Part shown: piece by piece, positions 1 to 52,505 of the stretch
How the letters are laid out: the number at the start of each line of letters is the position of its first letter
Numbering within the stretch: the stretch's first letter is position 1
Source: a virus
Lineage: Duplodnaviria > Caudoviricetes
IMG/VR virus record: IMGVR_UViG_3300046786_000203
Span: 1 to 52,505 of that record
Reading direction: 5' to 3' (one strand)
Length of the DNA stretch: 52,505 bases
Notes under the pieces: generated by a model
Database searches by the model: none
What the model was told of the DNA's origin: nothing
What the model saw: only the letters and a program-made list of their open reading frames with translations
Program-made: the position numbers and the translations under genes

Positions 1-1
1 T

Positions 2-1144
2 AATAACCCTGCTTCTCAGCCCCCACCTCAACAACCAGGACCAGCATTAGCATCGGCACCCCCTCCACCAGGTGCTCCTACAACAAGTGCGGCGCCTACA
101 GCTAATAATCCACAACCTAAGCCAGGTGAAGTTCAGACTGCAGGTTCTAGTAAGCCAGCAAATAATGCAAGTTCAAATAGTAGTTCTAGTGGCCCGTCAG
201 CATTAGCAATGAGTGTTGTTGCTAGTGTACAAGCTAAAGTTACTGCTACAGAAAAAGCAACAGTTCAGCAAGCAAATGAGGCTGCCGCTACAGCGACAGC
301 ACAAGCAGTACAAACTGCTGAATCAGTTGCAAGCACAGCGCAAGCAAATAGCATCGCAAGTAGCATGAGTTCCACTACAAGTACTAGTAGCTCTAGTGGC
401 GGTTATGTTGCAACTACTCAGACTTCTACAGGTGGATTCTCACTACAAGCTAATACCCAAACTAGCGTTGTGTCTGTAAGTGTGTTAAAACCATACAGTC
501 CAACTATAGATGCTACGATTAATTCAACAGGATCATCTTCAGTTGTTCCTGGTCTAGACGTAATTAGAGTCAACACAAATAATTCAACACAAGTAGCAAT
601 GGTTCAACAACAGCAAGTTGTAGTTCAGCCATTGCAGGCTCCGCAACAAGTTCAGCAACAAACATCGCAAATGTATCAAGCCCCAGTTCAAATGATGCAA
701 CCACCTGTTAGCTACTCGTTGACAGAACCTAGTAAATTTAACTTTGAAATGACTAGAAAACAGGAAGTATCATCAGTGACAGAAGTAGAAGTTCCAAAGT
801 CTGACACATTAAAAATGGGAACCAGAAGTACATTAAATGACTATATGAATGAAAAACCATTAATGGCATTGATGGGCATGGAACCTACACAAGATGGTAT
901 GGTTAAACGTAATGTTCAACCAAATGAGGCTGCAGGTGGAGTTGATATTGCTAGTATTGCGACACAACCAAAAGGATATGATGCGTATGCTCAAATGACA
1001 TTAAAGGATACTGCATTCTACAAAGCAGAAGATATATACAAAGGTCAGCGAAATGTTGACAACGCAAGATTGTTAAGAGGACTGACTGGTGGTAGCGATA
1101 GACTACACCAGGATATGGTCAATCAACAATACAAAGGAAATTGA
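2..1144 (+). CDS. Low-complexity P/S/T/Q-rich hypothetical protein, 5'-truncated by the window edge
   Basis: The frame of ORF 209..1144 stays open back to base 2 (NNPASQPPPQQP...). Confidence 0.75.
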   Translation, partial: NNPASQPPPQQPGPALASAPPPPGAPTTSAAPTANNPQPKPGEVQTAGSSKPANNASSNSSSSGPSALAMSVVASVQAKVTATEKATVQQANEAAATATAQAVQTAESVASTAQANSIASSMSSTTSTSSSSGGYVATTQTSTGGFSLQANTQTSVVSVSVLKPYSPTIDATINSTGSSSVVPGLDVIRVNTNNSTQVAMVQQQQVVVQPLQAPQQVQQQTSQMYQAPVQMMQPPVSYSLTEPSKFNFEMTRKQEVSSVTEVEVPKSDTLKMGTRSTLNDYMNEKPLMALMGMEPTQDGMVKRNVQPNEAAGGVDIASIATQPKGYDAYAQMTLKDTAFYKAEDIYKGQRNVDNARLLRGLTGGSDRLHQDMVNQQYKGN

Positions 1145-1145
1145 T

Positions 1146-1286
1146 ATGACAGACACGGAAATAGTACTGACAATTGTAACATGCATGTTGTTAGTATATG
1201 CAGGCATACTCTCGCATATATTATATAAGATTGTAGGGGCGATGCTTACAGAAGCAGATAAGAAGAAAAAGAATTCATTGTTTTAA
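1146..1286 (+). CDS. Small membrane protein
   Basis: AAGGA RBS; MTDTEIVLTIVTCMLLVYAGILSHILY is a hydrophobic helix, followed by a basic tail. Confidence 0.55.
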   Translation: MTDTEIVLTIVTCMLLVYAGILSHILYKIVGAMLTEADKKKKNSLF

Positions 1287-1296
1287 AGGAAATGAT

Positions 1297-1884
1297 ATGA
1301 CAGAAGAAATTAAAGATGTTAATGCAAAGATTGACGCAGCCGAAGAGGCTATGAAGAAGTACGCTAGTGCAAACACAGTTATTAGTATCGGTGGGTATGA
1401 ATTTACACCTGCTAAACTAATGGTAGCTTTCACTATCGCAAGTTCTACATTAGGTGGATTGTACGGTGCGTTTGAAGTATACAAAGACTATCAAAGCATG
1501 AAGAAAAAGATTGCTGAATATAGTGCACCAGACTTATCCGGGTTTGACAAGCGTTTAGCAGTCATTGAAGAAAACAGTGCCAAAACTAGTGACTACACAC
1601 GTGATATCAAAACAGACTTGAAGAACGACTTACGCCGTAATGAATCTGTAACAGAGCAGGTAGAGCGTAGTGTCAAGCAAGCCCAACGTGAAACTGAATC
1701 CGAAATGCGTGAAATGCGTAAAGCAGTTCGTGAGGATTTAGAAAAGGCACGTAATGAAGCCAATACTATTCGTAGAGAAATGGCTGATGCCCGTAGAGAA
1801 ATCGAGCGTGAGGTTGTCCAATTGAAGAAGGAAGTGGACAACAAAATCCAAAAGGCTATTGACAATCCACTTGCAAACAAGTAA
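1297..1884 (+). CDS. Coiled-coil protein with one predicted TM segment
   Basis: RBS; hydrophobic segment followed by a long E/K/R-rich helical region. Confidence 0.75.
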   Translation: MTEEIKDVNAKIDAAEEAMKKYASANTVISIGGYEFTPAKLMVAFTIASSTLGGLYGAFEVYKDYQSMKKKIAEYSAPDLSGFDKRLAVIEENSAKTSDYTRDIKTDLKNDLRRNESVTEQVERSVKQAQRETESEMREMRKAVREDLEKARNEANTIRREMADARREIEREVVQLKKEVDNKIQKAIDNPLANK

Positions 1885-1893
1885 AATGTCTTA

Positions 1894-2754
1894 ATGAGTC
1901 ATTATGTAGTTGCGTTTAGAGGCGGTGCGTCAGGACGCTTTGTGGCAAATCTTGTATGGATGATGATACAAGATTTGCCATTTGACCTAACATTTACCCC
2001 TGAAAATTCTGCACACGAGCATAACCCGTGGTGCGTGACATGGAATAGTGTTATTGGTGCCGAACATAATGCCAAAGAAGTTTATCAAAATTGGAGATTT
2101 TCTGTACCTGACAACGGACTCTTTATAAGTCATACCTATCCCAATTTCAAAGTAATAAATGAGAGAATGCCTGATTTACGTGTTATCATAATTACTTTTA
2201 GTAAGGATGATTTGTTAGAAATCGCTACTAACATGATTCATAAAAATTTACTACCGGTATTAAAGAATTTTGCAATATACAATGATAAAGAGCAACTTTT
2301 TAAAAAGGTTCCTAAAAAAGAATACGACATGTACTACATAGCATATGTAAGAATGTATGGTAAACCGATGAGAAATACACCCGAGTTATGTAGTAATCGT
2401 GAATTCATTGATACAATGATCTATTTAAAATATGATACCCAGCTAGAAAATTGGAGAACTCATGAATTCTTTGAGGATAGTGGTATAGTTGTAAATAAGA
2501 ACTCTCTTGTTATTAAGTTTGCAGATATTTTTAAACAAGAGGATGACTCATTTGTAGCTCTCAATCAACTAAGAAAATTCTTAGATATAAACGTCAGTGA
2601 AGAAACTACCCAAGCAGTAAACACTGCATATGCACAGTACGTTAATAATCGTACTGAATTTTTAAAAAACAATTTACCTATAGAAACTTATGAAGACTTT
2701 CAAATCAGAAAAAATGCCACACTTGTACCTAGACATGGACGGAGTCCAAGCTGA
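1894..2754 (+). CDS. Hypothetical protein, possible sulfotransferase-like P-loop fold
   Basis: N-terminal RGGASGRF motif; 286 aa ORF. Confidence 0.55.
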   Translation: MSHYVVAFRGGASGRFVANLVWMMIQDLPFDLTFTPENSAHEHNPWCVTWNSVIGAEHNAKEVYQNWRFSVPDNGLFISHTYPNFKVINERMPDLRVIIITFSKDDLLEIATNMIHKNLLPVLKNFAIYNDKEQLFKKVPKKEYDMYYIAYVRMYGKPMRNTPELCSNREFIDTMIYLKYDTQLENWRTHEFFEDSGIVVNKNSLVIKFADIFKQEDDSFVALNQLRKFLDINVSEETTQAVNTAYAQYVNNRTEFLKNNLPIETYEDFQIRKNATLVPRHGRSPS

Positions 2755-3247
2755 CTTCTTTGGTGCGTGGGCAGATAAACACGGTGTCAGTCATTGGAAA
2801 GCAATTGACAACAAAGAAAACGAAATTGAAATATTAGCAAACAGTACATCGGAACAAGTGTATAGCTTCTTTCGCAACTTGCGTCCTTTGCCAGGGGGCA
2901 TGAAAATAATCAAGTGGTTACAAGATAACGATATCCCTTATACTGTGTTGTCAGCACCATTACGCGGTCCATATGCTGATGCAAGCAAACAAGCTAAAAA
3001 AGATTGGCTTGACGAGTTCCATACAGGGTCAAGTGCAAACGCTATCTTCACTAGTAGAAAGCAACTGTATGCAATAAGTGACGGTGTTGCTAACGTACTA
3101 GTTGATGACTTTGGTCCATATATTCAGAAGTGGACAGATGCTGGTGGTATTCCTGTCAAGCATGAAGATGAGTCTGAGGTATCTACTGCGGCTAATGACA
3201 CTATTAGACAATTGGAACAAATTTATTCCCCGTTTTTGAATAAATAA
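2690..3247 (+). CDS. HAD-family 5'(3')-deoxyribonucleotidase-like protein
   Basis: LYLDMDGV motif I, LSAP motif, KKDWL and LVDD motif. Confidence 0.85.
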   Translation: MKTFKSEKMPHLYLDMDGVQADFFGAWADKHGVSHWKAIDNKENEIEILANSTSEQVYSFFRNLRPLPGGMKIIKWLQDNDIPYTVLSAPLRGPYADASKQAKKDWLDEFHTGSSANAIFTSRKQLYAISDGVANVLVDDFGPYIQKWTDAGGIPVKHEDESEVSTAANDTIRQLEQIYSPFLNK

Positions 3248-3301
3248 TAGGGCAATCAATTAATGATAAGTATTGAAATAACTATAGAAAAATGTTAAAC
3301 T

Positions 3302-3490
3302 ATGTCTAACAAGGGCCCAGGTTCAGAACAGCAAAGATATGAAGTAATCACTCAACAGGATGAAAAATCCGGTGATTTGCTTTTGCCTATCCCTCCCGTA
3401 CTATTAGCTAAAATGGGATGGAAAGAGGGAGATGATATTGATTTTGCAGTGGATGACAATGGCAGACTTGTCTTAAAAAAGAAAACATAA
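3302..3490 (+). CDS. AbrB/MazE-like DNA-binding protein
   Basis: GDLLLPIP..LLAKMGWKEGDDIDF swapped-hairpin signature. Confidence 0.75.
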   Translation: MSNKGPGSEQQRYEVITQQDEKSGDLLLPIPPVLLAKMGWKEGDDIDFAVDDNGRLVLKKKT

Positions 3491-3939
3491 TGTCAGATAC
3501 AATTTACATAAACTCTCCCGATACAATGTTGGACGATACAATAACAATCACTGGCGCAGTCGGTGCAACTAGTAGTTCATTGGATATAGATTGGGGACTC
3601 AGTCCTTCATATGTGTTTAGCAATACAGGGGCAGCCGGTCAGGTATACACAACAACTGGTACAGGCGCATCTTCATGGGCAACTATTTCAGCAGATCCCA
3701 ATCTACAGGGAAACACATTAGAGGTTAGAGGAGACGCTAACTTTGAGGGTGATGTAAAGATAAAGGGCAAGAGTATCTGTGATTCACTAGAACGAATCGA
3801 AGACCGATTAGCTATCCTTCGTCCAAATGAAGAACTAGAAGCTAAATGGGAAAACTTGCGCGGTTTACGTAAAGCTTACATGGAGCTTGAAGCCGAAATC
3901 ATCGAAAAAGAAAAGGTTTGGGGAATACTAAAGCGTTAA
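3490..3939 (+). CDS. Hypothetical phage protein
   Basis: 149 aa ORF coupled to the previous stop; C-terminal coiled coil. Confidence 0.7.
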   Translation: MSDTIYINSPDTMLDDTITITGAVGATSSSLDIDWGLSPSYVFSNTGAAGQVYTTTGTGASSWATISADPNLQGNTLEVRGDANFEGDVKIKGKSICDSLERIEDRLAILRPNEELEAKWENLRGLRKAYMELEAEIIEKEKVWGILKR

Positions 3940-3953
3940 TACTTTAGTAGTAC

Positions 3954-3982
3954 TTGACTTTTATTCTATGATCCGCTATAAT
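3954..3982 (+). promoter_or_regulatory. Sigma70-type promoter
   Basis: TTGACT-17 nt-TATAAT. Confidence 0.7.
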
Positions 3983-4011
3983 TGACTATAATTCACTATG
4001 AAATATACATC

Positions 4012-4404
4012 ATGACCATGCATCTAGCACATCCCTCATTGTCAATGGGCGGTAAGCGTAAGGGTAAAGTTAAGTTTCGCAATGCTGAGGAAGCACGTAA
4101 GGCACGTGAGCTTGACGCATCATGGAAAGAACTTCAAAAGAAATGGGACGTAGAGGCCGAGGACAAAAAGCGCAAACGTGCATTGGCGTCAGAGCCTTTG
4201 ACATATAAGTTATCAGCCCCCGTAGGCCGCTCTACATCCAATCATATTCCCAGCCGTGTAACTGAGGGTGGCTCTACTGCACCTGTTCACAAAGTTTACA
4301 CAGGCAACAAAATTATCGGTATCGGTACTATGCACAAGAGTAATGCTGTGCCTATCTTCTCCGACGAGCAAGCAAAAGATATCTCTAGGATGCGCCGTGG
4401 CTGA
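4012..4404 (+). CDS. Conserved hypothetical phage protein
   Basis: C-terminal YTG..IIGIGTMHKSNAVPIF motif that I recall from T4-like phage hypothetical proteins; start moved downstream of the promoter. Confidence 0.7.
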   Translation: MTMHLAHPSLSMGGKRKGKVKFRNAEEARKARELDASWKELQKKWDVEAEDKKRKRALASEPLTYKLSAPVGRSTSNHIPSRVTEGGSTAPVHKVYTGNKIIGIGTMHKSNAVPIFSDEQAKDISRMRRG

Positions 4405-4675
4405 TTATAATTACTACTGTGAAGTTGAATACGACCGTGCTGATATCAAGCCGGGTGTCTATTCGTTCAGGGCAGTCAACGGCAACACGCTAGGTTACAA
4501 CCGTTTAATCACACTCAGCAACAAAATCTGGCGCCAAGGGCCTCATGGCGGAGTAAAGATTGTTAAAAGTAGACACGAATTCGCGGGTACTCAGTATGTC
4601 ACCCGTGATGAAGAAGTGATGAAGAAATTCATGTGGGTTAAACTTCAAGCCCAACCATACAACAAAGGAGCGTAA
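4397..4675 (+). CDS. Hypothetical protein
   Basis: GTG start overlapping the previous stop, within ORF 4268..4675. Confidence 0.55.
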
Positions 4676-4686
4676 AGCAAAAGCAT

Positions 4687-4902
4687 ATGGCTAAAGAAGA
4701 AGGTATTAAGATGGATGGTAAGGTAATAGACGTATTACCCAATGCCGTCTTTAGAGTCACATTAACTGGTGGGCAACAGGTCACTGGATATATCTCAGGT
4801 AAAATGCGTAAACATGATATCAAGATTCTACTAGGTGATACTGTAGAAATTGAGTTCAGCCCGTATGACCTGACAAAAGGAAGAATTGTAAGGCGCAGAT
4901 AA
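4687..4902 (+). CDS. infA: Translation initiation factor IF-1
   Basis: [26 protein letters not shown]...[35 protein letters not shown]. Confidence 0.97.
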
Positions 4903-5525
4903 TGCAATTCTATGATAGTTTCTTAGGACATGATCCTGGAAGTGATTTCAATTCACTAGGTCATCGTTGTAAAGAAATAAAAGATATCAATCTGCAAAAC
5001 TATATTTTATTTGCCGGCGACAACATAGGTGTTGGGCTTGGTACACCTATTGAGGAAACTTATCCTTACTTAGTAGCAAACAAGTTGAAAACAGATTATT
5101 ATAATCTGAGCATATTCAACGGTGGATTAGATGCACTTAGATATAATTTAATCACTTGGTTTACTGTTATAAAACAAAGACCAAGGGCTGTTGTTGTTAG
5201 TTGTGAATTTTTAAACTCATTAATAGTATCAGACCAAAACTATTCATATTACGATTATTGCAACCTAGATGATGCTGATGTACAAGACTTATTAGATGCG
5301 GGGAACATGACCGGGTTCTTCAATGCTAGACATATGTTCGCTGATAAACAAATCAGTAATCTAATCACTACTCCTATCTATCAGATAATCTTTAAAGATA
5401 AACAACCTGCATTTACTCACAATATTATAAACATAACACACTCTGATGATATGTTTGACCATGATAAAATATCTGATAACTTAGTCAGTCAGATTAGAAA
5501 AAGAATGGGGACAGTTAGACCATGA
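4902..5525 (+). CDS. SGNH-like hypothetical protein (paralog of the next gene)
   Basis: FNSLGHR, LFAGDN..VGLG and YYNLSI motifs shared with 5522..6280. Confidence 0.65.
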   Translation: MQFYDSFLGHDPGSDFNSLGHRCKEIKDINLQNYILFAGDNIGVGLGTPIEETYPYLVANKLKTDYYNLSIFNGGLDALRYNLITWFTVIKQRPRAVVVSCEFLNSLIVSDQNYSYYDYCNLDDADVQDLLDAGNMTGFFNARHMFADKQISNLITTPIYQIIFKDKQPAFTHNIINITHSDDMFDHDKISDNLVSQIRKRMGTVRP

Positions 5526-6280
5526 AGTTCTATAACGATTTTATAGGTGAGGATTCGAATAATACCAAATTAAATTTTCTACACGGTAACGGTGACAGTG
5601 AAGAAAATTATCTAGCCAATCTAAAAACTCAACCCGATGATTGGTATTATAGAGAAACTAAAATTGAGTATTCTTTTAACTCATATGGTCATCGTTCTAA
5701 AGAGATAAAAGATTTAGACTTTGATAATTATTTGCTTTTTTTGGGATGCAGTCATACTCAGGGAGTGGGAGTAAAACTCGAAGAATCTTATCCCTATCTA
5801 TTAGCAAAGACACTCAAATGTGACTACTATAACTTAGGTATATCTGCCACCGGGATAGATGTTCTTGAATATAACTTACTGACATGGTTCTTTAAGTTCA
5901 ACAAAAAACCACGTGCAGTGATTACACAATTTCCCGATCACAGTCGTTTTTTGTCTTGCTATCCGGGATATGACAATCTAATACCCAACGGTAGTTGGAA
6001 CATAGGTTCTGACAAGAATGTTGAAAAATTACTTGTTAACGGCGAGACTACTGGATTCTTTCACGCTAGAAAGAACATATCATATCGCTTAATCAATACC
6101 GTTGTGCAAGTTCCTACAGTCAGAATCAATTACGGTAGTCAAGTAGCATATGATACAATAGACGAATTTAGATTTAGGAGACTAGATTTAGCCAGAGACT
6201 TATCTCATCCGGGTATCAAGTCTCATAAGGAAGTAGCTAGTAATGTGCATAATGTCATTAAGTCTCTTATCCGAGAATAA
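5522..6280 (+). CDS. SGNH/GDSL-like hydrolase-fold protein
   Basis: LGCSHTQGVG, YYNLGISATG and C-terminal DLSHPG motifs. Confidence 0.65.
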   Translation: MKFYNDFIGEDSNNTKLNFLHGNGDSEENYLANLKTQPDDWYYRETKIEYSFNSYGHRSKEIKDLDFDNYLLFLGCSHTQGVGVKLEESYPYLLAKTLKCDYYNLGISATGIDVLEYNLLTWFFKFNKKPRAVITQFPDHSRFLSCYPGYDNLIPNGSWNIGSDKNVEKLLVNGETTGFFHARKNISYRLINTVVQVPTVRINYGSQVAYDTIDEFRFRRLDLARDLSHPGIKSHKEVASNVHNVIKSLIRE

Positions 6281-6289
6281 ATACAAGTT

Positions 6290-6619
6290 ATGAATATAAC
6301 GATAACAGAATCAGCACAAGGAAAGATAGCAGAAATACTATCTGAAGAAAACAATCCTGCACTTAGATTACGCATGTTTGTGCAGGGCGGTGGATGTTCC
6401 GGTATGAGCTATGGATTTAGCTTAGACGAAGAAAAGAATGAGGACGACTTTGAGATTCCAGCAGGTTCATCAAGTGTCCTAGTTGACAGTATGAGCTTTC
6501 AATATGTTGATGGGGCCACTGTTGATTTCGTAGACGATTTACAGGGTTCTAGATTCTCAATCAATAACCCTCAAGCTAAAACAAGCTGTGGATGTGGGAG
6601 TTCGTTTAGTCCGTATTGA
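6290..6619 (+). CDS. erpA: A-type Fe-S cluster carrier (ErpA/IscA, HesB family)
   Basis: GGGCSGMSY and C-terminal SCGCGSSF motifs. Confidence 0.9.
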   Translation: MNITITESAQGKIAEILSEENNPALRLRMFVQGGGCSGMSYGFSLDEEKNEDDFEIPAGSSSVLVDSMSFQYVDGATVDFVDDLQGSRFSINNPQAKTSCGCGSSFSPY

Positions 6620-6643
6620 TAAATACAATATGAGGACTAAACT

Positions 6644-7738
6644 ATGGCAATTCCAGGCATTCAGGATATAAATATAGGCTTACAAAACGAATCAGCAGGA
6701 AGCGATTCATTATTCACAGCCTTCAACAAAACACAAACAAACTTTACAACCCTATTCAATAGCGCAAGCCCCTACAACACATTTACTGGTGTAGGGATTA
6801 ATGCAAATGCTGATTCAGGGTCCGGAACTGTAACATTAACAAATACTGGTGTCACTAGTATCATTGCGGGCACTGGAATAGTTATAGATCAGGCTAACGG
6901 AAATGTTACTATTTCCAGTACGGGTGGCGGTAACGGCGCAGGCGGTACTGTAACTAGCGTCGGTGTACAGCCCGTAAGTTCATCTAGAATCACTGTTTCC
7001 GGTAGTCCAATTACAACAAATGGTAATATTACACTTGATTTAGCTACTACTAGTGTAACCCCAGGATCATATACATACCCTACAATGACTGTAGATTCCT
7101 ATGGCAGGGTAACTAGTATATCTAGTGCTAGCTCAGTTGGTACTGTAACTAGCGTAGGTATATCTCCTGGTACAGGTATTAGTGTAACCGGTAGCCCTGT
7201 CACAACTAGTGGTACAATGACGGTCATCAATACGGGTGTTACACGTATCAGTGCAGGAGCTGGTATCAGTGTTAGCGGACCAAATGGTAATATCACTATT
7301 TCAAGTACTAGCGCAGGTGGTACTGTAACTAGTGTCGGTGTATCTAGTTCTACATTAACTGTATCAAATAGCCCTATAACTACTACAGGAACAATATCTG
7401 TAGAATTGCCCGCTAACGTAGCAATAACAGGTCAGTTCTTGTTAAACAGCAGTGAGAATTTAACATCAGGATCTGCCGCAAACTTAGCAGTAACAGCAAG
7501 CTACTTTACAACAACTGGTGCAAGCACTGCTACATTGGCAGCAGGTACAGCAGGGCAGATTAAAACATTTATGATGGTCGCAGATGGTGGTGATATGGTT
7601 ATCACTATTACAAATGCTGGCTGGAAGTCAAGTGGTACAGGCACTATCACGTTTAACGACATTGGTGATGGCTGTACTCTACAGTACATGAACAGCAAGT
7701 GGTACTGTATCGGTCAAAATGGCGTAACGTTCGCATAA
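6644..7738 (+). CDS. Virion structural/tail-fibre-like protein
   Basis: G/T/S-rich with GTVTSVG and AG.GI..(S/D)..NGN.TISS repeats; N-terminal GSDSLFTAFNK. Confidence 0.7.
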   Translation: MAIPGIQDINIGLQNESAGSDSLFTAFNKTQTNFTTLFNSASPYNTFTGVGINANADSGSGTVTLTNTGVTSIIAGTGIVIDQANGNVTISSTGGGNGAGGTVTSVGVQPVSSSRITVSGSPITTNGNITLDLATTSVTPGSYTYPTMTVDSYGRVTSISSASSVGTVTSVGISPGTGISVTGSPVTTSGTMTVINTGVTRISAGAGISVSGPNGNITISSTSAGGTVTSVGVSSSTLTVSNSPITTTGTISVELPANVAITGQFLLNSSENLTSGSAANLAVTASYFTTTGASTATLAAGTAGQIKTFMMVADGGDMVITITNAGWKSSGTGTITFNDIGDGCTLQYMNSKWYCIGQNGVTFA

Positions 7739-7751
7739 GCAGGATAACGAA

Positions 7752-10700
7752 ATGGCAAATACAACAATAAAAATAACACAATTGCAGAACATCGGTAACG
7801 GGCTAGCGACCAATACGTTACTACCAGTGGTAAACACTAGCGGCACAGCAATAACACAGAAAGTAACTGTAGGCAATGTCGCTAATTTCATTATGAATCA
7901 AGCAGGTAATACACTAGCGCCTGCATTCTTAGCGAATCTAGCATACTCAGTAGTCAATGCCGCACAACCTAACATCACTAGCGTTGGTACATTGAATGTT
8001 AACACGTTAAAAATATCCGGCGGCACTAACGGCTATGTACTACAAACAGACGGTACTGGTAACTTATCATGGACTACACAATCAGGAGGCGGGGGTAATG
8101 GAACTCCAGGTGGTTCTAACGCACAGATTCAGTACAATCTTAATGGCGAATTTGCCGGTGATCCAGACTTAGTATGGGATGCGGGAACAGGTAGATTATT
8201 AACATCTGCAATAGAACCCGGTGCAATATACACTGATGAATATTATTACGCTAATGGTGAGCCCTTTAGTTCAGGTAATGGTGTTCCTAGTGGTTCTAAT
8301 ACTCAAATTCAATTCAACGATGCTGGTGCGTTTGGTGGTAACACGGGGTTCACATTCAACAAAACAACAGGTATCTTCACATCACCTTTCTTAGCAGGTA
8401 ACGGTAATGGATTAGCAAACATTCAAGGTGCTAATGTAAGCGGTGCTGTATCATATGCGTCAACTGCGAATGCTGTAGCGGCAGCAAATGTGTCCGGATT
8501 AGCTTCATACACAGGTAATGTTGGCGCAAATATTGTAACTGCTAACAAAATTTCTAGCGGAGAACTATATAGCTTCTCCGGTGTAATTGTAGAGAATGCT
8601 GATTTAACCCATGGTGCGACTGCGGCGTTGCAATTACCTAACAATGCTAACTCATCAAGTCCAATACAAATAACTAACAGTTATGGAAACATTAGATTAA
8701 CTACTGGTATTACTGCCGGCTCATTGAAGAATTGGACTTTTGACCAAAACGGTGTTTTATACTTCCCCGGTGGCACAATTGCAGCCGACGACATTGAAGG
8801 TACAAACAACTTTGGATTTGAAATGCCAGCCAACGTTGGCTTTGGTATTTTAACAGACGCTGGTAATAATGAATGGTCGTTTGGAAGCAATGGTACATTA
8901 TCCGTACCTGGAATCAATAGTGCGGCTATCGAAGGTGCAGACGGATTTAATTTGAGATTCCGTGCTATAGGTGAAGATGCTAGCGCAAAACTTGAATACT
9001 ACGATGGAAATTCAACCACTTCCGCAGTAGCAGTCGGCATTAATAGCGTATCTGTTTACACTGGTGGTAATACTTGGACATTTGACCAAAACGGTAACTT
9101 AACATTACCAGGCAATACTTTTGCTGTTAACTATGCTAATGGCCAACAAGTAAACATCAGTGGTGGTAGTGGCAACACAGGCAATGTAACATTTGACAAT
9201 CAAATCGTTATTGGTACAGGTGATGAATTTGGTGGTGGTGGATTATACTTAGCACCAGGACCTGCTGAAATAGCAAATGGACAATATTTACAAGTGCGCG
9301 GCGGTGACCAACCAAGTCACATTCACTTTGACACAGGCAACAATAATTTTTACGACCAATACTTTGGTAACGATAACAAGTATGTCAAACTATCAGCAGG
9401 CGCAGATGGTAACATATTAATCGGCACTGATGACACTACCGGTAATCTTTATAGATGGACATTTGACAGTGCAGGTGACACAACTGTTCCCGGCGACATC
9501 AAAACTATCACTACTGGATTCTCATTCACCTCTAACATCAGTGATGTTGACACTACTACTGTTGCCAATGCGGTAATAGTTACATTTGTTACTAGTTCAT
9601 TATTCCCGGCTCCTGTGACAGGCCAAGTAACAATTAGTAGTGTTGTCGGAACTACTGAAACTAATGGCACTTGGTATTTTGAAGCAGTAGAAGCCAATCA
9701 GATTCAACTATATTATGATGAAGCATTACAATATCCAGTAGATGGAACTGGCTGGCCAGCATATGTCAGTGGTGGATTAGCAGTAGCGGCTGGTTATAAC
9801 AACTTGAGTATCACTGGCGGTAATGTGTCTATCATCAACAATAACGGTAATGTTTGGACATTTGATAATGCAGGTCAAATTAATATACCAGAAGGTTCTG
9901 GTTCATTCTCTCTAGGTCGTATTCAAAGTGCTAACGGTTATCCAACATTATTAGGATATGGTTCAGGTAGTCATGGTGGTCCTGAATTAGATTGGATGAA
10001 CAGTAATGATCCTGCTAATGGGTTCCAGGACAACACTGTCCTACGCAACACATTGTATATCAACGATGAAGGTTTCTATGTTGGCTTCAATGAAAATGAA
10101 GTGGCTAACACTGCTATTGTCAATTGGAAGTTTAACCCAGACGGTAGTACAATATTCCCAACATTAACTGTAGATTTACACAACGGTGGTACTCAAAATG
10201 CTCAAACATTACAGTTTGGTGATAACACACAGCAAGCAATCATAACTGGACCAACTCCTAGTGCTGATGTAAACGCACAACGATTAATCATTCAAGGTCA
10301 ACGTGGCAACGGCCAAAATAGCGAAGGCGGTGATGTTTACTTCTGGGCAGGTGATGCTGACACTTACGGCGGTGATATCAAAATCTACGCAGGTGATGCA
10401 GATAATGTATCAGCAGGTTACGGTGGTTACATCAACATTCAAGGGGGTAAAGGCTTTAATGAAGGTGGCTATGTCAATATCACAGGCGGTCAAAGCACCA
10501 ATAGTGTAGGTGCTTATGTAGGTCTCACTGGAGGCCAGGGTAGCACCACAGGCGGTGAGATTGATATTAACGGTGGTTACGGTGGCGGCAACGGTGGTAA
10601 TGTTAACATTATAGGTGGTGTCGCAGGTAATGGTCTAGGAGGATACGGCAATGTAAACATTAGTGCAGGTGCAAGTACTTGGACATTTGACAACACAGGC

Positions 10701-11393
10701 TCATTTGTATTCCCCGGTGCTGGCGTGACAATGGATGGTCAAACTAACGCATTACTAACAAGTGGTCTTGCTAATGTTACTATTGGTACATTTGTACAAG
10801 GTGCTGACGGTGGCGTAAGTTGGGAGTATCAAGGTGATGGAAGTGGTAATTCTAGTTACGGTGCTGTAGGTTTAGATACAGGTGGAACTGCTAACACCGC
10901 AAACTTACGCTTTAAAGTACAATTGGTATCAGATCAAGGTAATGTATCTACCAATAAAGAGTGGTTGTTTGATACTGCTGGTAACTTGACATTACCTACA
11001 ATTTCTACTGGTAGTGGCACAGATGAGCAAACAGTTATTCAAAGTCAGCGTAAGATTATTCCTCCATTCAGATATAGTGCTGTAATTGATGGTACTACGC
11101 CTACAGTAGTATACACTGCATCTAGTGTTAACATAACTTCAATGAAAGTTACTATGCAGATCCAACATACTGGTTTAGGTATGGAGTTCTTTGAAGTATA
11201 TGCCACATATACAGGACCCGATACATTCTATACAGTAAGTAACAGAGTTGCGCCTCCTACAATTGATGACAGTGGTGTAGTTGTTGACTTGAACGGTTCT
11301 AACCAAATGCAGATTACTGTAGAAATTAATTCAGGTGCCGCAACATCTTGGGTAACATATGATTCAACAGAGTTTGGCATCCCACAAGACTAA
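7752..11393 (+). CDS. Long tail-fibre-like protein
   Basis: 1213 aa, G/N-rich; QPNITSVGTL, GYVLQTDGTGNLSW, GSN.QIQ(F/Y)N and repeated W.FD..G.L..P motifs. Confidence 0.75.
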   Translation: MANTTIKITQLQNIGNGLATNTLLPVVNTSGTAITQKVTVGNVANFIMNQAGNTLAPAFLANLAYSVVNAAQPNITSVGTLNVNTLKISGGTNGYVLQTDGTGNLSWTTQSGGGGNGTPGGSNAQIQYNLNGEFAGDPDLVWDAGTGRLLTSAIEPGAIYTDEYYYANGEPFSSGNGVPSGSNTQIQFNDAGAFGGNTGFTFNKTTGIFTSPFLAGNGNGLANIQGANVSGAVSYASTANAVAAANVSGLASYTGNVGANIVTANKISSGELYSFSGVIVENADLTHGATAALQLPNNANSSSPIQITNSYGNIRLTTGITAGSLKNWTFDQNGVLYFPGGTIAADDIEGTNNFGFEMPANVGFGILTDAGNNEWSFGSNGTLSVPGINSAAIEGADGFNLRFRAIGEDASAKLEYYDGNSTTSAVAVGINSVSVYTGGNTWTFDQNGNLTLPGNTFAVNYANGQQVNISGGSGNTGNVTFDNQIVIGTGDEFGGGGLYLAPGPAEIANGQYLQVRGGDQPSHIHFDTGNNNFYDQYFGNDNKYVKLSAGADGNILIGTDDTTGNLYRWTFDSAGDTTVPGDIKTITTGFSFTSNISDVDTTTVANAVIVTFVTSSLFPAPVTGQVTISSVVGTTETNGTWYFEAVEANQIQLYYDEALQYPVDGTGWPAYVSGGLAVAAGYNNLSITGGNVSIINNNGNVWTFDNAGQINIPEGSGSFSLGRIQSANGYPTLLGYGSGSHGGPELDWMNSNDPANGFQDNTVLRNTLYINDEGFYVGFNENEVANTAIVNWKFNPDGSTIFPTLTVDLHNGGTQNAQTLQFGDNTQQAIITGPTPSADVNAQRLIIQGQRGNGQNSEGGDVYFWAGDADTYGGDIKIYAGDADNVSAGYGGYINIQGGKGFNEGGYVNITGGQSTNSVGAYVGLTGGQGSTTGGEIDINGGYGGGNGGNVNIIGGVAGNGLGGYGNVNISAGASTWTFDNTGSFVFPGAGVTMDGQTNALLTSGLANVTIGTFVQGADGGVSWEYQGDGSGNSSYGAVGLDTGGTANTANLRFKVQLVSDQGNVSTNKEWLFDTAGNLTLPTISTGSGTDEQTVIQSQRKIIPPFRYSAVIDGTTPTVVYTASSVNITSMKVTMQIQHTGLGMEFFEVYATYTGPDTFYTVSNRVAPPTIDDSGVVVDLNGSNQMQITVEINSGAATSWVTYDSTEFGIPQD

Positions 11394-11412
11394 TAAGAAT
11401 AAGGAAAAATAA

Positions 11413-13683
11413 ATGTCAGCAAATTTACTACCAATCTCATCTCAAGGTGGGTTTATCACAGGAGGAAACATTGTAGTTTCTAGTTATCCAGTATCAAGTC
11501 CTGCACCATATATTAGCGGTTTCTCTAGTGTTAGTGCTGACGGTATTAACCTATTGGCTGGCAACATCAATGGCGGCATTGCTACAGTTGTTACTGATGG
11601 TATCAATTCTATCGCATTAGCCTTAGGTGCTCAGATGGATGTGTTTGGATTCCCGTTTAGTGCTGCCGGAATCCGAGGGCAGTTGACAATAACTGATGTT
11701 ACTACTCCATCTGAGGCTAATGGTAGTTGGTACTATCAATCAGTCAGTGATATTGCATATCAGTTGTATACGGATAGCACATATTCTACTCTAGTGGATG
11801 CTACTGGTTGGTCAGCATACACTGGTGGCGGTAATGTTGCTATTACAAAACAAACACCGGCAGCAAATATTGTTATAAATTCCAATGGATACCTGTCAAA
11901 ATTTGGTGAAACTGGTAACTTAACATTGCCCAACAATCTTAGTGTTGCTGGAGGTGAAATATATCTAACTGGCGAAGGTCTTATTAGATCCAACAACGAC
12001 ACAGTTACTATACAATCGTATGACACAGCTAATAGCATTGGTCGTGGATTAAGAGTTGGAGACAACGGTGGCGTGTATTTAGAACGAGGTACCGATCCTT
12101 CTTGGTTGAGTTTTCACCCAGATGGAGTAGATGCAACAATTTATTCAGGTCCCGGTACATCTGGCGGTGCTGGCAAAAATTTATCTATCTCTGCTGGAGT
12201 TGCTGATTTAGGTAGTTACAACACCAGCCCAGGTGGTAACTTAAATCTTGTTGGTGGTATTGGTGCTAGTGATGATGGCGGCGGAGGCGGCCCTGGAGGT
12301 AGTGTTAATATTCGTGCTGGTGATAGTGCTGATCCAGCTGGTCATGCCGGCAATGTAGTTGTTCAAGCAGGTAGCGCTAATACATGGACGTTTGATTACA
12401 CTGGTAACTTGACTAGTACTGGCAGTATGCAAATACAAAACATCAGAACAGTTGACGGCACAGTTCATGTGGGTCAAGGCGCTGGTCTAACTAGTCAAGG
12501 CACTTATGCTATTGCGATGGGTCGCTTTGCTGGCAGTGACACCCAAGGTGGGGCGGCATTGGCTATAGGTCAGTTAGCAGGCGGAACTAGTCAAGGTAAC
12601 AGTGCTATTGCGTTAGGTCTTTATGCGGCTAACAACACGCAAGGTGCAAACTCTATTGCCATCGGTACTTATGCGGCTAATCTTACACAAAGCCAGAACT
12701 CAATCGCTATTGGTAATCAAGCAGGTAGTAACGCACAAGGACAACAAGCAGTTGCGATAGGTTATAATGCTGGTAATATTACACAAAAAGCAGGAGCGGT
12801 TGCTATCGGTTTAGCCGCAGGTAGTAACACACAAGGTAACAACTCTGTTGCGTTTGGTACTCAGGCAGCAGAAATACAACAAGGGGTAGACGCAATATCT
12901 ATTGGTACTCTTGCCGGTCGTGCATTACAAGCAAACAGTGCTATCGCTATTGGTAGTAGCGCGGCGATTGGTGGTCAAGGTGAGCATAGTATTGCGATTG
13001 GTTCAGGTGCCGGCGGTAACACACAAGCAACCTTATCAATAGCAATGGGCTTGTTTGCAGGTGAAGATCATCAAGGTACTAAAGCAGTTGCTATCGGTGC
13101 ATACGCAGGTAATGTGGGACAAGGTGCGAATAGTATTGCTATTGGAGCAAGTGCAGGTGTAACTAATCAAGCAAGTAGCAGTATCATATTGAATGCTACC
13201 GGTACTACACTAAATGGAACTAACTCAGGTTTATATGTTGCTCCTGTACGAAACGATACCGGTAATGTTACCAACACAGTTTTCTACAATACATCTACTA
13301 AAGAATTGACATACTCAGCCTCGGCGCAAGTTACTGGTAGTTGGACACTTGCGGCAGGTGTTAACACGGTGACCATAAGTGTTCCATTGAATGGTACCTA
13401 CTCTATCTGGGTTAATGGCAACATCCCTAACGGTATCATTACATATACTGCTACCGCAGTCGTTACAAACAACAATGTCCCTGTTCTTGGTAGTCAGTAT
13501 GGCTGGTACTATTCAGCAGGTGGTAATTTAGTTCTTACATCAATGCCAGCTCAAATTGTAGGTACAGTCGGTACTATCAGCACTGCTACAGTAAGCACGA
13601 CAACTGCTAATGTATTCTCATTTGGTATTACTAATAACAGTGGCGCAAGTCAAGTTGTAAACTGGGGTTATACTAAACTATAA
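11413..13683 (+). CDS. Tail-fibre/adhesin-like protein with YadA-head-like repeats
   Basis: About 14 tandem 16-aa QG..(S/A)(I/V)AIG..AG repeats. Confidence 0.75.
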   Translation: MSANLLPISSQGGFITGGNIVVSSYPVSSPAPYISGFSSVSADGINLLAGNINGGIATVVTDGINSIALALGAQMDVFGFPFSAAGIRGQLTITDVTTPSEANGSWYYQSVSDIAYQLYTDSTYSTLVDATGWSAYTGGGNVAITKQTPAANIVINSNGYLSKFGETGNLTLPNNLSVAGGEIYLTGEGLIRSNNDTVTIQSYDTANSIGRGLRVGDNGGVYLERGTDPSWLSFHPDGVDATIYSGPGTSGGAGKNLSISAGVADLGSYNTSPGGNLNLVGGIGASDDGGGGGPGGSVNIRAGDSADPAGHAGNVVVQAGSANTWTFDYTGNLTSTGSMQIQNIRTVDGTVHVGQGAGLTSQGTYAIAMGRFAGSDTQGGAALAIGQLAGGTSQGNSAIALGLYAANNTQGANSIAIGTYAANLTQSQNSIAIGNQAGSNAQGQQAVAIGYNAGNITQKAGAVAIGLAAGSNTQGNNSVAFGTQAAEIQQGVDAISIGTLAGRALQANSAIAIGSSAAIGGQGEHSIAIGSGAGGNTQATLSIAMGLFAGEDHQGTKAVAIGAYAGNVGQGANSIAIGASAGVTNQASSSIILNATGTTLNGTNSGLYVAPVRNDTGNVTNTVFYNTSTKELTYSASAQVTGSWTLAAGVNTVTISVPLNGTYSIWVNGNIPNGIITYTATAVVTNNNVPVLGSQYGWYYSAGGNLVLTSMPAQIVGTVGTISTATVSTTTANVFSFGITNNSGASQVVNWGYTKL

Positions 13684-13688
13684 GCCAC

Positions 13689-13716
13689 AAAAAAGCCCCA
13701 CTTAAGGGGCTTTTTT
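13689..13716. terminator. Bidirectional intrinsic terminator
   Basis: AAAAAAGCCCC-ACTTAA-GGGGCTTTTTT between convergent genes. Confidence 0.9.
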
Positions 13717-13921
13717 ATTTTACCTTTACTAGCATGTGTTCAGCATATTTGTGCTTACACATTGCAGGAATATCTTCCCAGGGGAATTCCTCATAGAAAG
13801 GACACTTTGATTTCCAGACACCTTTCTGAATGAAATATTTGAGTTCCAACAAATCTTCACGCCTACTAGGGTCAAAAGTTCGCTTAGGTTCCGCAAGTCT
13901 ATTCAGTAGTGAGGATCTCAT
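13715..13921 (-). CDS. Hypothetical protein
   Basis: 68 aa ORF coupled to the upstream gene. Confidence 0.65.
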   Translation of the reverse strand: MRSSLLNRLAEPKRTFDPSRREDLLELKYFIQKGVWKSKCPFYEEFPWEDIPAMCKHKYAEHMLVKVK

Positions 13922-14115
13922 TAACTATCCATTTCCATTGCATTCCATTCTTTAACTACAGTAATCATTTCTTCCTCTGTAGTGCAAAGAATTTTACAGT
14001 TCTTCCAATCATTGTCATCATCACGACCACCAACTTCTACCATGAAGCCGTTGTCATAACGATTGACAGTGATTGATTCGTTTACTTTTGAAAGTTTGCT
14101 TAATTTAGTTGTCAT
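13921..14115 (-). CDS. Hypothetical protein
   Basis: Start set at MTTKLSK; coupled stop/start. Confidence 0.65.
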   Translation of the reverse strand: MTTKLSKLSKVNESITVNRYDNGFMVEVGGRDDDNDWKNCKILCTTEEEMITVVKEWNAMEMDS

Positions 14116-14142
14116 GTTTTTAGGGGCATGTAGCCCCATTCC

Positions 14143-14526
14143 TTATTCAGTAGTTTCTTTTGTTGCGGCAAGAACTTCTTCGGCTGTGACAGCCTTCTTC
14201 TTACCACGAGCCTTGATAGATTCAAGACTAGGCTTAGTTGCCTTAACTTTAACAGTGCCTTTGCTTGCTTCTTTAGTTTTGTCAGCAAGACTATCAGCAA
14301 TGGTTGCCTGATCTTCAGCAGATTGGAAGTCAGCATGTGATGCCAGATACTTAAGGCATTCAATCTTTGTCATCTCGCTCGGCAACTCAACAAAGTCACA
14401 GCGAGTGGCACCGCCTTTAGTGAATTGCTTGATGCGGCGAACCATGTCATCAGTGAAACGAACTTTAGCGTTACCATTGTGAACAGTAATACCAGCGACT
14501 TTGAAAGTTTGATTAGAATTAGCCAT
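14143..14526 (-). CDS. Hypothetical protein with basic C-terminus
   Basis: AAGGA RBS before MANSNQ; sigma70-like promoter upstream. Confidence 0.7.
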   Translation of the reverse strand: MANSNQTFKVAGITVHNGNAKVRFTDDMVRRIKQFTKGGATRCDFVELPSEMTKIECLKYLASHADFQSAEDQATIADSLADKTKEASKGTVKVKATKPSLESIKARGKKKAVTAEEVLAATKETTE

Positions 14527-14634
14527 TATGTTTCCTTTAAAAAAAGCTAAGTTTAAAAAATGTGCCGATATCACTCAGCACTGTATAATGATAGCACAAG
14601 TAGTTATTAATGTCAACCACTGTGTTACCCATTA

Positions 14635-14790
14635 TTAAGCATAGTTTGCCGATTCGGAGATCAGCAACCTACCATATTGAGCCTTTGCCATTTGGATTGC
14701 TTGGAAAGGATTGTCAGCGAAGATGGACACACGGCCGAAACCTGCACCCGGTTCGTCTTTGTATTTTACGAGTACCCAAAATTGATTCAT
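14635..14790 (-). CDS. Small hypothetical protein (51 aa, not in the ORF track)
   Basis: MNQFWVLVKYKDEPGAGFGRVSIFADNPFQAIQMAKAQYG...; fills the gap in the operon. Confidence 0.6.
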   Translation of the reverse strand: MNQFWVLVKYKDEPGAGFGRVSIFADNPFQAIQMAKAQYGRLLISESANYA

Positions 14791-14791
14791 A

Positions 14792-15217
14792 TTAAGCCTC
14801 AACAGTGTATGGTTTGTTCCAAGAACCGATGTTCACATCAACATACCAACCCACATCAAAGTAGTCAGTTTGGATGTCCGAATTGTCGTGGTTGCCACCG
14901 TTCATTGTAGTGATAACTTCTTTGAGAAAGTCACGAGCCTTACCCGAGAAGTGTTCTTTGTACCAGTAAACGTTCACATCCAACGATTGATTCTTGCGGA
15001 TGTACTCAATCTGTTCCTGCGACATTTTGTTGCCGTACATCACATTAGCATCGGTCTTGATAAAATTTTCAATGAAGTCAATTTTACCCGACTTGATATT
15101 GAGGACGAAAGTAGAGTGGTTGCGAACAGCAAGCGAACCCTTAACACCATACTTTTTCAGGATAGCCTTGATAGCAGGAGCTTTTTGTGCTTTGCGTTCT
15201 TGATTGAAATAAGCCAT
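14792..15217 (-). CDS. Conserved hypothetical phage protein
   Basis: RBS and own promoter; C-terminal DNSDIQTDYFDVGWY. Confidence 0.75.
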   Translation of the reverse strand: MAYFNQERKAQKAPAIKAILKKYGVKGSLAVRNHSTFVLNIKSGKIDFIENFIKTDANVMYGNKMSQEQIEYIRKNQSLDVNVYWYKEHFSGKARDFLKEVITTMNGGNHDNSDIQTDYFDVGWYVDVNIGSWNKPYTVEA

Positions 15218-15249
15218 TTGTTTGTCCTTTTCTTAACTGTCTAAGATTC

Positions 15250-15279
15250 TATTATATACCCAAACCCATTTATTGTCAA
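15250..15279 (-). promoter_or_regulatory. Early sigma70-type promoter (one of a repeated family)
   Basis: TTGACAATAAAT-11 nt-TA(T/C)AAT; similar copies end near 15511, 17124, 17405, 22344, 25765, 26175, 30305, 35204 and 43280. Confidence 0.8.
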
Positions 15280-15282
15280 CCT

Positions 15283-15450
15283 TTATTCAAAGGTATTTGA
15301 AACAATTTCTTTGATGGTCTTGTAGGCTTCCAGTGTTTTCTTGGGCTGTGCCAACGGATTCTTTGCGATAAATTGCATCGTTGCAAAGTGGGTCAATCCC
15401 AAAAATTCAGCTTCTTTTTGGATGATGTTCAGAGCAGTTTCGATTTTCAT
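15283..15450 (-). CDS. Small hypothetical protein (55 aa)
   Basis: GAGGA RBS, own promoter; MKIETALNIIQKEAEFLG... Confidence 0.6.
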   Translation of the reverse strand: MKIETALNIIQKEAEFLGLTHFATMQFIAKNPLAQPKKTLEAYKTIKEIVSNTFE

Positions 15451-15520
15451 TTCAAGTCCTCTTTATCAGTGTCAATACAAGTATTGTACGCCCAAAACCA
15501 TTTATTGTCAACCTTTGGCT

Positions 15521-15606
15521 AAAATCGCTAGAAGTGTGTCAAGATACGTCCCTGAATCCTCAAGCGATTTTGAAGCTCCTGCGGTACCAAAATGAGTACT
15601 TTAGTT
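15521..15606. repeat. About 85 bp intergenic repeat, copy 1
   Basis: Shares TCGCTAGAAGT, ATCCTC.AGCGATTTTGAAGC.CCT and AAAATGAGTACTTTAGTT with 30315..30399. Confidence 0.8.
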
Positions 15607-15618
15607 CGCCAAATAGTA

Positions 15619-16410
15619 CTACTTGAGTACTACTTTTCCAGCCCTCAAACGAGCGAAAATGTCGTCACCAAACTTCCAACCCTCTGGCATTGAAGTCTGC
15701 AGGTCTAGTTCATTGTCAAGCAAAGACGCTTCCTCGTTTGTAATCAAAACGATTGCAAGATTATTTTTAATCATTTGTGCTACTTCCGTGACAGGAGCCT
15801 TCTCCATTGTCATACTAATAGCCTGATTATAAATCATAATACAGGGAACAATATGTTCTCGGTATGTGTTTTCTTTTGTACGATTAACACTTTCACCAAT
15901 AGTAATCAAATGGTCGATACTATCACCTTCCAATAATGCTCGGGTATTTTCTAAACCAAATCCATCTTCGCTGTCAATAAAATACTTAAATCGTTTTGCG
16001 ATTTTTTCAAAGATATTACGCTCGGATACTTCTCGGGGAATAGGCTTAATAGCTTGACCACGAACCTTCTTTACGATAGTTTCAATACCTTCAATTGTGC
16101 CAATGATAATCCAAAAGTTTTCAAGGACATCACCGTCATAATTGATATTGATAAAGTCTTTTGCATCCTTGCGAGTAGCAGAACGTTTACCGATTTTCTC
16201 AGTAAAGCCTTGTGCCATTATGCGTTTACGCATTTCAGCAACATCCTCAGGCTTTGCTAACCAACCTACTGTATAGTGATTCTTTTTAATCTCGCATTTA
16301 ATACCGTTATTGGTATAGAGTACACAGTTGTTTTGTTCCTCATATACCCGTTCGGTGTACCCTCGCTCCTCGCAAGAAGTTTTAAAGAGGTTAAAGGGTA
16401 CAGCCGCCAT
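15619..16410 (-). CDS. Hypothetical protein, possible HNH-like C-terminus
   Basis: 263 aa; YREHIVP motif. Confidence 0.65.
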   Translation of the reverse strand: MAAVPFNLFKTSCEERGYTERVYEEQNNCVLYTNNGIKCEIKKNHYTVGWLAKPEDVAEMRKRIMAQGFTEKIGKRSATRKDAKDFININYDGDVLENFWIIIGTIEGIETIVKKVRGQAIKPIPREVSERNIFEKIAKRFKYFIDSEDGFGLENTRALLEGDSIDHLITIGESVNRTKENTYREHIVPCIMIYNQAISMTMEKAPVTEVAQMIKNNLAIVLITNEEASLLDNELDLQTSMPEGWKFGDDIFARLRAGKVVLK

Positions 16411-16583
16411 TATGAGTTCACTGTAATAAAGGGGTTAAAATCATCTTCGGTTTTTTCACAATCCTCAATGACCTCATATACCCAAGAAACAGGCACATCA
16501 AGTACTGCGGAGATCGTAGACGGGTGAGTACCCTGTTCCAACATCAATTCGATATCCAGGTATAGTTCGTTCATTTTGCTCAT
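16410..16583 (-). CDS. Small acidic hypothetical protein
   Basis: MSKMNELYLDIELMLEQG...; overlapping start/stop with both neighbours. Confidence 0.6.
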   Translation of the reverse strand: MSKMNELYLDIELMLEQGTHPSTISAVLDVPVSWVYEVIEDCEKTEDDFNPFITVNS

Positions 16584-16768
16584 TTTGAAACCTTCACATT
16601 AGACTTAAACACACCTGCAAGAATAATCACAGCAAACCACGTATAGATATCATACGGGATTGCCAATGCAGGGAACAATGTATTCAGCGACCACAATGTA
16701 AGCAGGGGTCCTGCAACAATGATGATAGCAATAACAGCCAACCAAAAAACAATTTTAATCAAAGTCAT
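16580..16768 (-). CDS. Small membrane protein
   Basis: AAGGAG RBS; two hydrophobic segments. Confidence 0.65.
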   Translation of the reverse strand: MTLIKIVFWLAVIAIIIVAGPLLTLWSLNTLFPALAIPYDIYTWFAVIILAGVFKSNVKVSK

Positions 16769-16778
16769 AATTTTCTCC

Positions 16779-17063
16779 TTAAGCGGCTTGAAGCATGTTA
16801 GCGGGGACTCGCCAGTTTCCGAACGCCTTACCGTTTTCACGGACGATGATGAATTTACGATTTACCTTTTCAACAGTACCAAGCACAGTTTGACCTGACT
16901 TGCTACTAGTGAATTTCACTTGGGAACCTGCACGGAATGTAAACTTGGCTTTCTGTGCAAGTTGGGTACGAGCAAACTTAATAGCCATTTGGATACTATC
17001 CAACTGCTCATTAGTGAATGCACCTGCGATGATAGTAGAATTAATTTCCTGAATCGTTGACAT
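16779..17063 (-). CDS. Hypothetical protein, SH3-like C-terminus
   Basis: AGGAG RBS and promoter; G.VEKVNRK...WRVPANML. Confidence 0.7.
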   Translation of the reverse strand: MSTIQEINSTIIAGAFTNEQLDSIQMAIKFARTQLAQKAKFTFRAGSQVKFTSSKSGQTVLGTVEKVNRKFIIVRENGKAFGNWRVPANMLQAA

Positions 17064-17127
17064 GTTTGCTCCTATGTGTCAGTGTCAATACAAGTATTGT
17101 AAACCCAATTTGATTTATTGTCAAGCC

Positions 17128-17343
17128 TTAGACGTAAAAATCAGTGTCAAAACCAAGTTCAAAATAGACAGCCTCACGGACTGCGGTGTCAGTAGCCTCA
17201 CCGAAGTCTTCGGGGAAACGCTCAGCCAAACTACGGAGTTCAGCAAGAGTTTTGGGCCAATCCAATTTGAGTACTTTAGCAGTACGCACAATTGCATCAA
17301 CTGCATCGTTACCAAAATCTGTGTACATTGCGTAGTAAGCCAT
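17128..17343 (-). CDS. Hypothetical protein
   Basis: AAGGA RBS and own promoter. Confidence 0.65.
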   Translation of the reverse strand: MAYYAMYTDFGNDAVDAIVRTAKVLKLDWPKTLAELRSLAERFPEDFGEATDTAVREAVYFELGFDTDFYV

Positions 17344-17419
17344 TTCTGAGTCCTTTAGTTAACTGTCTATGTAATGATTATATACCCAAATCCATTTATT
17401 GTCAACCTTTTTAGCCATA

Positions 17420-17446
17420 AAAAAGTAGTACTTTCGTACTACTTTT
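17420..17446 (-). terminator. Probable intrinsic terminator
   Basis: AGTAGTAC-GAAA-GTACTACT-TTTTT on the minus strand; same core recurs at about 22355-22382. Confidence 0.6.
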
Positions 17447-17463
17447 AGTGTACTACTTCTGTA

Positions 17464-18522
17464 TTAGAATGCAGAGAAGTAATCGTAGGTCTTAGTCTTG
17501 ACCTTTGTCAGAATCAAGCGAGTACCTTTGTCCTCAAACTCAAACTTACCTTGTTGAGCATCCACTGATACCAATGCATTAGCATTGAAGTGGAAGTATT
17601 CCCAATCACAATCACCGTCTGGATCAGGGTCAAAGGACACTTCAACACCTTTTGGTTGCAGGGGGTTACCATCGAACACGCTAGGATTTACATCACCCTT
17701 GATACTTTCACCATTCTGAATAATTTCAACACTGTACTTAGAACCACCATCGAACTCTGGTTTAGCGTTCAGCATCTTCAAAGATTCTTGAGGAGTTTCA
17801 TCGTAGCGATTCATTTCTTCAACCAATGCCTTCAGCATGTCAAAGTTGAATTCAGCAAACAAGCTAGCAATAGAAACAATCTTTTCAATGTGGTTTTTGT
17901 TTTCCAAAGTGTCTTGGCAGTACTCACGAATGAATTCCGCATCTAGACCCTTAAAGTCAAGCATGTAGAAGATACGACCAGGACGGTTACGCATGTGATA
18001 GTCAACACGGTACTTGTCGTTGGTTGTCAACATAAACAACTTTTTAGAAGGGAAGACACCATCAAGCAATGTCAAGATTGCTTCCTGTTCATCACGGTCA
18101 TAAGTTTTTTCAAATTCATCAAACAAGATAGCACATGGCTGAGTGATAGTTTGAATGAAGCTATTGAACTTGTCACCGTGCCATGGAGCATTGATAACAA
18201 TAGTAGGGATACCTTGCTTTGCCAATTCAATAGCGATGTTCTTGGTTAGCAGTGTCTTACCAGAACCCTTTTCACCTGTCAACATGATACCAGTTGCCGC
18301 AGGTCGTGCCATGAAAGTACGAATCACTCGATCGGTATTTTTCAGGCAGTCACCGTATACTTTGGATAGTGAGGTGAAGCTATCAATCTGCTCCAAGTAG
18401 AGAGGGCCGCCCATTGGCATCTCTTTAACAGTGTAGTTACCTGCAGGCAACATATTGCGAACATCCATAGATTCTTCGGATGCCACCATGAATTGATTGC
18501 CATTTTTAATAAAGCGAGTCAT
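17464..18522 (-). CDS. AAA+ ATPase
   Basis: Walker A GEKGSGKT, Walker B ILFDEFEK, NRPGR arginine-finger region. Confidence 0.9.
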   Translation of the reverse strand: MTRFIKNGNQFMVASEESMDVRNMLPAGNYTVKEMPMGGPLYLEQIDSFTSLSKVYGDCLKNTDRVIRTFMARPAATGIMLTGEKGSGKTLLTKNIAIELAKQGIPTIVINAPWHGDKFNSFIQTITQPCAILFDEFEKTYDRDEQEAILTLLDGVFPSKKLFMLTTNDKYRVDYHMRNRPGRIFYMLDFKGLDAEFIREYCQDTLENKNHIEKIVSIASLFAEFNFDMLKALVEEMNRYDETPQESLKMLNAKPEFDGGSKYSVEIIQNGESIKGDVNPSVFDGNPLQPKGVEVSFDPDPDGDCDWEYFHFNANALVSVDAQQGKFEFEDKGTRLILTKVKTKTYDYFSAF

Positions 18523-18614
18523 GAATTTCTTTCAAACAATTTAACGATTAAGAACTTGTATTGTACGTGAGTTTGGATTTGTTGTATATAAGAAAAGGGC
18601 AAGTGCCCCTTTCT

Positions 18615-20015
18615 TTATTTCATGCTGTTAGCACGAACTTCGTCAAATGTATATTCCTTGATGATTTTACCATCACGATACACTTCAACCAGTGCTTCTG
18701 TCCAAGGACCAATACCCTTGTCAGTCCATCCTTTTGGTGCTTCAACACTAGATGCGAACTCACCACCAGACTGCCAAAGAGTGATACGACCTTTCTTAGA
18801 AGCTTTCACTTTGTCAGTGATTGGGTCTTTGAACACATCAATCCATTCACCGTTGACTTCTGCACTTGAACACTTCATAGCGAACTTTTGGGTATCGCGG
18901 TCAAGTTGTTGCAACAATGCACCGCCCATACCGAATGCAATGTTATCTGCACTGTAGCCATGCATGTCAACCATCACACTGAGGATTGACTTGATGCTCA
19001 ATTGGTTGATACCGTCACCCCACAACACACGAACATTGTTCAGTACTTTGTAGCCCTTGCTGTTTGTAGTGTAGCCGAAACCTTCAGCCAAGATGCGGAA
19101 CATTTTTGGCAACACTTCTACAGGATCACCACTGTCTGGACGAATCACGACTGTAGCACCACTGTCAATGACTTGTTGTTTCAAGTCACCAGTACTCCAC
19201 ATGCGGCATGCTTCGTAAATGTCGTAGCTGTCAGACACAACTGCCAACAATGCACCGGATACACCAAACTGCTTGACCATGTTGCTGTAGGCTTTTACTT
19301 CGCCTGCACGACCCCAACTAGTGATAGTACTGTGTTCAGCGGCTGGGATGGAGAAACCAGCAACACCAGCGTTGTAATATTCACGAGCCACCAGTATACC
19401 ACTGAGAGTATCAGTCCCCATGAAGTTAACCAAGTGCGCGGCACCACCGATACCAGCAGACTCCATGCTAGAGACACCACGAGCGCCGAAATCATGTAAC
19501 TTAAAACCAATAGTTGTAGGGTCACCTGATTTCTCCAAGTATTCTGCGAGAATGTTTTTAATGAATTTGCTTTGTGTTGATACTGTAGTACCATACCACA
19601 CTGCTCGGAGCAATGCAGTCTCAAGCCAGGTAGTCAACCAGAAACATTCTGTATCGGTATTTTCAATTGTAGCGAGTACGTTCTTGACAGGGACAACAGT
19701 TCCTTCAGGGACTGCTCGGATGACAACTGGCAAGTATCCTTGGTGCTTGTCAAGAATGTACTGCCATCCTGCTCGGTTGAAAGGCTCACCGTGTGCGGTA
19801 AGAATTTCATCAGCGATATCAATGTCGGCTTGTGTGATTGGTTCGAGCAAGTATTCCTTGATAAAAGCCTGTAGTCCGAAGAATACAGTCCTATCGTAAC
19901 GTCCACCGCGTGATTCGATATATGAATATACACCTGTAGTTCCTACTGGGTATTGTTTGAACATTGATACTTTATAGCTATCAGTGTTAAGTATTAAGTT
20001 TTTTGCGAGTTTCAT
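18615..20015 (-). CDS. nadV: Nicotinamide phosphoribosyltransferase (NAMPT)
   Basis: TDSYKVS, LHDFGARG, SIPAAEHS, VSDSYD and IRPDSGDP motifs. Confidence 0.95.
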   Translation of the reverse strand: MKLAKNLILNTDSYKVSMFKQYPVGTTGVYSYIESRGGRYDRTVFFGLQAFIKEYLLEPITQADIDIADEILTAHGEPFNRAGWQYILDKHQGYLPVVIRAVPEGTVVPVKNVLATIENTDTECFWLTTWLETALLRAVWYGTTVSTQSKFIKNILAEYLEKSGDPTTIGFKLHDFGARGVSSMESAGIGGAAHLVNFMGTDTLSGILVAREYYNAGVAGFSIPAAEHSTITSWGRAGEVKAYSNMVKQFGVSGALLAVVSDSYDIYEACRMWSTGDLKQQVIDSGATVVIRPDSGDPVEVLPKMFRILAEGFGYTTNSKGYKVLNNVRVLWGDGINQLSIKSILSVMVDMHGYSADNIAFGMGGALLQQLDRDTQKFAMKCSSAEVNGEWIDVFKDPITDKVKASKKGRITLWQSGGEFASSVEAPKGWTDKGIGPWTEALVEVYRDGKIIKEYTFDEVRANSMK

Positions 20016-20093
20016 AATAAAGTTCCTTTATTTAAATTGCCTTGCGTCTATCGCTAGGACTTGTTTACAGTATAACACTAACCTATTTTAGTG

Positions 20094-20552
20094 TCAACCG
20101 AATTCGACCAAAGTGACAGTGCCACCTTGATTCGAAACTTCTCTGGCAAAGGTTTCCAACATTGCCATAATCGTAATTTTGTCTCCACCGGCGAGTCCCA
20201 TTCCTATATAAGGAAAGCCAAATCGCTTAGTGCCATACGTGTGTGCGAGTTTTTGTAGAATCAATTCAAATGCCACATACTCAAATACATCAGTACCTTT
20301 ACTCATGTCATACTGTGTGTAGGCATTTATAATAAGAAACATTCCCTGGTCATACTCTGTCCAGTTGCCTAGTTTCATATACTCACCTGCTTGGGTAAGG
20401 CTATCAATTTCAGCACACAATGGGTAGCGTTCACGAATCTCACGAGCAATACCACCGCCCATCGTGTTAAAGCAATTACAGCCTTGAACGATAACATCAA
20501 AGTCACCATTCTCTGCCATGTCAATCAAGTTACCTTTAATATGGTTCAACAT
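20094..20552 (-). CDS. Macro-domain (ADP-ribose processing) protein
   Basis: IVQGCNCFNTMGGGIA and FPYIGMGLAGG motifs. Confidence 0.88.
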   Translation of the reverse strand: MLNHIKGNLIDMAENGDFDVIVQGCNCFNTMGGGIAREIRERYPLCAEIDSLTQAGEYMKLGNWTEYDQGMFLIINAYTQYDMSKGTDVFEYVAFELILQKLAHTYGTKRFGFPYIGMGLAGGDKITIMAMLETFAREVSNQGGTVTLVEFG

Positions 20553-20553
20553 G

Positions 20554-21576
20554 TTAAGCTCCTAAAAAGTGTTGCAAAATTTCATAGTGGTCTTCAAAGC
20601 ATTCCTCTGACTTGACCTCTGCGATAGGGACCCAACGTGCTTTTTCAGCATCATCACTGCCCTTTACCTTAGGCAGATCGCCATCAGGTAACTCAATGTG
20701 AAATGCATGTGTAATGATACGACCACGAGGACTACGGTCAATTGCATCAAAGACCTTGCTACGTTTGATACTACCACGCAACACGGGTGCGGGTACTTTA
20801 ATCATTGTTTCTTCACGCAATTCTCGGATAGCCGCATCCTCTACACTCTTGTCAGTATTGGCATTAACATAACCACCGGGTAGTGCCCACAGACCTTTAC
20901 CGGGTTCGCTACGGCGTTTAATCATCAACACATGACCCGACTGAATCACAACAGAATCAGCAGTACTAAAGATAGGAGGATAAGGAAGTGAAGCATATTG
21001 TTTTTTGTAGTTAGCCACAAACTCACGTTCGCGGATTATTTGTTCATATTCAGGTGTATCTTTAAACTGCATCAAGAAGTCAAAGGTAGTTTCTGGAACC
21101 ACACCTTGAATGAATTTCATGTTTACGTCACGTTTGAAATACAAGTCACGGATATTGACTGCACTCAAGAATTCAATCAGTTCAACATCCTCGTATCCCC
21201 ATTGAGGGAACATATCGAGGTAGAAACTAGAATCGTCTTTCTTGTGACCAATGATGCCTACCCCAGCACCACCGAGAACACGGTACTTACTAACGATGCC
21301 TTGAACACGCACTGCCCAAGCTTGGTCGTTGTAAATAGTATCAATGTTTTCTTCAACATGAACCTGCATACTAAGACCAGCAGTTGCAGCCTTAATCATG
21401 TTACGGCGTTCTTGACTAGTAAACGGGTTTTTATAAGTGCGAGGTTGTTTACCTGAACCTGTGATGATGACCAATTGGTCAGTCAATGCTGTGGCACGTT
21501 TGATAATCTCAAGGTGAGCATTGTGTAAGGGTTGAAAGCGTCCAATGAGGACTAGGGTATCATACTTTTTTGACAT
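20554..21576 (-). CDS. nadM: Bifunctional NMN adenylyltransferase / Nudix ADP-ribose pyrophosphatase (NadM-Nudix)
   Basis: GRFQPLHNAH nucleotidyltransferase motif; Nudix box LPGG...AAIRELREET. Confidence 0.93.
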   Translation of the reverse strand: MSKKYDTLVLIGRFQPLHNAHLEIIKRATALTDQLVIITGSGKQPRTYKNPFTSQERRNMIKAATAGLSMQVHVEENIDTIYNDQAWAVRVQGIVSKYRVLGGAGVGIIGHKKDDSSFYLDMFPQWGYEDVELIEFLSAVNIRDLYFKRDVNMKFIQGVVPETTFDFLMQFKDTPEYEQIIREREFVANYKKQYASLPYPPIFSTADSVVIQSGHVLMIKRRSEPGKGLWALPGGYVNANTDKSVEDAAIRELREETMIKVPAPVLRGSIKRSKVFDAIDRSPRGRIITHAFHIELPDGDLPKVKGSDDAEKARWVPIAEVKSEECFEDHYEILQHFLGA

Positions 21577-21647
21577 TGAAAAATCCTTTCAATAATGTCA
21601 GCGCGGAGTCTATCTCGTTGCTTGTATCTTTATTTATCTATAGTATA

Positions 21648-21839
21648 TCAAACTTTACTTTTTCTGTCAACCTTTAATCGCCAGAAAAGTCTCCAAAGTC
21701 TTGATTGTTTTGTCCGATGTAGGCTTTGTGTGCCTGTCATAAACCTGTTACCGATCAACTTACCGAAGGGCTTTGCTTTGGGCTGACCCTTCAGTAGTTT
21801 CTCGGATATGCGTTCGTATGTAGTCATTTTGAAATACAT
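21648..21839 (-). CDS. Small basic hypothetical protein
   Basis: 63 aa ORF in operon orientation. Confidence 0.45.
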   Translation of the reverse strand: MYFKMTTYERISEKLLKGQPKAKPFGKLIGNRFMTGTQSLHRTKQSRLWRLFWRLKVDRKSKV

Positions 21840-21842
21840 AAT

Positions 21843-22286
21843 TTAAGCTAATCTTGCTTTGAGTTCCATGTAGAAAACTTGGTACTTAGCAATACGAGCA
21901 ATGTCTTTTTCAGTCACACCCTTCAATCGACGGATATCAGTGTTGTGACGTAGATCAGCCATCTTTACTCGCATAGCATCCTCATTAGCAAAAACACCTT
22001 CTTTGTATTCTTCGTAAGTCTGACCAGGTTGCTTAGTCAAAGCACGAATACCAGTAATAACCCTTTCACTGATACCAGCATCACGAAGGTCCTTATATGT
22101 AACACTTGTGTCTTCAATTACATCATGACCAAGAGCCATACACATCAGTTCCTCGTCATCACTTTTCAGGTAATGCATAACCTTGAGCGGGTGCAGAATG
22201 TAGGGGTTACCACCCTTGTCAAATTGACCATGATGCCCATTGACTGCAATGTGTAGCATTTTGTCTAACATTTCGCCTTTTCGCAT
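21843..22286 (-). CDS. HD-domain hydrolase (SpoT/Mesh1-like small alarmone hydrolase family)
   Basis: HHGQFDKGGNPYILHP, GHDVIEDT and VKMADLRHN motifs. Confidence 0.85.
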   Translation of the reverse strand: MRKGEMLDKMLHIAVNGHHGQFDKGGNPYILHPLKVMHYLKSDDEELMCMALGHDVIEDTSVTYKDLRDAGISERVITGIRALTKQPGQTYEEYKEGVFANEDAMRVKMADLRHNTDIRRLKGVTEKDIARIAKYQVFYMELKARLA

Positions 22287-22388
22287 TTTTAGTCCTTTCT
22301 TCTATCTTGCTTACAGTATATCACGTTGACCATTTATTGTCAACTTTTTAACCAAAAAAAAGAGTACTTTCGTACTCTTTTTAAACTC

Positions 22389-23405
22389 TTATCGAGTTGG
22401 GAAGGGCCAAGGTCCTTTGAGTGTACCCACTGATTCGTGTTCGTACACCGTCTTCGCTACAAATTTATAGCGAGGACTGTCACCCCAGTCTGCATCAGTC
22501 GCACCCTTGTCATAACCTTCGTCATAATCCTTTCGGGCTTTGAAACCAACAGGATCAGTGTAGTCACGACCTTCGTAGCCATCAGTATAACCACGATAGA
22601 AATCAGTAGAACCAGTCTTAGGCTCACGTACAACAGGCTTAGCAATGTTGTTGCTTGCGTTAGATTGCACAGGCTTGTTGAAAGCATTGTCAATCTTGTC
22701 ACCTTCATTACTGATTTCACCAATAACTTCATAGCGACATGCACGACCTTTAGCGTTGTTGTAGTCGCTAGGGATAGAGACTACATCAGCGGGATTGATC
22801 TTAACAATCACGATACGGCTATCGTATCCATTGCCAAAGTGTGGCAGATAGTCTTGACTACAGAAGTGCAAACCGGTTGAACAAGTTTGATCCTTGTTGT
22901 CATCAACTTCGTTGCGTTCCATTTCAACAACTTTACCAACACTGTTATCCATAGTGCCACTGTGGATGTCCAAGTAGTCATTACGAACTTTCTTGTAAGC
23001 CAAGAAGCAACCATCAGGAGTGATTGGCAAACTGTTCTTTTCCAAGAAACCATACAGTTCATCAACTGCACGTTTGCTTGGGTTAGTCATCAAGTTCTCC
23101 ATGAAGTTAACCAGAGGCTCGATTGGAAACTCATCTTGCAACATAGCAATCATACGAGTAGCCAGACCATTGTTCATAGGCTTGCCCTTCCAGTAGAGTT
23201 GCTCACCTTGGACACTCACGTTGCCCTTGCCGTAATTCAATACGACCTTCTTGGGTTCGACCAAGTCAGCAACCTTTGTCCAATCTCCCGCCTTGATAGC
23301 GTCAACCACTTTAGTGTAAGTGATATGAGATTTAGCAATAGTGTGCGGCTTGTTACCAATCACAACAGTAATGTTATTACCTTGAATAATATATGGGTAT
23401 GACAT
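22389..23405 (-). CDS. rIIB: rIIB-like protein
   Basis: ITPDGCFLAYKKV, CSTGLHFCS and VKINPADVVSIPSDY..KGRACRYEV motifs; follows an rIIA-like gene. Confidence 0.85.
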   Translation of the reverse strand: MSYPYIIQGNNITVVIGNKPHTIAKSHITYTKVVDAIKAGDWTKVADLVEPKKVVLNYGKGNVSVQGEQLYWKGKPMNNGLATRMIAMLQDEFPIEPLVNFMENLMTNPSKRAVDELYGFLEKNSLPITPDGCFLAYKKVRNDYLDIHSGTMDNSVGKVVEMERNEVDDNKDQTCSTGLHFCSQDYLPHFGNGYDSRIVIVKINPADVVSIPSDYNNAKGRACRYEVIGEISNEGDKIDNAFNKPVQSNASNNIAKPVVREPKTGSTDFYRGYTDGYEGRDYTDPVGFKARKDYDEGYDKGATDADWGDSPRYKFVAKTVYEHESVGTLKGPWPFPTR

Positions 23406-23406
23406 T

Positions 23407-23544
23407 TTACTTTCCTTCAACTTTCATTTTTTTACGTGCTTCTTCAAAATCTTTTGCAGTGTCAGCCTTAGCCTTCTCTACAAGCTTATCAATATACTTA
23501 GCGAGTCGTTTCTGAGCCGCTTTTGCTTCTTTTTCAATGTCCAT
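23407..23544 (-). CDS. Small charged hypothetical protein between rIIA and rIIB
   Basis: MDIEKEAKAAQKRLAKYIDKLVEK...; tight coupling to both neighbours. Confidence 0.55.
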   Translation of the reverse strand: MDIEKEAKAAQKRLAKYIDKLVEKAKADTAKDFEEARKKMKVEGK

Positions 23545-25704
23545 TTAGATTCCTTTAGTCTGGTCAATCAAATTAATATACTCTGCCAAGTCAGCACCTT
23601 CAGTGCCGTATTTGCTAAGATTCTTAATAAGCGGGTAACGCTTTACAATAGTCTCAACTTCTTTGTTGTACTTATCAATCAAACTTGCAGGGTCAACGTT
23701 AGTTGAAGTAGCAACTTTATACTGTCGGCACAACCATTCCAAACTCTGACGTACTTTCTGGTCAGATTCTTTCACATCCTTGAATGTGTTGAACAATACC
23801 ATGTAAGGACTAGATTTATTTGCAATGTACTTAGTAGCATTATACTGGTAAAGTTCTTTCCAGTCAATACTTTGTTTGACCAAACCCATCACATCACTTT
23901 GACCCAACTTAGCAAGCTTACCCTTAACATGTTCGTCAAGGTTAACCCAGTTCTTTTGTGTCTTAACCCATTCAATATCAGTTTTACGAACACCGTAAAT
24001 GTCTTGAGTGTAGATACCTGCTTTACGCAAGTGAATCTCCAATTGTTTAATATCTTCAACAATACCGAGATTCTTGTAACCACTCAGAGGCAAGTAATAG
24101 TGAATATCTGTAGCATCAAAGCTTGACGCCTTACCAGCGTCACGCCATACCATTTCAGCACGATCACGCCAACCATTTCTACGACCTTCTTCCAATCGCA
24201 TGATAGTGACGTTAGCACCCATGCTACCTGCACGTTCTTTTTCAAGCAAAGAACTAGCCTTCAGAATCTTAGCTTCAGGAGGGCTAGACAATGCTTTGAA
24301 GAATGCACTAGTCAACACTGGCTTAGATTTGTCAACTGCCTCAATCACATACACATTGGAAGTGTATTGTTTTGTGTCGGTTGAATTCTTCCAGTGAAAC
24401 TTAGCACGTTCGGTAGCACCAACTTTGGTATCGTTGATAACAAAGTATACATCATCGCTTACACGAATTTCCCAGTCATCATGATAAACAGTAGTACCGT
24501 TAACATTATCGTAAGCATGAGTTGGCTTGAGTGTAGAACACGCATTGTAACAACGGCTCTTAGTAAAGCCACGAATCACCATGTTATAATCTTTAGCCAA
24601 ATCCTTGACTTCAAACTTGAATTGCTTCATTGCATTCCAACGATTGTGTTGAGGAGTGAACAACTCGAACTTAGTGTCAGTCACATACTTAATCACAGCC
24701 TGATTGAACAGATGGTCACTGAAACGCTTTTCCAAGTAACTAGCACGTTCCCACAAGTTGGTAATCTTGTCAGCTTCGGTAGCAATATGAATTGCCAACT
24801 GTGCATTCAATGCTACCAATTTGTTTTTGATAGCTTCGATAGTTTGTGGAATGTATGACAGACCTTCACGGCTTGCTTGGAAGTCAAGCTCACCAATATT
24901 AAATTCCATCACCAAGCCACAATTCAGTAGACCTTGCAAACCACCAAGTACCTTGTCAGCACTAGGAATGTCAGTCAATGGATACTTGATGTTACCCATG
25001 ATAGCATAACTACGATTATTGTCGTTGGAGTAGTGAACACCAGGGATGATGTTTTCTTCTTTGTACTCAGGGTCCTTGAATTTAAAGTCGGCGTTGCCAC
25101 TAACTACTGGACGCAGTTTGAAGTACTCATAGACATACTTAGCCTCTTGACGGAACTTGTCAAAGTCATACCGATCTTCTACTGCAAAGCGAACCTCGAC
25201 ACCTGACGGGTCTGTAGTTTCTTCTTCCATCATCAATGCGATAGATGGCACACCTTGTTCGTTAATGAAGGCTGTGTAAATACCTTTACGACCGTCTTTA
25301 ATCGCTGTAACGGTGAAGTTGTCAGTGTACGAGAATGGAGATTTGGATCCCAGACCAAGCGCACCGATGAATTCGTTACTCGCTGTTTTAGTACTTTCAA
25401 AGTAAGTGGTGTAGATGTTTGTGACTTGTGCATGTGTCAGACCTGTACCATAGTCACGGATAGAAAAATGAGGTTCGAGACTGTTGGGCAAATGAACGTC
25501 AAAGGGTGTATCTTGCTTGCCTGCGGCAGTGTGACTGTCAACGGCGTTACAAGAAAGTTCACGGACGATTGCGCGGATCTTGTTAGCATACAGACCGCTG
25601 GACAGAATGTTGAAAGCCTTAGCACTATTGCGAATGCGGAATTCGCCGATCTCACCTACGTTGGAGACGATTGCTTCGTTTTGGACTGCGCTGTGAAGTT
25701 TCAT
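23545..25704 (-). CDS. rIIA: rIIA-like protein with N-terminal GHKL (HSP90-like) ATPase
   Basis: AIVRELSCNAVDSH, IRDYGTGL and GALGLGSKSPFSY motifs; ELDFQASREGLSY. Confidence 0.88.
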   Translation of the reverse strand: MKLHSAVQNEAIVSNVGEIGEFRIRNSAKAFNILSSGLYANKIRAIVRELSCNAVDSHTAAGKQDTPFDVHLPNSLEPHFSIRDYGTGLTHAQVTNIYTTYFESTKTASNEFIGALGLGSKSPFSYTDNFTVTAIKDGRKGIYTAFINEQGVPSIALMMEEETTDPSGVEVRFAVEDRYDFDKFRQEAKYVYEYFKLRPVVSGNADFKFKDPEYKEENIIPGVHYSNDNNRSYAIMGNIKYPLTDIPSADKVLGGLQGLLNCGLVMEFNIGELDFQASREGLSYIPQTIEAIKNKLVALNAQLAIHIATEADKITNLWERASYLEKRFSDHLFNQAVIKYVTDTKFELFTPQHNRWNAMKQFKFEVKDLAKDYNMVIRGFTKSRCYNACSTLKPTHAYDNVNGTTVYHDDWEIRVSDDVYFVINDTKVGATERAKFHWKNSTDTKQYTSNVYVIEAVDKSKPVLTSAFFKALSSPPEAKILKASSLLEKERAGSMGANVTIMRLEEGRRNGWRDRAEMVWRDAGKASSFDATDIHYYLPLSGYKNLGIVEDIKQLEIHLRKAGIYTQDIYGVRKTDIEWVKTQKNWVNLDEHVKGKLAKLGQSDVMGLVKQSIDWKELYQYNATKYIANKSSPYMVLFNTFKDVKESDQKVRQSLEWLCRQYKVATSTNVDPASLIDKYNKEVETIVKRYPLIKNLSKYGTEGADLAEYINLIDQTKGI

Positions 25705-25761
25705 GTGTGTTCCTGTGTTTCAGTGTCAATACAAGTATTGTAATTGATTTTGGATTTATTG

Positions 25762-25986
25762 TCAATCCTTTTTGTTCAGTTTATCCAACGATTCCTGATA
25801 CTCAAGGCGAGACAAAATCAGACTGTAGCACACGTACAACAGTCCACCAATGCAACCAAATTGAATTGCATTGATGATTGTTTCCCGAGGAACAAAAGTA
25901 GTAATAAAGTGTACAAGTTCTGCACCTGCAATACCTGCGGCAACGAGACCAACCAATTGAAGAAGGGCTTTAATTTTAAGCGACAT
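25762..25986 (-). CDS. Small membrane protein
   Basis: Two hydrophobic helices; AAGGA RBS. Confidence 0.6.
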   Translation of the reverse strand: MSLKIKALLQLVGLVAAGIAGAELVHFITTFVPRETIINAIQFGCIGGLLYVCYSLILSRLEYQESLDKLNKKD

Positions 25987-26116
25987 TTTGAGTTTCCTTT
26001 GTAAGAATAGAGTCGGTGAACAGAGTGCCACCGTATGCTTGTTGAAACGTTTCAGCTACAGCCTTAACGTAGAAAGTGAATACTTTACCGTTACCTGTAA
26101 TCAACGTGAATTTCAT
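25976..26116 (-). CDS. Small hypothetical protein (46 aa)
   Basis: MKFTLITGNGKVFTFYVKAVAETFQ...; own promoter. Confidence 0.5.
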   Translation of the reverse strand: MKFTLITGNGKVFTFYVKAVAETFQQAYGGTLFTDSILTKETQNVA

Positions 26117-26172
26117 ACTTCCAATTCCTTATCGTTTCAATACATGTATTGTATCAGGAAATGGATTTATTG

Positions 26173-26424
26173 TCAACTGTTTTTTAGCAGGTGCATCGTC
26201 AAGTCTGGACCGCCAATTAGTACACATTGATTTGTATACTTTAGATAACCCGTGTCATCTCGGTATTTTGATAGCATGTCAATCACACGGACCTGCTTGG
26301 GTGTGATTTTGATAACCTTACCAACGTAAAGGCTATTATGATGGGTGTATGCGACGGCATCACCCTCTTTGACCTCACGACCTAGCAAGTCTCGGTGATC
26401 TTCAGGTAGAGCTTTAGTACTCAT
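26173..26424 (-). CDS. Hypothetical protein (KOW/SH3-like)
   Basis: DLLGREVKEGDAVAY...GKVIKITPKQVRV. Confidence 0.65.
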   Translation of the reverse strand: MSTKALPEDHRDLLGREVKEGDAVAYTHHNSLYVGKVIKITPKQVRVIDMLSKYRDDTGYLKYTNQCVLIGGPDLTMHLLKNS

Positions 26425-26572
26425 TTTTATTACGATGCTTTTGTTTACGAACGTACTCACCTTTTTTGGATTGTACAACCTTAGGTTTAAACGGAGTGTT
26501 GTCGTCAAACAACACACGATGGGCACGATGTTTCATCGGCTCAAGTTTAAAAGATAGTATTTCTCGTTTCAT
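26414..26572 (-). CDS. arfA: ArfA-like alternative ribosome rescue factor (putative)
   Basis: LFDDNTPFKPKVVQSKKGEYVRKQKH resembles the ArfA core L..PLFR.RV...KKGKGSY.RK.KH. Confidence 0.6.
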   Translation of the reverse strand: MKREILSFKLEPMKHRAHRVLFDDNTPFKPKVVQSKKGEYVRKQKHRNKNEY

Positions 26573-26594
26573 AACCCATAGTATAGCATGAGTC

Positions 26595-26918
26595 TTATTT
26601 ATTGTCAACCAATGACAATTCAATACGTTTGATGTTTTTGATAGTAAAACTACGCCACTCTTGTTTCTCTACATCGAACACACGCAATGCCTTTGTGCTG
26701 TCAGATTGTTTGCGTGGCTTTGCATCTTCTTTTACTACAACAGGTGGCAACTTGGTTGCTTCTAATGTACATTGCATCACACGCTCAGTGCCATCTACTT
26801 TAGTGAAAGTAATTTTTGCCTCAGTGACTGATAGAATGTCCTTAAGCCACTTATGCAACATAGGCTCAACCTTGTCATCAATCTCAAGTAAGTTGTTAGA
26901 ATCTGTCCAATTAATCAT
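26595..26918 (-). CDS. WYL_2/Sm-like domain protein
   Basis: ITFTKVDGTERVMQCTL...VFDVEKQEWRSF. Confidence 0.75.
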   Translation of the reverse strand: MINWTDSNNLLEIDDKVEPMLHKWLKDILSVTEAKITFTKVDGTERVMQCTLEATKLPPVVVKEDAKPRKQSDSTKALRVFDVEKQEWRSFTIKNIKRIELSLVDNK

Positions 26919-27238
26919 ACTACCCCCAATACAGTTTTTGCTCGTTTAACTAAGTCTGGTTCATCATTAAATTCATACCCTTCTTCAATAAGTCTCAATG
27001 TATAATACTTGTTGAAGAACAATCCAAATAGCAATGCGGTGAGAATCCATAATGGCAATGTCAACAAGTGAATCACCAAGCATACTAATGATATCAGAAA
27101 CTCACCCCTTACTAAGGGTACGATCCATCCTAGATTAAAAATTCCTAAAAAGAAATATGAATAGCTGAAACCGACGTAGCCAGTTTTCGTAATCCCTGTC
27201 TTTCTATTAATCATCATTACTGATGTGGCCATATGCAT
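26915..27238 (-). CDS. Membrane protein
   Basis: GFSYSYFF, hydrophobic segments, NKYYTLRLIEEGY. Confidence 0.65.
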   Translation of the reverse strand: MHMATSVMMINRKTGITKTGYVGFSYSYFFLGIFNLGWIVPLVRGEFLISLVCLVIHLLTLPLWILTALLFGLFFNKYYTLRLIEEGYEFNDEPDLVKRAKTVLGVV

Positions 27239-27674
27239 CCTTTTGATCTGTTAGTGTTGTAAAAAAGTTTTTAATCTTAGTTTCGTTGTCCCAAGATTTA
27301 ATATAGTCGTTGTCTCGGTCACACATAGTTAGTGCTTCTTCCTTAGAAACAACACGATGTGAAACGATTGTCTCGCCTAAATATTCTTGACTAAATTCTT
27401 TAGCTTCATTCATGGTTACGGTGTCAAGTGCGTACTCAGCCTTGCCCTTAGGAACTTCTACCATATACCGTTCTCTAAAAGTAGAGATGCATTCAACCAT
27501 CACCCACTCAGTTTCTTTTTTAGTGAGTTGGAATGAACCATTACCCATGTCTTTCCATAGCAATGTGTCGCCGATTTCAAAACCAGATTCATCAAGAACC
27601 TCTTGTGGTAGTTCAATAAATAAATCACCGTCGGGTGCTTCTTGAACATCAATGATGTAGTGTTTATTGGACAT
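27207..27674 (-). CDS. AbrB-like N-terminal domain fused to a hypothetical domain
   Basis: GDLFIELPQEVLDESGFEIGDTLLW resembles 3302..3490. Confidence 0.65.
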   Translation of the reverse strand: MSNKHYIIDVQEAPDGDLFIELPQEVLDESGFEIGDTLLWKDMGNGSFQLTKKETEWVMVECISTFRERYMVEVPKGKAEYALDTVTMNEAKEFSQEYLGETIVSHRVVSKEEALTMCDRDNDYIKSWDNETKIKNFFTTLTDQKDAYGHISNDD

Positions 27675-27682
27675 AGTTTTCC

Positions 27683-27982
27683 TTAGTTAAGTGTCATACG
27701 AATCAGTGCAATACTGTCTATTGTAACAAGTAATAGATAGTTTGCAAGCATTCCGGAACTCTTGCGAGTCCAAGCCGCCCATGCAAAGATAGCACATTGA
27801 GTAATAAAAAGCGGGTATAAGATTAAGAAAGGCGGAGTAGGAACAGTTAGCATCATTGTTACTGAGCAGGTTATACTCAGTATCCATGCTAATACTTCTA
27901 AAAAACAACGGAGAGGATTAGATTTCCAATCCTCTCTGATCCACGTGAGTGTGTTAAAAACGATTTCGTTCATTGAGTGCAA
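27683..27982 (-). CDS. Membrane protein
   Basis: Three hydrophobic segments. Confidence 0.65.
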   Translation of the reverse strand: MHSMNEIVFNTLTWIREDWKSNPLRCFLEVLAWILSITCSVTMMLTVPTPPFLILYPLFITQCAIFAWAAWTRKSSGMLANYLLLVTIDSIALIRMTLN

Positions 27983-28275
27983 GTTCGTTCACGATACACT
28001 GTACCATCTTGTGATTGAACCTCTTTCCAAGGGCCACAGTTAGGCTGTGATTGATAGACCACAGGTGGTTGTTGTACAATAACAGGCTGTTGTTGCACAA
28101 CTACCGGGCGATTGTAAATGTCATATACTACTGCACCTAGAATTGCACCACCGACGACTGGTCCCCAACCCCAACCATGACCATGTCCACCATGACGATG
28201 TCCATAGTGACCGTGATGCTGTGCGAATGCAGGTACTGATGCTAATAGTGCGAGTGCTAAAATAACTTTTTTCAT
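27970..28275 (-). CDS. Secreted His/Gly-rich protein
   Basis: Signal peptide MKKVILALALLASVPAFA; AGGAG RBS. Confidence 0.7.
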   Translation of the reverse strand: MKKVILALALLASVPAFAQHHGHYGHRHGGHGHGWGWGPVVGGAILGAVVYDIYNRPVVVQQQPVIVQQPPVVYQSQPNCGPWKEVQSQDGTVYRERTCTQ

Positions 28276-28294
28276 GTTAATCTCCTATATATAA

Positions 28295-28810
28295 TTAACG
28301 TTTCAAGTCATCATTCCGATGACGCAAAATCATTTCTTCCAAAATAATTTCCACCATCTTATTTAGCGTAACATCACGATCATGAGCCATAGCCATAAGC
28401 TTATACAATTCATCCTTGTCTAATGTCAGAGGAATTTGTACTCTTTCGTCAAACTCTTCACCATTGAAAATAGCAGTTGCCTTTTCTAGAAAATCTTCTT
28501 CTGTTTCTAGATCAACCCACTTAACATCATCCCATGCTTGATCGGGATCAGATTCCCGTTCTTTTGCCTCATTGTACAACTCAGCTTTGTACTTTGGATT
28601 TAACCAACGATACGGCTTTTTGCTTTCATCATTGTCACAAATTTCTGCTTGAAAGATTTCCTGTGTTTCAGTGCTATAGATTATACTGGCGCTACTATGT
28701 TCACTTCCATAGTCTAGGAATCGTGCGTTAGGTCCATAACAGCGCCACCCGTACTCACTGCCACTAGTGATTTTGTGACTGAATGCTTCATTTACTTCGC
28801 TTAGGTGCAT
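28295..28810 (-). CDS. Hypothetical protein
   Basis: AAGGA RBS before MHLSEVNE. Confidence 0.7.
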   Translation of the reverse strand: MHLSEVNEAFSHKITSGSEYGWRCYGPNARFLDYGSEHSSASIIYSTETQEIFQAEICDNDESKKPYRWLNPKYKAELYNEAKERESDPDQAWDDVKWVDLETEEDFLEKATAIFNGEEFDERVQIPLTLDKDELYKLMAMAHDRDVTLNKMVEIILEEMILRHRNDDLKR

Positions 28811-29006
28811 TTTCAATTCCTTTATAGTGTTCAATGATCGGTTCGATATCGTTATTATATATCTGTTCCATTGTTTTGTAAAGCATTTCGGCATCCTCTT
28901 TTGTCATACCTGCTGTCCAAGATGGATCAGATTTTTCTTTTCGCAAACCATAATCGTGTCTGTATGATAGACACATGCTGTTAATAATTTCTTCTTTTGA
29001 TTTCAT
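28788..29006 (-). CDS. Hypothetical protein
   Basis: ATGA coupling; MCLSYRHDYGL. Confidence 0.6.
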   Translation of the reverse strand: MKSKEEIINSMCLSYRHDYGLRKEKSDPSWTAGMTKEDAEMLYKTMEQIYNNDIEPIIEHYKGIENAPKRSK

Positions 29007-29230
29007 AACCATTTCAATGCGAACATTACCGCATCCTTTTCTGTAGTAAACTTGAACATTGCATGATCCCAACTTGCATCTACATTGTACCCTTTTGTAT
29101 TTTTATTACACCATTTACGGGCTTTGTCTACGTTATTGTCATGCTCAAAATAGGCCCAGCCAACTTGAGCTTCTAATTTAATAGCATGTGGAAATTCTCG
29201 TTTAGCTTTGCGTCTTTGTGCAGAGTTCAT
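29003..29230 (-). CDS. Hypothetical protein
   Basis: C-terminal F..EKDAVMFALKW; coupled to neighbours. Confidence 0.65.
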   Translation of the reverse strand: MNSAQRRKAKREFPHAIKLEAQVGWAYFEHDNNVDKARKWCNKNTKGYNVDASWDHAMFKFTTEKDAVMFALKWL

Positions 29231-29562
29231 AGCTTAAGGGTAGCCCACAGTGCTGTCTTCTCTAAGTCTTGCTGGAACTCGGGATAGACTTCATTCAGTT
29301 CATCTATACCAACCGAATCATATCCGTTTTTTTGTTTCTTTAGAAACATCTCCGTAGCATCCCAGTCTTGTCCATTCCACAATTTAGTCTGCAACTTTGT
29401 ACCACGACGGCCCCAGAATGTTAGGTAATCATTACGTTCAGGTCTATAATTTGGAAAGGGATGAAAAGTGTCATGTGATGCCGGGTGATGGGCTATGCAA
29501 ATGATGCCCCACACTTTATCATGCTTTCCTTCTCGGCACCAACCAATGTGTTTGTATTCCAT
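29227..29562 (-). CDS. Hypothetical protein, WGR-like
   Basis: HDKVWG...FWGRRG...KQKNGY. Confidence 0.6.
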   Translation of the reverse strand: MEYKHIGWCREGKHDKVWGIICIAHHPASHDTFHPFPNYRPERNDYLTFWGRRGTKLQTKLWNGQDWDATEMFLKKQKNGYDSVGIDELNEVYPEFQQDLEKTALWATLKL

Positions 29563-29692
29563 TTTAGAAACCGTCTTTAATCAGAATTGCAAGACCCATG
29601 ACAATCACGGGCAACATAACGATAATCAAATTTGTAATTGCAGTCATAATATTCCTTTAGATGATGTATTGTATTGCCAAATATATTTACAG

Positions 29693-29935
29693 TCAACCTT
29701 TGATGTAGTCAAACAAGTGTACCTTGTCGTAAGCTTTTTTTACTACAGGAAGATTGTTACGCCAAATTGCAAATTTAGTAATAGTCCTTTCTGCCCAGTC
29801 CATCATACGTTGACCGATATTTGGTATAGGAGAAAGGATCATGGCAACTGCTAGCAAGAGTATCACGACCGGAACTGCCGGTGCAGTAATAGTCCAAAAG
29901 ATGATATTCAGTTTAAGTTTAGAATTTATTTTCAT
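29693..29935 (-). CDS. Small membrane protein
   Basis: Hydrophobic N-terminal half; ATGA coupling. Confidence 0.55.
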   Translation of the reverse strand: MKINSKLKLNIIFWTITAPAVPVVILLLAVAMILSPIPNIGQRMMDWAERTITKFAIWRNNLPVVKKAYDKVHLFDYIKG

Positions 29936-30270
29936 TTGACACCGAATGTGTTGAGTGCAGGTTGCAATGTGTTAATCAATTCAGTCTCGCGGGCATGAGC
30001 AGGACGCTTGCCACGGACAACTTCAACAGTACCAAACACGAAACGCTCGGCACCACGTTCACGCAATGCACGTGACAAACCCCAGTTTTTGTTCTCAGCA
30101 AGGGCACGTTGCATGTGCTTTTGCATACGACGGCGAAGGGTTTTGAATACGTTACCATTGAATTCCATAGCAGTCAAACCGATGTAGTACTCAAGTGTTA
30201 CTGTATCTTGGATAAAGTAGATCACTTGGTTACGATCAGTTCTGCGCTTACGGACGATTTTCGAGTTCAT
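29932..30270 (-). CDS. GIY-YIG-like nuclease domain protein
   Basis: VIYFI...YYIGLT motif, E..LI...PALN; follows its promoter almost directly. Confidence 0.7.
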   Translation of the reverse strand: MNSKIVRKRRTDRNQVIYFIQDTVTLEYYIGLTAMEFNGNVFKTLRRRMQKHMQRALAENKNWGLSRALRERGAERFVFGTVEVVRGKRPAHARETELINTLQPALNTFGVK

Positions 30271-30314
30271 AAGTGTATTATATACCCAAAGTGATTTATT
30301 GTCAAATTTTGGAG

Positions 30315-30399
30315 ATTTCGCTAGAAGTCTGTCAGTATCAATGACAAGATCCTCTAGCGATTTTGAAGCCCCTAGGGGTCAAAAATGAGTACTTTAGTT
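30315..30399. repeat. About 85 bp intergenic repeat, copy 2
   Basis: See 15521..15606. Confidence 0.8.
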
Positions 30400-30919
30400 A
30401 GCCAAATTGTAGTACTAAAGTATTCACAAATTCGTCTGTAGAATCCCCCAAATCGTGGTCTTCACAAAACACTGCAACATCACCGAATTTTGCAAGCTTG
30501 CGGCCTGCATCATCATTGTCACAGACGGCTACTACTTTTCTATTCAACATAGAAAGCCAGTTCTGCAAGTCTTTGCCGGTGTTGTTGCTCAGTACTGCAA
30601 GGGCACTGTAACCCTTTTCAGTGAGCCTACATGCATCGAAAACACCCTCAGTCAGGAAAACGACATTAGGAGATAAATGTAAACTTTCTACTCCCCAGAC
30701 CGCTAGCGTGGGTTGCTTTCTATATGTGAAATACTTGCCTTGCTTGGGATTGTTTTGTGGCTTCTTTTCGCCCTCTGGTCTGTATTGTTGATAACCAACA
30801 ACCTGACCACTCAAATTGTACAGAAGGAATGTTGCTACACGTTCAACTTCATCAACCATTGGACGATGCAACTCAAGATTGAGGTGCCTGTCTTTAAGGT
30901 GTTCTGTAACTGTTTTCAT
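30398..30919 (-). CDS. Toprim-domain (primase-like) protein
   Basis: LTEGVFDA and VCDNDDAG motifs. Confidence 0.85.
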   Translation of the reverse strand: MKTVTEHLKDRHLNLELHRPMVDEVERVATFLLYNLSGQVVGYQQYRPEGEKKPQNNPKQGKYFTYRKQPTLAVWGVESLHLSPNVVFLTEGVFDACRLTEKGYSALAVLSNNTGKDLQNWLSMLNRKVVAVCDNDDAGRKLAKFGDVAVFCEDHDLGDSTDEFVNTLVLQFG

Positions 30920-30939
30920 TCATACATTGTATACCCATT

Positions 30940-31398
30940 TTACTTTTTTGTCAAGGCTATTTGTATGGCTTCTTTGAGAATTTTCTGTTGTTTTTGTGCA
31001 ACATCCATTTCCCATGGCAAACTAGAATGTTCTTTAACTGTTAACTCTTTTGCATGTGGGAAACTATATTTTTTATTATTCCACATATATGTACCATCAC
31101 GATTAACACTTAACATACCAGTATGTGTTTGATTTAAATGTATTAACTCATGCACTAATGCAGGTATAATCTCTTTATGATTTAAATCGTTATTAATTCT
31201 AACTCTGTTTTTGAATCTATTATCTAGTATAGTTTCCCCATATACTGAGGGACCTAGTAATGCAAATTCAATTTCAATGTTTTCTGGTAAAGCTATTATC
31301 TTTGAAACCGCTTCGCATAGTTTTACTGCTACAGCTTCACGGGGTAATGATTTACCTTCAGCTTGATATATGAACAAGACTTTCATCTTTAACCTCAA
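30940..31398 (-). CDS. Putative zinc metallopeptidase
   Basis: HELIH (HExxH) and downstream PWE motif. Confidence 0.7.
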   Translation of the reverse strand: MRLKMKVLFIYQAEGKSLPREAVAVKLCEAVSKIIALPENIEIEFALLGPSVYGETILDNRFKNRVRINNDLNHKEIIPALVHELIHLNQTHTGMLSVNRDGTYMWNNKKYSFPHAKELTVKEHSSLPWEMDVAQKQQKILKEAIQIALTKK

Positions 31399-31843
31399 CT
31401 GTAGTGCCAGTTAAGTATTCATAATTAACAGTTTCAACATTTTCACGTAATACTATTGCGCCGTTCTTTAAATGAAAACGTCTTGCTAAATTAGTTTTAG
31501 GACTGAGAGTTACAAACCGTGTTACACTCGGATACTGTTCTTGTATCTCTTTCACCGCCCTAAATAATAACTCTTGGCCTTTACCACTCTTGTAACTCCA
31601 TATAGTATAGAATACTGCGGTAGTAGGTACTTGGGTAGTCTTTGATAATCCTGCTACATCTTCAGGTACAAAATCATGGAAACTAACGCATACCATTGCC
31701 TCTGGATTTTGTTCTTGGTCAGTTAATGCGGCAACCATTCTCCCATCGCTGACCCTAAAGTCAGTTGGGATTTCAGGACGAACGGGGTCATCCTTTATAA
31801 ACTGTAATAATGTGTGTGATAAGTCTTTGATAAATTGTAGCAT
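31358..31843 (-). CDS. Hypothetical protein, GNAT-like
   Basis: FYTIWSYKSGKG..LL and A.RFHLKNG resemble GNAT motifs. Confidence 0.6.
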   Translation of the reverse strand: MLQFIKDLSHTLLQFIKDDPVRPEIPTDFRVSDGRMVAALTDQEQNPEAMVCVSFHDFVPEDVAGLSKTTQVPTTAVFYTIWSYKSGKGQELLFRAVKEIQEQYPSVTRFVTLSPKTNLARRFHLKNGAIVLRENVETVNYEYLTGTTVEVKDESLVHISS

Positions 31844-31894
31844 GATATAACTCTATTTATGTTAAACGCAAAATATACTGATATAAATACTAGT

Positions 31895-32797
31895 ATGAGT
31901 GTAATTGAATGGACAGTTGGTCTTAATGATTATAAAAGATGCAAGCTTGAGACTAATATCCATGTTAGTAGATTCTCCATGGAATTACTAGATAATGACT
32001 TCGAACCAAATCGTGAGATAGCTGATATATTCAGTGACCATTTAGCTAATCGTCAGACTAGCAAAGTAGAGGTTTTATACAGCGGTGGGTTAGATAGCGA
32101 ACTAGTTCTAATGTCGTGCATACGCAAGAAAATACCTGTAATCGCAATAACCTTAGTAGTCAAAATAGACGGGATGATTTCAAACACCCATGATCTATAT
32201 TATGCTGAAAAGTTCTGTAGGGAGAACAACATTGAGCAAAAACTTTTTGTTTTAGATGCTAATGAGTTTTATAACAGCGGTAACTATTTAGAGTATCTGA
32301 CTCCATATCGTATAACCGAGCCACATATTGCTACGCATTTATGGCTGTTAGAAAAATGCGATTATTTCCCTATAATAGGTGGTGATTGGCCTTGGCCCCA
32401 CGCACACAAAGAAGATAAGATATTAAGTCCATTTAAACTAGAGTTTTCTAGTTATGAAAGATTCTTATCTGATAAAGGTATGTATGGTATAGGTAATATG
32501 ATTAGTCACAGTTTAGAATCAAGTTGTAAAATGATTAAACTGCATTTAGATTGCTACAATGGTAATGAACCAATATCTGAATTCAAACACAGAATGTATA
32601 GTAAGTTAGAGCCTACTATTGAACCTAGACTAAAGAGTCATGGTTGGGAAATCGCACAAACAAAAAACTTTCACTTAATACCTAAGAGGCTTGAACTACT
32701 GAAAAAAGTAGGGATAGTTAAACCAAATATTATTTGGGGTGATACTATCACTAAGTTAATCAATTCATCAACTAACAGCAGTTCGATATTTAAGTAA
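31895..32797 (+). CDS. PP-loop (adenine nucleotide alpha-hydrolase-like) protein
   Basis: LYSGGLDS motif; TATAAATA just upstream. Confidence 0.7.
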   Translation: MSVIEWTVGLNDYKRCKLETNIHVSRFSMELLDNDFEPNREIADIFSDHLANRQTSKVEVLYSGGLDSELVLMSCIRKKIPVIAITLVVKIDGMISNTHDLYYAEKFCRENNIEQKLFVLDANEFYNSGNYLEYLTPYRITEPHIATHLWLLEKCDYFPIIGGDWPWPHAHKEDKILSPFKLEFSSYERFLSDKGMYGIGNMISHSLESSCKMIKLHLDCYNGNEPISEFKHRMYSKLEPTIEPRLKSHGWEIAQTKNFHLIPKRLELLKKVGIVKPNIIWGDTITKLINSSTNSSSIFK

Positions 32798-33389
32798 GAG
32801 GTTTTATATCATCATCGAAAACTCGCCAAGGTGATCTACCTTCGCTTAATTCTAGGTTAAACACTTCAGGTTCCATAAAATCTATAATAAGATGGGTTCT
32901 GTTAGTTTCACCTTTGTTTCTTGCTCCATGCAATACCCTATTGTTAATCTCATATACTTTACCGGGCTCCATTTTTAATCTAATGTTAAGCCAAGTATTA
33001 TCACATTTATCATTTGTCATGATAGGTATATGAATTCTTTTAGAAAACTTATGAGACCACTTACCGTCATAATGTAACTTGATAAGAGTGTCAGGGGGCA
33101 ATGTTGCTATCTCACAATTGATTACCGTTAAGTTTTGAAACTCATTCGGTAAACTATGTATAATCATAGTACATGCATTTACTAACTCTTGTTCTACTTC
33201 TGTATATATGGGGTTTGATGCAGACTTTGATTTCATCGGCAACAAGCGACTATACGTTGATAAGGATATATCATTATCACGGGTGTACCTATCTTCTGCC
33301 CAATTTATATTATTACATAACGTTGCGGCTTTGTTAACTAATTCGATAGGTACAGATCCAATTTCTAATACAGGTACATTTATTTGCAT
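32790..33389 (-). CDS. Aspartyl/asparaginyl beta-hydroxylase-like 2OG-Fe(II) oxygenase
   Basis: IKLHYD, RIHIPI and HGARNKGETNRTHLIID motifs. Confidence 0.8.
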   Translation of the reverse strand: MQINVPVLEIGSVPIELVNKAATLCNNINWAEDRYTRDNDISLSTYSRLLPMKSKSASNPIYTEVEQELVNACTMIIHSLPNEFQNLTVINCEIATLPPDTLIKLHYDGKWSHKFSKRIHIPIMTNDKCDNTWLNIRLKMEPGKVYEINNRVLHGARNKGETNRTHLIIDFMEPEVFNLELSEGRSPWRVFDDDIKPLT

Positions 33390-33412
33390 ATTGTATTTAC
33401 ACTAATTTTGTC

Positions 33413-33889
33413 CTATACATATCGAATGTCGCTAAAACCTTCCTCTTTAGTAGGTGGTTCGTAATTATCAATCATATTCTTCATTACGTGAGCAGGGATG
33501 TTTTTACCTTCACGTGAATTCAATCGACGGTCATGTTCTTCCTTTTCAGGTGTTTTAAACACGACCGCGATTGCTTCATAGTCAGGCAACATCTTGAACT
33601 TCTTTGCTCGGGTGGCAACTGTTGTAGAAGTTTGATCCCAAATAATGTCACACTTGTTTGCTTTAGCGACTAACACTTGGTTAGCCATTAAGCGAACAGC
33701 GATTGGCATGTATTCATCAAACACTTCACTGTAAGTCTTGCCTTGCTTTTCGGCATATTCTTCAACAAACCTATCAGTAGACACGACTACAGTATTATCG
33801 GGCCAAGATTGACTCTTGATCCAAGTACTCTTACCTGATGCTGGCACACCAATCAACATGTACAATTTACATTGATGGTCCATTTCCAC
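33413..33889 (-). CDS. P-loop kinase (AAA_33, polynucleotide-kinase-like)
   Basis: GVPASGKST, STD, IIWDQT and R...R lid motifs. Confidence 0.82.
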   Translation of the reverse strand: MEMDHQCKLYMLIGVPASGKSTWIKSQSWPDNTVVVSTDRFVEEYAEKQGKTYSEVFDEYMPIAVRLMANQVLVAKANKCDIIWDQTSTTVATRAKKFKMLPDYEAIAVVFKTPEKEEHDRRLNSREGKNIPAHVMKNMIDNYEPPTKEEGFSDIRYV

Positions 33890-34469
33890 TCCTCATACCA
33901 ACTGTTCCGCCTTCTGCTTCGATACGCTTGATAACGTCTTCAAATAAGATAGGTGTAAAATCAGTTTGCTCAACGCAAACACAATGATAACGAACATCAT
34001 TTTCATCACTGTATAATGTTGCACCTGTCTTAGCGTCAATACCCCTAGCCTTCTTTACTCTGTTAGAATGTAAGTGACCGTGAATGTTAACACCAAAACG
34101 ACCTAACGATGCCTCATGTAACGGGATGTGACTTAAAATCATACCGTTCATTACATGATACGCACGTAATTCACGGAAGTATAATCTATATTCATCATCA
34201 CGAAAGATATCATGATTGCCACGAATTAACACTTTGTCTCCGTTTAAGCGGCTCATGATGCTTAATGACTTCCTGTTGATAACTACATCACCTAAGTGAT
34301 AAACTTTATCATTAGGACGCACTGTATCATTCCAACGCTTGACCATTTCTTCATCCATCTCATTTGGATCAGTCCATGGTCGGATCTTCGTCACGCCATC
34401 TGCTTCTGTGAATCTACACACTCCGGCGTGGCCAAAGTGCGTGTCACTCGTTAAAAATACTGCTGGCAT
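33867..34469 (-). CDS. Calcineurin-like metallophosphoesterase
   Basis: SDTHFGH, HLGDV, GNHD, SHIP and IHGHLH motifs. Confidence 0.9.
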   Translation of the reverse strand: MPAVFLTSDTHFGHAGVCRFTEADGVTKIRPWTDPNEMDEEMVKRWNDTVRPNDKVYHLGDVVINRKSLSIMSRLNGDKVLIRGNHDIFRDDEYRLYFRELRAYHVMNGMILSHIPLHEASLGRFGVNIHGHLHSNRVKKARGIDAKTGATLYSDENDVRYHCVCVEQTDFTPILFEDVIKRIEAEGGTVGMRSGNGPSM

Positions 34470-34699
34470 TATACCCTCTCTTTCTTTACTCGTCCGATAC
34501 GACTAGCTTTGTTCCAATCGTATTGTACTCCGTCTGGGCACTTGCCGTTCTTTACAGAATCGACACCGAACATACCTACAATCTCAAAGTCCGGACCTGT
34601 GATAGTCACAAACTCGTTCATTACTTTAGCTGTGTGCATTGCTTCATCCAATGTCATTACATCCAATGAAACAATTTTACCTTTTACATTAAACATCAT
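34469..34699 (-). CDS. Hypothetical protein
   Basis: Coupled between the two phosphatase genes. Confidence 0.6.
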   Translation of the reverse strand: MMFNVKGKIVSLDVMTLDEAMHTAKVMNEFVTITGPDFEIVGMFGVDSVKNGKCPDGVQYDWNKASRIGRVKKERV

Positions 34700-35156
34700 T
34701 ATTCCTAAAAGTTCGCCAATCATCAATGTTTGGCTTTTCATCTTCATCATATGTCCAACCCAATGCCTTCATCATGCGATGCTTGACAAGCAAGTTAGGA
34801 CTGCGAAATCTGCCAGTGTCTTCAAAACCCATCATGACACCGACTTCACAAACTGCACCACTGCGGCAGATACCTGCATAGCAATGGACAACAACATTCA
34901 TTCTATTGTCTTTGGCATGTTGCAACAAACGAACCAATTCATTTGCTTGTTCTTGACTGCAACGCATTGCCTCATCCAATGCAAAATCATCCTTTTCAAT
35001 ATCCAAGAATTCAAAATTGTGAATCTCTTTGAACTTGTGTGCAGGTGTTGGTCTCCAGCTTGCAGGGTCAACGATGCTAATCAGCATACTATTCTCACCG
35101 GCTTCGTGATGAAATCTCTTTGGGATATCATCAGCCGCACAATTTTCAATCCACAT
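34689..35156 (-). CDS. Cys-based (PTP/dual-specificity-like) phosphatase
   Basis: VHCYAGICRS = CX5R P-loop. Confidence 0.82.
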   Translation of the reverse strand: MWIENCAADDIPKRFHHEAGENSMLISIVDPASWRPTPAHKFKEIHNFEFLDIEKDDFALDEAMRCSQEQANELVRLLQHAKDNRMNVVVHCYAGICRSGAVCEVGVMMGFEDTGRFRSPNLLVKHRMMKALGWTYDEDEKPNIDDWRTFRNNDV

Positions 35157-35201
35157 TTCTTATCTCCTAATATAGTATTGTACTACATTTTGGATTTATT
35201 G

Positions 35202-35756
35202 TCAACGTATGCCGATCAACATGAATCTATTATATGTAATACTTGAGTATTCAAACTTTTTAGTGCCAATATATAAGTTTTTTGTTAGCTGATACCTATT
35301 CAGAAACGAACCTATATTTGGACTTGGTTGCTTGATAAACCACGGGTCGGATGTATCTGTTACATCACTTGTTTGTAGACACACTATTGTGCCTTTATTG
35401 ATATTGTTAAACCAATCAGTGTTGTCCATATGTTCTAGACTACAATTTATAATTACTTGCGGGCCTTGCAAGTCATAGTTAGAAACGTCACCTACTCTGT
35501 TAGATAACTTCTTTTCTATGATCCATGGTTCACAAATTTTATCAGCCATAGCTACTGCATCAGGATCAATATCTATACCAACAATGTTATCATACAGTTT
35601 TCTATTGCGTGATAACATCAAAGATCCTAGTAAGTTGTACCAACTACCTAATACAAATACGGTTGCTTTCTCAGGCAAGTGTGGTTCTAAATGCTCACAC
35701 AACCAAATCTTACTCATTAGTTGACCATGTGAGAATGCTGATAAATCTATATTCAT
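35202..35756 (-). CDS. Class I SAM-dependent methyltransferase-like protein
   Basis: VLGSWYN, GIDID and INCSLEH motifs. Confidence 0.7.
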   Translation of the reverse strand: MNIDLSAFSHGQLMSKIWLCEHLEPHLPEKATVFVLGSWYNLLGSLMLSRNRKLYDNIVGIDIDPDAVAMADKICEPWIIEKKLSNRVGDVSNYDLQGPQVIINCSLEHMDNTDWFNNINKGTIVCLQTSDVTDTSDPWFIKQPSPNIGSFLNRYQLTKNLYIGTKKFEYSSITYNRFMLIGIR

Positions 35757-35775
35757 GTGCTATTTATTACGTGTT

Positions 35776-35992
35776 CCAGGCTACATATAGGAATGACCGG
35801 TCACTCTCACCACAAGAGCCCCGGTCTAAGTTGTTACACTGTCCACGTTCTTTTCCATTTAGACGGGATAGCGTCCCCGCCTTTGTGATTTCTCAAGTCG
35901 CCCTTAAAGAGGGCCTTGCAGTAGATCCAATGCACTGTGCTAGTATCGTATCTAGCAATTACGCACTTCCTTAACGTAGAAGTGTAGCCGGG
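35776..35992 (-). ncRNA. Unassigned structured RNA, family B copy 1 (about 215 nt)
   Basis: Terminal GGCUACA/UGUAGCC stem and several hairpins; motifs shared with 46427..46618. Confidence 0.65.
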
Positions 35993-36044
35993 TATTAGAG
36001 AACAGATGCGTAATTTCTCAGAGGCATCTGCCGTGTTACTCTAT

Positions 36045-37472
36045 TTATGAAAGATCGTAACGATCCTTCATAACTGTCTTCAACATGATAGCTTCTGGTG
36101 TGAAGTCTTCCAAGTCACCTGACAGTACAGATGTTGCAACAGCTGGGCTGAAGCCAGAGACAAGAGCGGTACCACTCTTATCGAACTTGACAGGGGTGTT
36201 GCCGTATGCGGCATTCAAGTTCCAGAACACAACTTTAGGAAGAGTGTAACCTGCTTCGCTAAACTTGCGCGCCATCATCTTGATAGCCGATTCGTCCTTG
36301 CCATCAACAGCTCCGTCGAACTGCATGTCAGAGAAGATAACAAGAGTTTCAGGCATTTCTGCTTGTGGAACCTTGTTAGCAACTGCGGTCTTCAACACTA
36401 GGTCAAACGCCGCATTCAAGTTGGTGTTAGCAACTTCGCCAGTGTTCATTTGGTCAATCTTTTGATTGATGTTACCCTTCAAGTTGACCAACTTAGGAGT
36501 ACGACTGAATGTTAGGAAACAGTCAGCGAACTTACCCTTGTTCTTGTCAGCAAAGTACAAGCCAAGAGACAGAGCAACATCTAGACAGGTCAAGCCTGAC
36601 TTAGAGTTGTAACCGCCTGCTGGACAAGTCATTGAACCTGACGAGTCAACCATTGGCAACACGTTAGCGTCACCGATGTAGTTAGGCAATGCATCCCATT
36701 GGGCTTGCAATGCATCCAACTCAGTCTTAGACATAGTTGAACGGCTGTATCGGTTGATAGCACCCTTCAACACATCGTAGGGGAATACTGCGCCTGCGTT
36801 AATCTTAACACCTGCTTCACCCTTAACCAACTTAGTTACGTATTCAGCGTAAGTTGTACCATTACGGCCAAACGCCTTCTTGTAACGTGCATGTGCCACT
36901 GAAGGTACATGGTTGTAGTTGATGTTATCCCAATCCTTAGCACACATTTGTGTTTCCACAACGTTAGTAAGCGCAACTAGGCTCTTACGATATTGCTTAG
37001 GAGTCATTCCGAAGAATTCACGGATTTCACGTGCGACTTCACCCTTACGAGGAGTCCACTTTGCCGCTAGACCATTACGAGCACGTAGTGCATCGCCAAG
37101 CATAGTGTATGCCTTAGCCTTTACAGGCTGAGTCTTGAACACCAGCAAGTCATCGTAACGACCGATTTCTGGGACCTTTGCCATCAAACGCATAGCGTCT
37201 TCTGGCGCATTCTTTTCTAGATAGACAAGAATGTCACGGAACACTTGACGTTCACCGGAACCACCACGGGCATCACGTGCCCACTGTGCAATACGCAGTG
37301 CGAGGTCAATGTTTTCAGCGTATGCCGCAACGAATGCGGGTACGATGTTCTTACCACGGCTTGCGCCGATGTTATAAAACAAGTCAACACATGCGTTAGC
37401 ACTTGACTTGCGAGCCTTCATACCGTTAGTGGTACGAACTTCTTGATTCTTGATTGCTTCTGCGAATTGCAT
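36045..37472 (-). CDS. DUF2828-family protein (TROVE/Ro60-like helical domain plus vWA)
   Basis: ARDARGGSGER, GRYDDL, AAKWTPR, YRK.L and VPSVA motifs; C-terminal vWA with DSSGSM MIDAS, FSDMQFD, VFWNL, SGFSP. Confidence 0.85.
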   Translation of the reverse strand: MQFAEAIKNQEVRTTNGMKARKSSANACVDLFYNIGASRGKNIVPAFVAAYAENIDLALRIAQWARDARGGSGERQVFRDILVYLEKNAPEDAMRLMAKVPEIGRYDDLLVFKTQPVKAKAYTMLGDALRARNGLAAKWTPRKGEVAREIREFFGMTPKQYRKSLVALTNVVETQMCAKDWDNINYNHVPSVAHARYKKAFGRNGTTYAEYVTKLVKGEAGVKINAGAVFPYDVLKGAINRYSRSTMSKTELDALQAQWDALPNYIGDANVLPMVDSSGSMTCPAGGYNSKSGLTCLDVALSLGLYFADKNKGKFADCFLTFSRTPKLVNLKGNINQKIDQMNTGEVANTNLNAAFDLVLKTAVANKVPQAEMPETLVIFSDMQFDGAVDGKDESAIKMMARKFSEAGYTLPKVVFWNLNAAYGNTPVKFDKSGTALVSGFSPAVATSVLSGDLEDFTPEAIMLKTVMKDRYDLS

Positions 37473-37498
37473 TATAGTTCCTTTCTATGTGATTTGCA

Positions 37499-37554
37499 AC
37501 AGGATGCGCTTTTTTACTATTATGAAAAGTATTAAAGTTGCTGAAAGCATCCTA
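37499..37554 (-). ncRNA. CAGCAA-stem RNA 1 (leader of the DUF2828 gene; CAU anticodon-like loop)
   Basis: AGGAUGC-UUU-CAGCAA...GCAUCCU-GU; inner hairpin with UUCAUAA loop. Confidence 0.75.
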
Positions 37555-37561
37555 AAAAATA

Positions 37562-37590
37562 ATTATACTACAGTTTTGATTATTTGTCAA
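37562..37590 (-). promoter_or_regulatory. Consensus sigma70 promoter for RNA 1 and the DUF2828 gene
   Basis: TTGACA-17 nt-TATAAT. Confidence 0.85.
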
Positions 37591-37606
37591 CTGTAGTAAG
37601 TGTAAA

Positions 37607-37757
37607 ACAGGATCGTTGTTGACTGCTTTTTGAATAGGGCCATCACTCCTATTGCGATAGAAGTATTTCAATAGTTACCTTCAACGTCCGTAGACTCCAA
37701 TAACTACCATACATTCCATCAGTTCCAATAAAGTAAATTATTGCTGAGCCGATCCTA
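37607..37757 (-). ncRNA. CAGCAA-stem RNA 2 (about 150 nt)
   Basis: AGGAUCG-GCU-CAGCAA...CGAUCCU-GU. Confidence 0.75.
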
Positions 37758-37769
37758 AAAATTTGTTAA

Positions 37770-37994
37770 ACGGGATGTTCGGAGAACGTAATTTTATTTT
37801 CTGGTTCTACTGTTAACTCCTAGAACCCTATCAACGATTCACGTTGACTAGTTTGTGTTGTGTCTGTACAAACATCATACTCTGTCTTTCCAAAGAGTCA
37901 TCAGTTCCGTCGCCGTCTAGTTTCCTAGATAAAGTCTTTCGAACCGGCTTCTACTGCATTAGTTGAATGTTTTTTAAATGCTGAAATCATCCCT
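37770..37994 (-). ncRNA. CAGCAA-stem RNA 3 (about 225 nt)
   Basis: GGGAUG-AUUU-CAGCAU...CAUCCC-GU; several internal hairpins. Confidence 0.65.
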
Positions 37995-38017
37995 GATTTC
38001 TGATCTTCAATACAAGT

Positions 38018-38046
38018 ATTGTATCTCATTTGACACTTGCTGTCAA
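38018..38046 (-). promoter_or_regulatory. Sigma70 promoter for RNAs 3 and 2
   Basis: TTGACA-17 nt-TACAAT, overlapped by the CAATAC-N2-GTATTG palindrome. Confidence 0.8.
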
Positions 38047-38066
38047 TCTATTTTGGGTAATGTCTT

Positions 38067-38156
38067 TGGCGGAAGCGGTGAGATTCGAACTCACGGTACT
38101 CGTTAAAGTACGACGGTTTTCAAGACCGTTGCGTTAAACCACTCTGCCACGCTTCC
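38067..38156 (-). tRNA. tRNA-Ser(TGA)
   Basis: Cloverleaf, long variable arm, CCA. Confidence 0.95.
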
Positions 38157-38171
38157 GTTATAAATATACTT

Positions 38172-38336
38172 ATGCACACATATGATGCCATTACAAAAAC
38201 CGGTTTAATGATTCACTTGTCCATGAGTGAGGATAATACCGGTTATATTTTAGTACATGATTTAGTTGATTTAAAACTAACCATGAAATTCTTTACTGAG
38301 TTAGAATCTGCGTTATCTTTTATACATTCATTATGA
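38172..38336 (+). CDS. Small hypothetical protein
   Basis: TATAAATA just upstream; ATGA coupling to the next ORF. Confidence 0.5.
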   Translation: MHTYDAITKTGLMIHLSMSEDNTGYILVHDLVDLKLTMKFFTELESALSFIHSL

Positions 38337-38524
38337 GTACAGAAAATAACTATCTAGGGTTGTATAAATTAGCACATAATTTGCCACCTTATCAACCAAC
38401 TAGTAAATGGTGTGCTAATGCACACTATAAAAATGATGAATTCTTTCTGAAAAAAGAATCAATAAAATTTGTCCCTGATAATATTCTCATAACTAAACGA
38501 GAATTTATCAGAGACAATTTTTGA
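38333..38524 (+). CDS. Small hypothetical protein
   Basis: 63 aa ORF filling the space between tRNAs. Confidence 0.5.
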   Translation: MSTENNYLGLYKLAHNLPPYQPTSKWCANAHYKNDEFFLKKESIKFVPDNILITKREFIRDNF

Positions 38525-38525
38525 T

Positions 38526-38599
38526 TGGCATCCCACCAGGGACTCGAACCCCGACCAACGGTTTTGGAGACCGCTATGCTGCCATTACACCAGCGAGAT
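38526..38599 (-). tRNA. tRNA-Trp(CCA)
   Basis: Cloverleaf, loop CUCCAAA. Confidence 0.93.
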
Positions 38600-38603
38600 A
38601 TGT

Positions 38604-38822
38604 TTATCTTTTACCAATACGTTTGAGATAATCTCTACCAACTAACCCTGCTTCAATTTCTTGAAGTGCAGTCACAGTAGGACCTGCTTTAGTAGTTAGT
38701 TTAGGCTTGTGCCCTCTATGCAACTCTCTTACCCTAGCTGCCGCAATAAGAACCAAATCAAATCTGTTTCCAACTTGATTAACAGCTTCTTCACTTGTGT
38801 ATCGTACTCTGCTTTCGGACAT
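38604..38822 (-). CDS. rpoZ: RNA polymerase omega subunit homolog
   Basis: VGNRFDLVLIAAARVREL...TVTALQEIEAG. Confidence 0.88.
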   Translation of the reverse strand: MSESRVRYTSEEAVNQVGNRFDLVLIAAARVRELHRGHKPKLTTKAGPTVTALQEIEAGLVGRDYLKRIGKR

Positions 38823-38849
38823 TTTTAACTTTCGTTTTGTTGATAAACT

Positions 38850-38925
38850 TGGAGCGGGAAAAGAGACTCGAACTCTCGACATTCACCTTGGCAAGGTGAC
38901 GCTCTACCAACTGAGCTATTCCCGC
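38850..38925 (-). tRNA. tRNA-Gly(GCC)
   Basis: Cloverleaf, CCA. Confidence 0.95.
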
Positions 38926-38932
38926 ATTAATT

Positions 38933-39007
38933 TGGTACCTGGACACGGTTTCGAACCGCGGACCCTCTCCGTGTAAAGGAGACGCTCTACCCCTGAGCTA
39001 TCCAGGC
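38933..39007 (-). tRNA. tRNA-Val(TAC)
   Basis: Cloverleaf, loop UUUACAC. Confidence 0.93.
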
Positions 39008-39019
39008 AATATATTCTAT

Positions 39020-39205
39020 TTAACCACCTTGATTAGAGTCTTTAACATTTCCCCAATCAAGTGTGTTATTTTCTTCTTTAGCGTCTGGGAGAGGAGGGGG
39101 AACATAACGTTCTTTCTTTGGCTTCTCTCCGAAGATTCTGTCCATGTTGTTTTGAAATTCAGTTGGACTCACACTGAATGGACGAGGACGAGAACCTTTA
39201 GACAT
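39020..39205 (-). CDS. Small hypothetical protein
   Basis: MSKGSRPRPFSVS...MDRIFG. Confidence 0.65.
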   Translation of the reverse strand: MSKGSRPRPFSVSPTEFQNNMDRIFGEKPKKERYVPPPLPDAKEENNTLDWGNVKDSNQGG

Positions 39206-39372
39206 TACTTAGCTTCCCTCTTACCGTGTCCTTGACGAGATTCATTTTTTGCAATTTCAACAAAACTACGAATGAATGCGCCTCGCACATGTGCGTCACT
39301 AATAAGTGATGCCGCACGTTTTACTGACTTACTAACTTTGACGGCTTTAGCGTCATAACCTCTACATGTCAT
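39205..39372 (-). CDS. Small basic hypothetical protein
   Basis: AAGGA RBS; MTCRGYDAKAVKVSKSVKRAA... Confidence 0.55.
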   Translation of the reverse strand: MTCRGYDAKAVKVSKSVKRAASLISDAHVRGAFIRSFVEIAKNESRQGHGKREAK

Positions 39373-39394
39373 ACTATCTTCCTTTTGTTAAACT

Positions 39395-39471
39395 TGGTCG
39401 GAGTACAAGGATTCGAACCTTGGACCCCCTGGTCCCAAACCAGGTGCGCTACCAGACTGCGCTACACTCCG
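39395..39471 (-). tRNA. tRNA-Pro(TGG)
   Basis: Cloverleaf, CCA. Confidence 0.95.
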
Positions 39472-39477
39472 AATTGT

Positions 39478-39551
39478 TGGATGCGGGTGACAGATTCGAA
39501 CTGCCGATGCTCCGAGCTTATGAGACTGGAGTGGTGACCGCCCTACCCGCG
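39478..39551 (-). tRNA. Atypical initiator-like tRNA-Met(CAT)
   Basis: C1:A72 mismatch, CUCAUAA loop; shortened D arm and bulged anticodon stem. Confidence 0.7.
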
Positions 39552-39566
39552 CAAACTATTTATATC

Positions 39567-39641
39567 TGGTACGTAATAGAAGATTTGAACTTCTGACCTC
39601 TACAATGTCACTGTAGCGTTCTACCCCTGAACTAATCACGC
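39567..39641 (-). tRNA. tRNA-Val(GAC)
   Basis: Cloverleaf, loop GUGACAU. Confidence 0.85.
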
Positions 39642-39643
39642 AT

Positions 39644-39787
39644 TTATCTTGTCAGTTTTCTAACAAGAGTCAAGAAGTAATATCTGAATCCTCGGTACAC
39701 TGGTACTATAGAAAAATCTAAGTAGATACCAATTTCTTTAGGAATGTGACCGTAAGCTTTATTCAATGTTTCATCAGACTTTGGCAC
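39644..39787 (-). CDS. Small hypothetical protein
   Basis: GGGAG RBS, GTG start (MPKSDETLNKAYGHIPKEI). Confidence 0.5.
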   Translation of the reverse strand: MPKSDETLNKAYGHIPKEIGIYLDFSIVPVYRGFRYYFLTLVRKLTR

Positions 39788-39809
39788 GTTTACTCCCTGT
39801 GTTAATGTT

Positions 39810-39885
39810 TGGTGGAGGTGACAGGGATCGAACCCGCGACCTTCTGAATGCAAATCAGACGCTCTCCCAGTTGAGCTACACCCCC
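39810..39885 (-). tRNA. tRNA-Ala(TGC)
   Basis: G3:U70 pair, cloverleaf. Confidence 0.96.
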
Positions 39886-39937
39886 AAATCTACATACTAC
39901 TTATCTCATTATACTCCGTATGTAAGGGAGAGTTCTT

Positions 39938-40022
39938 TGGTGCGACTGTCCGGAATCGAACCGGAACACCTTGCGGCGAGAGATTTTAAGTCTCTTGTGT
40001 CTACCTATTTCACCACAGTCGC
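39938..40022 (-). tRNA. tRNA-Leu(TAA)
   Basis: Cloverleaf with variable arm. Confidence 0.95.
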
Positions 40023-40028
40023 AAATTA

Positions 40029-40182
40029 ACCATAAATTAGTGTACTCGTATGGCAGACTATAAAGAGATACTATCGTCTTTATTAATATAGTATCATAGT
40101 TAGACTATTGTGTGCACCAATAGTCTAACCGAAGTCTGGCAAATTATATACTAAATTAATTTTGAGTACACTAATTTATGGT
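40029..40182 (-). ncRNA. Long-stem structured element overlapping the tRNA-Leu 3' end
   Basis: Perfect 19-bp inverted repeat 40029-40047/40164-40182 plus an internal 12-bp hairpin. Confidence 0.6.
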
Positions 40183-40262
40183 GCGTAAGGAGAGACTCGA
40201 ACTCTCAATCCTCGCGGCGCTGGCTTCTAAGACCAGAGTGTATACCATTCCACCACTTACGC
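40179..40262 (-). tRNA. tRNA-Leu(TAG)
   Basis: Cloverleaf with variable arm. Confidence 0.95.
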
Positions 40263-40280
40263 AAAAACAAACACATAACT

Positions 40281-40350
40281 TTTTAAAGAACAATCAGCGA
40301 TTTCTCACTGTCAATACATGTATTATATATCAAATTTTAATTGAATTCAA
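40281..40350 (-). promoter_or_regulatory. Promoter followed by an rrn-like boxB/boxA leader
   Basis: TTGAAT-17 nt-TATAAT, hairpin CAGTGA-GAAA-TCGCTG, then TGTTCTTTAAAA. Confidence 0.7.
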
Positions 40351-40363
40351 CTATTTTGGGCAT

Positions 40364-41014
40364 TCATATCAGTAATGATAGAGTACTATTTTTAAACATG
40401 TCACTCCAATAACCTACCTTAGGTATCAAGACCCATAGTTTAGATTCACCAAACACTACTAGTGTTCTGTAATTTCTAACTTCATTTAATGCCTCTGATA
40501 CTCCGGGATGAACACTGACAAAATCATCTCCTACTATCAAATTTGTTTCTGCACCGTATTTAATAATGTCATGCTTGACTCCTTCATAGGAATGCGCGCC
40601 ATCAATAAAAACAAAATCATACTCTTTTTCTTTTGTATGACTTTGACTAGTACCTTGATATACAGACAGTTTATTGTACATTATATCACCGATGCAAAAT
40701 CTAAACGCTTCTAACCAATTCTTTTGTTGAGCAATATGTATAGCAACTTTATACATTGATTCACTGCCGGAACAGTTTGAACTAGCGAAGTCGGGAATGT
40801 TTCTAAATGAGCTCCATGTACGTATATCCTCAAATGGATCTATTACTTCCAAAGATACTGAAGAATCTTTTCCGTTGTATAACGCTGTAGTAGACCTACC
40901 TAAAAAACAACCTATTTCTAACATAGAACCATTTTTAGGGACATGTTTAGCTAATATGGTTAGTATACGTAAATCATTTTGCGTCATCCAACCTGGGATA
41001 TCGTTACTACTCAT
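40364..41014 (-). CDS. Class I SAM methyltransferase (Methyltransf_24-like)
   Basis: LEIGCFLGRST, VIDPF, FIDGAHSYEGV and GDDF motifs. Confidence 0.85.
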   Translation of the reverse strand: MSSNDIPGWMTQNDLRILTILAKHVPKNGSMLEIGCFLGRSTTALYNGKDSSVSLEVIDPFEDIRTWSSFRNIPDFASSNCSGSESMYKVAIHIAQQKNWLEAFRFCIGDIMYNKLSVYQGTSQSHTKEKEYDFVFIDGAHSYEGVKHDIIKYGAETNLIVGDDFVSVHPGVSEALNEVRNYRTLVVFGESKLWVLIPKVGYWSDMFKNSTLSLLI

Positions 41015-41028
41015 TTATAAATTAATCT

Positions 41029-41102
41029 TGGAGCGGGGTAAGAGAATCGAACTCTCCGCATCAGCTTGGAAGGCTGAGGTATTACCACTATACGAACCCC
41101 GC
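41029..41102 (-). tRNA. tRNA-Gly(TCC)
   Basis: Cloverleaf, CCA. Confidence 0.95.
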
Positions 41103-41148
41103 ATATTATTACTACTTATCACTATGCAATCGCAAGTGATTTAAATCT

Positions 41149-41225
41149 TGGTGCCGCCTAATGGAGTTGAACCATTGACCCCCGCCTTATCAAGACGGTG
41201 CTCTAACCAACTGAGCTAAGGAGGC
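41149..41225 (-). tRNA. tRNA-Ile(GAT)
   Basis: Cloverleaf, loop UUGAUAA. Confidence 0.93.
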
Positions 41226-41243
41226 ATGTATAAATACTGTTCT

Positions 41244-41795
41244 ATGAACAAATACTTATCTAAACTATCATTAAACATTGAACCATTAACCATTGACATT
41301 CGTGACAAGAACGATAAGGGCTACCGTCATTCTGAATTGGGGATGGATGTTATCAATCCCGAAATGAAAGCTTTCTTGGAAAGCTTGGGTGTCGGTGTGC
41401 TAATGGTTGAAGTTTTTTATACTCCTCCCTTTATGACTCGCGGTATACATATTGATACTGCTCAAGGTGGGGATATAACTAAACTTAATTGGGTATATTG
41501 CGAAGACACTCATATCATGAATTGGTATGAACCAAAACCTGATGCACCTCGCAATATTGCACTGACTGCTGTATCTACTAACTATGTAAGTTACAAAGAA
41601 TCAGAAGTAAACCTGGTTCATTCTGAAAAGATGACTACTAACAATGTAATAGTGCAAGTGGGCACTCCACACAATGTAAGAAATCTACGTTACCCTCGTT
41701 GGGCACTATGTTTCACCATCTGTTACTTAAAAGACAAGTCTAGAATTACTATAGCCGAAGCACAAGAGATTTTCAAAGACTATCTAATAAACTGA
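41244..41795 (+). CDS. Cupin/2OG-Fe(II) oxygenase-like protein
   Basis: IHID...KLNWVY...VQVGTPHNV.N..R; paralog of 50189..50722. Confidence 0.65.
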   Translation: MNKYLSKLSLNIEPLTIDIRDKNDKGYRHSELGMDVINPEMKAFLESLGVGVLMVEVFYTPPFMTRGIHIDTAQGGDITKLNWVYCEDTHIMNWYEPKPDAPRNIALTAVSTNYVSYKESEVNLVHSEKMTTNNVIVQVGTPHNVRNLRYPRWALCFTICYLKDKSRITIAEAQEIFKDYLIN

Positions 41796-41872
41796 TGGTG
41801 CCTCGACCGGGACTCGAACCCAGAACCTACCGATTATGAGTCGGGTGCTCTAACCAATTGAGCTATCAAGGC
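41796..41872 (-). tRNA. tRNA-Met or Ile2 (CAT)
   Basis: Cloverleaf, loop CUCAUAA. Confidence 0.9.
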
Positions 41873-41880
41873 ATCAAATA

Positions 41881-41944
41881 ACAGGATGCATTTTTACGGT
41901 TTTGATTAAAAGTCAAATGTATAAATGTTGCTGGTAGCATCCTA
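41881..41944 (-). ncRNA. CAGCAA-stem RNA 4 (Lys UUU anticodon stem-loop)
   Basis: AGGAUGC-UAC-CAGCAA...UUUGA-CUUUUAA-UCAAA...GCAUCCU-GU. Confidence 0.78.
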
Positions 41945-42124
41945 AATCTTTTTGTCTATGCTTTTACCTTTATCATCGGTGTTTTTTACAACACCTTTTG
42001 ATGTATAAACTTCACATGTAACAATTTCTTTTCTTGTTACCGGATCTTGCAAAGACTTGTAAACTCGTGTTTGAAAATTATCACGCACATAGTCTACGAC
42101 ATGTTGTATAGCTGTTACTATCAT
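41942..42124 (-). CDS. Small hypothetical protein
   Basis: ATAAATA just upstream; 60 aa. Confidence 0.5.
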   Translation of the reverse strand: MIVTAIQHVVDYVRDNFQTRVYKSLQDPVTRKEIVTCEVYTSKGVVKNTDDKGKSIDKKI

Positions 42125-42144
42125 AGATAGTATTTATAATCAAC

Positions 42145-42762
42145 TCACTTCATAGTGACTTCATTGGGCTTATGTCGTTCACCTTTAAATTGAAACTCTT
42201 CCTTCAACTTAAAGTTAGTTACAAAAACCACTCTAGGTATTCCTGACAAATTACTATGAACATAATGCAACAACCATCCGGGAAAAATTAACATTTGACC
42301 GGACTCTGGGCGATGCCTATATGCATTGTAATGCTTATGTGAATCTAAACTAACTAATCCTAAGTTAGCACGTGGATCAATAAATTCTAAATCACCTGAT
42401 GTAGGGGTCACTTGACAGTAATACACACCTGATAAATGCGAAGACCTATGATTATGCATCCTTAAGTCTTGATTCGCTAATCTTGAATCACACCAACCTT
42501 CTTCCATGTGAAAGAACTCAGGCTTGTATTCAAATTCAGGATGACATTCATTTGCAAAGGTTGCCGCATTTGTCAAAAACAAATCATGCAACGTTTTGAT
42601 TGCCGGAACGTCATGTCGAATATTCCAAATATCATTATACAATCTAAAATTGTACTTGTTATCTGTCAACCCATCGACCTTCAGTAAGTCTTCATTTAGT
42701 GTACTAGCATTTTCTACTTCATAGATACCTATATTAGTAGGAAACAATTTCAAGTGAGCCAT
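42145..42762 (-). CDS. Putative 2OG-Fe(II) oxygenase (TIGR02466-like)
   Basis: HNH..HLSGVYY, GDLEFIDPR and LIFPGWLLHYV motifs. Confidence 0.85.
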   Translation of the reverse strand: MAHLKLFPTNIGIYEVENASTLNEDLLKVDGLTDNKYNFRLYNDIWNIRHDVPAIKTLHDLFLTNAATFANECHPEFEYKPEFFHMEEGWCDSRLANQDLRMHNHRSSHLSGVYYCQVTPTSGDLEFIDPRANLGLVSLDSHKHYNAYRHRPESGQMLIFPGWLLHYVHSNLSGIPRVVFVTNFKLKEEFQFKGERHKPNEVTMK

Positions 42763-42775
42763 GTTGTTCCTTTAT

Positions 42776-42864
42776 TATTGAAAAACACACTCTTAAACCT
42801 TCCTTCAGCGTTTAGTCGCTATCTCCCTTACTAATCGGGCGTAGGGTAAGTGTGTTTATCAATA
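42776..42864 (-). ncRNA. Long-stem structured element
   Basis: TATTGAAAAACACACT / AGTGTGTTTATCAATA inverted repeat around a GC-richer core. Confidence 0.45.
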
Positions 42865-42872
42865 GTAACGTA

Positions 42873-42988
42873 TACCATATAGAAACATACTCTGCAGGAA
42901 TTGAACCTGCCCACCAGATACTATTGATCCGGCTGTAATCCGCTACATCTGCCTGGCCAGAAGCATTTGAATATGTTTTTATATGGTA
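42873..42988 (-). ncRNA. Long-stem element with a T-arm, overlapping the tRNA-Lys 3' end
   Basis: 20-nt arms (18 identical positions); inner GCAGG-UUCAAUU-CCUGC. Confidence 0.55.
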
Positions 42989-43058
42989 GGGGCACAGAGA
43001 ATCGAACTCTGATAGACCGGTTAAAAGCCGGATATTCTAGCCGTTGAATTATACCCCC
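42984..43058 (-). tRNA. tRNA-Lys(TTT)
   Basis: Cloverleaf, loop CUUUUAA. Confidence 0.93.
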
Positions 43059-43061
43059 ATA

Positions 43062-43136
43062 TGGTCCCTCCGCTCAGAATTGAACTGAGTCTTCTCGGAT
43101 TAAGAGTCCGGTATGCTACCGTAACATCTCGAAGGG
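43062..43136 (-). tRNA. tRNA-Lys(CTT)
   Basis: Loop CUCUUAA; atypical positions 8-9. Confidence 0.85.
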
Positions 43137-43198
43137 ATGGATCGTAAATAGTTTTCTTTTACGTGCCATCCCTGACCATACGGGGGTCAAGAATGACA

Positions 43199-43222
43199 CT
43201 ATCGTTTACCTGAACGTTTCAT
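43199..43222 (-). CDS. Putative 7-aa leader peptide MKRSGKR
   Basis: Promoter at 43252-43280, AAGGAG RBS, 15-bp hairpin directly after the stop. Confidence 0.45.
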   Translation of the reverse strand: MKRSGKR

Positions 43223-43276
43223 GTCGTTCTCCTTTTCTTTAAGTTATATGTATTGTAGCACTGCTACGATTTATTG

Positions 43277-44497
43277 TCAACTCTTTTGTTGCAGTGATAT
43301 CCCAAAAGTTTCTTGGAAATTATCATTGCGTATTGAATCCATCTTTTCAGTAAAGTCTGAGAACAAAGAAGGATCACCAGGAACTCTATCTAATAGGTTT
43401 CTTTTGATGCCCTTAAGCTCTGTAGCAAAAATTAAAAAGTTAGGTGCTGTTAGTATCTCAACAGCCTTATCTATTTCTTCTATTGCTTTCTCTCTTAACT
43501 CACCGGTCAATCTATTATAATTCAAGTGTTCTGCGAACCTAACGTGATAGCACTTTGTCTGAATAGTGTTGTTGTCTGCGTACAGTCTCATTAAGAAACT
43601 AGCAAGACTTGACACATCCAATAGTGTATACGCTGAGATTGCAGTGTTGAAAAATATATTGAACGGCTTACCAAGCTTGTTGAATTCAATTACGTTTTTC
43701 TCTATAGTACTCCACGGAGTACCTGTACGAATATACTCTGCTGTTTTGCCTACACCGTCTATACTCATTACAAATTCAATACTTTTGAATTTCTTTAGTC
43801 TTTCAACAAATAACGGATTATAGACACTACAGTTAGTAAACAACTCTAAATCAATTCGATGACTGATGTTGTTATCAATCAAGTGATCCAAGTACTCATA
43901 GTATTCTTTGATGATGAAGGGTTCTCCACCAGTTAAACAAACTAAGCGTAAGTTTTTCGATGTTAATGATAACTCTTTTAGTTCTTCAACTGAGTGGCGA
44001 TCAATCGTTACGATAGACTTTTTTGCCTCTCTATCAATAACACTGATCTCCGATACAAAAGGTAGATTGTGTTCAATCTTTTCTTTTGCCCATTCTGAAC
44101 TAGAGGTTTCGTCACACATCTTGCATTTCATGTTGCAAAGGTTGCTGAATCTAAACTCTAGGCGATAAGGATCAGTAGGACTATTTTCATCGAACTTATT
44201 ATAAAACCATTGATCTTCATACTCTGGTTCTGGACCAGTGTAATAGTAATGCCACCAGGCACCCCTAGTACTTTTGAGACCTTGGTTCTCAATGTTCTTA
44301 CAAACCTTGCACGGTTCCGGAACAGTTCCGGACATCATGTCTGTTTTTAATTTCTTAAGCCAATCACCATTGATGTATTCTTGCGGTGATGCTTCAAATT
44401 CGTTTCTAATGACATGACACGGGCTAGGAGAATTCATTTGATAATAAATGTGACTCCACGGTGCCGGACAAAAGAACTTTTCTGAAAATTTAGCCAT
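43277..44497 (-). CDS. Radical SAM protein with twitch/SPASM-like Cys domain
   Basis: CNMKCKMC (CX3CX2C), GGEP, SIDG; N-terminal FCPAPW and CKVC. Confidence 0.9.
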   Translation of the reverse strand: MAKFSEKFFCPAPWSHIYYQMNSPSPCHVIRNEFEASPQEYINGDWLKKLKTDMMSGTVPEPCKVCKNIENQGLKSTRGAWWHYYYTGPEPEYEDQWFYNKFDENSPTDPYRLEFRFSNLCNMKCKMCDETSSSEWAKEKIEHNLPFVSEISVIDREAKKSIVTIDRHSVEELKELSLTSKNLRLVCLTGGEPFIIKEYYEYLDHLIDNNISHRIDLELFTNCSVYNPLFVERLKKFKSIEFVMSIDGVGKTAEYIRTGTPWSTIEKNVIEFNKLGKPFNIFFNTAISAYTLLDVSSLASFLMRLYADNNTIQTKCYHVRFAEHLNYNRLTGELREKAIEEIDKAVEILTAPNFLIFATELKGIKRNLLDRVPGDPSLFSDFTEKMDSIRNDNFQETFGISLQQKS

Positions 44498-44554
44498 TAC
44501 ATATCCTTGCTGTAGTAAGTGATATTTATCGTCATACAACACTGTCAAAGATAT

Positions 44555-44630
44555 TGGAGGCCAGGGTAGGAGTTTAACCTACCTTATACCGAGTTTGCAA
44601 TCCGGCGCATAAACGCTCTGCCACCTGGCC
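44555..44630 (-). tRNA. tRNA-Cys(GCA), atypical T loop
   Basis: Loop UUGCAAA, U73; T loop UUAAACU. Confidence 0.85.
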
Positions 44631-44648
44631 ATATTCATAAATAACTGA

Positions 44649-45191
44649 ATGAAATACTATCATTCTGTTTCAATTAATAATCTGTCTGTTATTCAAGCTA
44701 AAGCATTTAAGTTATTCCCAATGCAACACTTGAACAAGACTAAACTATTCTATCCACCAAATAACATAGAGTTATTTTTAAGTATACCTGAACTCAAAGA
44801 AGAATTAGATAGATTAGGTTGGACAGAACATGTAGATTCGTTTGGTTTTTATATCGTACAAAAAACAAAAGGATCCACACTTCATACTGACACTGGTGAT
44901 CGTAAGTACAGTTTTAACATACCTATACTAAATTGCAAAGAAACACTAGTCAACTTTTATACAACTGACTCTGAACCCGAAGTTCAGATACACGGTGAAG
45001 GAGTTGACTATAACAAATACGAGGTCGATAAATGTACCTTAGTTGATTCATTAGAAATGAATACACCTAACATTATCAATGTAAAAGAGGTACATAACAT
45101 TGTCAATGACAATCATAGACCTAGAATTACTTTATTAATCAGATTAAAGAGTACTCTAAATCTTGACCATTTATTTTATGAAACACATTGA
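44649..45191 (+). CDS. Cupin/2OG-Fe(II) oxygenase-like protein
   Basis: LHTD...FNIPI...VHNIVN...RITL. Confidence 0.65.
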   Translation: MKYYHSVSINNLSVIQAKAFKLFPMQHLNKTKLFYPPNNIELFLSIPELKEELDRLGWTEHVDSFGFYIVQKTKGSTLHTDTGDRKYSFNIPILNCKETLVNFYTTDSEPEVQIHGEGVDYNKYEVDKCTLVDSLEMNTPNIINVKEVHNIVNDNHRPRITLLIRLKSTLNLDHLFYETH

Positions 45192-45636
45192 ATACTTAGA
45201 ACTACCATCAGTACCCGAGCGTTTTTTAAAACCAGTTGAGGAGATAATTGCACTACCTCTAAAAGAAATGACTGCGGTTCCTGAAGTATATCATAACGTG
45301 TTTAACACTAGATACGTTGAAGAAGACTTAAACGAATGGTTAAAAACTATTTTTGATTTTCCTATGTATGCACAATATCAATTAATATACAGAGGAATCC
45401 CTGTACACAAGGACAAAGACGATAGACTGCTTGCCTACAACTACTTATTAGCTACGGGTGGTGACAACGTAATCACGACCATATATGATGACAACATGAA
45501 ACTATTACAATTTGAAAAATTGCAGTTAAAACGTTGGCATAGAATAGAAACAGGATATTTTCATGGTATACATGGAATATCAATAGGCTCAGTAAGGTGT
45601 AGCATAAGCATAACACCAGTAACTGGCAGAGAGTGA
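45178..45636 (+). CDS. Cupin/2OG-Fe(II) oxygenase-like protein
   Basis: VHKD...YNYLL...WH.I....FHGI. Confidence 0.65.
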   Translation: MKHIEYLELPSVPERFLKPVEEIIALPLKEMTAVPEVYHNVFNTRYVEEDLNEWLKTIFDFPMYAQYQLIYRGIPVHKDKDDRLLAYNYLLATGGDNVITTIYDDNMKLLQFEKLQLKRWHRIETGYFHGIHGISIGSVRCSISITPVTGRE

Positions 45637-45717
45637 GGGATTCGAACCCTCGGTGCTAGTTTTTGCTAACACGCTTTCTTAGCAGGAAAGTGATTTCAGC
45701 CTCTCATCCAACTCTCT
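45624..45717 (-). tRNA. tRNA-Ser(GCT)
   Basis: Cloverleaf, long variable arm. Confidence 0.93.
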
Positions 45718-45725
45718 ATATTGAA

Positions 45726-45939
45726 TTTGTAAGTCGTAGCGTCCCTCATATCGCTACCATTTTCCCATGTAATTAAGCCGGCTGGGTCAAGATTCGTCAC
45801 TCGGGATCTATCCAGATGATACTCACTGTATGCCGATCCCACTCAAGCGATCAGCCGGGCAACGAACCCGCATCCTTTTACTATATCAGTAGTTCGAACA
45901 TACCTTTATAGCGTGACTTCTCTTGCTGACACTTACAAA
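45726..45939 (-). ncRNA. CAGCAA-stem RNA 5 (about 215 nt, divergent closing stem)
   Basis: UUGUAAG-UGU-CAGCAA...CUUACAA; internal CCGGCUG/CAGCCGG and GGGAUC/GAUCCC stems. Confidence 0.65.
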
Positions 45940-45942
45940 ACT

Positions 45943-46019
45943 TGGCGCACCGTAGGGGACTCGAACCCCTGGCCTCTTGCGTGACAGGCAAGCGATCTAA
46001 CCAACTGAGCTAACGGTGC
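45943..46019 (-). tRNA. tRNA-Asp(GTC)
   Basis: Cloverleaf, G73. Confidence 0.95.
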
Positions 46020-46028
46020 ATGAATTTG

Positions 46029-46283
46029 ATCCAGATTACACGGCGCCAGAAAATAGGTACCCTATTCTAGCTTCTGTCCGGTGGCAGCCTTTTCCGCTGA
46101 CAATACTTTTCTTACCCCTACTGGACCGACTTACTCTCGCATCGTCAATCGTATCTGCTTGAACTACCAATGCACACTTGATTGAAGACCACGCAGTCTC
46201 GCATGGCTCGGTTTCCATCTACTCATATTACTAGGTATTGCCTTAGTATTCGTATTAGTTTCTATATCACCCATTGTAACTAA
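46029..46283 (-). ncRNA. Unassigned structured RNA, possible family B copy 3
   Basis: Shares AGUUAC, GUGCAUUGG, GGACAG and 3' UGUA..CUGGA with the other copies; boundaries uncertain. Confidence 0.4.
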
Positions 46284-46328
46284 TAAACATTGAGAAAGAG
46301 CTTGCATTGCAAGATTCCTATTTGCTCT

Positions 46329-46415
46329 TGGTGGAGACGACTGGAGTCGAACCAGTAGTGCCTTTCGGGCGGCGGATTTACAGTCCACTGGGGTTACCAA
46401 TTTTCCTACATCTCC
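46329..46415 (-). tRNA. tRNA-Tyr(GTA)
   Basis: Cloverleaf with variable arm. Confidence 0.93.
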
Positions 46416-46426
46416 AAAATAGTGAT

Positions 46427-46618
46427 AAGCTACTGGGTTCCACGCCAGCCCTTAATTGAGCAGTTACTCTGTCCATCTCCATTTATTCAAAGTCTGTGTG
46501 CAGTTGAGCTTCTGCCTATCAGAGTCTGCTGGGGTAGTTTCCATCCCTGCGCTAACGGTCTTCTGCCACCGGATCTCTATCGTTAATCATACGCTACTTT
46601 GAAGAAAGTAGTAACTGG
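46427..46618 (-). ncRNA. Unassigned structured RNA, family B copy 2 (about 190 nt)
   Basis: CCAGUUAC-hairpin-GCGUA...ACGAUA...UAAAUGGA..UGGACAGAGUAAC. Confidence 0.65.
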
Positions 46619-46622
46619 ATTC

Positions 46623-46697
46623 TGGAAGAGCCACGGGGAATCGAACCCCGCTTCTCAGGATGAAAACCTGATGTCCTAACCGATAGACGATGGCTCC
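46623..46697 (-). tRNA. tRNA-Glu(TTC)
   Basis: Cloverleaf, loop UUUUCAU. Confidence 0.92.
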
Positions 46698-46699
46698 AT

Positions 46700-46765
46700 C
46701 TATACATAAACACAATACTCATCGGCATACGCCATTTGACTGTTCGGCATTGTGTTTGTGTATAG
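46700..46765 (-). ncRNA. Long-stem hairpin element in the operon leader
   Basis: 17-nt arms CTATACATAAACACAAT / ATTGTGTTTGTGTATAG. Confidence 0.45.
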
Positions 46766-46800
46766 AGCCTTGAACTTAACAAGGATATACAAACTTTAAA

Positions 46801-46881
46801 TTTTAAAGAACATTGTGATTAGCAAGATTGCTTCATCACTTTCAATACATGTAGTATAACTCCTTTCGGATTATTTGTCAA
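46801..46881 (-). promoter_or_regulatory. Promoter followed by an rrn-like boxB/boxA leader
   Basis: TTGACA-17 nt-TATACT, hairpin GTGAT...ATCAC, then TGTTCTTTAAAA. Confidence 0.7.
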
Positions 46882-46928
46882 CAACTTTTTTAAAGTTTTT
46901 GCAAATATTTTTATACTACTTTTGTTTT

Positions 46929-47003
46929 TGGTCCGGCGTAAGGGAATCGAACCCCTATAATCACTTTAGAAGAATGATGTCCTATCCGTTGAACGAACGC
47001 CAG
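46929..47003 (-). tRNA. tRNA-Arg(TCT)
   Basis: Cloverleaf, loop CUUCUAA. Confidence 0.92.
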
Positions 47004-47076
47004 ATGAATTTCTTAGTTGTCTCTATTATAGAGGATTGTTGAATTATTGTCAAGCCTTTGCTCAACAATTTTTGAT

Positions 47077-47152
47077 TGGCTCCTCAACCTGGGCTCGAAC
47101 CAGGGACCAACGGATTAACAGTCCGGCACTCTACCAACTGAGCTATTGAGGA
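47077..47152 (-). tRNA. tRNA-Asn(GTT)
   Basis: Cloverleaf. Confidence 0.95.
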
Positions 47153-47160
47153 ATAAAATT

Positions 47161-47237
47161 TGGTGCCGCTTGTCGGATTCGAACTGACGACCTATCGCTT
47201 ACAAGGCGAGTGCTCTGGCCAACTGAGCTAAAGCGGC
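47161..47237 (-). tRNA. tRNA-Thr(TGT)
   Basis: Cloverleaf. Confidence 0.95.
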
Positions 47238-47308
47238 GTATAAAATTATTTATATGAAGTATATCACTGCGAAACTTTTTTGTCAAGCCTCGCAGTGATA
47301 ATTTCTTC

Positions 47309-47869
47309 CTATGAAAGCAAGATTCTAGAATGCTTTGGAACACCTGCTAGCAAGTATTCCATTTGATCTGCAAGAATAGTTCTATGCTGTAGAATCATGT
47401 TTTCGTAATGGTTAGGTGCATAAGGTGCATACAATAGTTCCATACGTGCTTCTTTCAAAGACTTATGGCCCTTCTTGCTGTTACATTCTTTACATGCAGT
47501 AACCACGTTCATCCAAGTGTTTTCACCACCACTGTATCTAGGTACAATGTGGTCACGACTTAGATTGTTGTAGTTAGGGTGATGTTCACCGCAGTATGCA
47601 CACACGTATCGGTCACGACCAAACAATGTTCGGTTAGTTAATGCTACAGTGGCGTGCTTGTGTGGGTTAAAGCTATGACCCTTAATCGCAATGATTGAGG
47701 GAGTTTCTAGGTAGCTTTCGGTTCCGTCGTTTTGAATACCACCACGATACTTAGCCACAACTTCACCCATTGACCATGCTACTGAATCAGTTGCGTGGTA
47801 GGCGATTGCGTCATCGTATGAAATCCACTGCCGGGGAACGCCCGAAATGTCTAGTGCTAGAACAGCCAT
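47309..47869 (-). CDS. HNH endonuclease
   Basis: RDRYVCAYCG, DHIVP..GG..TWMNVVTACKECNSKK. Confidence 0.92.
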   Translation of the reverse strand: MAVLALDISGVPRQWISYDDAIAYHATDSVAWSMGEVVAKYRGGIQNDGTESYLETPSIIAIKGHSFNPHKHATVALTNRTLFGRDRYVCAYCGEHHPNYNNLSRDHIVPRYSGGENTWMNVVTACKECNSKKGHKSLKEARMELLYAPYAPNHYENMILQHRTILADQMEYLLAGVPKHSRILLS

Positions 47870-47912
47870 GCTATACTCCTTTTTTACTGTCTACATTTAT
47901 TTAATGCCTTGT

Positions 47913-47987
47913 TGGAGGGTCATGTAGGAATTGAACCTACGTCATGAGTTTCGAAGACTCGTATGCTATCCATTGCACCAATGACCC
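47913..47987 (-). tRNA. tRNA-Arg(TCG)
   Basis: Cloverleaf, loop CUUCGAA. Confidence 0.88.
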
Positions 47988-48029
47988 ATACTATGATTAT
48001 ATGACAAATACCATTATTTGTCAACTATT

Positions 48030-48108
48030 TGGTACCCCCTCTCGGAGTCGAACCGAGAGAACTCTTCCTTTTGAGAGAAGCGACTTTGCCAGATTTGTCC
48101 AAGGGGGC
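48030..48108 (-). tRNA. tRNA-Leu(CAA), short variable region
   Basis: Loop CUCAAAA; no long variable arm. Confidence 0.85.
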
Positions 48109-48113
48109 ATATC

Positions 48114-48287
48114 TCATTTAGGTTCAGGAATTTTTCTTAGTGATTCTTTTTTCATAAGACAATCACGTTGAGTCCCAAACTTAAATACTCGCAAGTATTC
48201 AATGCCATCAATAAGTTGAATGGCTTTAGTGTCCTTGCAATAAAATTTCTCCTTATTGCGGAGATTTTCAAAGTAAATTGTTTTCAT
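48114..48287 (-). CDS. Small hypothetical protein (57 aa)
   Basis: AGGAG RBS; MKTIYFENLRNKEKFYC...IDGIEYLRV. Confidence 0.6.
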   Translation of the reverse strand: MKTIYFENLRNKEKFYCKDTKAIQLIDGIEYLRVFKFGTQRDCLMKKESLRKIPEPK

Positions 48288-48301
48288 TATTATCTCCTAC
48301 A

Positions 48302-48378
48302 TGGTACCCCAGATGGGACTCGAACCCACAAATACAACGACCTCAACGTTGCGTGTATACCAATTCCACCACCGGGGC
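48302..48378 (-). tRNA. tRNA-Leu(GAG), short variable region
   Basis: Loop UUGAGGU; no long variable arm. Confidence 0.85.
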
Positions 48379-48386
48379 ATTATAAA

Positions 48387-48499
48387 ACAGGATACATTCT
48401 TGACGAATGCTCTACCAATGAGCTAATCTGGCATGAAGCCAAATACTGGAGTCGAACCAGTAACCTATCGTTTGTGATAGTTTTGCTGTATGTATCCTA
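48387..48499 (-). ncRNA. CAGCAA-stem RNA 6: circularly permuted tRNA-like (YrlA-like)
   Basis: AGGAUAC-AUA-CAGCAA; CUAUC/GAUAG arm; T arm ACUGG-UUCGACU-CCAGU; loop-closed acceptor AUUUGGC/GCCAGAU; D arm UAGCUCAUUGGUAGAGC; GUAUCCU-GU. Confidence 0.85.
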
Positions 48500-48503
48500 A
48501 AAT

Positions 48504-48560
48504 TGGCGGGACATTTTTGATTGCAGTTAAGATACTTGCCAGCATCTATTTTTTTGTCCC
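48504..48560 (-). ncRNA. Mini RNA: acceptor-like stem ending in GCCA, no D or T arm
   Basis: GGGACA...UGUCCC-G-CCA between two family members. Confidence 0.35.
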
Positions 48561-48565
48561 ATAAC

Positions 48566-48688
48566 TGGTGTTGCCGCTGGGATTCGAACCCAGATTTCTT
48601 CCTTGACATGGATTAAGAAGAATGCTGAACGGACTCTAAAAACAGAGTCACCCTTTTATAAGCGTCCTAACCATTAGACGACAGCAAC
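48566..48688 (-). tRNA. tRNA (Asp-GUC-like) with a 48-nt insertion carrying the CAGCA module
   Basis: Acceptor GUUGCUG/CGGCAAC-ACCA, D and T arms intact; insertion contains GACUCU-G-UUUUU-AGAGUC-CGUU-CAGCAU. Confidence 0.7.
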
Positions 48689-48689
48689 A

Positions 48690-49055
48690 TTAAATTCCTA
48701 TATTCTTTCTTCCTCGTTTTCTAGCAAATGAAATACTGCCCTTCATTGCTGTAGCACAAAGAAACTTGTCACCTTTTTTCAAAGTGAATTCGTTTAGTCT
48801 AAATCCTTTGATGACTCTATCACCATTCCACCATTGACGTTGAGTTTCAATGTAACCTAGTTCTTCTAACTGATTACGCAACTTTGTAAACTCGTCATGG
48901 TCTTTGTGGGAAAGACTATAACTCTTATCGTATCCTTTTAAGATTTTGACAATATCTTCATGAGTAGGATTATTGCGATCTTTGATAAAGTCATGTTCTT
49001 CTCTGACTGCTACATCGCAAATAAACTGCTCGTCAATTGTAAATTGTTTCAGCAT
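48690..49055 (-). CDS. Hypothetical protein
   Basis: AAGGAG RBS before MLKQFTIDE. Confidence 0.7.
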   Translation of the reverse strand: MLKQFTIDEQFICDVAVREEHDFIKDRNNPTHEDIVKILKGYDKSYSLSHKDHDEFTKLRNQLEELGYIETQRQWWNGDRVIKGFRLNEFTLKKGDKFLCATAMKGSISFARKRGRKNIGI

Positions 49056-49069
49056 TGTTACTCCTTGAT

Positions 49070-49145
49070 TGGTGGCGACGGTCGGACTCGAACCAACCAC
49101 ACACGGATTTTCAATCCGTTGCTCTACCTGATGAGCTACGTCGCC
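49070..49145 (-). tRNA. tRNA-Phe(GAA)
   Basis: Cloverleaf. Confidence 0.93.
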
Positions 49146-49162
49146 ACTTAAAACCTATTAGG

Positions 49163-49235
49163 GGTGTTCTATGGGGAACGATCCCATACTACCAAGTTCA
49201 CAGCATGGTGTGCAGACCACTACACTAAGAACACC
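49163..49235 (-). tRNA. tRNA-His(GTG), no encoded CCA, atypical T loop
   Basis: G-1:C73, loop CUGUGAA, T loop AUCGUUC; flanks extend the acceptor stem. Confidence 0.8.
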
Positions 49236-49276
49236 CCTAATAAGTCTTTTGATAAATAAAGTTTTAAGGAAACAAT

Positions 49277-49606
49277 ATGGACGAACTAATCGCCGATATA
49301 AAAAATATCTTGCATCTGGCGCCGGCTAGAAGTTCTATTATAATGTTTAAAGCATTAATTGAAAAGCAATCAGGGTCAGTTAAAGTAACTATAGAATCTA
49401 CATTAGAATACTATGAGACACGAACTAACGATGACTGGTCTACTCCTATACTAACCAACCAACGACACATGGAAAAAATCAGAGATACTGGTCTTGCTAT
49501 TGGTTCATTAGAAGCCTTTTTGCATGATAGAAATATCACGTATGATATTTCATATCAAGAAGGTGAAGCTGAAGAAATTATTACAGAGGTAACAATATAT
49601 GCTTAA
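49277..49606 (+). CDS. Hypothetical protein
   Basis: ATAAATA upstream and AAGGA RBS. Confidence 0.6.
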   Translation: MDELIADIKNILHLAPARSSIIMFKALIEKQSGSVKVTIESTLEYYETRTNDDWSTPILTNQRHMEKIRDTGLAIGSLEAFLHDRNITYDISYQEGEAEEIITEVTIYA

Positions 49607-50192
49607 TACACCTGAGGTTATAAAATACAATAAATTTAGACATACAGTACGTTCATTTAATGTAAATGAAACAGTTAGTGATGAATTACTAGAGTATGTA
49701 AATGCCACTATTAATGAATATATTACAACACACAATCTAGATGTTAATGTAGTAGTGCTTACTGACCGTAGTGCAATTCAACAACTATATGCTAATGCAT
49801 TGCATCAGGATGAACCAAAAGAATTTGCATGGAAAACAAATCCACAAATACTCGCGCCGCTTGTATTGTCATTGATACCAAAGAGGAATGGCAATAAAAT
49901 GGAAATGCTTCATATCGGAAGACTGTATGCTAACATAGCACTACACGCTATTGATCTAGGTTATTCGTCTGGATTCTGCACGTGCTTTAACTTACGTGCT
50001 ATTGAATCATACGAAAAAATTGCACACATTTCCAATAGAGATCCTGATACTGATGAAAGAATTCGTCCTACATTTTTGGCTATAGGACATATGTTAGATG
50101 CTACTAAAGCTCATAACTGGTCTTACATAGATCATGGTCATTATATACAAAGTCATGTTAAACCACATGACAACTACATTACCATTGCATGA
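49599..50192 (+). CDS. Nitroreductase-like protein
   Basis: RHTVRSF, AP.VL, A..LGYSSGFC and LAIGH motifs. Confidence 0.7.
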   Translation: MLNTPEVIKYNKFRHTVRSFNVNETVSDELLEYVNATINEYITTHNLDVNVVVLTDRSAIQQLYANALHQDEPKEFAWKTNPQILAPLVLSLIPKRNGNKMEMLHIGRLYANIALHAIDLGYSSGFCTCFNLRAIESYEKIAHISNRDPDTDERIRPTFLAIGHMLDATKAHNWSYIDHGHYIQSHVKPHDNYITIA

Positions 50193-50722
50193 TATATTGC
50201 AAATCATTAAACTTAACAGTATCACCTTTAATAAATGAAAGTGATATTGTTAAGCAAACTGAAAGGCATATAGAGATAAATCTAGATAGAATCAATCCAA
50301 TCCTATATGCATATTTAAAATTACTCGGAGTACGAGTAAGCTACGCAGAATGCTTTCGTTTAAATCCATATCAAGAAAATAACATACACACTGATACAGT
50401 GAGAGGAGATTATGTTAAAATCAATTGGATTTACGGTGGCAAAGACAGCACTATGAGTTGGTATACACCAAACACAATCACTACAAAAAATCTAATGCAC
50501 ACTGCAACCGGAACTACGTATGAAAATTATACAGTAGATGAAGTTACACTAGCACATCGACAGTCATTGAGAAGCCCTAGCTTAGTACAAGTAGGTGTTC
50601 CGCATGATGTTCAAAACTATAGTGAAGTGCGTCATGCACTTAGCCTTGTCATAGCTAAAGGCGACAATCGACTTACGATGACAGAAGCTATTGACATATT
50701 CAAAGAATACATCTTAGAATAA
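50189..50722 (+). CDS. Cupin/2OG-Fe(II) oxygenase-like protein
   Basis: IHTD...KINWIYGG...VQVGVPHDVQN; paralog of 41244..41795. Confidence 0.65.
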   Translation: MIYCKSLNLTVSPLINESDIVKQTERHIEINLDRINPILYAYLKLLGVRVSYAECFRLNPYQENNIHTDTVRGDYVKINWIYGGKDSTMSWYTPNTITTKNLMHTATGTTYENYTVDEVTLAHRQSLRSPSLVQVGVPHDVQNYSEVRHALSLVIAKGDNRLTMTEAIDIFKEYILE

Positions 50723-50830
50723 ACAGGATGATGTGTCTAAAGCCGGGAGTCGAACCCACGACACGCCCCCAAATGGGCTGGCCTGCAAAAGTTTTGGCTG
50801 CAGAAATTTTATGTTGCTGTAGTCATCCTA
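50723..50830 (-). ncRNA. CAGCAA-stem RNA 7 (anticodon-like, variable-like and T arms)
   Basis: AGGAUGA-CUA-CAGCAA...CUGCAG/UUGCAG hairpin...GGG-UUCGACU-CCC...UCAUCCU-GU. Confidence 0.78.
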
Positions 50831-50834
50831 TAAC

Positions 50835-50909
50835 TGGTGGATGTAAGTAGATTCGAACTACTGACCTGCTCCGTATGAAGGAGATGCACTACCGCTGTGC
50901 TATACATCC
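50835..50909 (-). tRNA. tRNA-Met(CAT)
   Basis: Cloverleaf, loop UUCAUAC. Confidence 0.9.
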
Positions 50910-50917
50910 ATTAATCT

Positions 50918-50992
50918 TGGTGCTGATGGCGAGATTTGAACTCACGACCTCTTCCTTACCAAGGAAGTACACTACCACTGTGTTACATCAGC
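50918..50992 (-). tRNA. tRNA-Thr(GGT)
   Basis: Cloverleaf. Confidence 0.92.
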
Positions 50993-50995
50993 ATA

Positions 50996-51113
50996 ACAGG
51001 TTCTCTTTTTTCGTGCTACCACTACACTAACGTGATGACCAATTCACGTCCGGGATTCGAACCCGGCCTCTCTTTTTTACAGAAAGATTATTTTAATTGC
51101 TGAAAAGAACCTA
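50996..51113 (-). ncRNA. CAGCAA-stem RNA 8: circularly permuted tRNA with a Tyr GUA loop (YrlA-like)
   Basis: AGGUUCU-UUU-CAGCAA; UCUUU-CUGUAAA-AAAGA; CCGGG-UUCGAAU-CCCGG; ACGUGA/UCACGU loop-closed acceptor; D arm UAGUGUAGUGGUAGCAC; AGAACCU-GU. Confidence 0.88.
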
Positions 51114-51124
51114 AAGGTCAAACT

Positions 51125-51200
51125 TGGCACCCCCTGATGGACTCGAACCACCGCATGTCGGAATCAAAATCCGATGCCTTACCAACTTGGCGAAGAGGGT
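51125..51200 (-). tRNA. tRNA-Gln(TTG)
   Basis: Cloverleaf. Confidence 0.93.
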
Positions 51201-51208
51201 ATAATATA

Positions 51209-51268
51209 ACAGGATGCTGTTTGCTTTTTTCCAAATAAAAAGTTTTTTAATTTGCTGGAAGCATCCTA
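51209..51268 (-). ncRNA. CAGCAA-stem RNA 9 (short, one inner hairpin)
   Basis: AGGAUGC-UUC-CAGCAA...CUUUUU-AUUUGGA-AAAAAG...GCAUCCU-GU. Confidence 0.75.
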
Positions 51269-51272
51269 AAAC

Positions 51273-51367
51273 TGGCAGAGAGCAGAGGAGTCGAACCCCA
51301 TCCCATTCTTCATGAGAACCTAGTTTTCAAGACTAGTCGGCACACCAACGCGCCTGCATTACTCTCT
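51273..51367 (-). tRNA. Non-canonical (8/4) tRNA-Ser(TGA)
   Basis: 8-bp acceptor AGAGAGUA/UGCUCUCU, 4-bp T stem, 6-bp D stem, long variable arm, GCCA end. Confidence 0.75.
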
Positions 51368-51896
51368 ATATATGATTTTTATATACGTCCGGAAACTTTT
51401 GTTTTAATGCCATTAAAACAACAGGTAACGTATAAGGTCTAGATAAACTCATTGAGACTAGATATCTAGTCTCAGTACTAAAATTTAATCCGCAATGTGG
51501 TTTACTGCCATCAATCAAATACATTGCATTTTTTTTGTAGTACAATGGATGCATATCACGTATGTGATTACCTTGAGCCGGCTGTCCAAATAGTGTAAAA
51601 CTTTTATCGTACACATTTAAACACATAGTCAATGATGCATCTCTATTATAATCGGCGTGCCAATTGAAGCACGAGTTTGGCTCTAAACGTTGTATATAGC
51701 ACCTTCGTGATTCTACGAAAGTGTCTAGTATATATTTTGTCTGAACATCAGTATCGAATGCATCAGGTGATACATTGATACGCCATTCAACATTGTTATT
51801 TTCTCTCCACCAATCATCTACTTTGGCATTGTTTAATGCATCCCATAAATAATCTATAGTTTTATCAGAGCATGTTTCTATTTCAGTATAATACAT
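51366..51896 (-). CDS. Cupin/2OG-Fe(II) oxygenase-like protein
   Basis: WHAD...KPHCGLN...RYLVS; TATAAATA just upstream. Confidence 0.65.
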   Translation of the reverse strand: MYYTEIETCSDKTIDYLWDALNNAKVDDWWRENNNVEWRINVSPDAFDTDVQTKYILDTFVESRRCYIQRLEPNSCFNWHADYNRDASLTMCLNVYDKSFTLFGQPAQGNHIRDMHPLYYKKNAMYLIDGSKPHCGLNFSTETRYLVSMSLSRPYTLPVVLMALKQKFPDVYKNHI

Positions 51897-51914
51897 GCTT
51901 ATATTTATAACGTA

Positions 51915-51989
51915 TGGAGCTCTCGGGCAGATTTGAACTGCCGACGCCGGACTACAAAACCGGAATTTTTCCAACTAAACTACAAGAGC
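51915..51989 (-). tRNA. tRNA-Thr(TGT), second divergent copy
   Basis: Cloverleaf; loop UUUGUAG closed by a U:U pair. Confidence 0.75.
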
Positions 51990-51996
51990 ATAAAAC

Positions 51997-52070
51997 TGGT
52001 GCGGGGTAAGGGAGTCGAACCCTTGACAAGACGTTGGCAACGTCCTATTTTACCGTTAAACTAACCACGC
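51997..52070 (-). tRNA. tRNA-Gly(GCC), second copy with A73
   Basis: Cloverleaf, loop UUGCCAA. Confidence 0.85.
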
Positions 52071-52078
52071 ATTAAAAA

Positions 52079-52175
52079 GGCCCACTGCCTAGGATTCGAA
52101 CCTAGATTACCATGGACGGAATCGAACCGTCTCTTCGGGGTGCGCGCCAACCCGGGGACCCAACCCGCTAGTGGA
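52079..52175 (-). ncRNA. tRNA-like RNA with two tandem T arms
   Basis: GACGG-UUCGAUU-CCGUC and CUAGG-UUCGAAU-CCUAG inside a CCACU/AGUGG stem. Confidence 0.6.
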
Positions 52176-52181
52176 TAAATT

Positions 52182-52257
52182 TGGTACCTGAGACTGGACT
52201 CGAACCAGTATCGCTCTCCGTGTAAAGAAGACGTATGACCTTTCTACGCACTCAGGT
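52182..52257 (-). tRNA. tRNA-Val(TAC), second copy
   Basis: Cloverleaf. Confidence 0.88.
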
Positions 52258-52263
52258 ATAAAC

Positions 52264-52341
52264 TGGAACACCGAGTCAGATTTGAACTGACGACTTTACG
52301 GATTTGCAATCCGTTGCATTTGACCACTCTGCCATCGGTGC
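52264..52341 (-). tRNA. tRNA-Cys(GCA), second copy
   Basis: Cloverleaf, U73. Confidence 0.92.
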
Positions 52342-52348
52342 ATATGTT

Positions 52349-52425
52349 TGGCGCCACCGAAGAGATTCGAACTCCTGACTCCTTCGTTCGTAGCGAAGTA
52401 CTCTAATCCACTGAGTTACGGCGGC
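52349..52425 (-). tRNA. tRNA-Arg(ACG)
   Basis: Cloverleaf, loop CUACGAA. Confidence 0.93.
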
Positions 52426-52437
52426 ATAAATATCGAT

Positions 52438-52505
52438 ATGAAACAAATTGAATACGTAAATTGCATTCCACCAATCCCAGAACATTTACTTGAATCGTTC
52501 TTAGC
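52438..52505 (+). CDS. 3'-truncated ORF, probable paralog of 45178..45636
   Basis: MKQIEYVNCIPPIPEHLL resembles MKHIEYLELPSVPERFL; ATAAATA upstream. Confidence 0.5.
   Translation, partial: MKQIEYVNCIPPIPEHLLESFL

What the first reader, a model, noticed from the sequence alone, without database searches (positions are those of the whole stretch)
48566..48688. Normally ordered tRNA with the CAGCA module inserted: a possible link between tRNA and the permuted RNAs
Seen: a 123-nt tRNA with intact acceptor, CCA, D and T arms has an insertion just after the D arm. It contains GACUCU-G-UUUUU-AGAGUC-CGUU-CAGCAU, which is the family's 3' strand joined by a U loop to its 5' strand. This is the circular permutation of RNAs 6 and 8 at about the same breakpoint. 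Deleting 48 nt restores CUUCC-AUGUCAA-GGAAG (GUC anticodon) and a 75-nt tRNA. Inference: an evolutionary intermediate, a chargeable tRNA tethered to the Ro-like protein, or an unusual intron.
Basis: partly seen in the sequence, partly recalled or inferred. Interest (0 to 1): 0.85.

Follow-up and report, generated by a model that had tools for sequence, protein, structure and literature searches.

The report
tRNA-shaped RNA carrying a Ro60-type handle
This phage gene encodes a complete, CCA-ended tRNA look-alike whose anticodon stem carries a conserved extra arm, the same arm that marks the phage's Y-RNA-like small RNAs, so it is most likely a tRNA-shaped partner of the phage's Ro60-like protein and not an intron-bearing or broken tRNA.

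Summary
Observation confirmed. Window 48566-48688 (- strand) is a 123-nt RNA with acceptor stem, encoded CCA, D and T arms (Rfam tRNA 44.3 bits). A 48-nt insertion splits its anticodon stem. The insertion is a hairpin followed by CAGCA. This is the closing stem plus CAGCA of the window's Y-RNA-like RNAs with the two ends joined.

The element is a conserved class. There are 36 distinct full-length copies in IMG/VR phage contigs and 7 more found by covariance model alone. Five of those 7 are in cultured phages (Citrobacter Ci1, Cronobacter S13, KVP40-type Vibrio V09), where two are annotated tRNA-OTHER or pseudo. In 43 sequences 98.9% of cells pair and 19 of 28 pairs show compensatory changes, including the insertion hairpin. 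CAGCA is exact in 6 of the 7 copies not selected for it.

The DUF2828 protein folds like Ro60, and its leader carries the module in 59 of 61 distinct loci.

Against an intron: the anticodon-like loop varies, 8 of 36 loops have 8 nt, and RNA-library contigs keep the insertion.

Binding, charging and function are untested. This scan found the same kind of RNA before on other DNA. Class: new variant of a known kind.

The parts
48566..48688 (-). whole tRNA-shaped RNA with the module insertion (123 nt)
   Evidence: Rfam tRNA 44.3 bits. Own covariance model R1 119.3 bits against at most 52.7 for ordinary tRNAs. Not called by ARAGORN.
48682..48688 (-). acceptor stem, 5' strand (positions 1-7)
   Evidence: 7 of 7 acceptor pairs show compensatory changes in 43 sequences.
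48664..48679 (-). D arm (positions 10-25), with the GG of the D loop
   Evidence: D stem 100% paired; pair 12-25 is CG in 28, GC in 14 and UA in 1.
48660..48662 (-). lower anticodon stem, 5' strand CUU (positions 27-29); pairs with 48598-48600
   Evidence: Middle pair is UA in 26, GC in 16 and CG in 1, never broken. L127 has CCU/GGG.
48612..48659 (-). 48-nt insertion (positions 30-77)
   Evidence: Read on the sequence. Present in all 43 aligned homologs.
48632..48649 (-). insertion hairpin GACUCU-GUUUUU-AGAGUC, i.e. the family's 3' strand, a loop, then its 5' strand. In this copy G38-C58 closes it with U39 bulged.
   Evidence: Core helix 100% paired, 3 of 5 pairs covary; closing pairs beyond the bulge change GC to AU and UA to CG. 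Fold.
48623..48627 (-). CAGCA motif, 4 nt after the hairpin
   Evidence: Part of AGR-N7-CAGCA, 11 in the window against 3.17 expected. Exact in 6 of 7 homologs that were not selected for it; the other has CUGCA.
48601..48611 (-). anticodon-like hairpin CC-AUGUCAA-GG (positions 78-88)
   Evidence: Loop is AUGUCAA in 21 of 36; 8 other loop sequences occur in 15 of 36; 8 of 36 loops have 8 nt.
48577..48593 (-). T arm with a UUCGAAU loop (positions 96-112)
   Evidence: 100% paired, 3 of 5 pairs covary.
48566..48576 (-). acceptor 3' strand, discriminator A, encoded CCA
   Evidence: CCA is encoded in 35 of 36. Discriminator is A in 19, G in 16 and C in 1.
48386..48498 (-). neighbouring Y-RNA-like RNA in permuted order (module, anticodon-like hairpin, T arm, loop-closed acceptor, D arm, module 3' strand)
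   Evidence: Weak Rfam YrlA match, 29.6 bits against a cut-off of 69. Fold, parts.
50998..51112 (-). second permuted tRNA-like family member
   Evidence: Fold. Module with an exact 7-nt complement 115 nt on.
36045..37472 (-). DUF2828/DUF7788 protein, a structural Ro60 homolog and the presumed partner
   Evidence: Pfam. AlphaFold2 model pLDDT 92.9. The top 13 PDB matches are all Ro60/TROVE/Rsr, E 1e-8 to 5e-6.
37501..37553 (-). short family member in the leader of the DUF2828 gene
   Evidence: A module lies within 200 nt upstream of the gene in 59 of 61 distinct loci.

Best explanation
The RNA is a non-decoding, tRNA-shaped member of the phage's Y-RNA-like family.

Shown: it keeps a full tRNA body (acceptor stem, encoded CCA, D and T arms). 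It sits in a tRNA operon. A conserved, covarying, bulged hairpin followed by single-stranded CAGCA branches from its anticodon stem.

Inferred: the hairpin plus CAGCA is the docking site ('handle') for the phage's Ro60-like ring protein (DUF2828/DUF7788). In the other family members the same handle is formed by the paired 5' and 3' ends. The tRNA body is cut out of the operon transcript like a tRNA, by RNase P at the 5' end. The tRNA body and the variable anticodon-like loop are the second, effector-facing half. They would either tether the protein to something that recognises tRNA, or offer a tRNA look-alike as a decoy or sensor. This would act in tRNA damage control, next to the RNA end-healing genes encoded beside the protein.

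The insertion is not removed.
For: 1. Conservation and structure. The alignment holds 36 distinct full-length copies from 46 IMG/VR loci. In it 99.2% of 1008 cells pair, 14 of 28 pairs have changes on both sides, and the covariation score is 0.461 against 0.123 in shuffles (0 of 500 reach it). Slid controls give 40-49% pairing. With 7 more copies found by model R1 alone, there are 43 sequences with 98.9% paired and 19 of 28 pairs compensatory. The insertion hairpin core is 100% paired.

2. A discrete class. R1 scores class members at 65-137 bits and ordinary tRNAs at 52.7 or less.

3. Same module as the family. The order stem strand, 3 nt, CAGCA, anticodon-like hairpin, T arm is collinear with the permuted RNA at 48386-48498. 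So is D arm, linker, other stem strand. Across all held loci there are 275 distinct ends-out modules and 15 strictly end-joined ones.

4. Link to the protein. The model has pLDDT 92.9 and its top 13 PDB matches are Ro60/TROVE/Rsr. A module lies 70-92 nt before the start codon in most of the 59 of 61 distinct loci that have one. Four of 5 long contigs with this RNA encode PF11443. In Ci1 and S13 two such RNAs follow the gene within about 0.5-0.7 kb.

5. A bulged helix is what Ro60 recognises on animal Y RNAs (passage in PMC12135203).

6. Not decoding. The loops vary. The window has an ordinary tRNA-Asp(GUC) at 45943-46019.

7. The insertion is kept in RNA-library contigs. X2 record 12 covers 48348-48706 and X1 record 4 covers 48375-48658, both with 0 differences and no joints.

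8. Context. A polynucleotide-kinase-like ATPase (33413-33889) and a phosphoesterase (33867-34469) lie beside the gene.
Against: - No tool here shows that the protein binds this RNA. The link is by fold, gene neighbourhood and analogy.
- The RNA is dispensable for Ro-like phages. Only 1 of 5 DUF2828 records has it. One record rated 100% complete (359 kb) has none at E <= 1e-10, though only 150 of its 175 candidates were scored. Felix O1 has none.
- In this window it lies 11 kb from the protein gene.
- Rfam's YrlA model does not match it, and matches its neighbour only weakly (29.6 bits against a cut-off of 69).
- GUC is kept in 21 of 36 exact AUGUCAA loops (plus AUUGUCAA once), which could mean some Asp-like identity.
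- In the 36-sequence set, CAGCA, UCCAU, GGA-G--AU and the T loop are invariant by construction, because the search pattern demanded them.
- The RNA data are contigs from metatranscriptome libraries. They can contain DNA, drop rare forms, and show no ends or mature small RNAs.
- The window's copy deviates from the consensus closing pairs (UCC where 35 of 36 have UAC).
- No RNA ligase was found among the 30 window ORFs scanned with Pfam.
Confidence: 0.58

Rival explanations
1. It is an intron-containing tRNA, tRNA-Asp(GUC) in this window. The 48-nt insertion is cut out and the halves are ligated to give a 75-nt decoding tRNA. The conserved hairpin plus CAGCA would be the recognition signal for the splicing machinery.
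For: Removing positions 30-77 restores a 5-bp stem with a canonical 7-nt loop having U33 and A37. The lower-stem pair 28-42 covaries. GUC loops occur in 21 of 36 exact AUGUCAA loops (plus AUUGUCAA once). RNA end-healing genes are nearby.
Against: At 48 nt the insertion is far below group I intron size, and no intron family matched at E <= 10. It lies inside the stem between positions 29 and 30, not at 37/38. I saw no conserved bulge-helix-bulge by eye. That is a weak test, because the flanks are variable and A/U-rich. Orthologs would give different anticodons (GUC, UCU, UUC, UCG, GUU, CAU-like), and 8 of 36 loops have 8 nt. Acceptor stems and discriminators vary. The window already has tRNA-Asp(GUC). 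No contig in 4 RNA libraries skips the insertion, while two span it. No ligase was found among the 30 ORFs scanned.
Confidence: 0.08
2. It is a working tRNA that keeps the insertion. It is charged, and perhaps decodes, while the side arm recruits the Ro-like protein. That would make it a protected or marked tRNA.
For: It has an intact acceptor stem and encoded CCA, and the D and T loop nucleotides needed for the L-shape are conserved. It is spaced 6-7 nt after tRNA-Arg(ACG) in other loci, like any operon tRNA.
Against: The anticodon-like loop, acceptor stem and discriminator are not conserved as an identity set. Eight of 36 loops have 8 nt. From general knowledge of the ribosomal A site, and untested here, a 48-nt branch on the anticodon stem should clash with the 30S decoding site.
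Confidence: 0.1
3. The hairpin plus CAGCA is not a Ro handle. It would serve another factor, for example as a processing or stability signal for a phage or host RNase, or as the site of another phage protein. The linkage with DUF2828 would then be only gene neighbourhood.
For: Binding is not shown. Many DUF2828 phages lack this RNA. The module differs in sequence from the published Ro-binding motifs seen here (the CGAA bulge in phiLo Yrl RNAs, passage) and from the Rfam YrlA consensus.
Against: The module sits in the DUF2828 leader in 59 of 61 distinct loci. It is found in every DUF2828 phage group examined here (freshwater contigs, Ci1, S13, V09, Felix O1). The architecture of paired ends, internal loop and tRNA-like domain matches Y RNAs.
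Confidence: 0.15
4. It is a decaying pseudo-tRNA hit by a selfish or chance insertion, with no function. Several databases in effect annotate it this way.
For: Annotated tRNA-Pseudo or tRNA-OTHER in Ci1 and S13. KVP40-type phages are reported to have three low-scoring 'pseudo' tRNAs (passage in PMC3468402).
Against: There are 43 distinct sequences from distant phage groups with 98.9% of cells paired and compensatory changes in every helix, the inserted one included.
Confidence: 0.03

Closest known systems
YrlA-type bacterial and phage Y RNAs bound by Rsr/Ro60 (Rfam RF02553; Chen et al. 2014, PMC4201824, passages read; Wang et al. 2018, bioRxiv 10.1101/312249, passages read)
   Same: A tRNA-like L-shaped body (T and D arms, acceptor-like stem) joined to a helix that binds a Ro60-family protein. 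It is encoded near that protein. The Ro helix leaves the body where the anticodon stem is.
   Different: YrlA has the T arm 5' of the D arm, an acceptor stem closed by a loop, no free CCA and no anticodon loop (Wang et al. passages). Here the order is that of a normal tRNA, the acceptor is open with encoded CCA, an anticodon-like loop is present, and the Ro-type helix is a closed hairpin. Rfam YrlA does not match it.
Deinococcus radiodurans Yrn1 (as described in Chen et al. 2014, passage)
   Same: A Y RNA whose tRNA-like part has the D-like arm before the T arm and a potential anticodon arm. This shows that Y RNAs exist in more than one arm order.
   Different: In Yrn1 the 5' and 3' ends still form the Ro stem, there is no acceptor stem with CCA, and the D arm is partial.
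Phage Ro60-Yrl particles (Thermus phage phiLo; PMC12135203, abstract and passages read; PDB 9KOP, 9L5Y)
   Same: A phage-encoded Ro60 homolog with phage-encoded Y-like RNAs next to the gene. 9KOP and 9L5Y are among the top structural matches of the window's protein.
   Different: The phiLo Yrl RNAs are stem-bulge-stem RNAs with a CGAA motif and no tRNA body. The protein here belongs to the DUF2828/DUF7788 sequence family.
tmRNA and viral tRNA-like structures (as compared in Wang et al. 2018)
   Same: A CCA-ended tRNA mimic that carries an extra functional domain.
   Different: Those are charged, and their extra domains serve translation or replication. The Rfam tmRNA score here is 17.9 against a cut-off of 47. 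Charging is untested here.
tRNA introns (bacterial group I in the anticodon loop; archaeal/eukaryal bulge-helix-bulge). These features are recalled, not taken from a call.
   Same: An insertion in the anticodon arm whose removal restores a cloverleaf.
   Different: The size, position and lack of any matched intron family differ. The insertion is itself the conserved, covarying part, and no spliced form is seen.
Permuted tRNA genes of the red alga Cyanidioschyzon merolae (recalled, no call)
   Same: tRNA parts occur in both circular orders within one genome.
   Different: Those are processed through a circular intermediate into ordinary tRNAs. Nothing here shows such processing.

Membership tests
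tRNA (Rfam RF00005) | Score at or above the curated cut-off, with acceptor, D and T arms | tested here: met
   44.3 bits against a cut-off of 29, full model 1-71. The helices covary.
tRNA (Rfam RF00005) | Continuous 5-bp anticodon stem with a 7-nt loop | tested here: not met
   59 nt lie where 11 are expected. ARAGORN makes no call. 8 of 36 homologs have 8-nt loops.
tRNA (Rfam RF00005) | Anticodon and identity elements conserved among orthologs | tested here: not met
   9 different loop sequences, 17 different acceptor 5' strands, and discriminator A in 19, G in 16, C in 1.
tRNA (Rfam RF00005) | Aminoacylation and decoding | not testable with these tools
   Needs acid-urea gels or charging assays.
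YrlA (Rfam RF02553) | Score at or above the curated cut-off | tested here: not met
   No YrlA match on 48566-48688 at E <= 10. The neighbour at 48386-48498 reaches 29.6 bits against 69.
YrlA (Rfam RF02553) | T arm 5' of the D arm; acceptor-like stem closed by a loop; no CCA end | tested here: not met
   The order is D, then T; the acceptor is open and CCA is encoded.
YrlA (Rfam RF02553) | Encoded near a Ro60-family gene | tested here: met
   It lies 11 kb from the DUF2828 gene in the window, and 0.5-0.7 kb from it in Ci1 and S13. Four of 5 long contigs with the RNA carry PF11443.
Y RNA (general) | A helix with a conserved bulge that Ro60 recognises | tested here: inconclusive
   A conserved bulged hairpin is present and covaries. 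Its sequence is unlike the published Ro sites seen here.
Y RNA (general) | Bound by a Ro60-family protein | not testable with these tools
   The protein is a structural Ro60 homolog. No RNA-protein test was available.
Group I or other known intron families | Match to an intron model; a spliced product exists | tested here: not met
   No intron family at E <= 10. There are no joints in 4 RNA libraries, and two contigs span the insertion. Contigs cannot exclude a rare spliced form.
tmRNA (Rfam RF00023) | Score at or above the curated cut-off | tested here: not met
   17.9 bits against 47.

The most novel reading that the evidence does not exclude
This RNA is the surviving 'monomer' from which YrlA-type permuted Y RNAs arise. 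In a tandem duplicate, reading from the module of copy 1 to the module of copy 2 gives exactly module, anticodon-like arm, T arm, acceptor closed by the spacer, D arm, module. This is the dimeric-tRNA origin proposed for YrlA. The RNA would also still be a live tRNA substrate, cut by RNase P, CCA-ended and possibly charged. A Ro60-type ring would then be physically tethered to the tRNA-handling or translation machinery, or to an anticodon nuclease it is meant to trap.
Probability: 0.2. Interest if true: 0.8.

Novelty: new variant of a known kind. Interest (0 to 1): 0.62.

Why it matters
Y RNAs that mimic tRNA are known, but all described ones lack a free CCA end and have their arms in permuted order. 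How they arose from tRNA is an open question. A dimeric-tRNA model is cited in Wang et al. 2018.

This RNA shows the same protein handle on an otherwise ordinary, CCA-ended tRNA body. Permuted relatives sit beside it in the same genome. That gives a concrete intermediate to test.

The class also occurs in cultivable phages: Citrobacter Ci1, Cronobacter S13 and KVP40-type Vibrio phages. There it has been filed as pseudo-tRNA or tRNA-OTHER, or left unannotated. Binding, processing, charging and its role in infection can therefore be tested at the bench. It also corrects annotation, because these are not broken tRNAs.

I found no paper describing a tRNA with an inserted Y-RNA module in six full-text searches. 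Subscription journals and the supplements of Chen et al. 2014, which list the phage YrlA candidates, could not be seen.

Tried and rejected
- **blastn against cultured phages.** Window 48200-49300 gave only ordinary tRNA-level matches. Homologs came from IMG/VR and, later, from model searches.
- **Second pattern scan.** A scan anchored on the D arm without CAGCA fixed the D-loop length too tightly. It returned only 6 loci, 5 already known. The sixth (L126) is a different odd tRNA-like RNA without CAGCA and was not pursued.
- **Pattern scan of genome contigs.** 0 matches. This says only that this exact pattern is absent from those genomes.
- **Single-sequence search of PDB sequences.** Nothing relevant. 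The profile search gave only weak TROVE/Ro60 matches, E 0.044-0.11. The structural search was decisive.
- **The search for homologous proteins.** It returned only close relatives. The alignment for folding came from the representative search.
- **Extra helix inside the insertion.** I looked for pairing between the AUAAAAGG segment and the A/U-rich segment after CAGCA. Some 'type B' copies can form GUAUAU/AUAUAC, GUAUUA/UAAUAC, GUAAA/UUUAC or GUAG/CUAC. These compete with the lower anticodon stem. Most 'type A' copies show nothing consistent. Left open.
- **Bulge-helix-bulge splice motif.** Looked for by eye only; none is conserved. This is weak.
- **Body similarity.** The tRNA body is not a copy of the window's tRNA-Asp. 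The 9 ordinary tRNAs that I picked from the top of the ordinary-tRNA hits to model R1 are all tRNA-Arg. The RNA directly follows tRNA-Arg(ACG) in L064, L045 and L017. This is a lead to its origin, not a result.
- **RNA-library contigs.** They show no ends, strand or abundance. Stretches without cover in runs X3 and X4 mean nothing.
- **Complex prediction.** Not used, because it takes no RNA.
- **Weaker model hits.** L131:2744-2867 and 2621-2736 (46 and 35.4 bits) were not inspected.
Full report
**What is there**

The window is a phage record. describes it as a virus record of 52,505 bases. It carries 36 ARAGORN tRNAs on the - strand between 38067 and 52425.

The finding at 48566-48688 (- strand) is not among those 36. 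Rfam's tRNA model nevertheless scores it 44.3 bits (cut-off 29), with 59 nt where 11 are expected in the anticodon region. Read on the sequence, it has:
- a 7-bp acceptor stem, discriminator A and encoded CCA;
- a normal D arm with GG in its loop, and a T arm with a UUCGAAU loop;
- after three pairs of the anticodon stem (CUU/AAG), a 48-nt insertion;
- then CC-AUGUCAA-GG.

The insertion holds the hairpin GACUCU-GUUUUU-AGAGUC, then CGUU, then CAGCA. The 123-nt sequence folds better than all 200 shuffles (z = -2.93).

In this copy the minimum-energy fold uses a local hairpin (UUCUUCUU/AGGAAGAA) in place of the split anticodon stem. Comparative data favour the split stem (see 'Conservation').

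**The family module**

The motif AGR-N7-CAGCA occurs 11 times in the window against 3.17 expected, and 0 of 100 shuffles reach 11. Eight occurrences lie on the - strand inside the tRNA region.

In seven of these the 7 nt before the 3-nt spacer have an exact reverse complement 53-148 nt downstream. So the two ends of a small RNA pair, and CAGCA follows the 5' strand. The eighth is the insertion, where the complement lies just upstream. The family's 3' strand and 5' strand are joined there by a loop.

Two of the 'ends-out' RNAs (48386-48498 and 50998-51112) enclose an anticodon-like hairpin, a T arm, an acceptor-like stem closed by a loop, and a D arm. The first gets a weak Rfam YrlA match, 29.6 bits against a cut-off of 69.

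Laid side by side, the tRNA-shaped RNA and the RNA at 48386-48498 are collinear in two blocks:
- stem strand, 3 nt, CAGCA, anticodon-like hairpin, T arm;
- D arm, linker, other stem strand.

They differ only in which pair of ends is open.

**Conservation**

The DUF2828 protein brought in 80 related IMG/VR loci. BLAST showed homologs of the insertion-bearing tRNA in several of them.

A motif scan of IMG/VR found 46 loci. Together with the loci already held, these gave 53 matches, 36 distinct full-length sequences, and one copy cut by a contig end.

On their MAFFT alignment the structure I wrote down pairs 99.2% of 1008 cells. Fourteen of 28 pairs have changes on both sides. The covariation score is 0.461 against 0.123 in shuffles (0 of 500 reach it). 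Sliding the partners gives 40-49% pairing. RNAalifold independently recovers the acceptor, D, T and insertion helices.

The insertion hairpin covaries. One pair is UA in 19, CG in 11, AU in 3 and GU in 3. Another is CG in 25 and UA in 11. The middle pair of the lower anticodon stem is UA in 25 and GC in 11, and is never broken.

A caveat applies to this set. CAGCA, UCCAU, GGA-G--AU and the T loop are invariant in it because the search pattern required them.

To remove that bias I built covariance model R1. It scores class members at 106-137 bits in IMG/VR loci and ordinary tRNAs at 52.7 or less. It found copies that the pattern had missed:
- L077, identical in L078 and L079;
- L127, in a 260-kb contig;
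- five in cultured phages: Citrobacter phage Ci1 (77.4 bits, annotated tRNA-Pseudo/tRNA-OTHER), Cronobacter phage S13 (90 bits, tRNA-OTHER), and three in KVP40-type Vibrio phage V09 (65-82 bits, in an unannotated stretch).

Six of these seven keep CAGCA exactly and one has CUGCA. L127 has CCU/GGG in the lower anticodon stem, a third pair type at the middle position.

In the 43-sequence model alignment 98.9% of cells pair and 19 of 28 pairs show compensatory changes. The hairpin core is 100% paired. The two closing pairs beyond a conserved 1-2-nt bulge change from GC to AU and from UA to CG in the T4-like phages. That alignment is fitted to the model, so it leans towards it.

The result is that both are conserved.

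**The protein**

ORF 36045-37472 (- strand) matches Pfam DUF2828 and DUF7788 and PHROG 850, 'RNA-binding protein' (E 1.6e-143). Sequence searches of the PDB gave nothing or only weak TROVE/Ro60 matches (E 0.044-0.11).

An AlphaFold2 model was built from an 87-sequence alignment. It has pLDDT 92.9 and pTM 0.92. Its 13 best PDB matches are all Ro60, TROVE or Rsr structures over the full length (E 1e-8 to 5e-6, TM 0.47-0.65), including Ro60 of Thermus phage phiLo. Isolated vWA domains rank below them. So 'Ro-like' is supported by fold.

The family is in 702 cultured-phage records. In mycobacteriophages it is annotated 'Ro-like RNA binding protein'.

**Link between module and protein**

- In 59 of 61 distinct upstream regions, a module lies within 200 nt before the gene, mostly 70-92 nt before the start codon. 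These regions come from 87 loci holding the gene's start; 25 were duplicates and 1 was too short.
- Four of 5 long contigs that carry the tRNA-shaped RNA encode PF11443. The fifth is a fragment rated 52% complete.
- In Ci1 and S13 two insertion-bearing tRNA-like RNAs and one ends-out RNA follow the gene within about 0.5-0.8 kb. This recalls the placement of Y RNA genes beside rsr.
- Felix O1 has four ends-out modules just after its gene.

Results that run against a tight link:
- Only 1 of 5 DUF2828 records holds the tRNA-shaped RNA. One record rated 100% complete has none, although only 150 of its 175 candidates were scored.
- Felix O1 has none.
- In this window the RNA lies 11 kb from the gene.

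The tRNA-shaped form is therefore an optional family member.

**Intron or not**

The anticodon-like loop is AUGUCAA in 21 of 36 copies. The others are AUUCAUAA (5), AUUCUAA (3), AUUUCAA (2), and five more sequences once each. Eight of 36 loops have 8 nt. Acceptor stems come in 17 variants. Discriminators are A in 19, G in 16 and C in 1. The window already has an ordinary tRNA-Asp(GUC), and the body is not a copy of it.

No intron family matches at E <= 10.

Freshwater metatranscriptome libraries hold the stretch. One contig covers 48348-48706 and another 48375-48658, both without a difference. No contig skips the insertion. These are contigs: they cannot show ends or rare forms, and they may include DNA.

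Taken together this speaks against splicing but does not exclude it.

**How it most likely works**

Shown:
- a conserved tRNA body in a tRNA operon (6-7 nt after tRNA-Arg(ACG) in three other loci);
- a conserved bulged hairpin plus CAGCA, shared with the ends-out family;
- a Ro60-fold protein whose gene leader carries the module.

Inferred:
- the module is the protein's docking site. Ro60 recognises a bulged helix on animal Y RNAs (passage in PMC12135203);
- the RNA is matured like a tRNA;
- the body and the variable anticodon-like loop face a tRNA-recognising partner, as a tether or as a decoy;
- the setting is tRNA damage control. A polynucleotide-kinase-like ATPase and a phosphoesterase lie beside the protein gene, and a jumbo-phage review places TROVE proteins with a tRNA-like partner among RNA-repair systems (passage in PMC7824862).

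**Comparison with what is known**

[quoted passage not shown] They lack a CCA end and an anticodon loop. A dimeric-tRNA origin has been proposed for them (passages in bioRxiv 10.1101/312249). Chen et al. 2014 note that YrlA and Yrn1 differ in arm order and 'may have originated from tRNAs'.

The RNA here works like a Y RNA, but it fails the defining YrlA features (arm order, closed acceptor, Rfam score). It is not a standard tRNA either.

A tandem duplicate of it, read from module to module, would yield exactly the permuted order, with the spacer closing the acceptor. That fits the dimeric model. The direction of change is unresolved.

KVP40-type phages were reported to have three low-scoring 'pseudo' tRNAs (passage in PMC3468402). 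These may be the same RNAs; I did not verify that.

Six full-text searches found no description of a tRNA with an inserted Y module. The supplements of Chen et al. 2014 could not be seen.

**Earlier notes of this scan**

After I had formed this reading, a look-up showed three earlier reports on other genomes: e1-5757804, e1-6004765 and e1-6004780. All describe 'tRNA carrying a Ro60-type handle' and reach the same conclusion. So the scan has found this kind of RNA before on other DNA.

**Verdict**

It is a new variant of a known kind, and interest is 0.62.

Noticed in passing
L128:7867-8104 (Citrobacter phage Ci1, OR515478.1 77084-77321) and L130:2498-2743 (Cronobacter phage S13): Two insertion-bearing tRNA-like RNAs stand in tandem 0.5-0.7 kb after the DUF2828 gene. 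They are annotated tRNA-Ser, tRNA-OTHER or tRNA-Pseudo. An ends-out module RNA of about 131-135 nt follows them (L128:8118, L130:2757). Ci1 also encodes a CCA-adding enzyme about 4 kb further on.
   Followed up: partly
L131:2096-2867 and 4426-4541 (Vibrio phage V09, KVP40 species, MT135026.1 about 162.7-165.2 kb): Three to five tRNA-order RNAs with the hairpin plus CAGCA module lie in a stretch with no annotation. Their anticodon-like loops differ (UUC, GUU and others). The DUF2828 gene lies about 10 kb away.
   Followed up: partly
L129:7716-8548 (Salmonella phage Felix O1, just after its DUF2828 gene): Four ends-out modules (AGACC...ACAGCAA ... GGUCUGG; 58-125 nt) lie between the first tRNAs. 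Felix O1 has no tRNA-order form.
   Followed up: no
window 33413-35156 (- strand): Just downstream of the Ro-like gene lie a P-loop kinase (AAA_33; PHROG polynucleotide kinase), a metallophosphoesterase (PHROG phosphoesterase) and a dual-specificity-phosphatase-like ORF. This is an RNA end-healing set. No ligase was found among the 30 ORFs scanned.
   Followed up: partly
window 52071-52181 (- strand): A 111-nt gap between tRNAs holds two T-arm-like hairpins in tandem (loops UUCGAUU and UUCGAAU) inside a closing stem. No tRNA is called there.
   Followed up: no
window 51278-51366 (- strand): Sub-threshold Rfam tRNA-Sec match (38.6 bits against 47) on a tRNA-like RNA with a long extra arm that ARAGORN does not call.
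   Followed up: no
L126:1862-1955 (IMG/VR contig of 90,886 bases): A different odd tRNA-like RNA. Its D arm and following bases resemble this class, but its extra segment is about 21 nt and has no CAGCA.
   Followed up: no
alignment A1, 'type B' copies (L086, L100, L108, L106, L124, L103): A covarying alternative helix can form between the bases right after the D arm and the bases right after CAGCA (GUAUAU/AUAUAC, GUAUUA/UAAUAC, GUAAA/UUUAC, GUAG/CUAC). It competes with the lower anticodon stem, so it may be a switch.
   Followed up: partly
L064:4612-4813, L045:2241-2441, L017:1372-1572: The tRNA-shaped RNA directly follows tRNA-Arg(ACG). The 9 ordinary tRNAs picked from the top ordinary hits to its model are all tRNA-Arg, which hints that the body derives from a duplicated tRNA-Arg.
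   Followed up: partly
window 41883-41943 (- strand): A short family member encloses a 5-bp stem with loop CUUUUAA, which is an anticodon loop of the tRNA-Lys(UUU) type. I saw it in the fold but did not test it.
   Followed up: no
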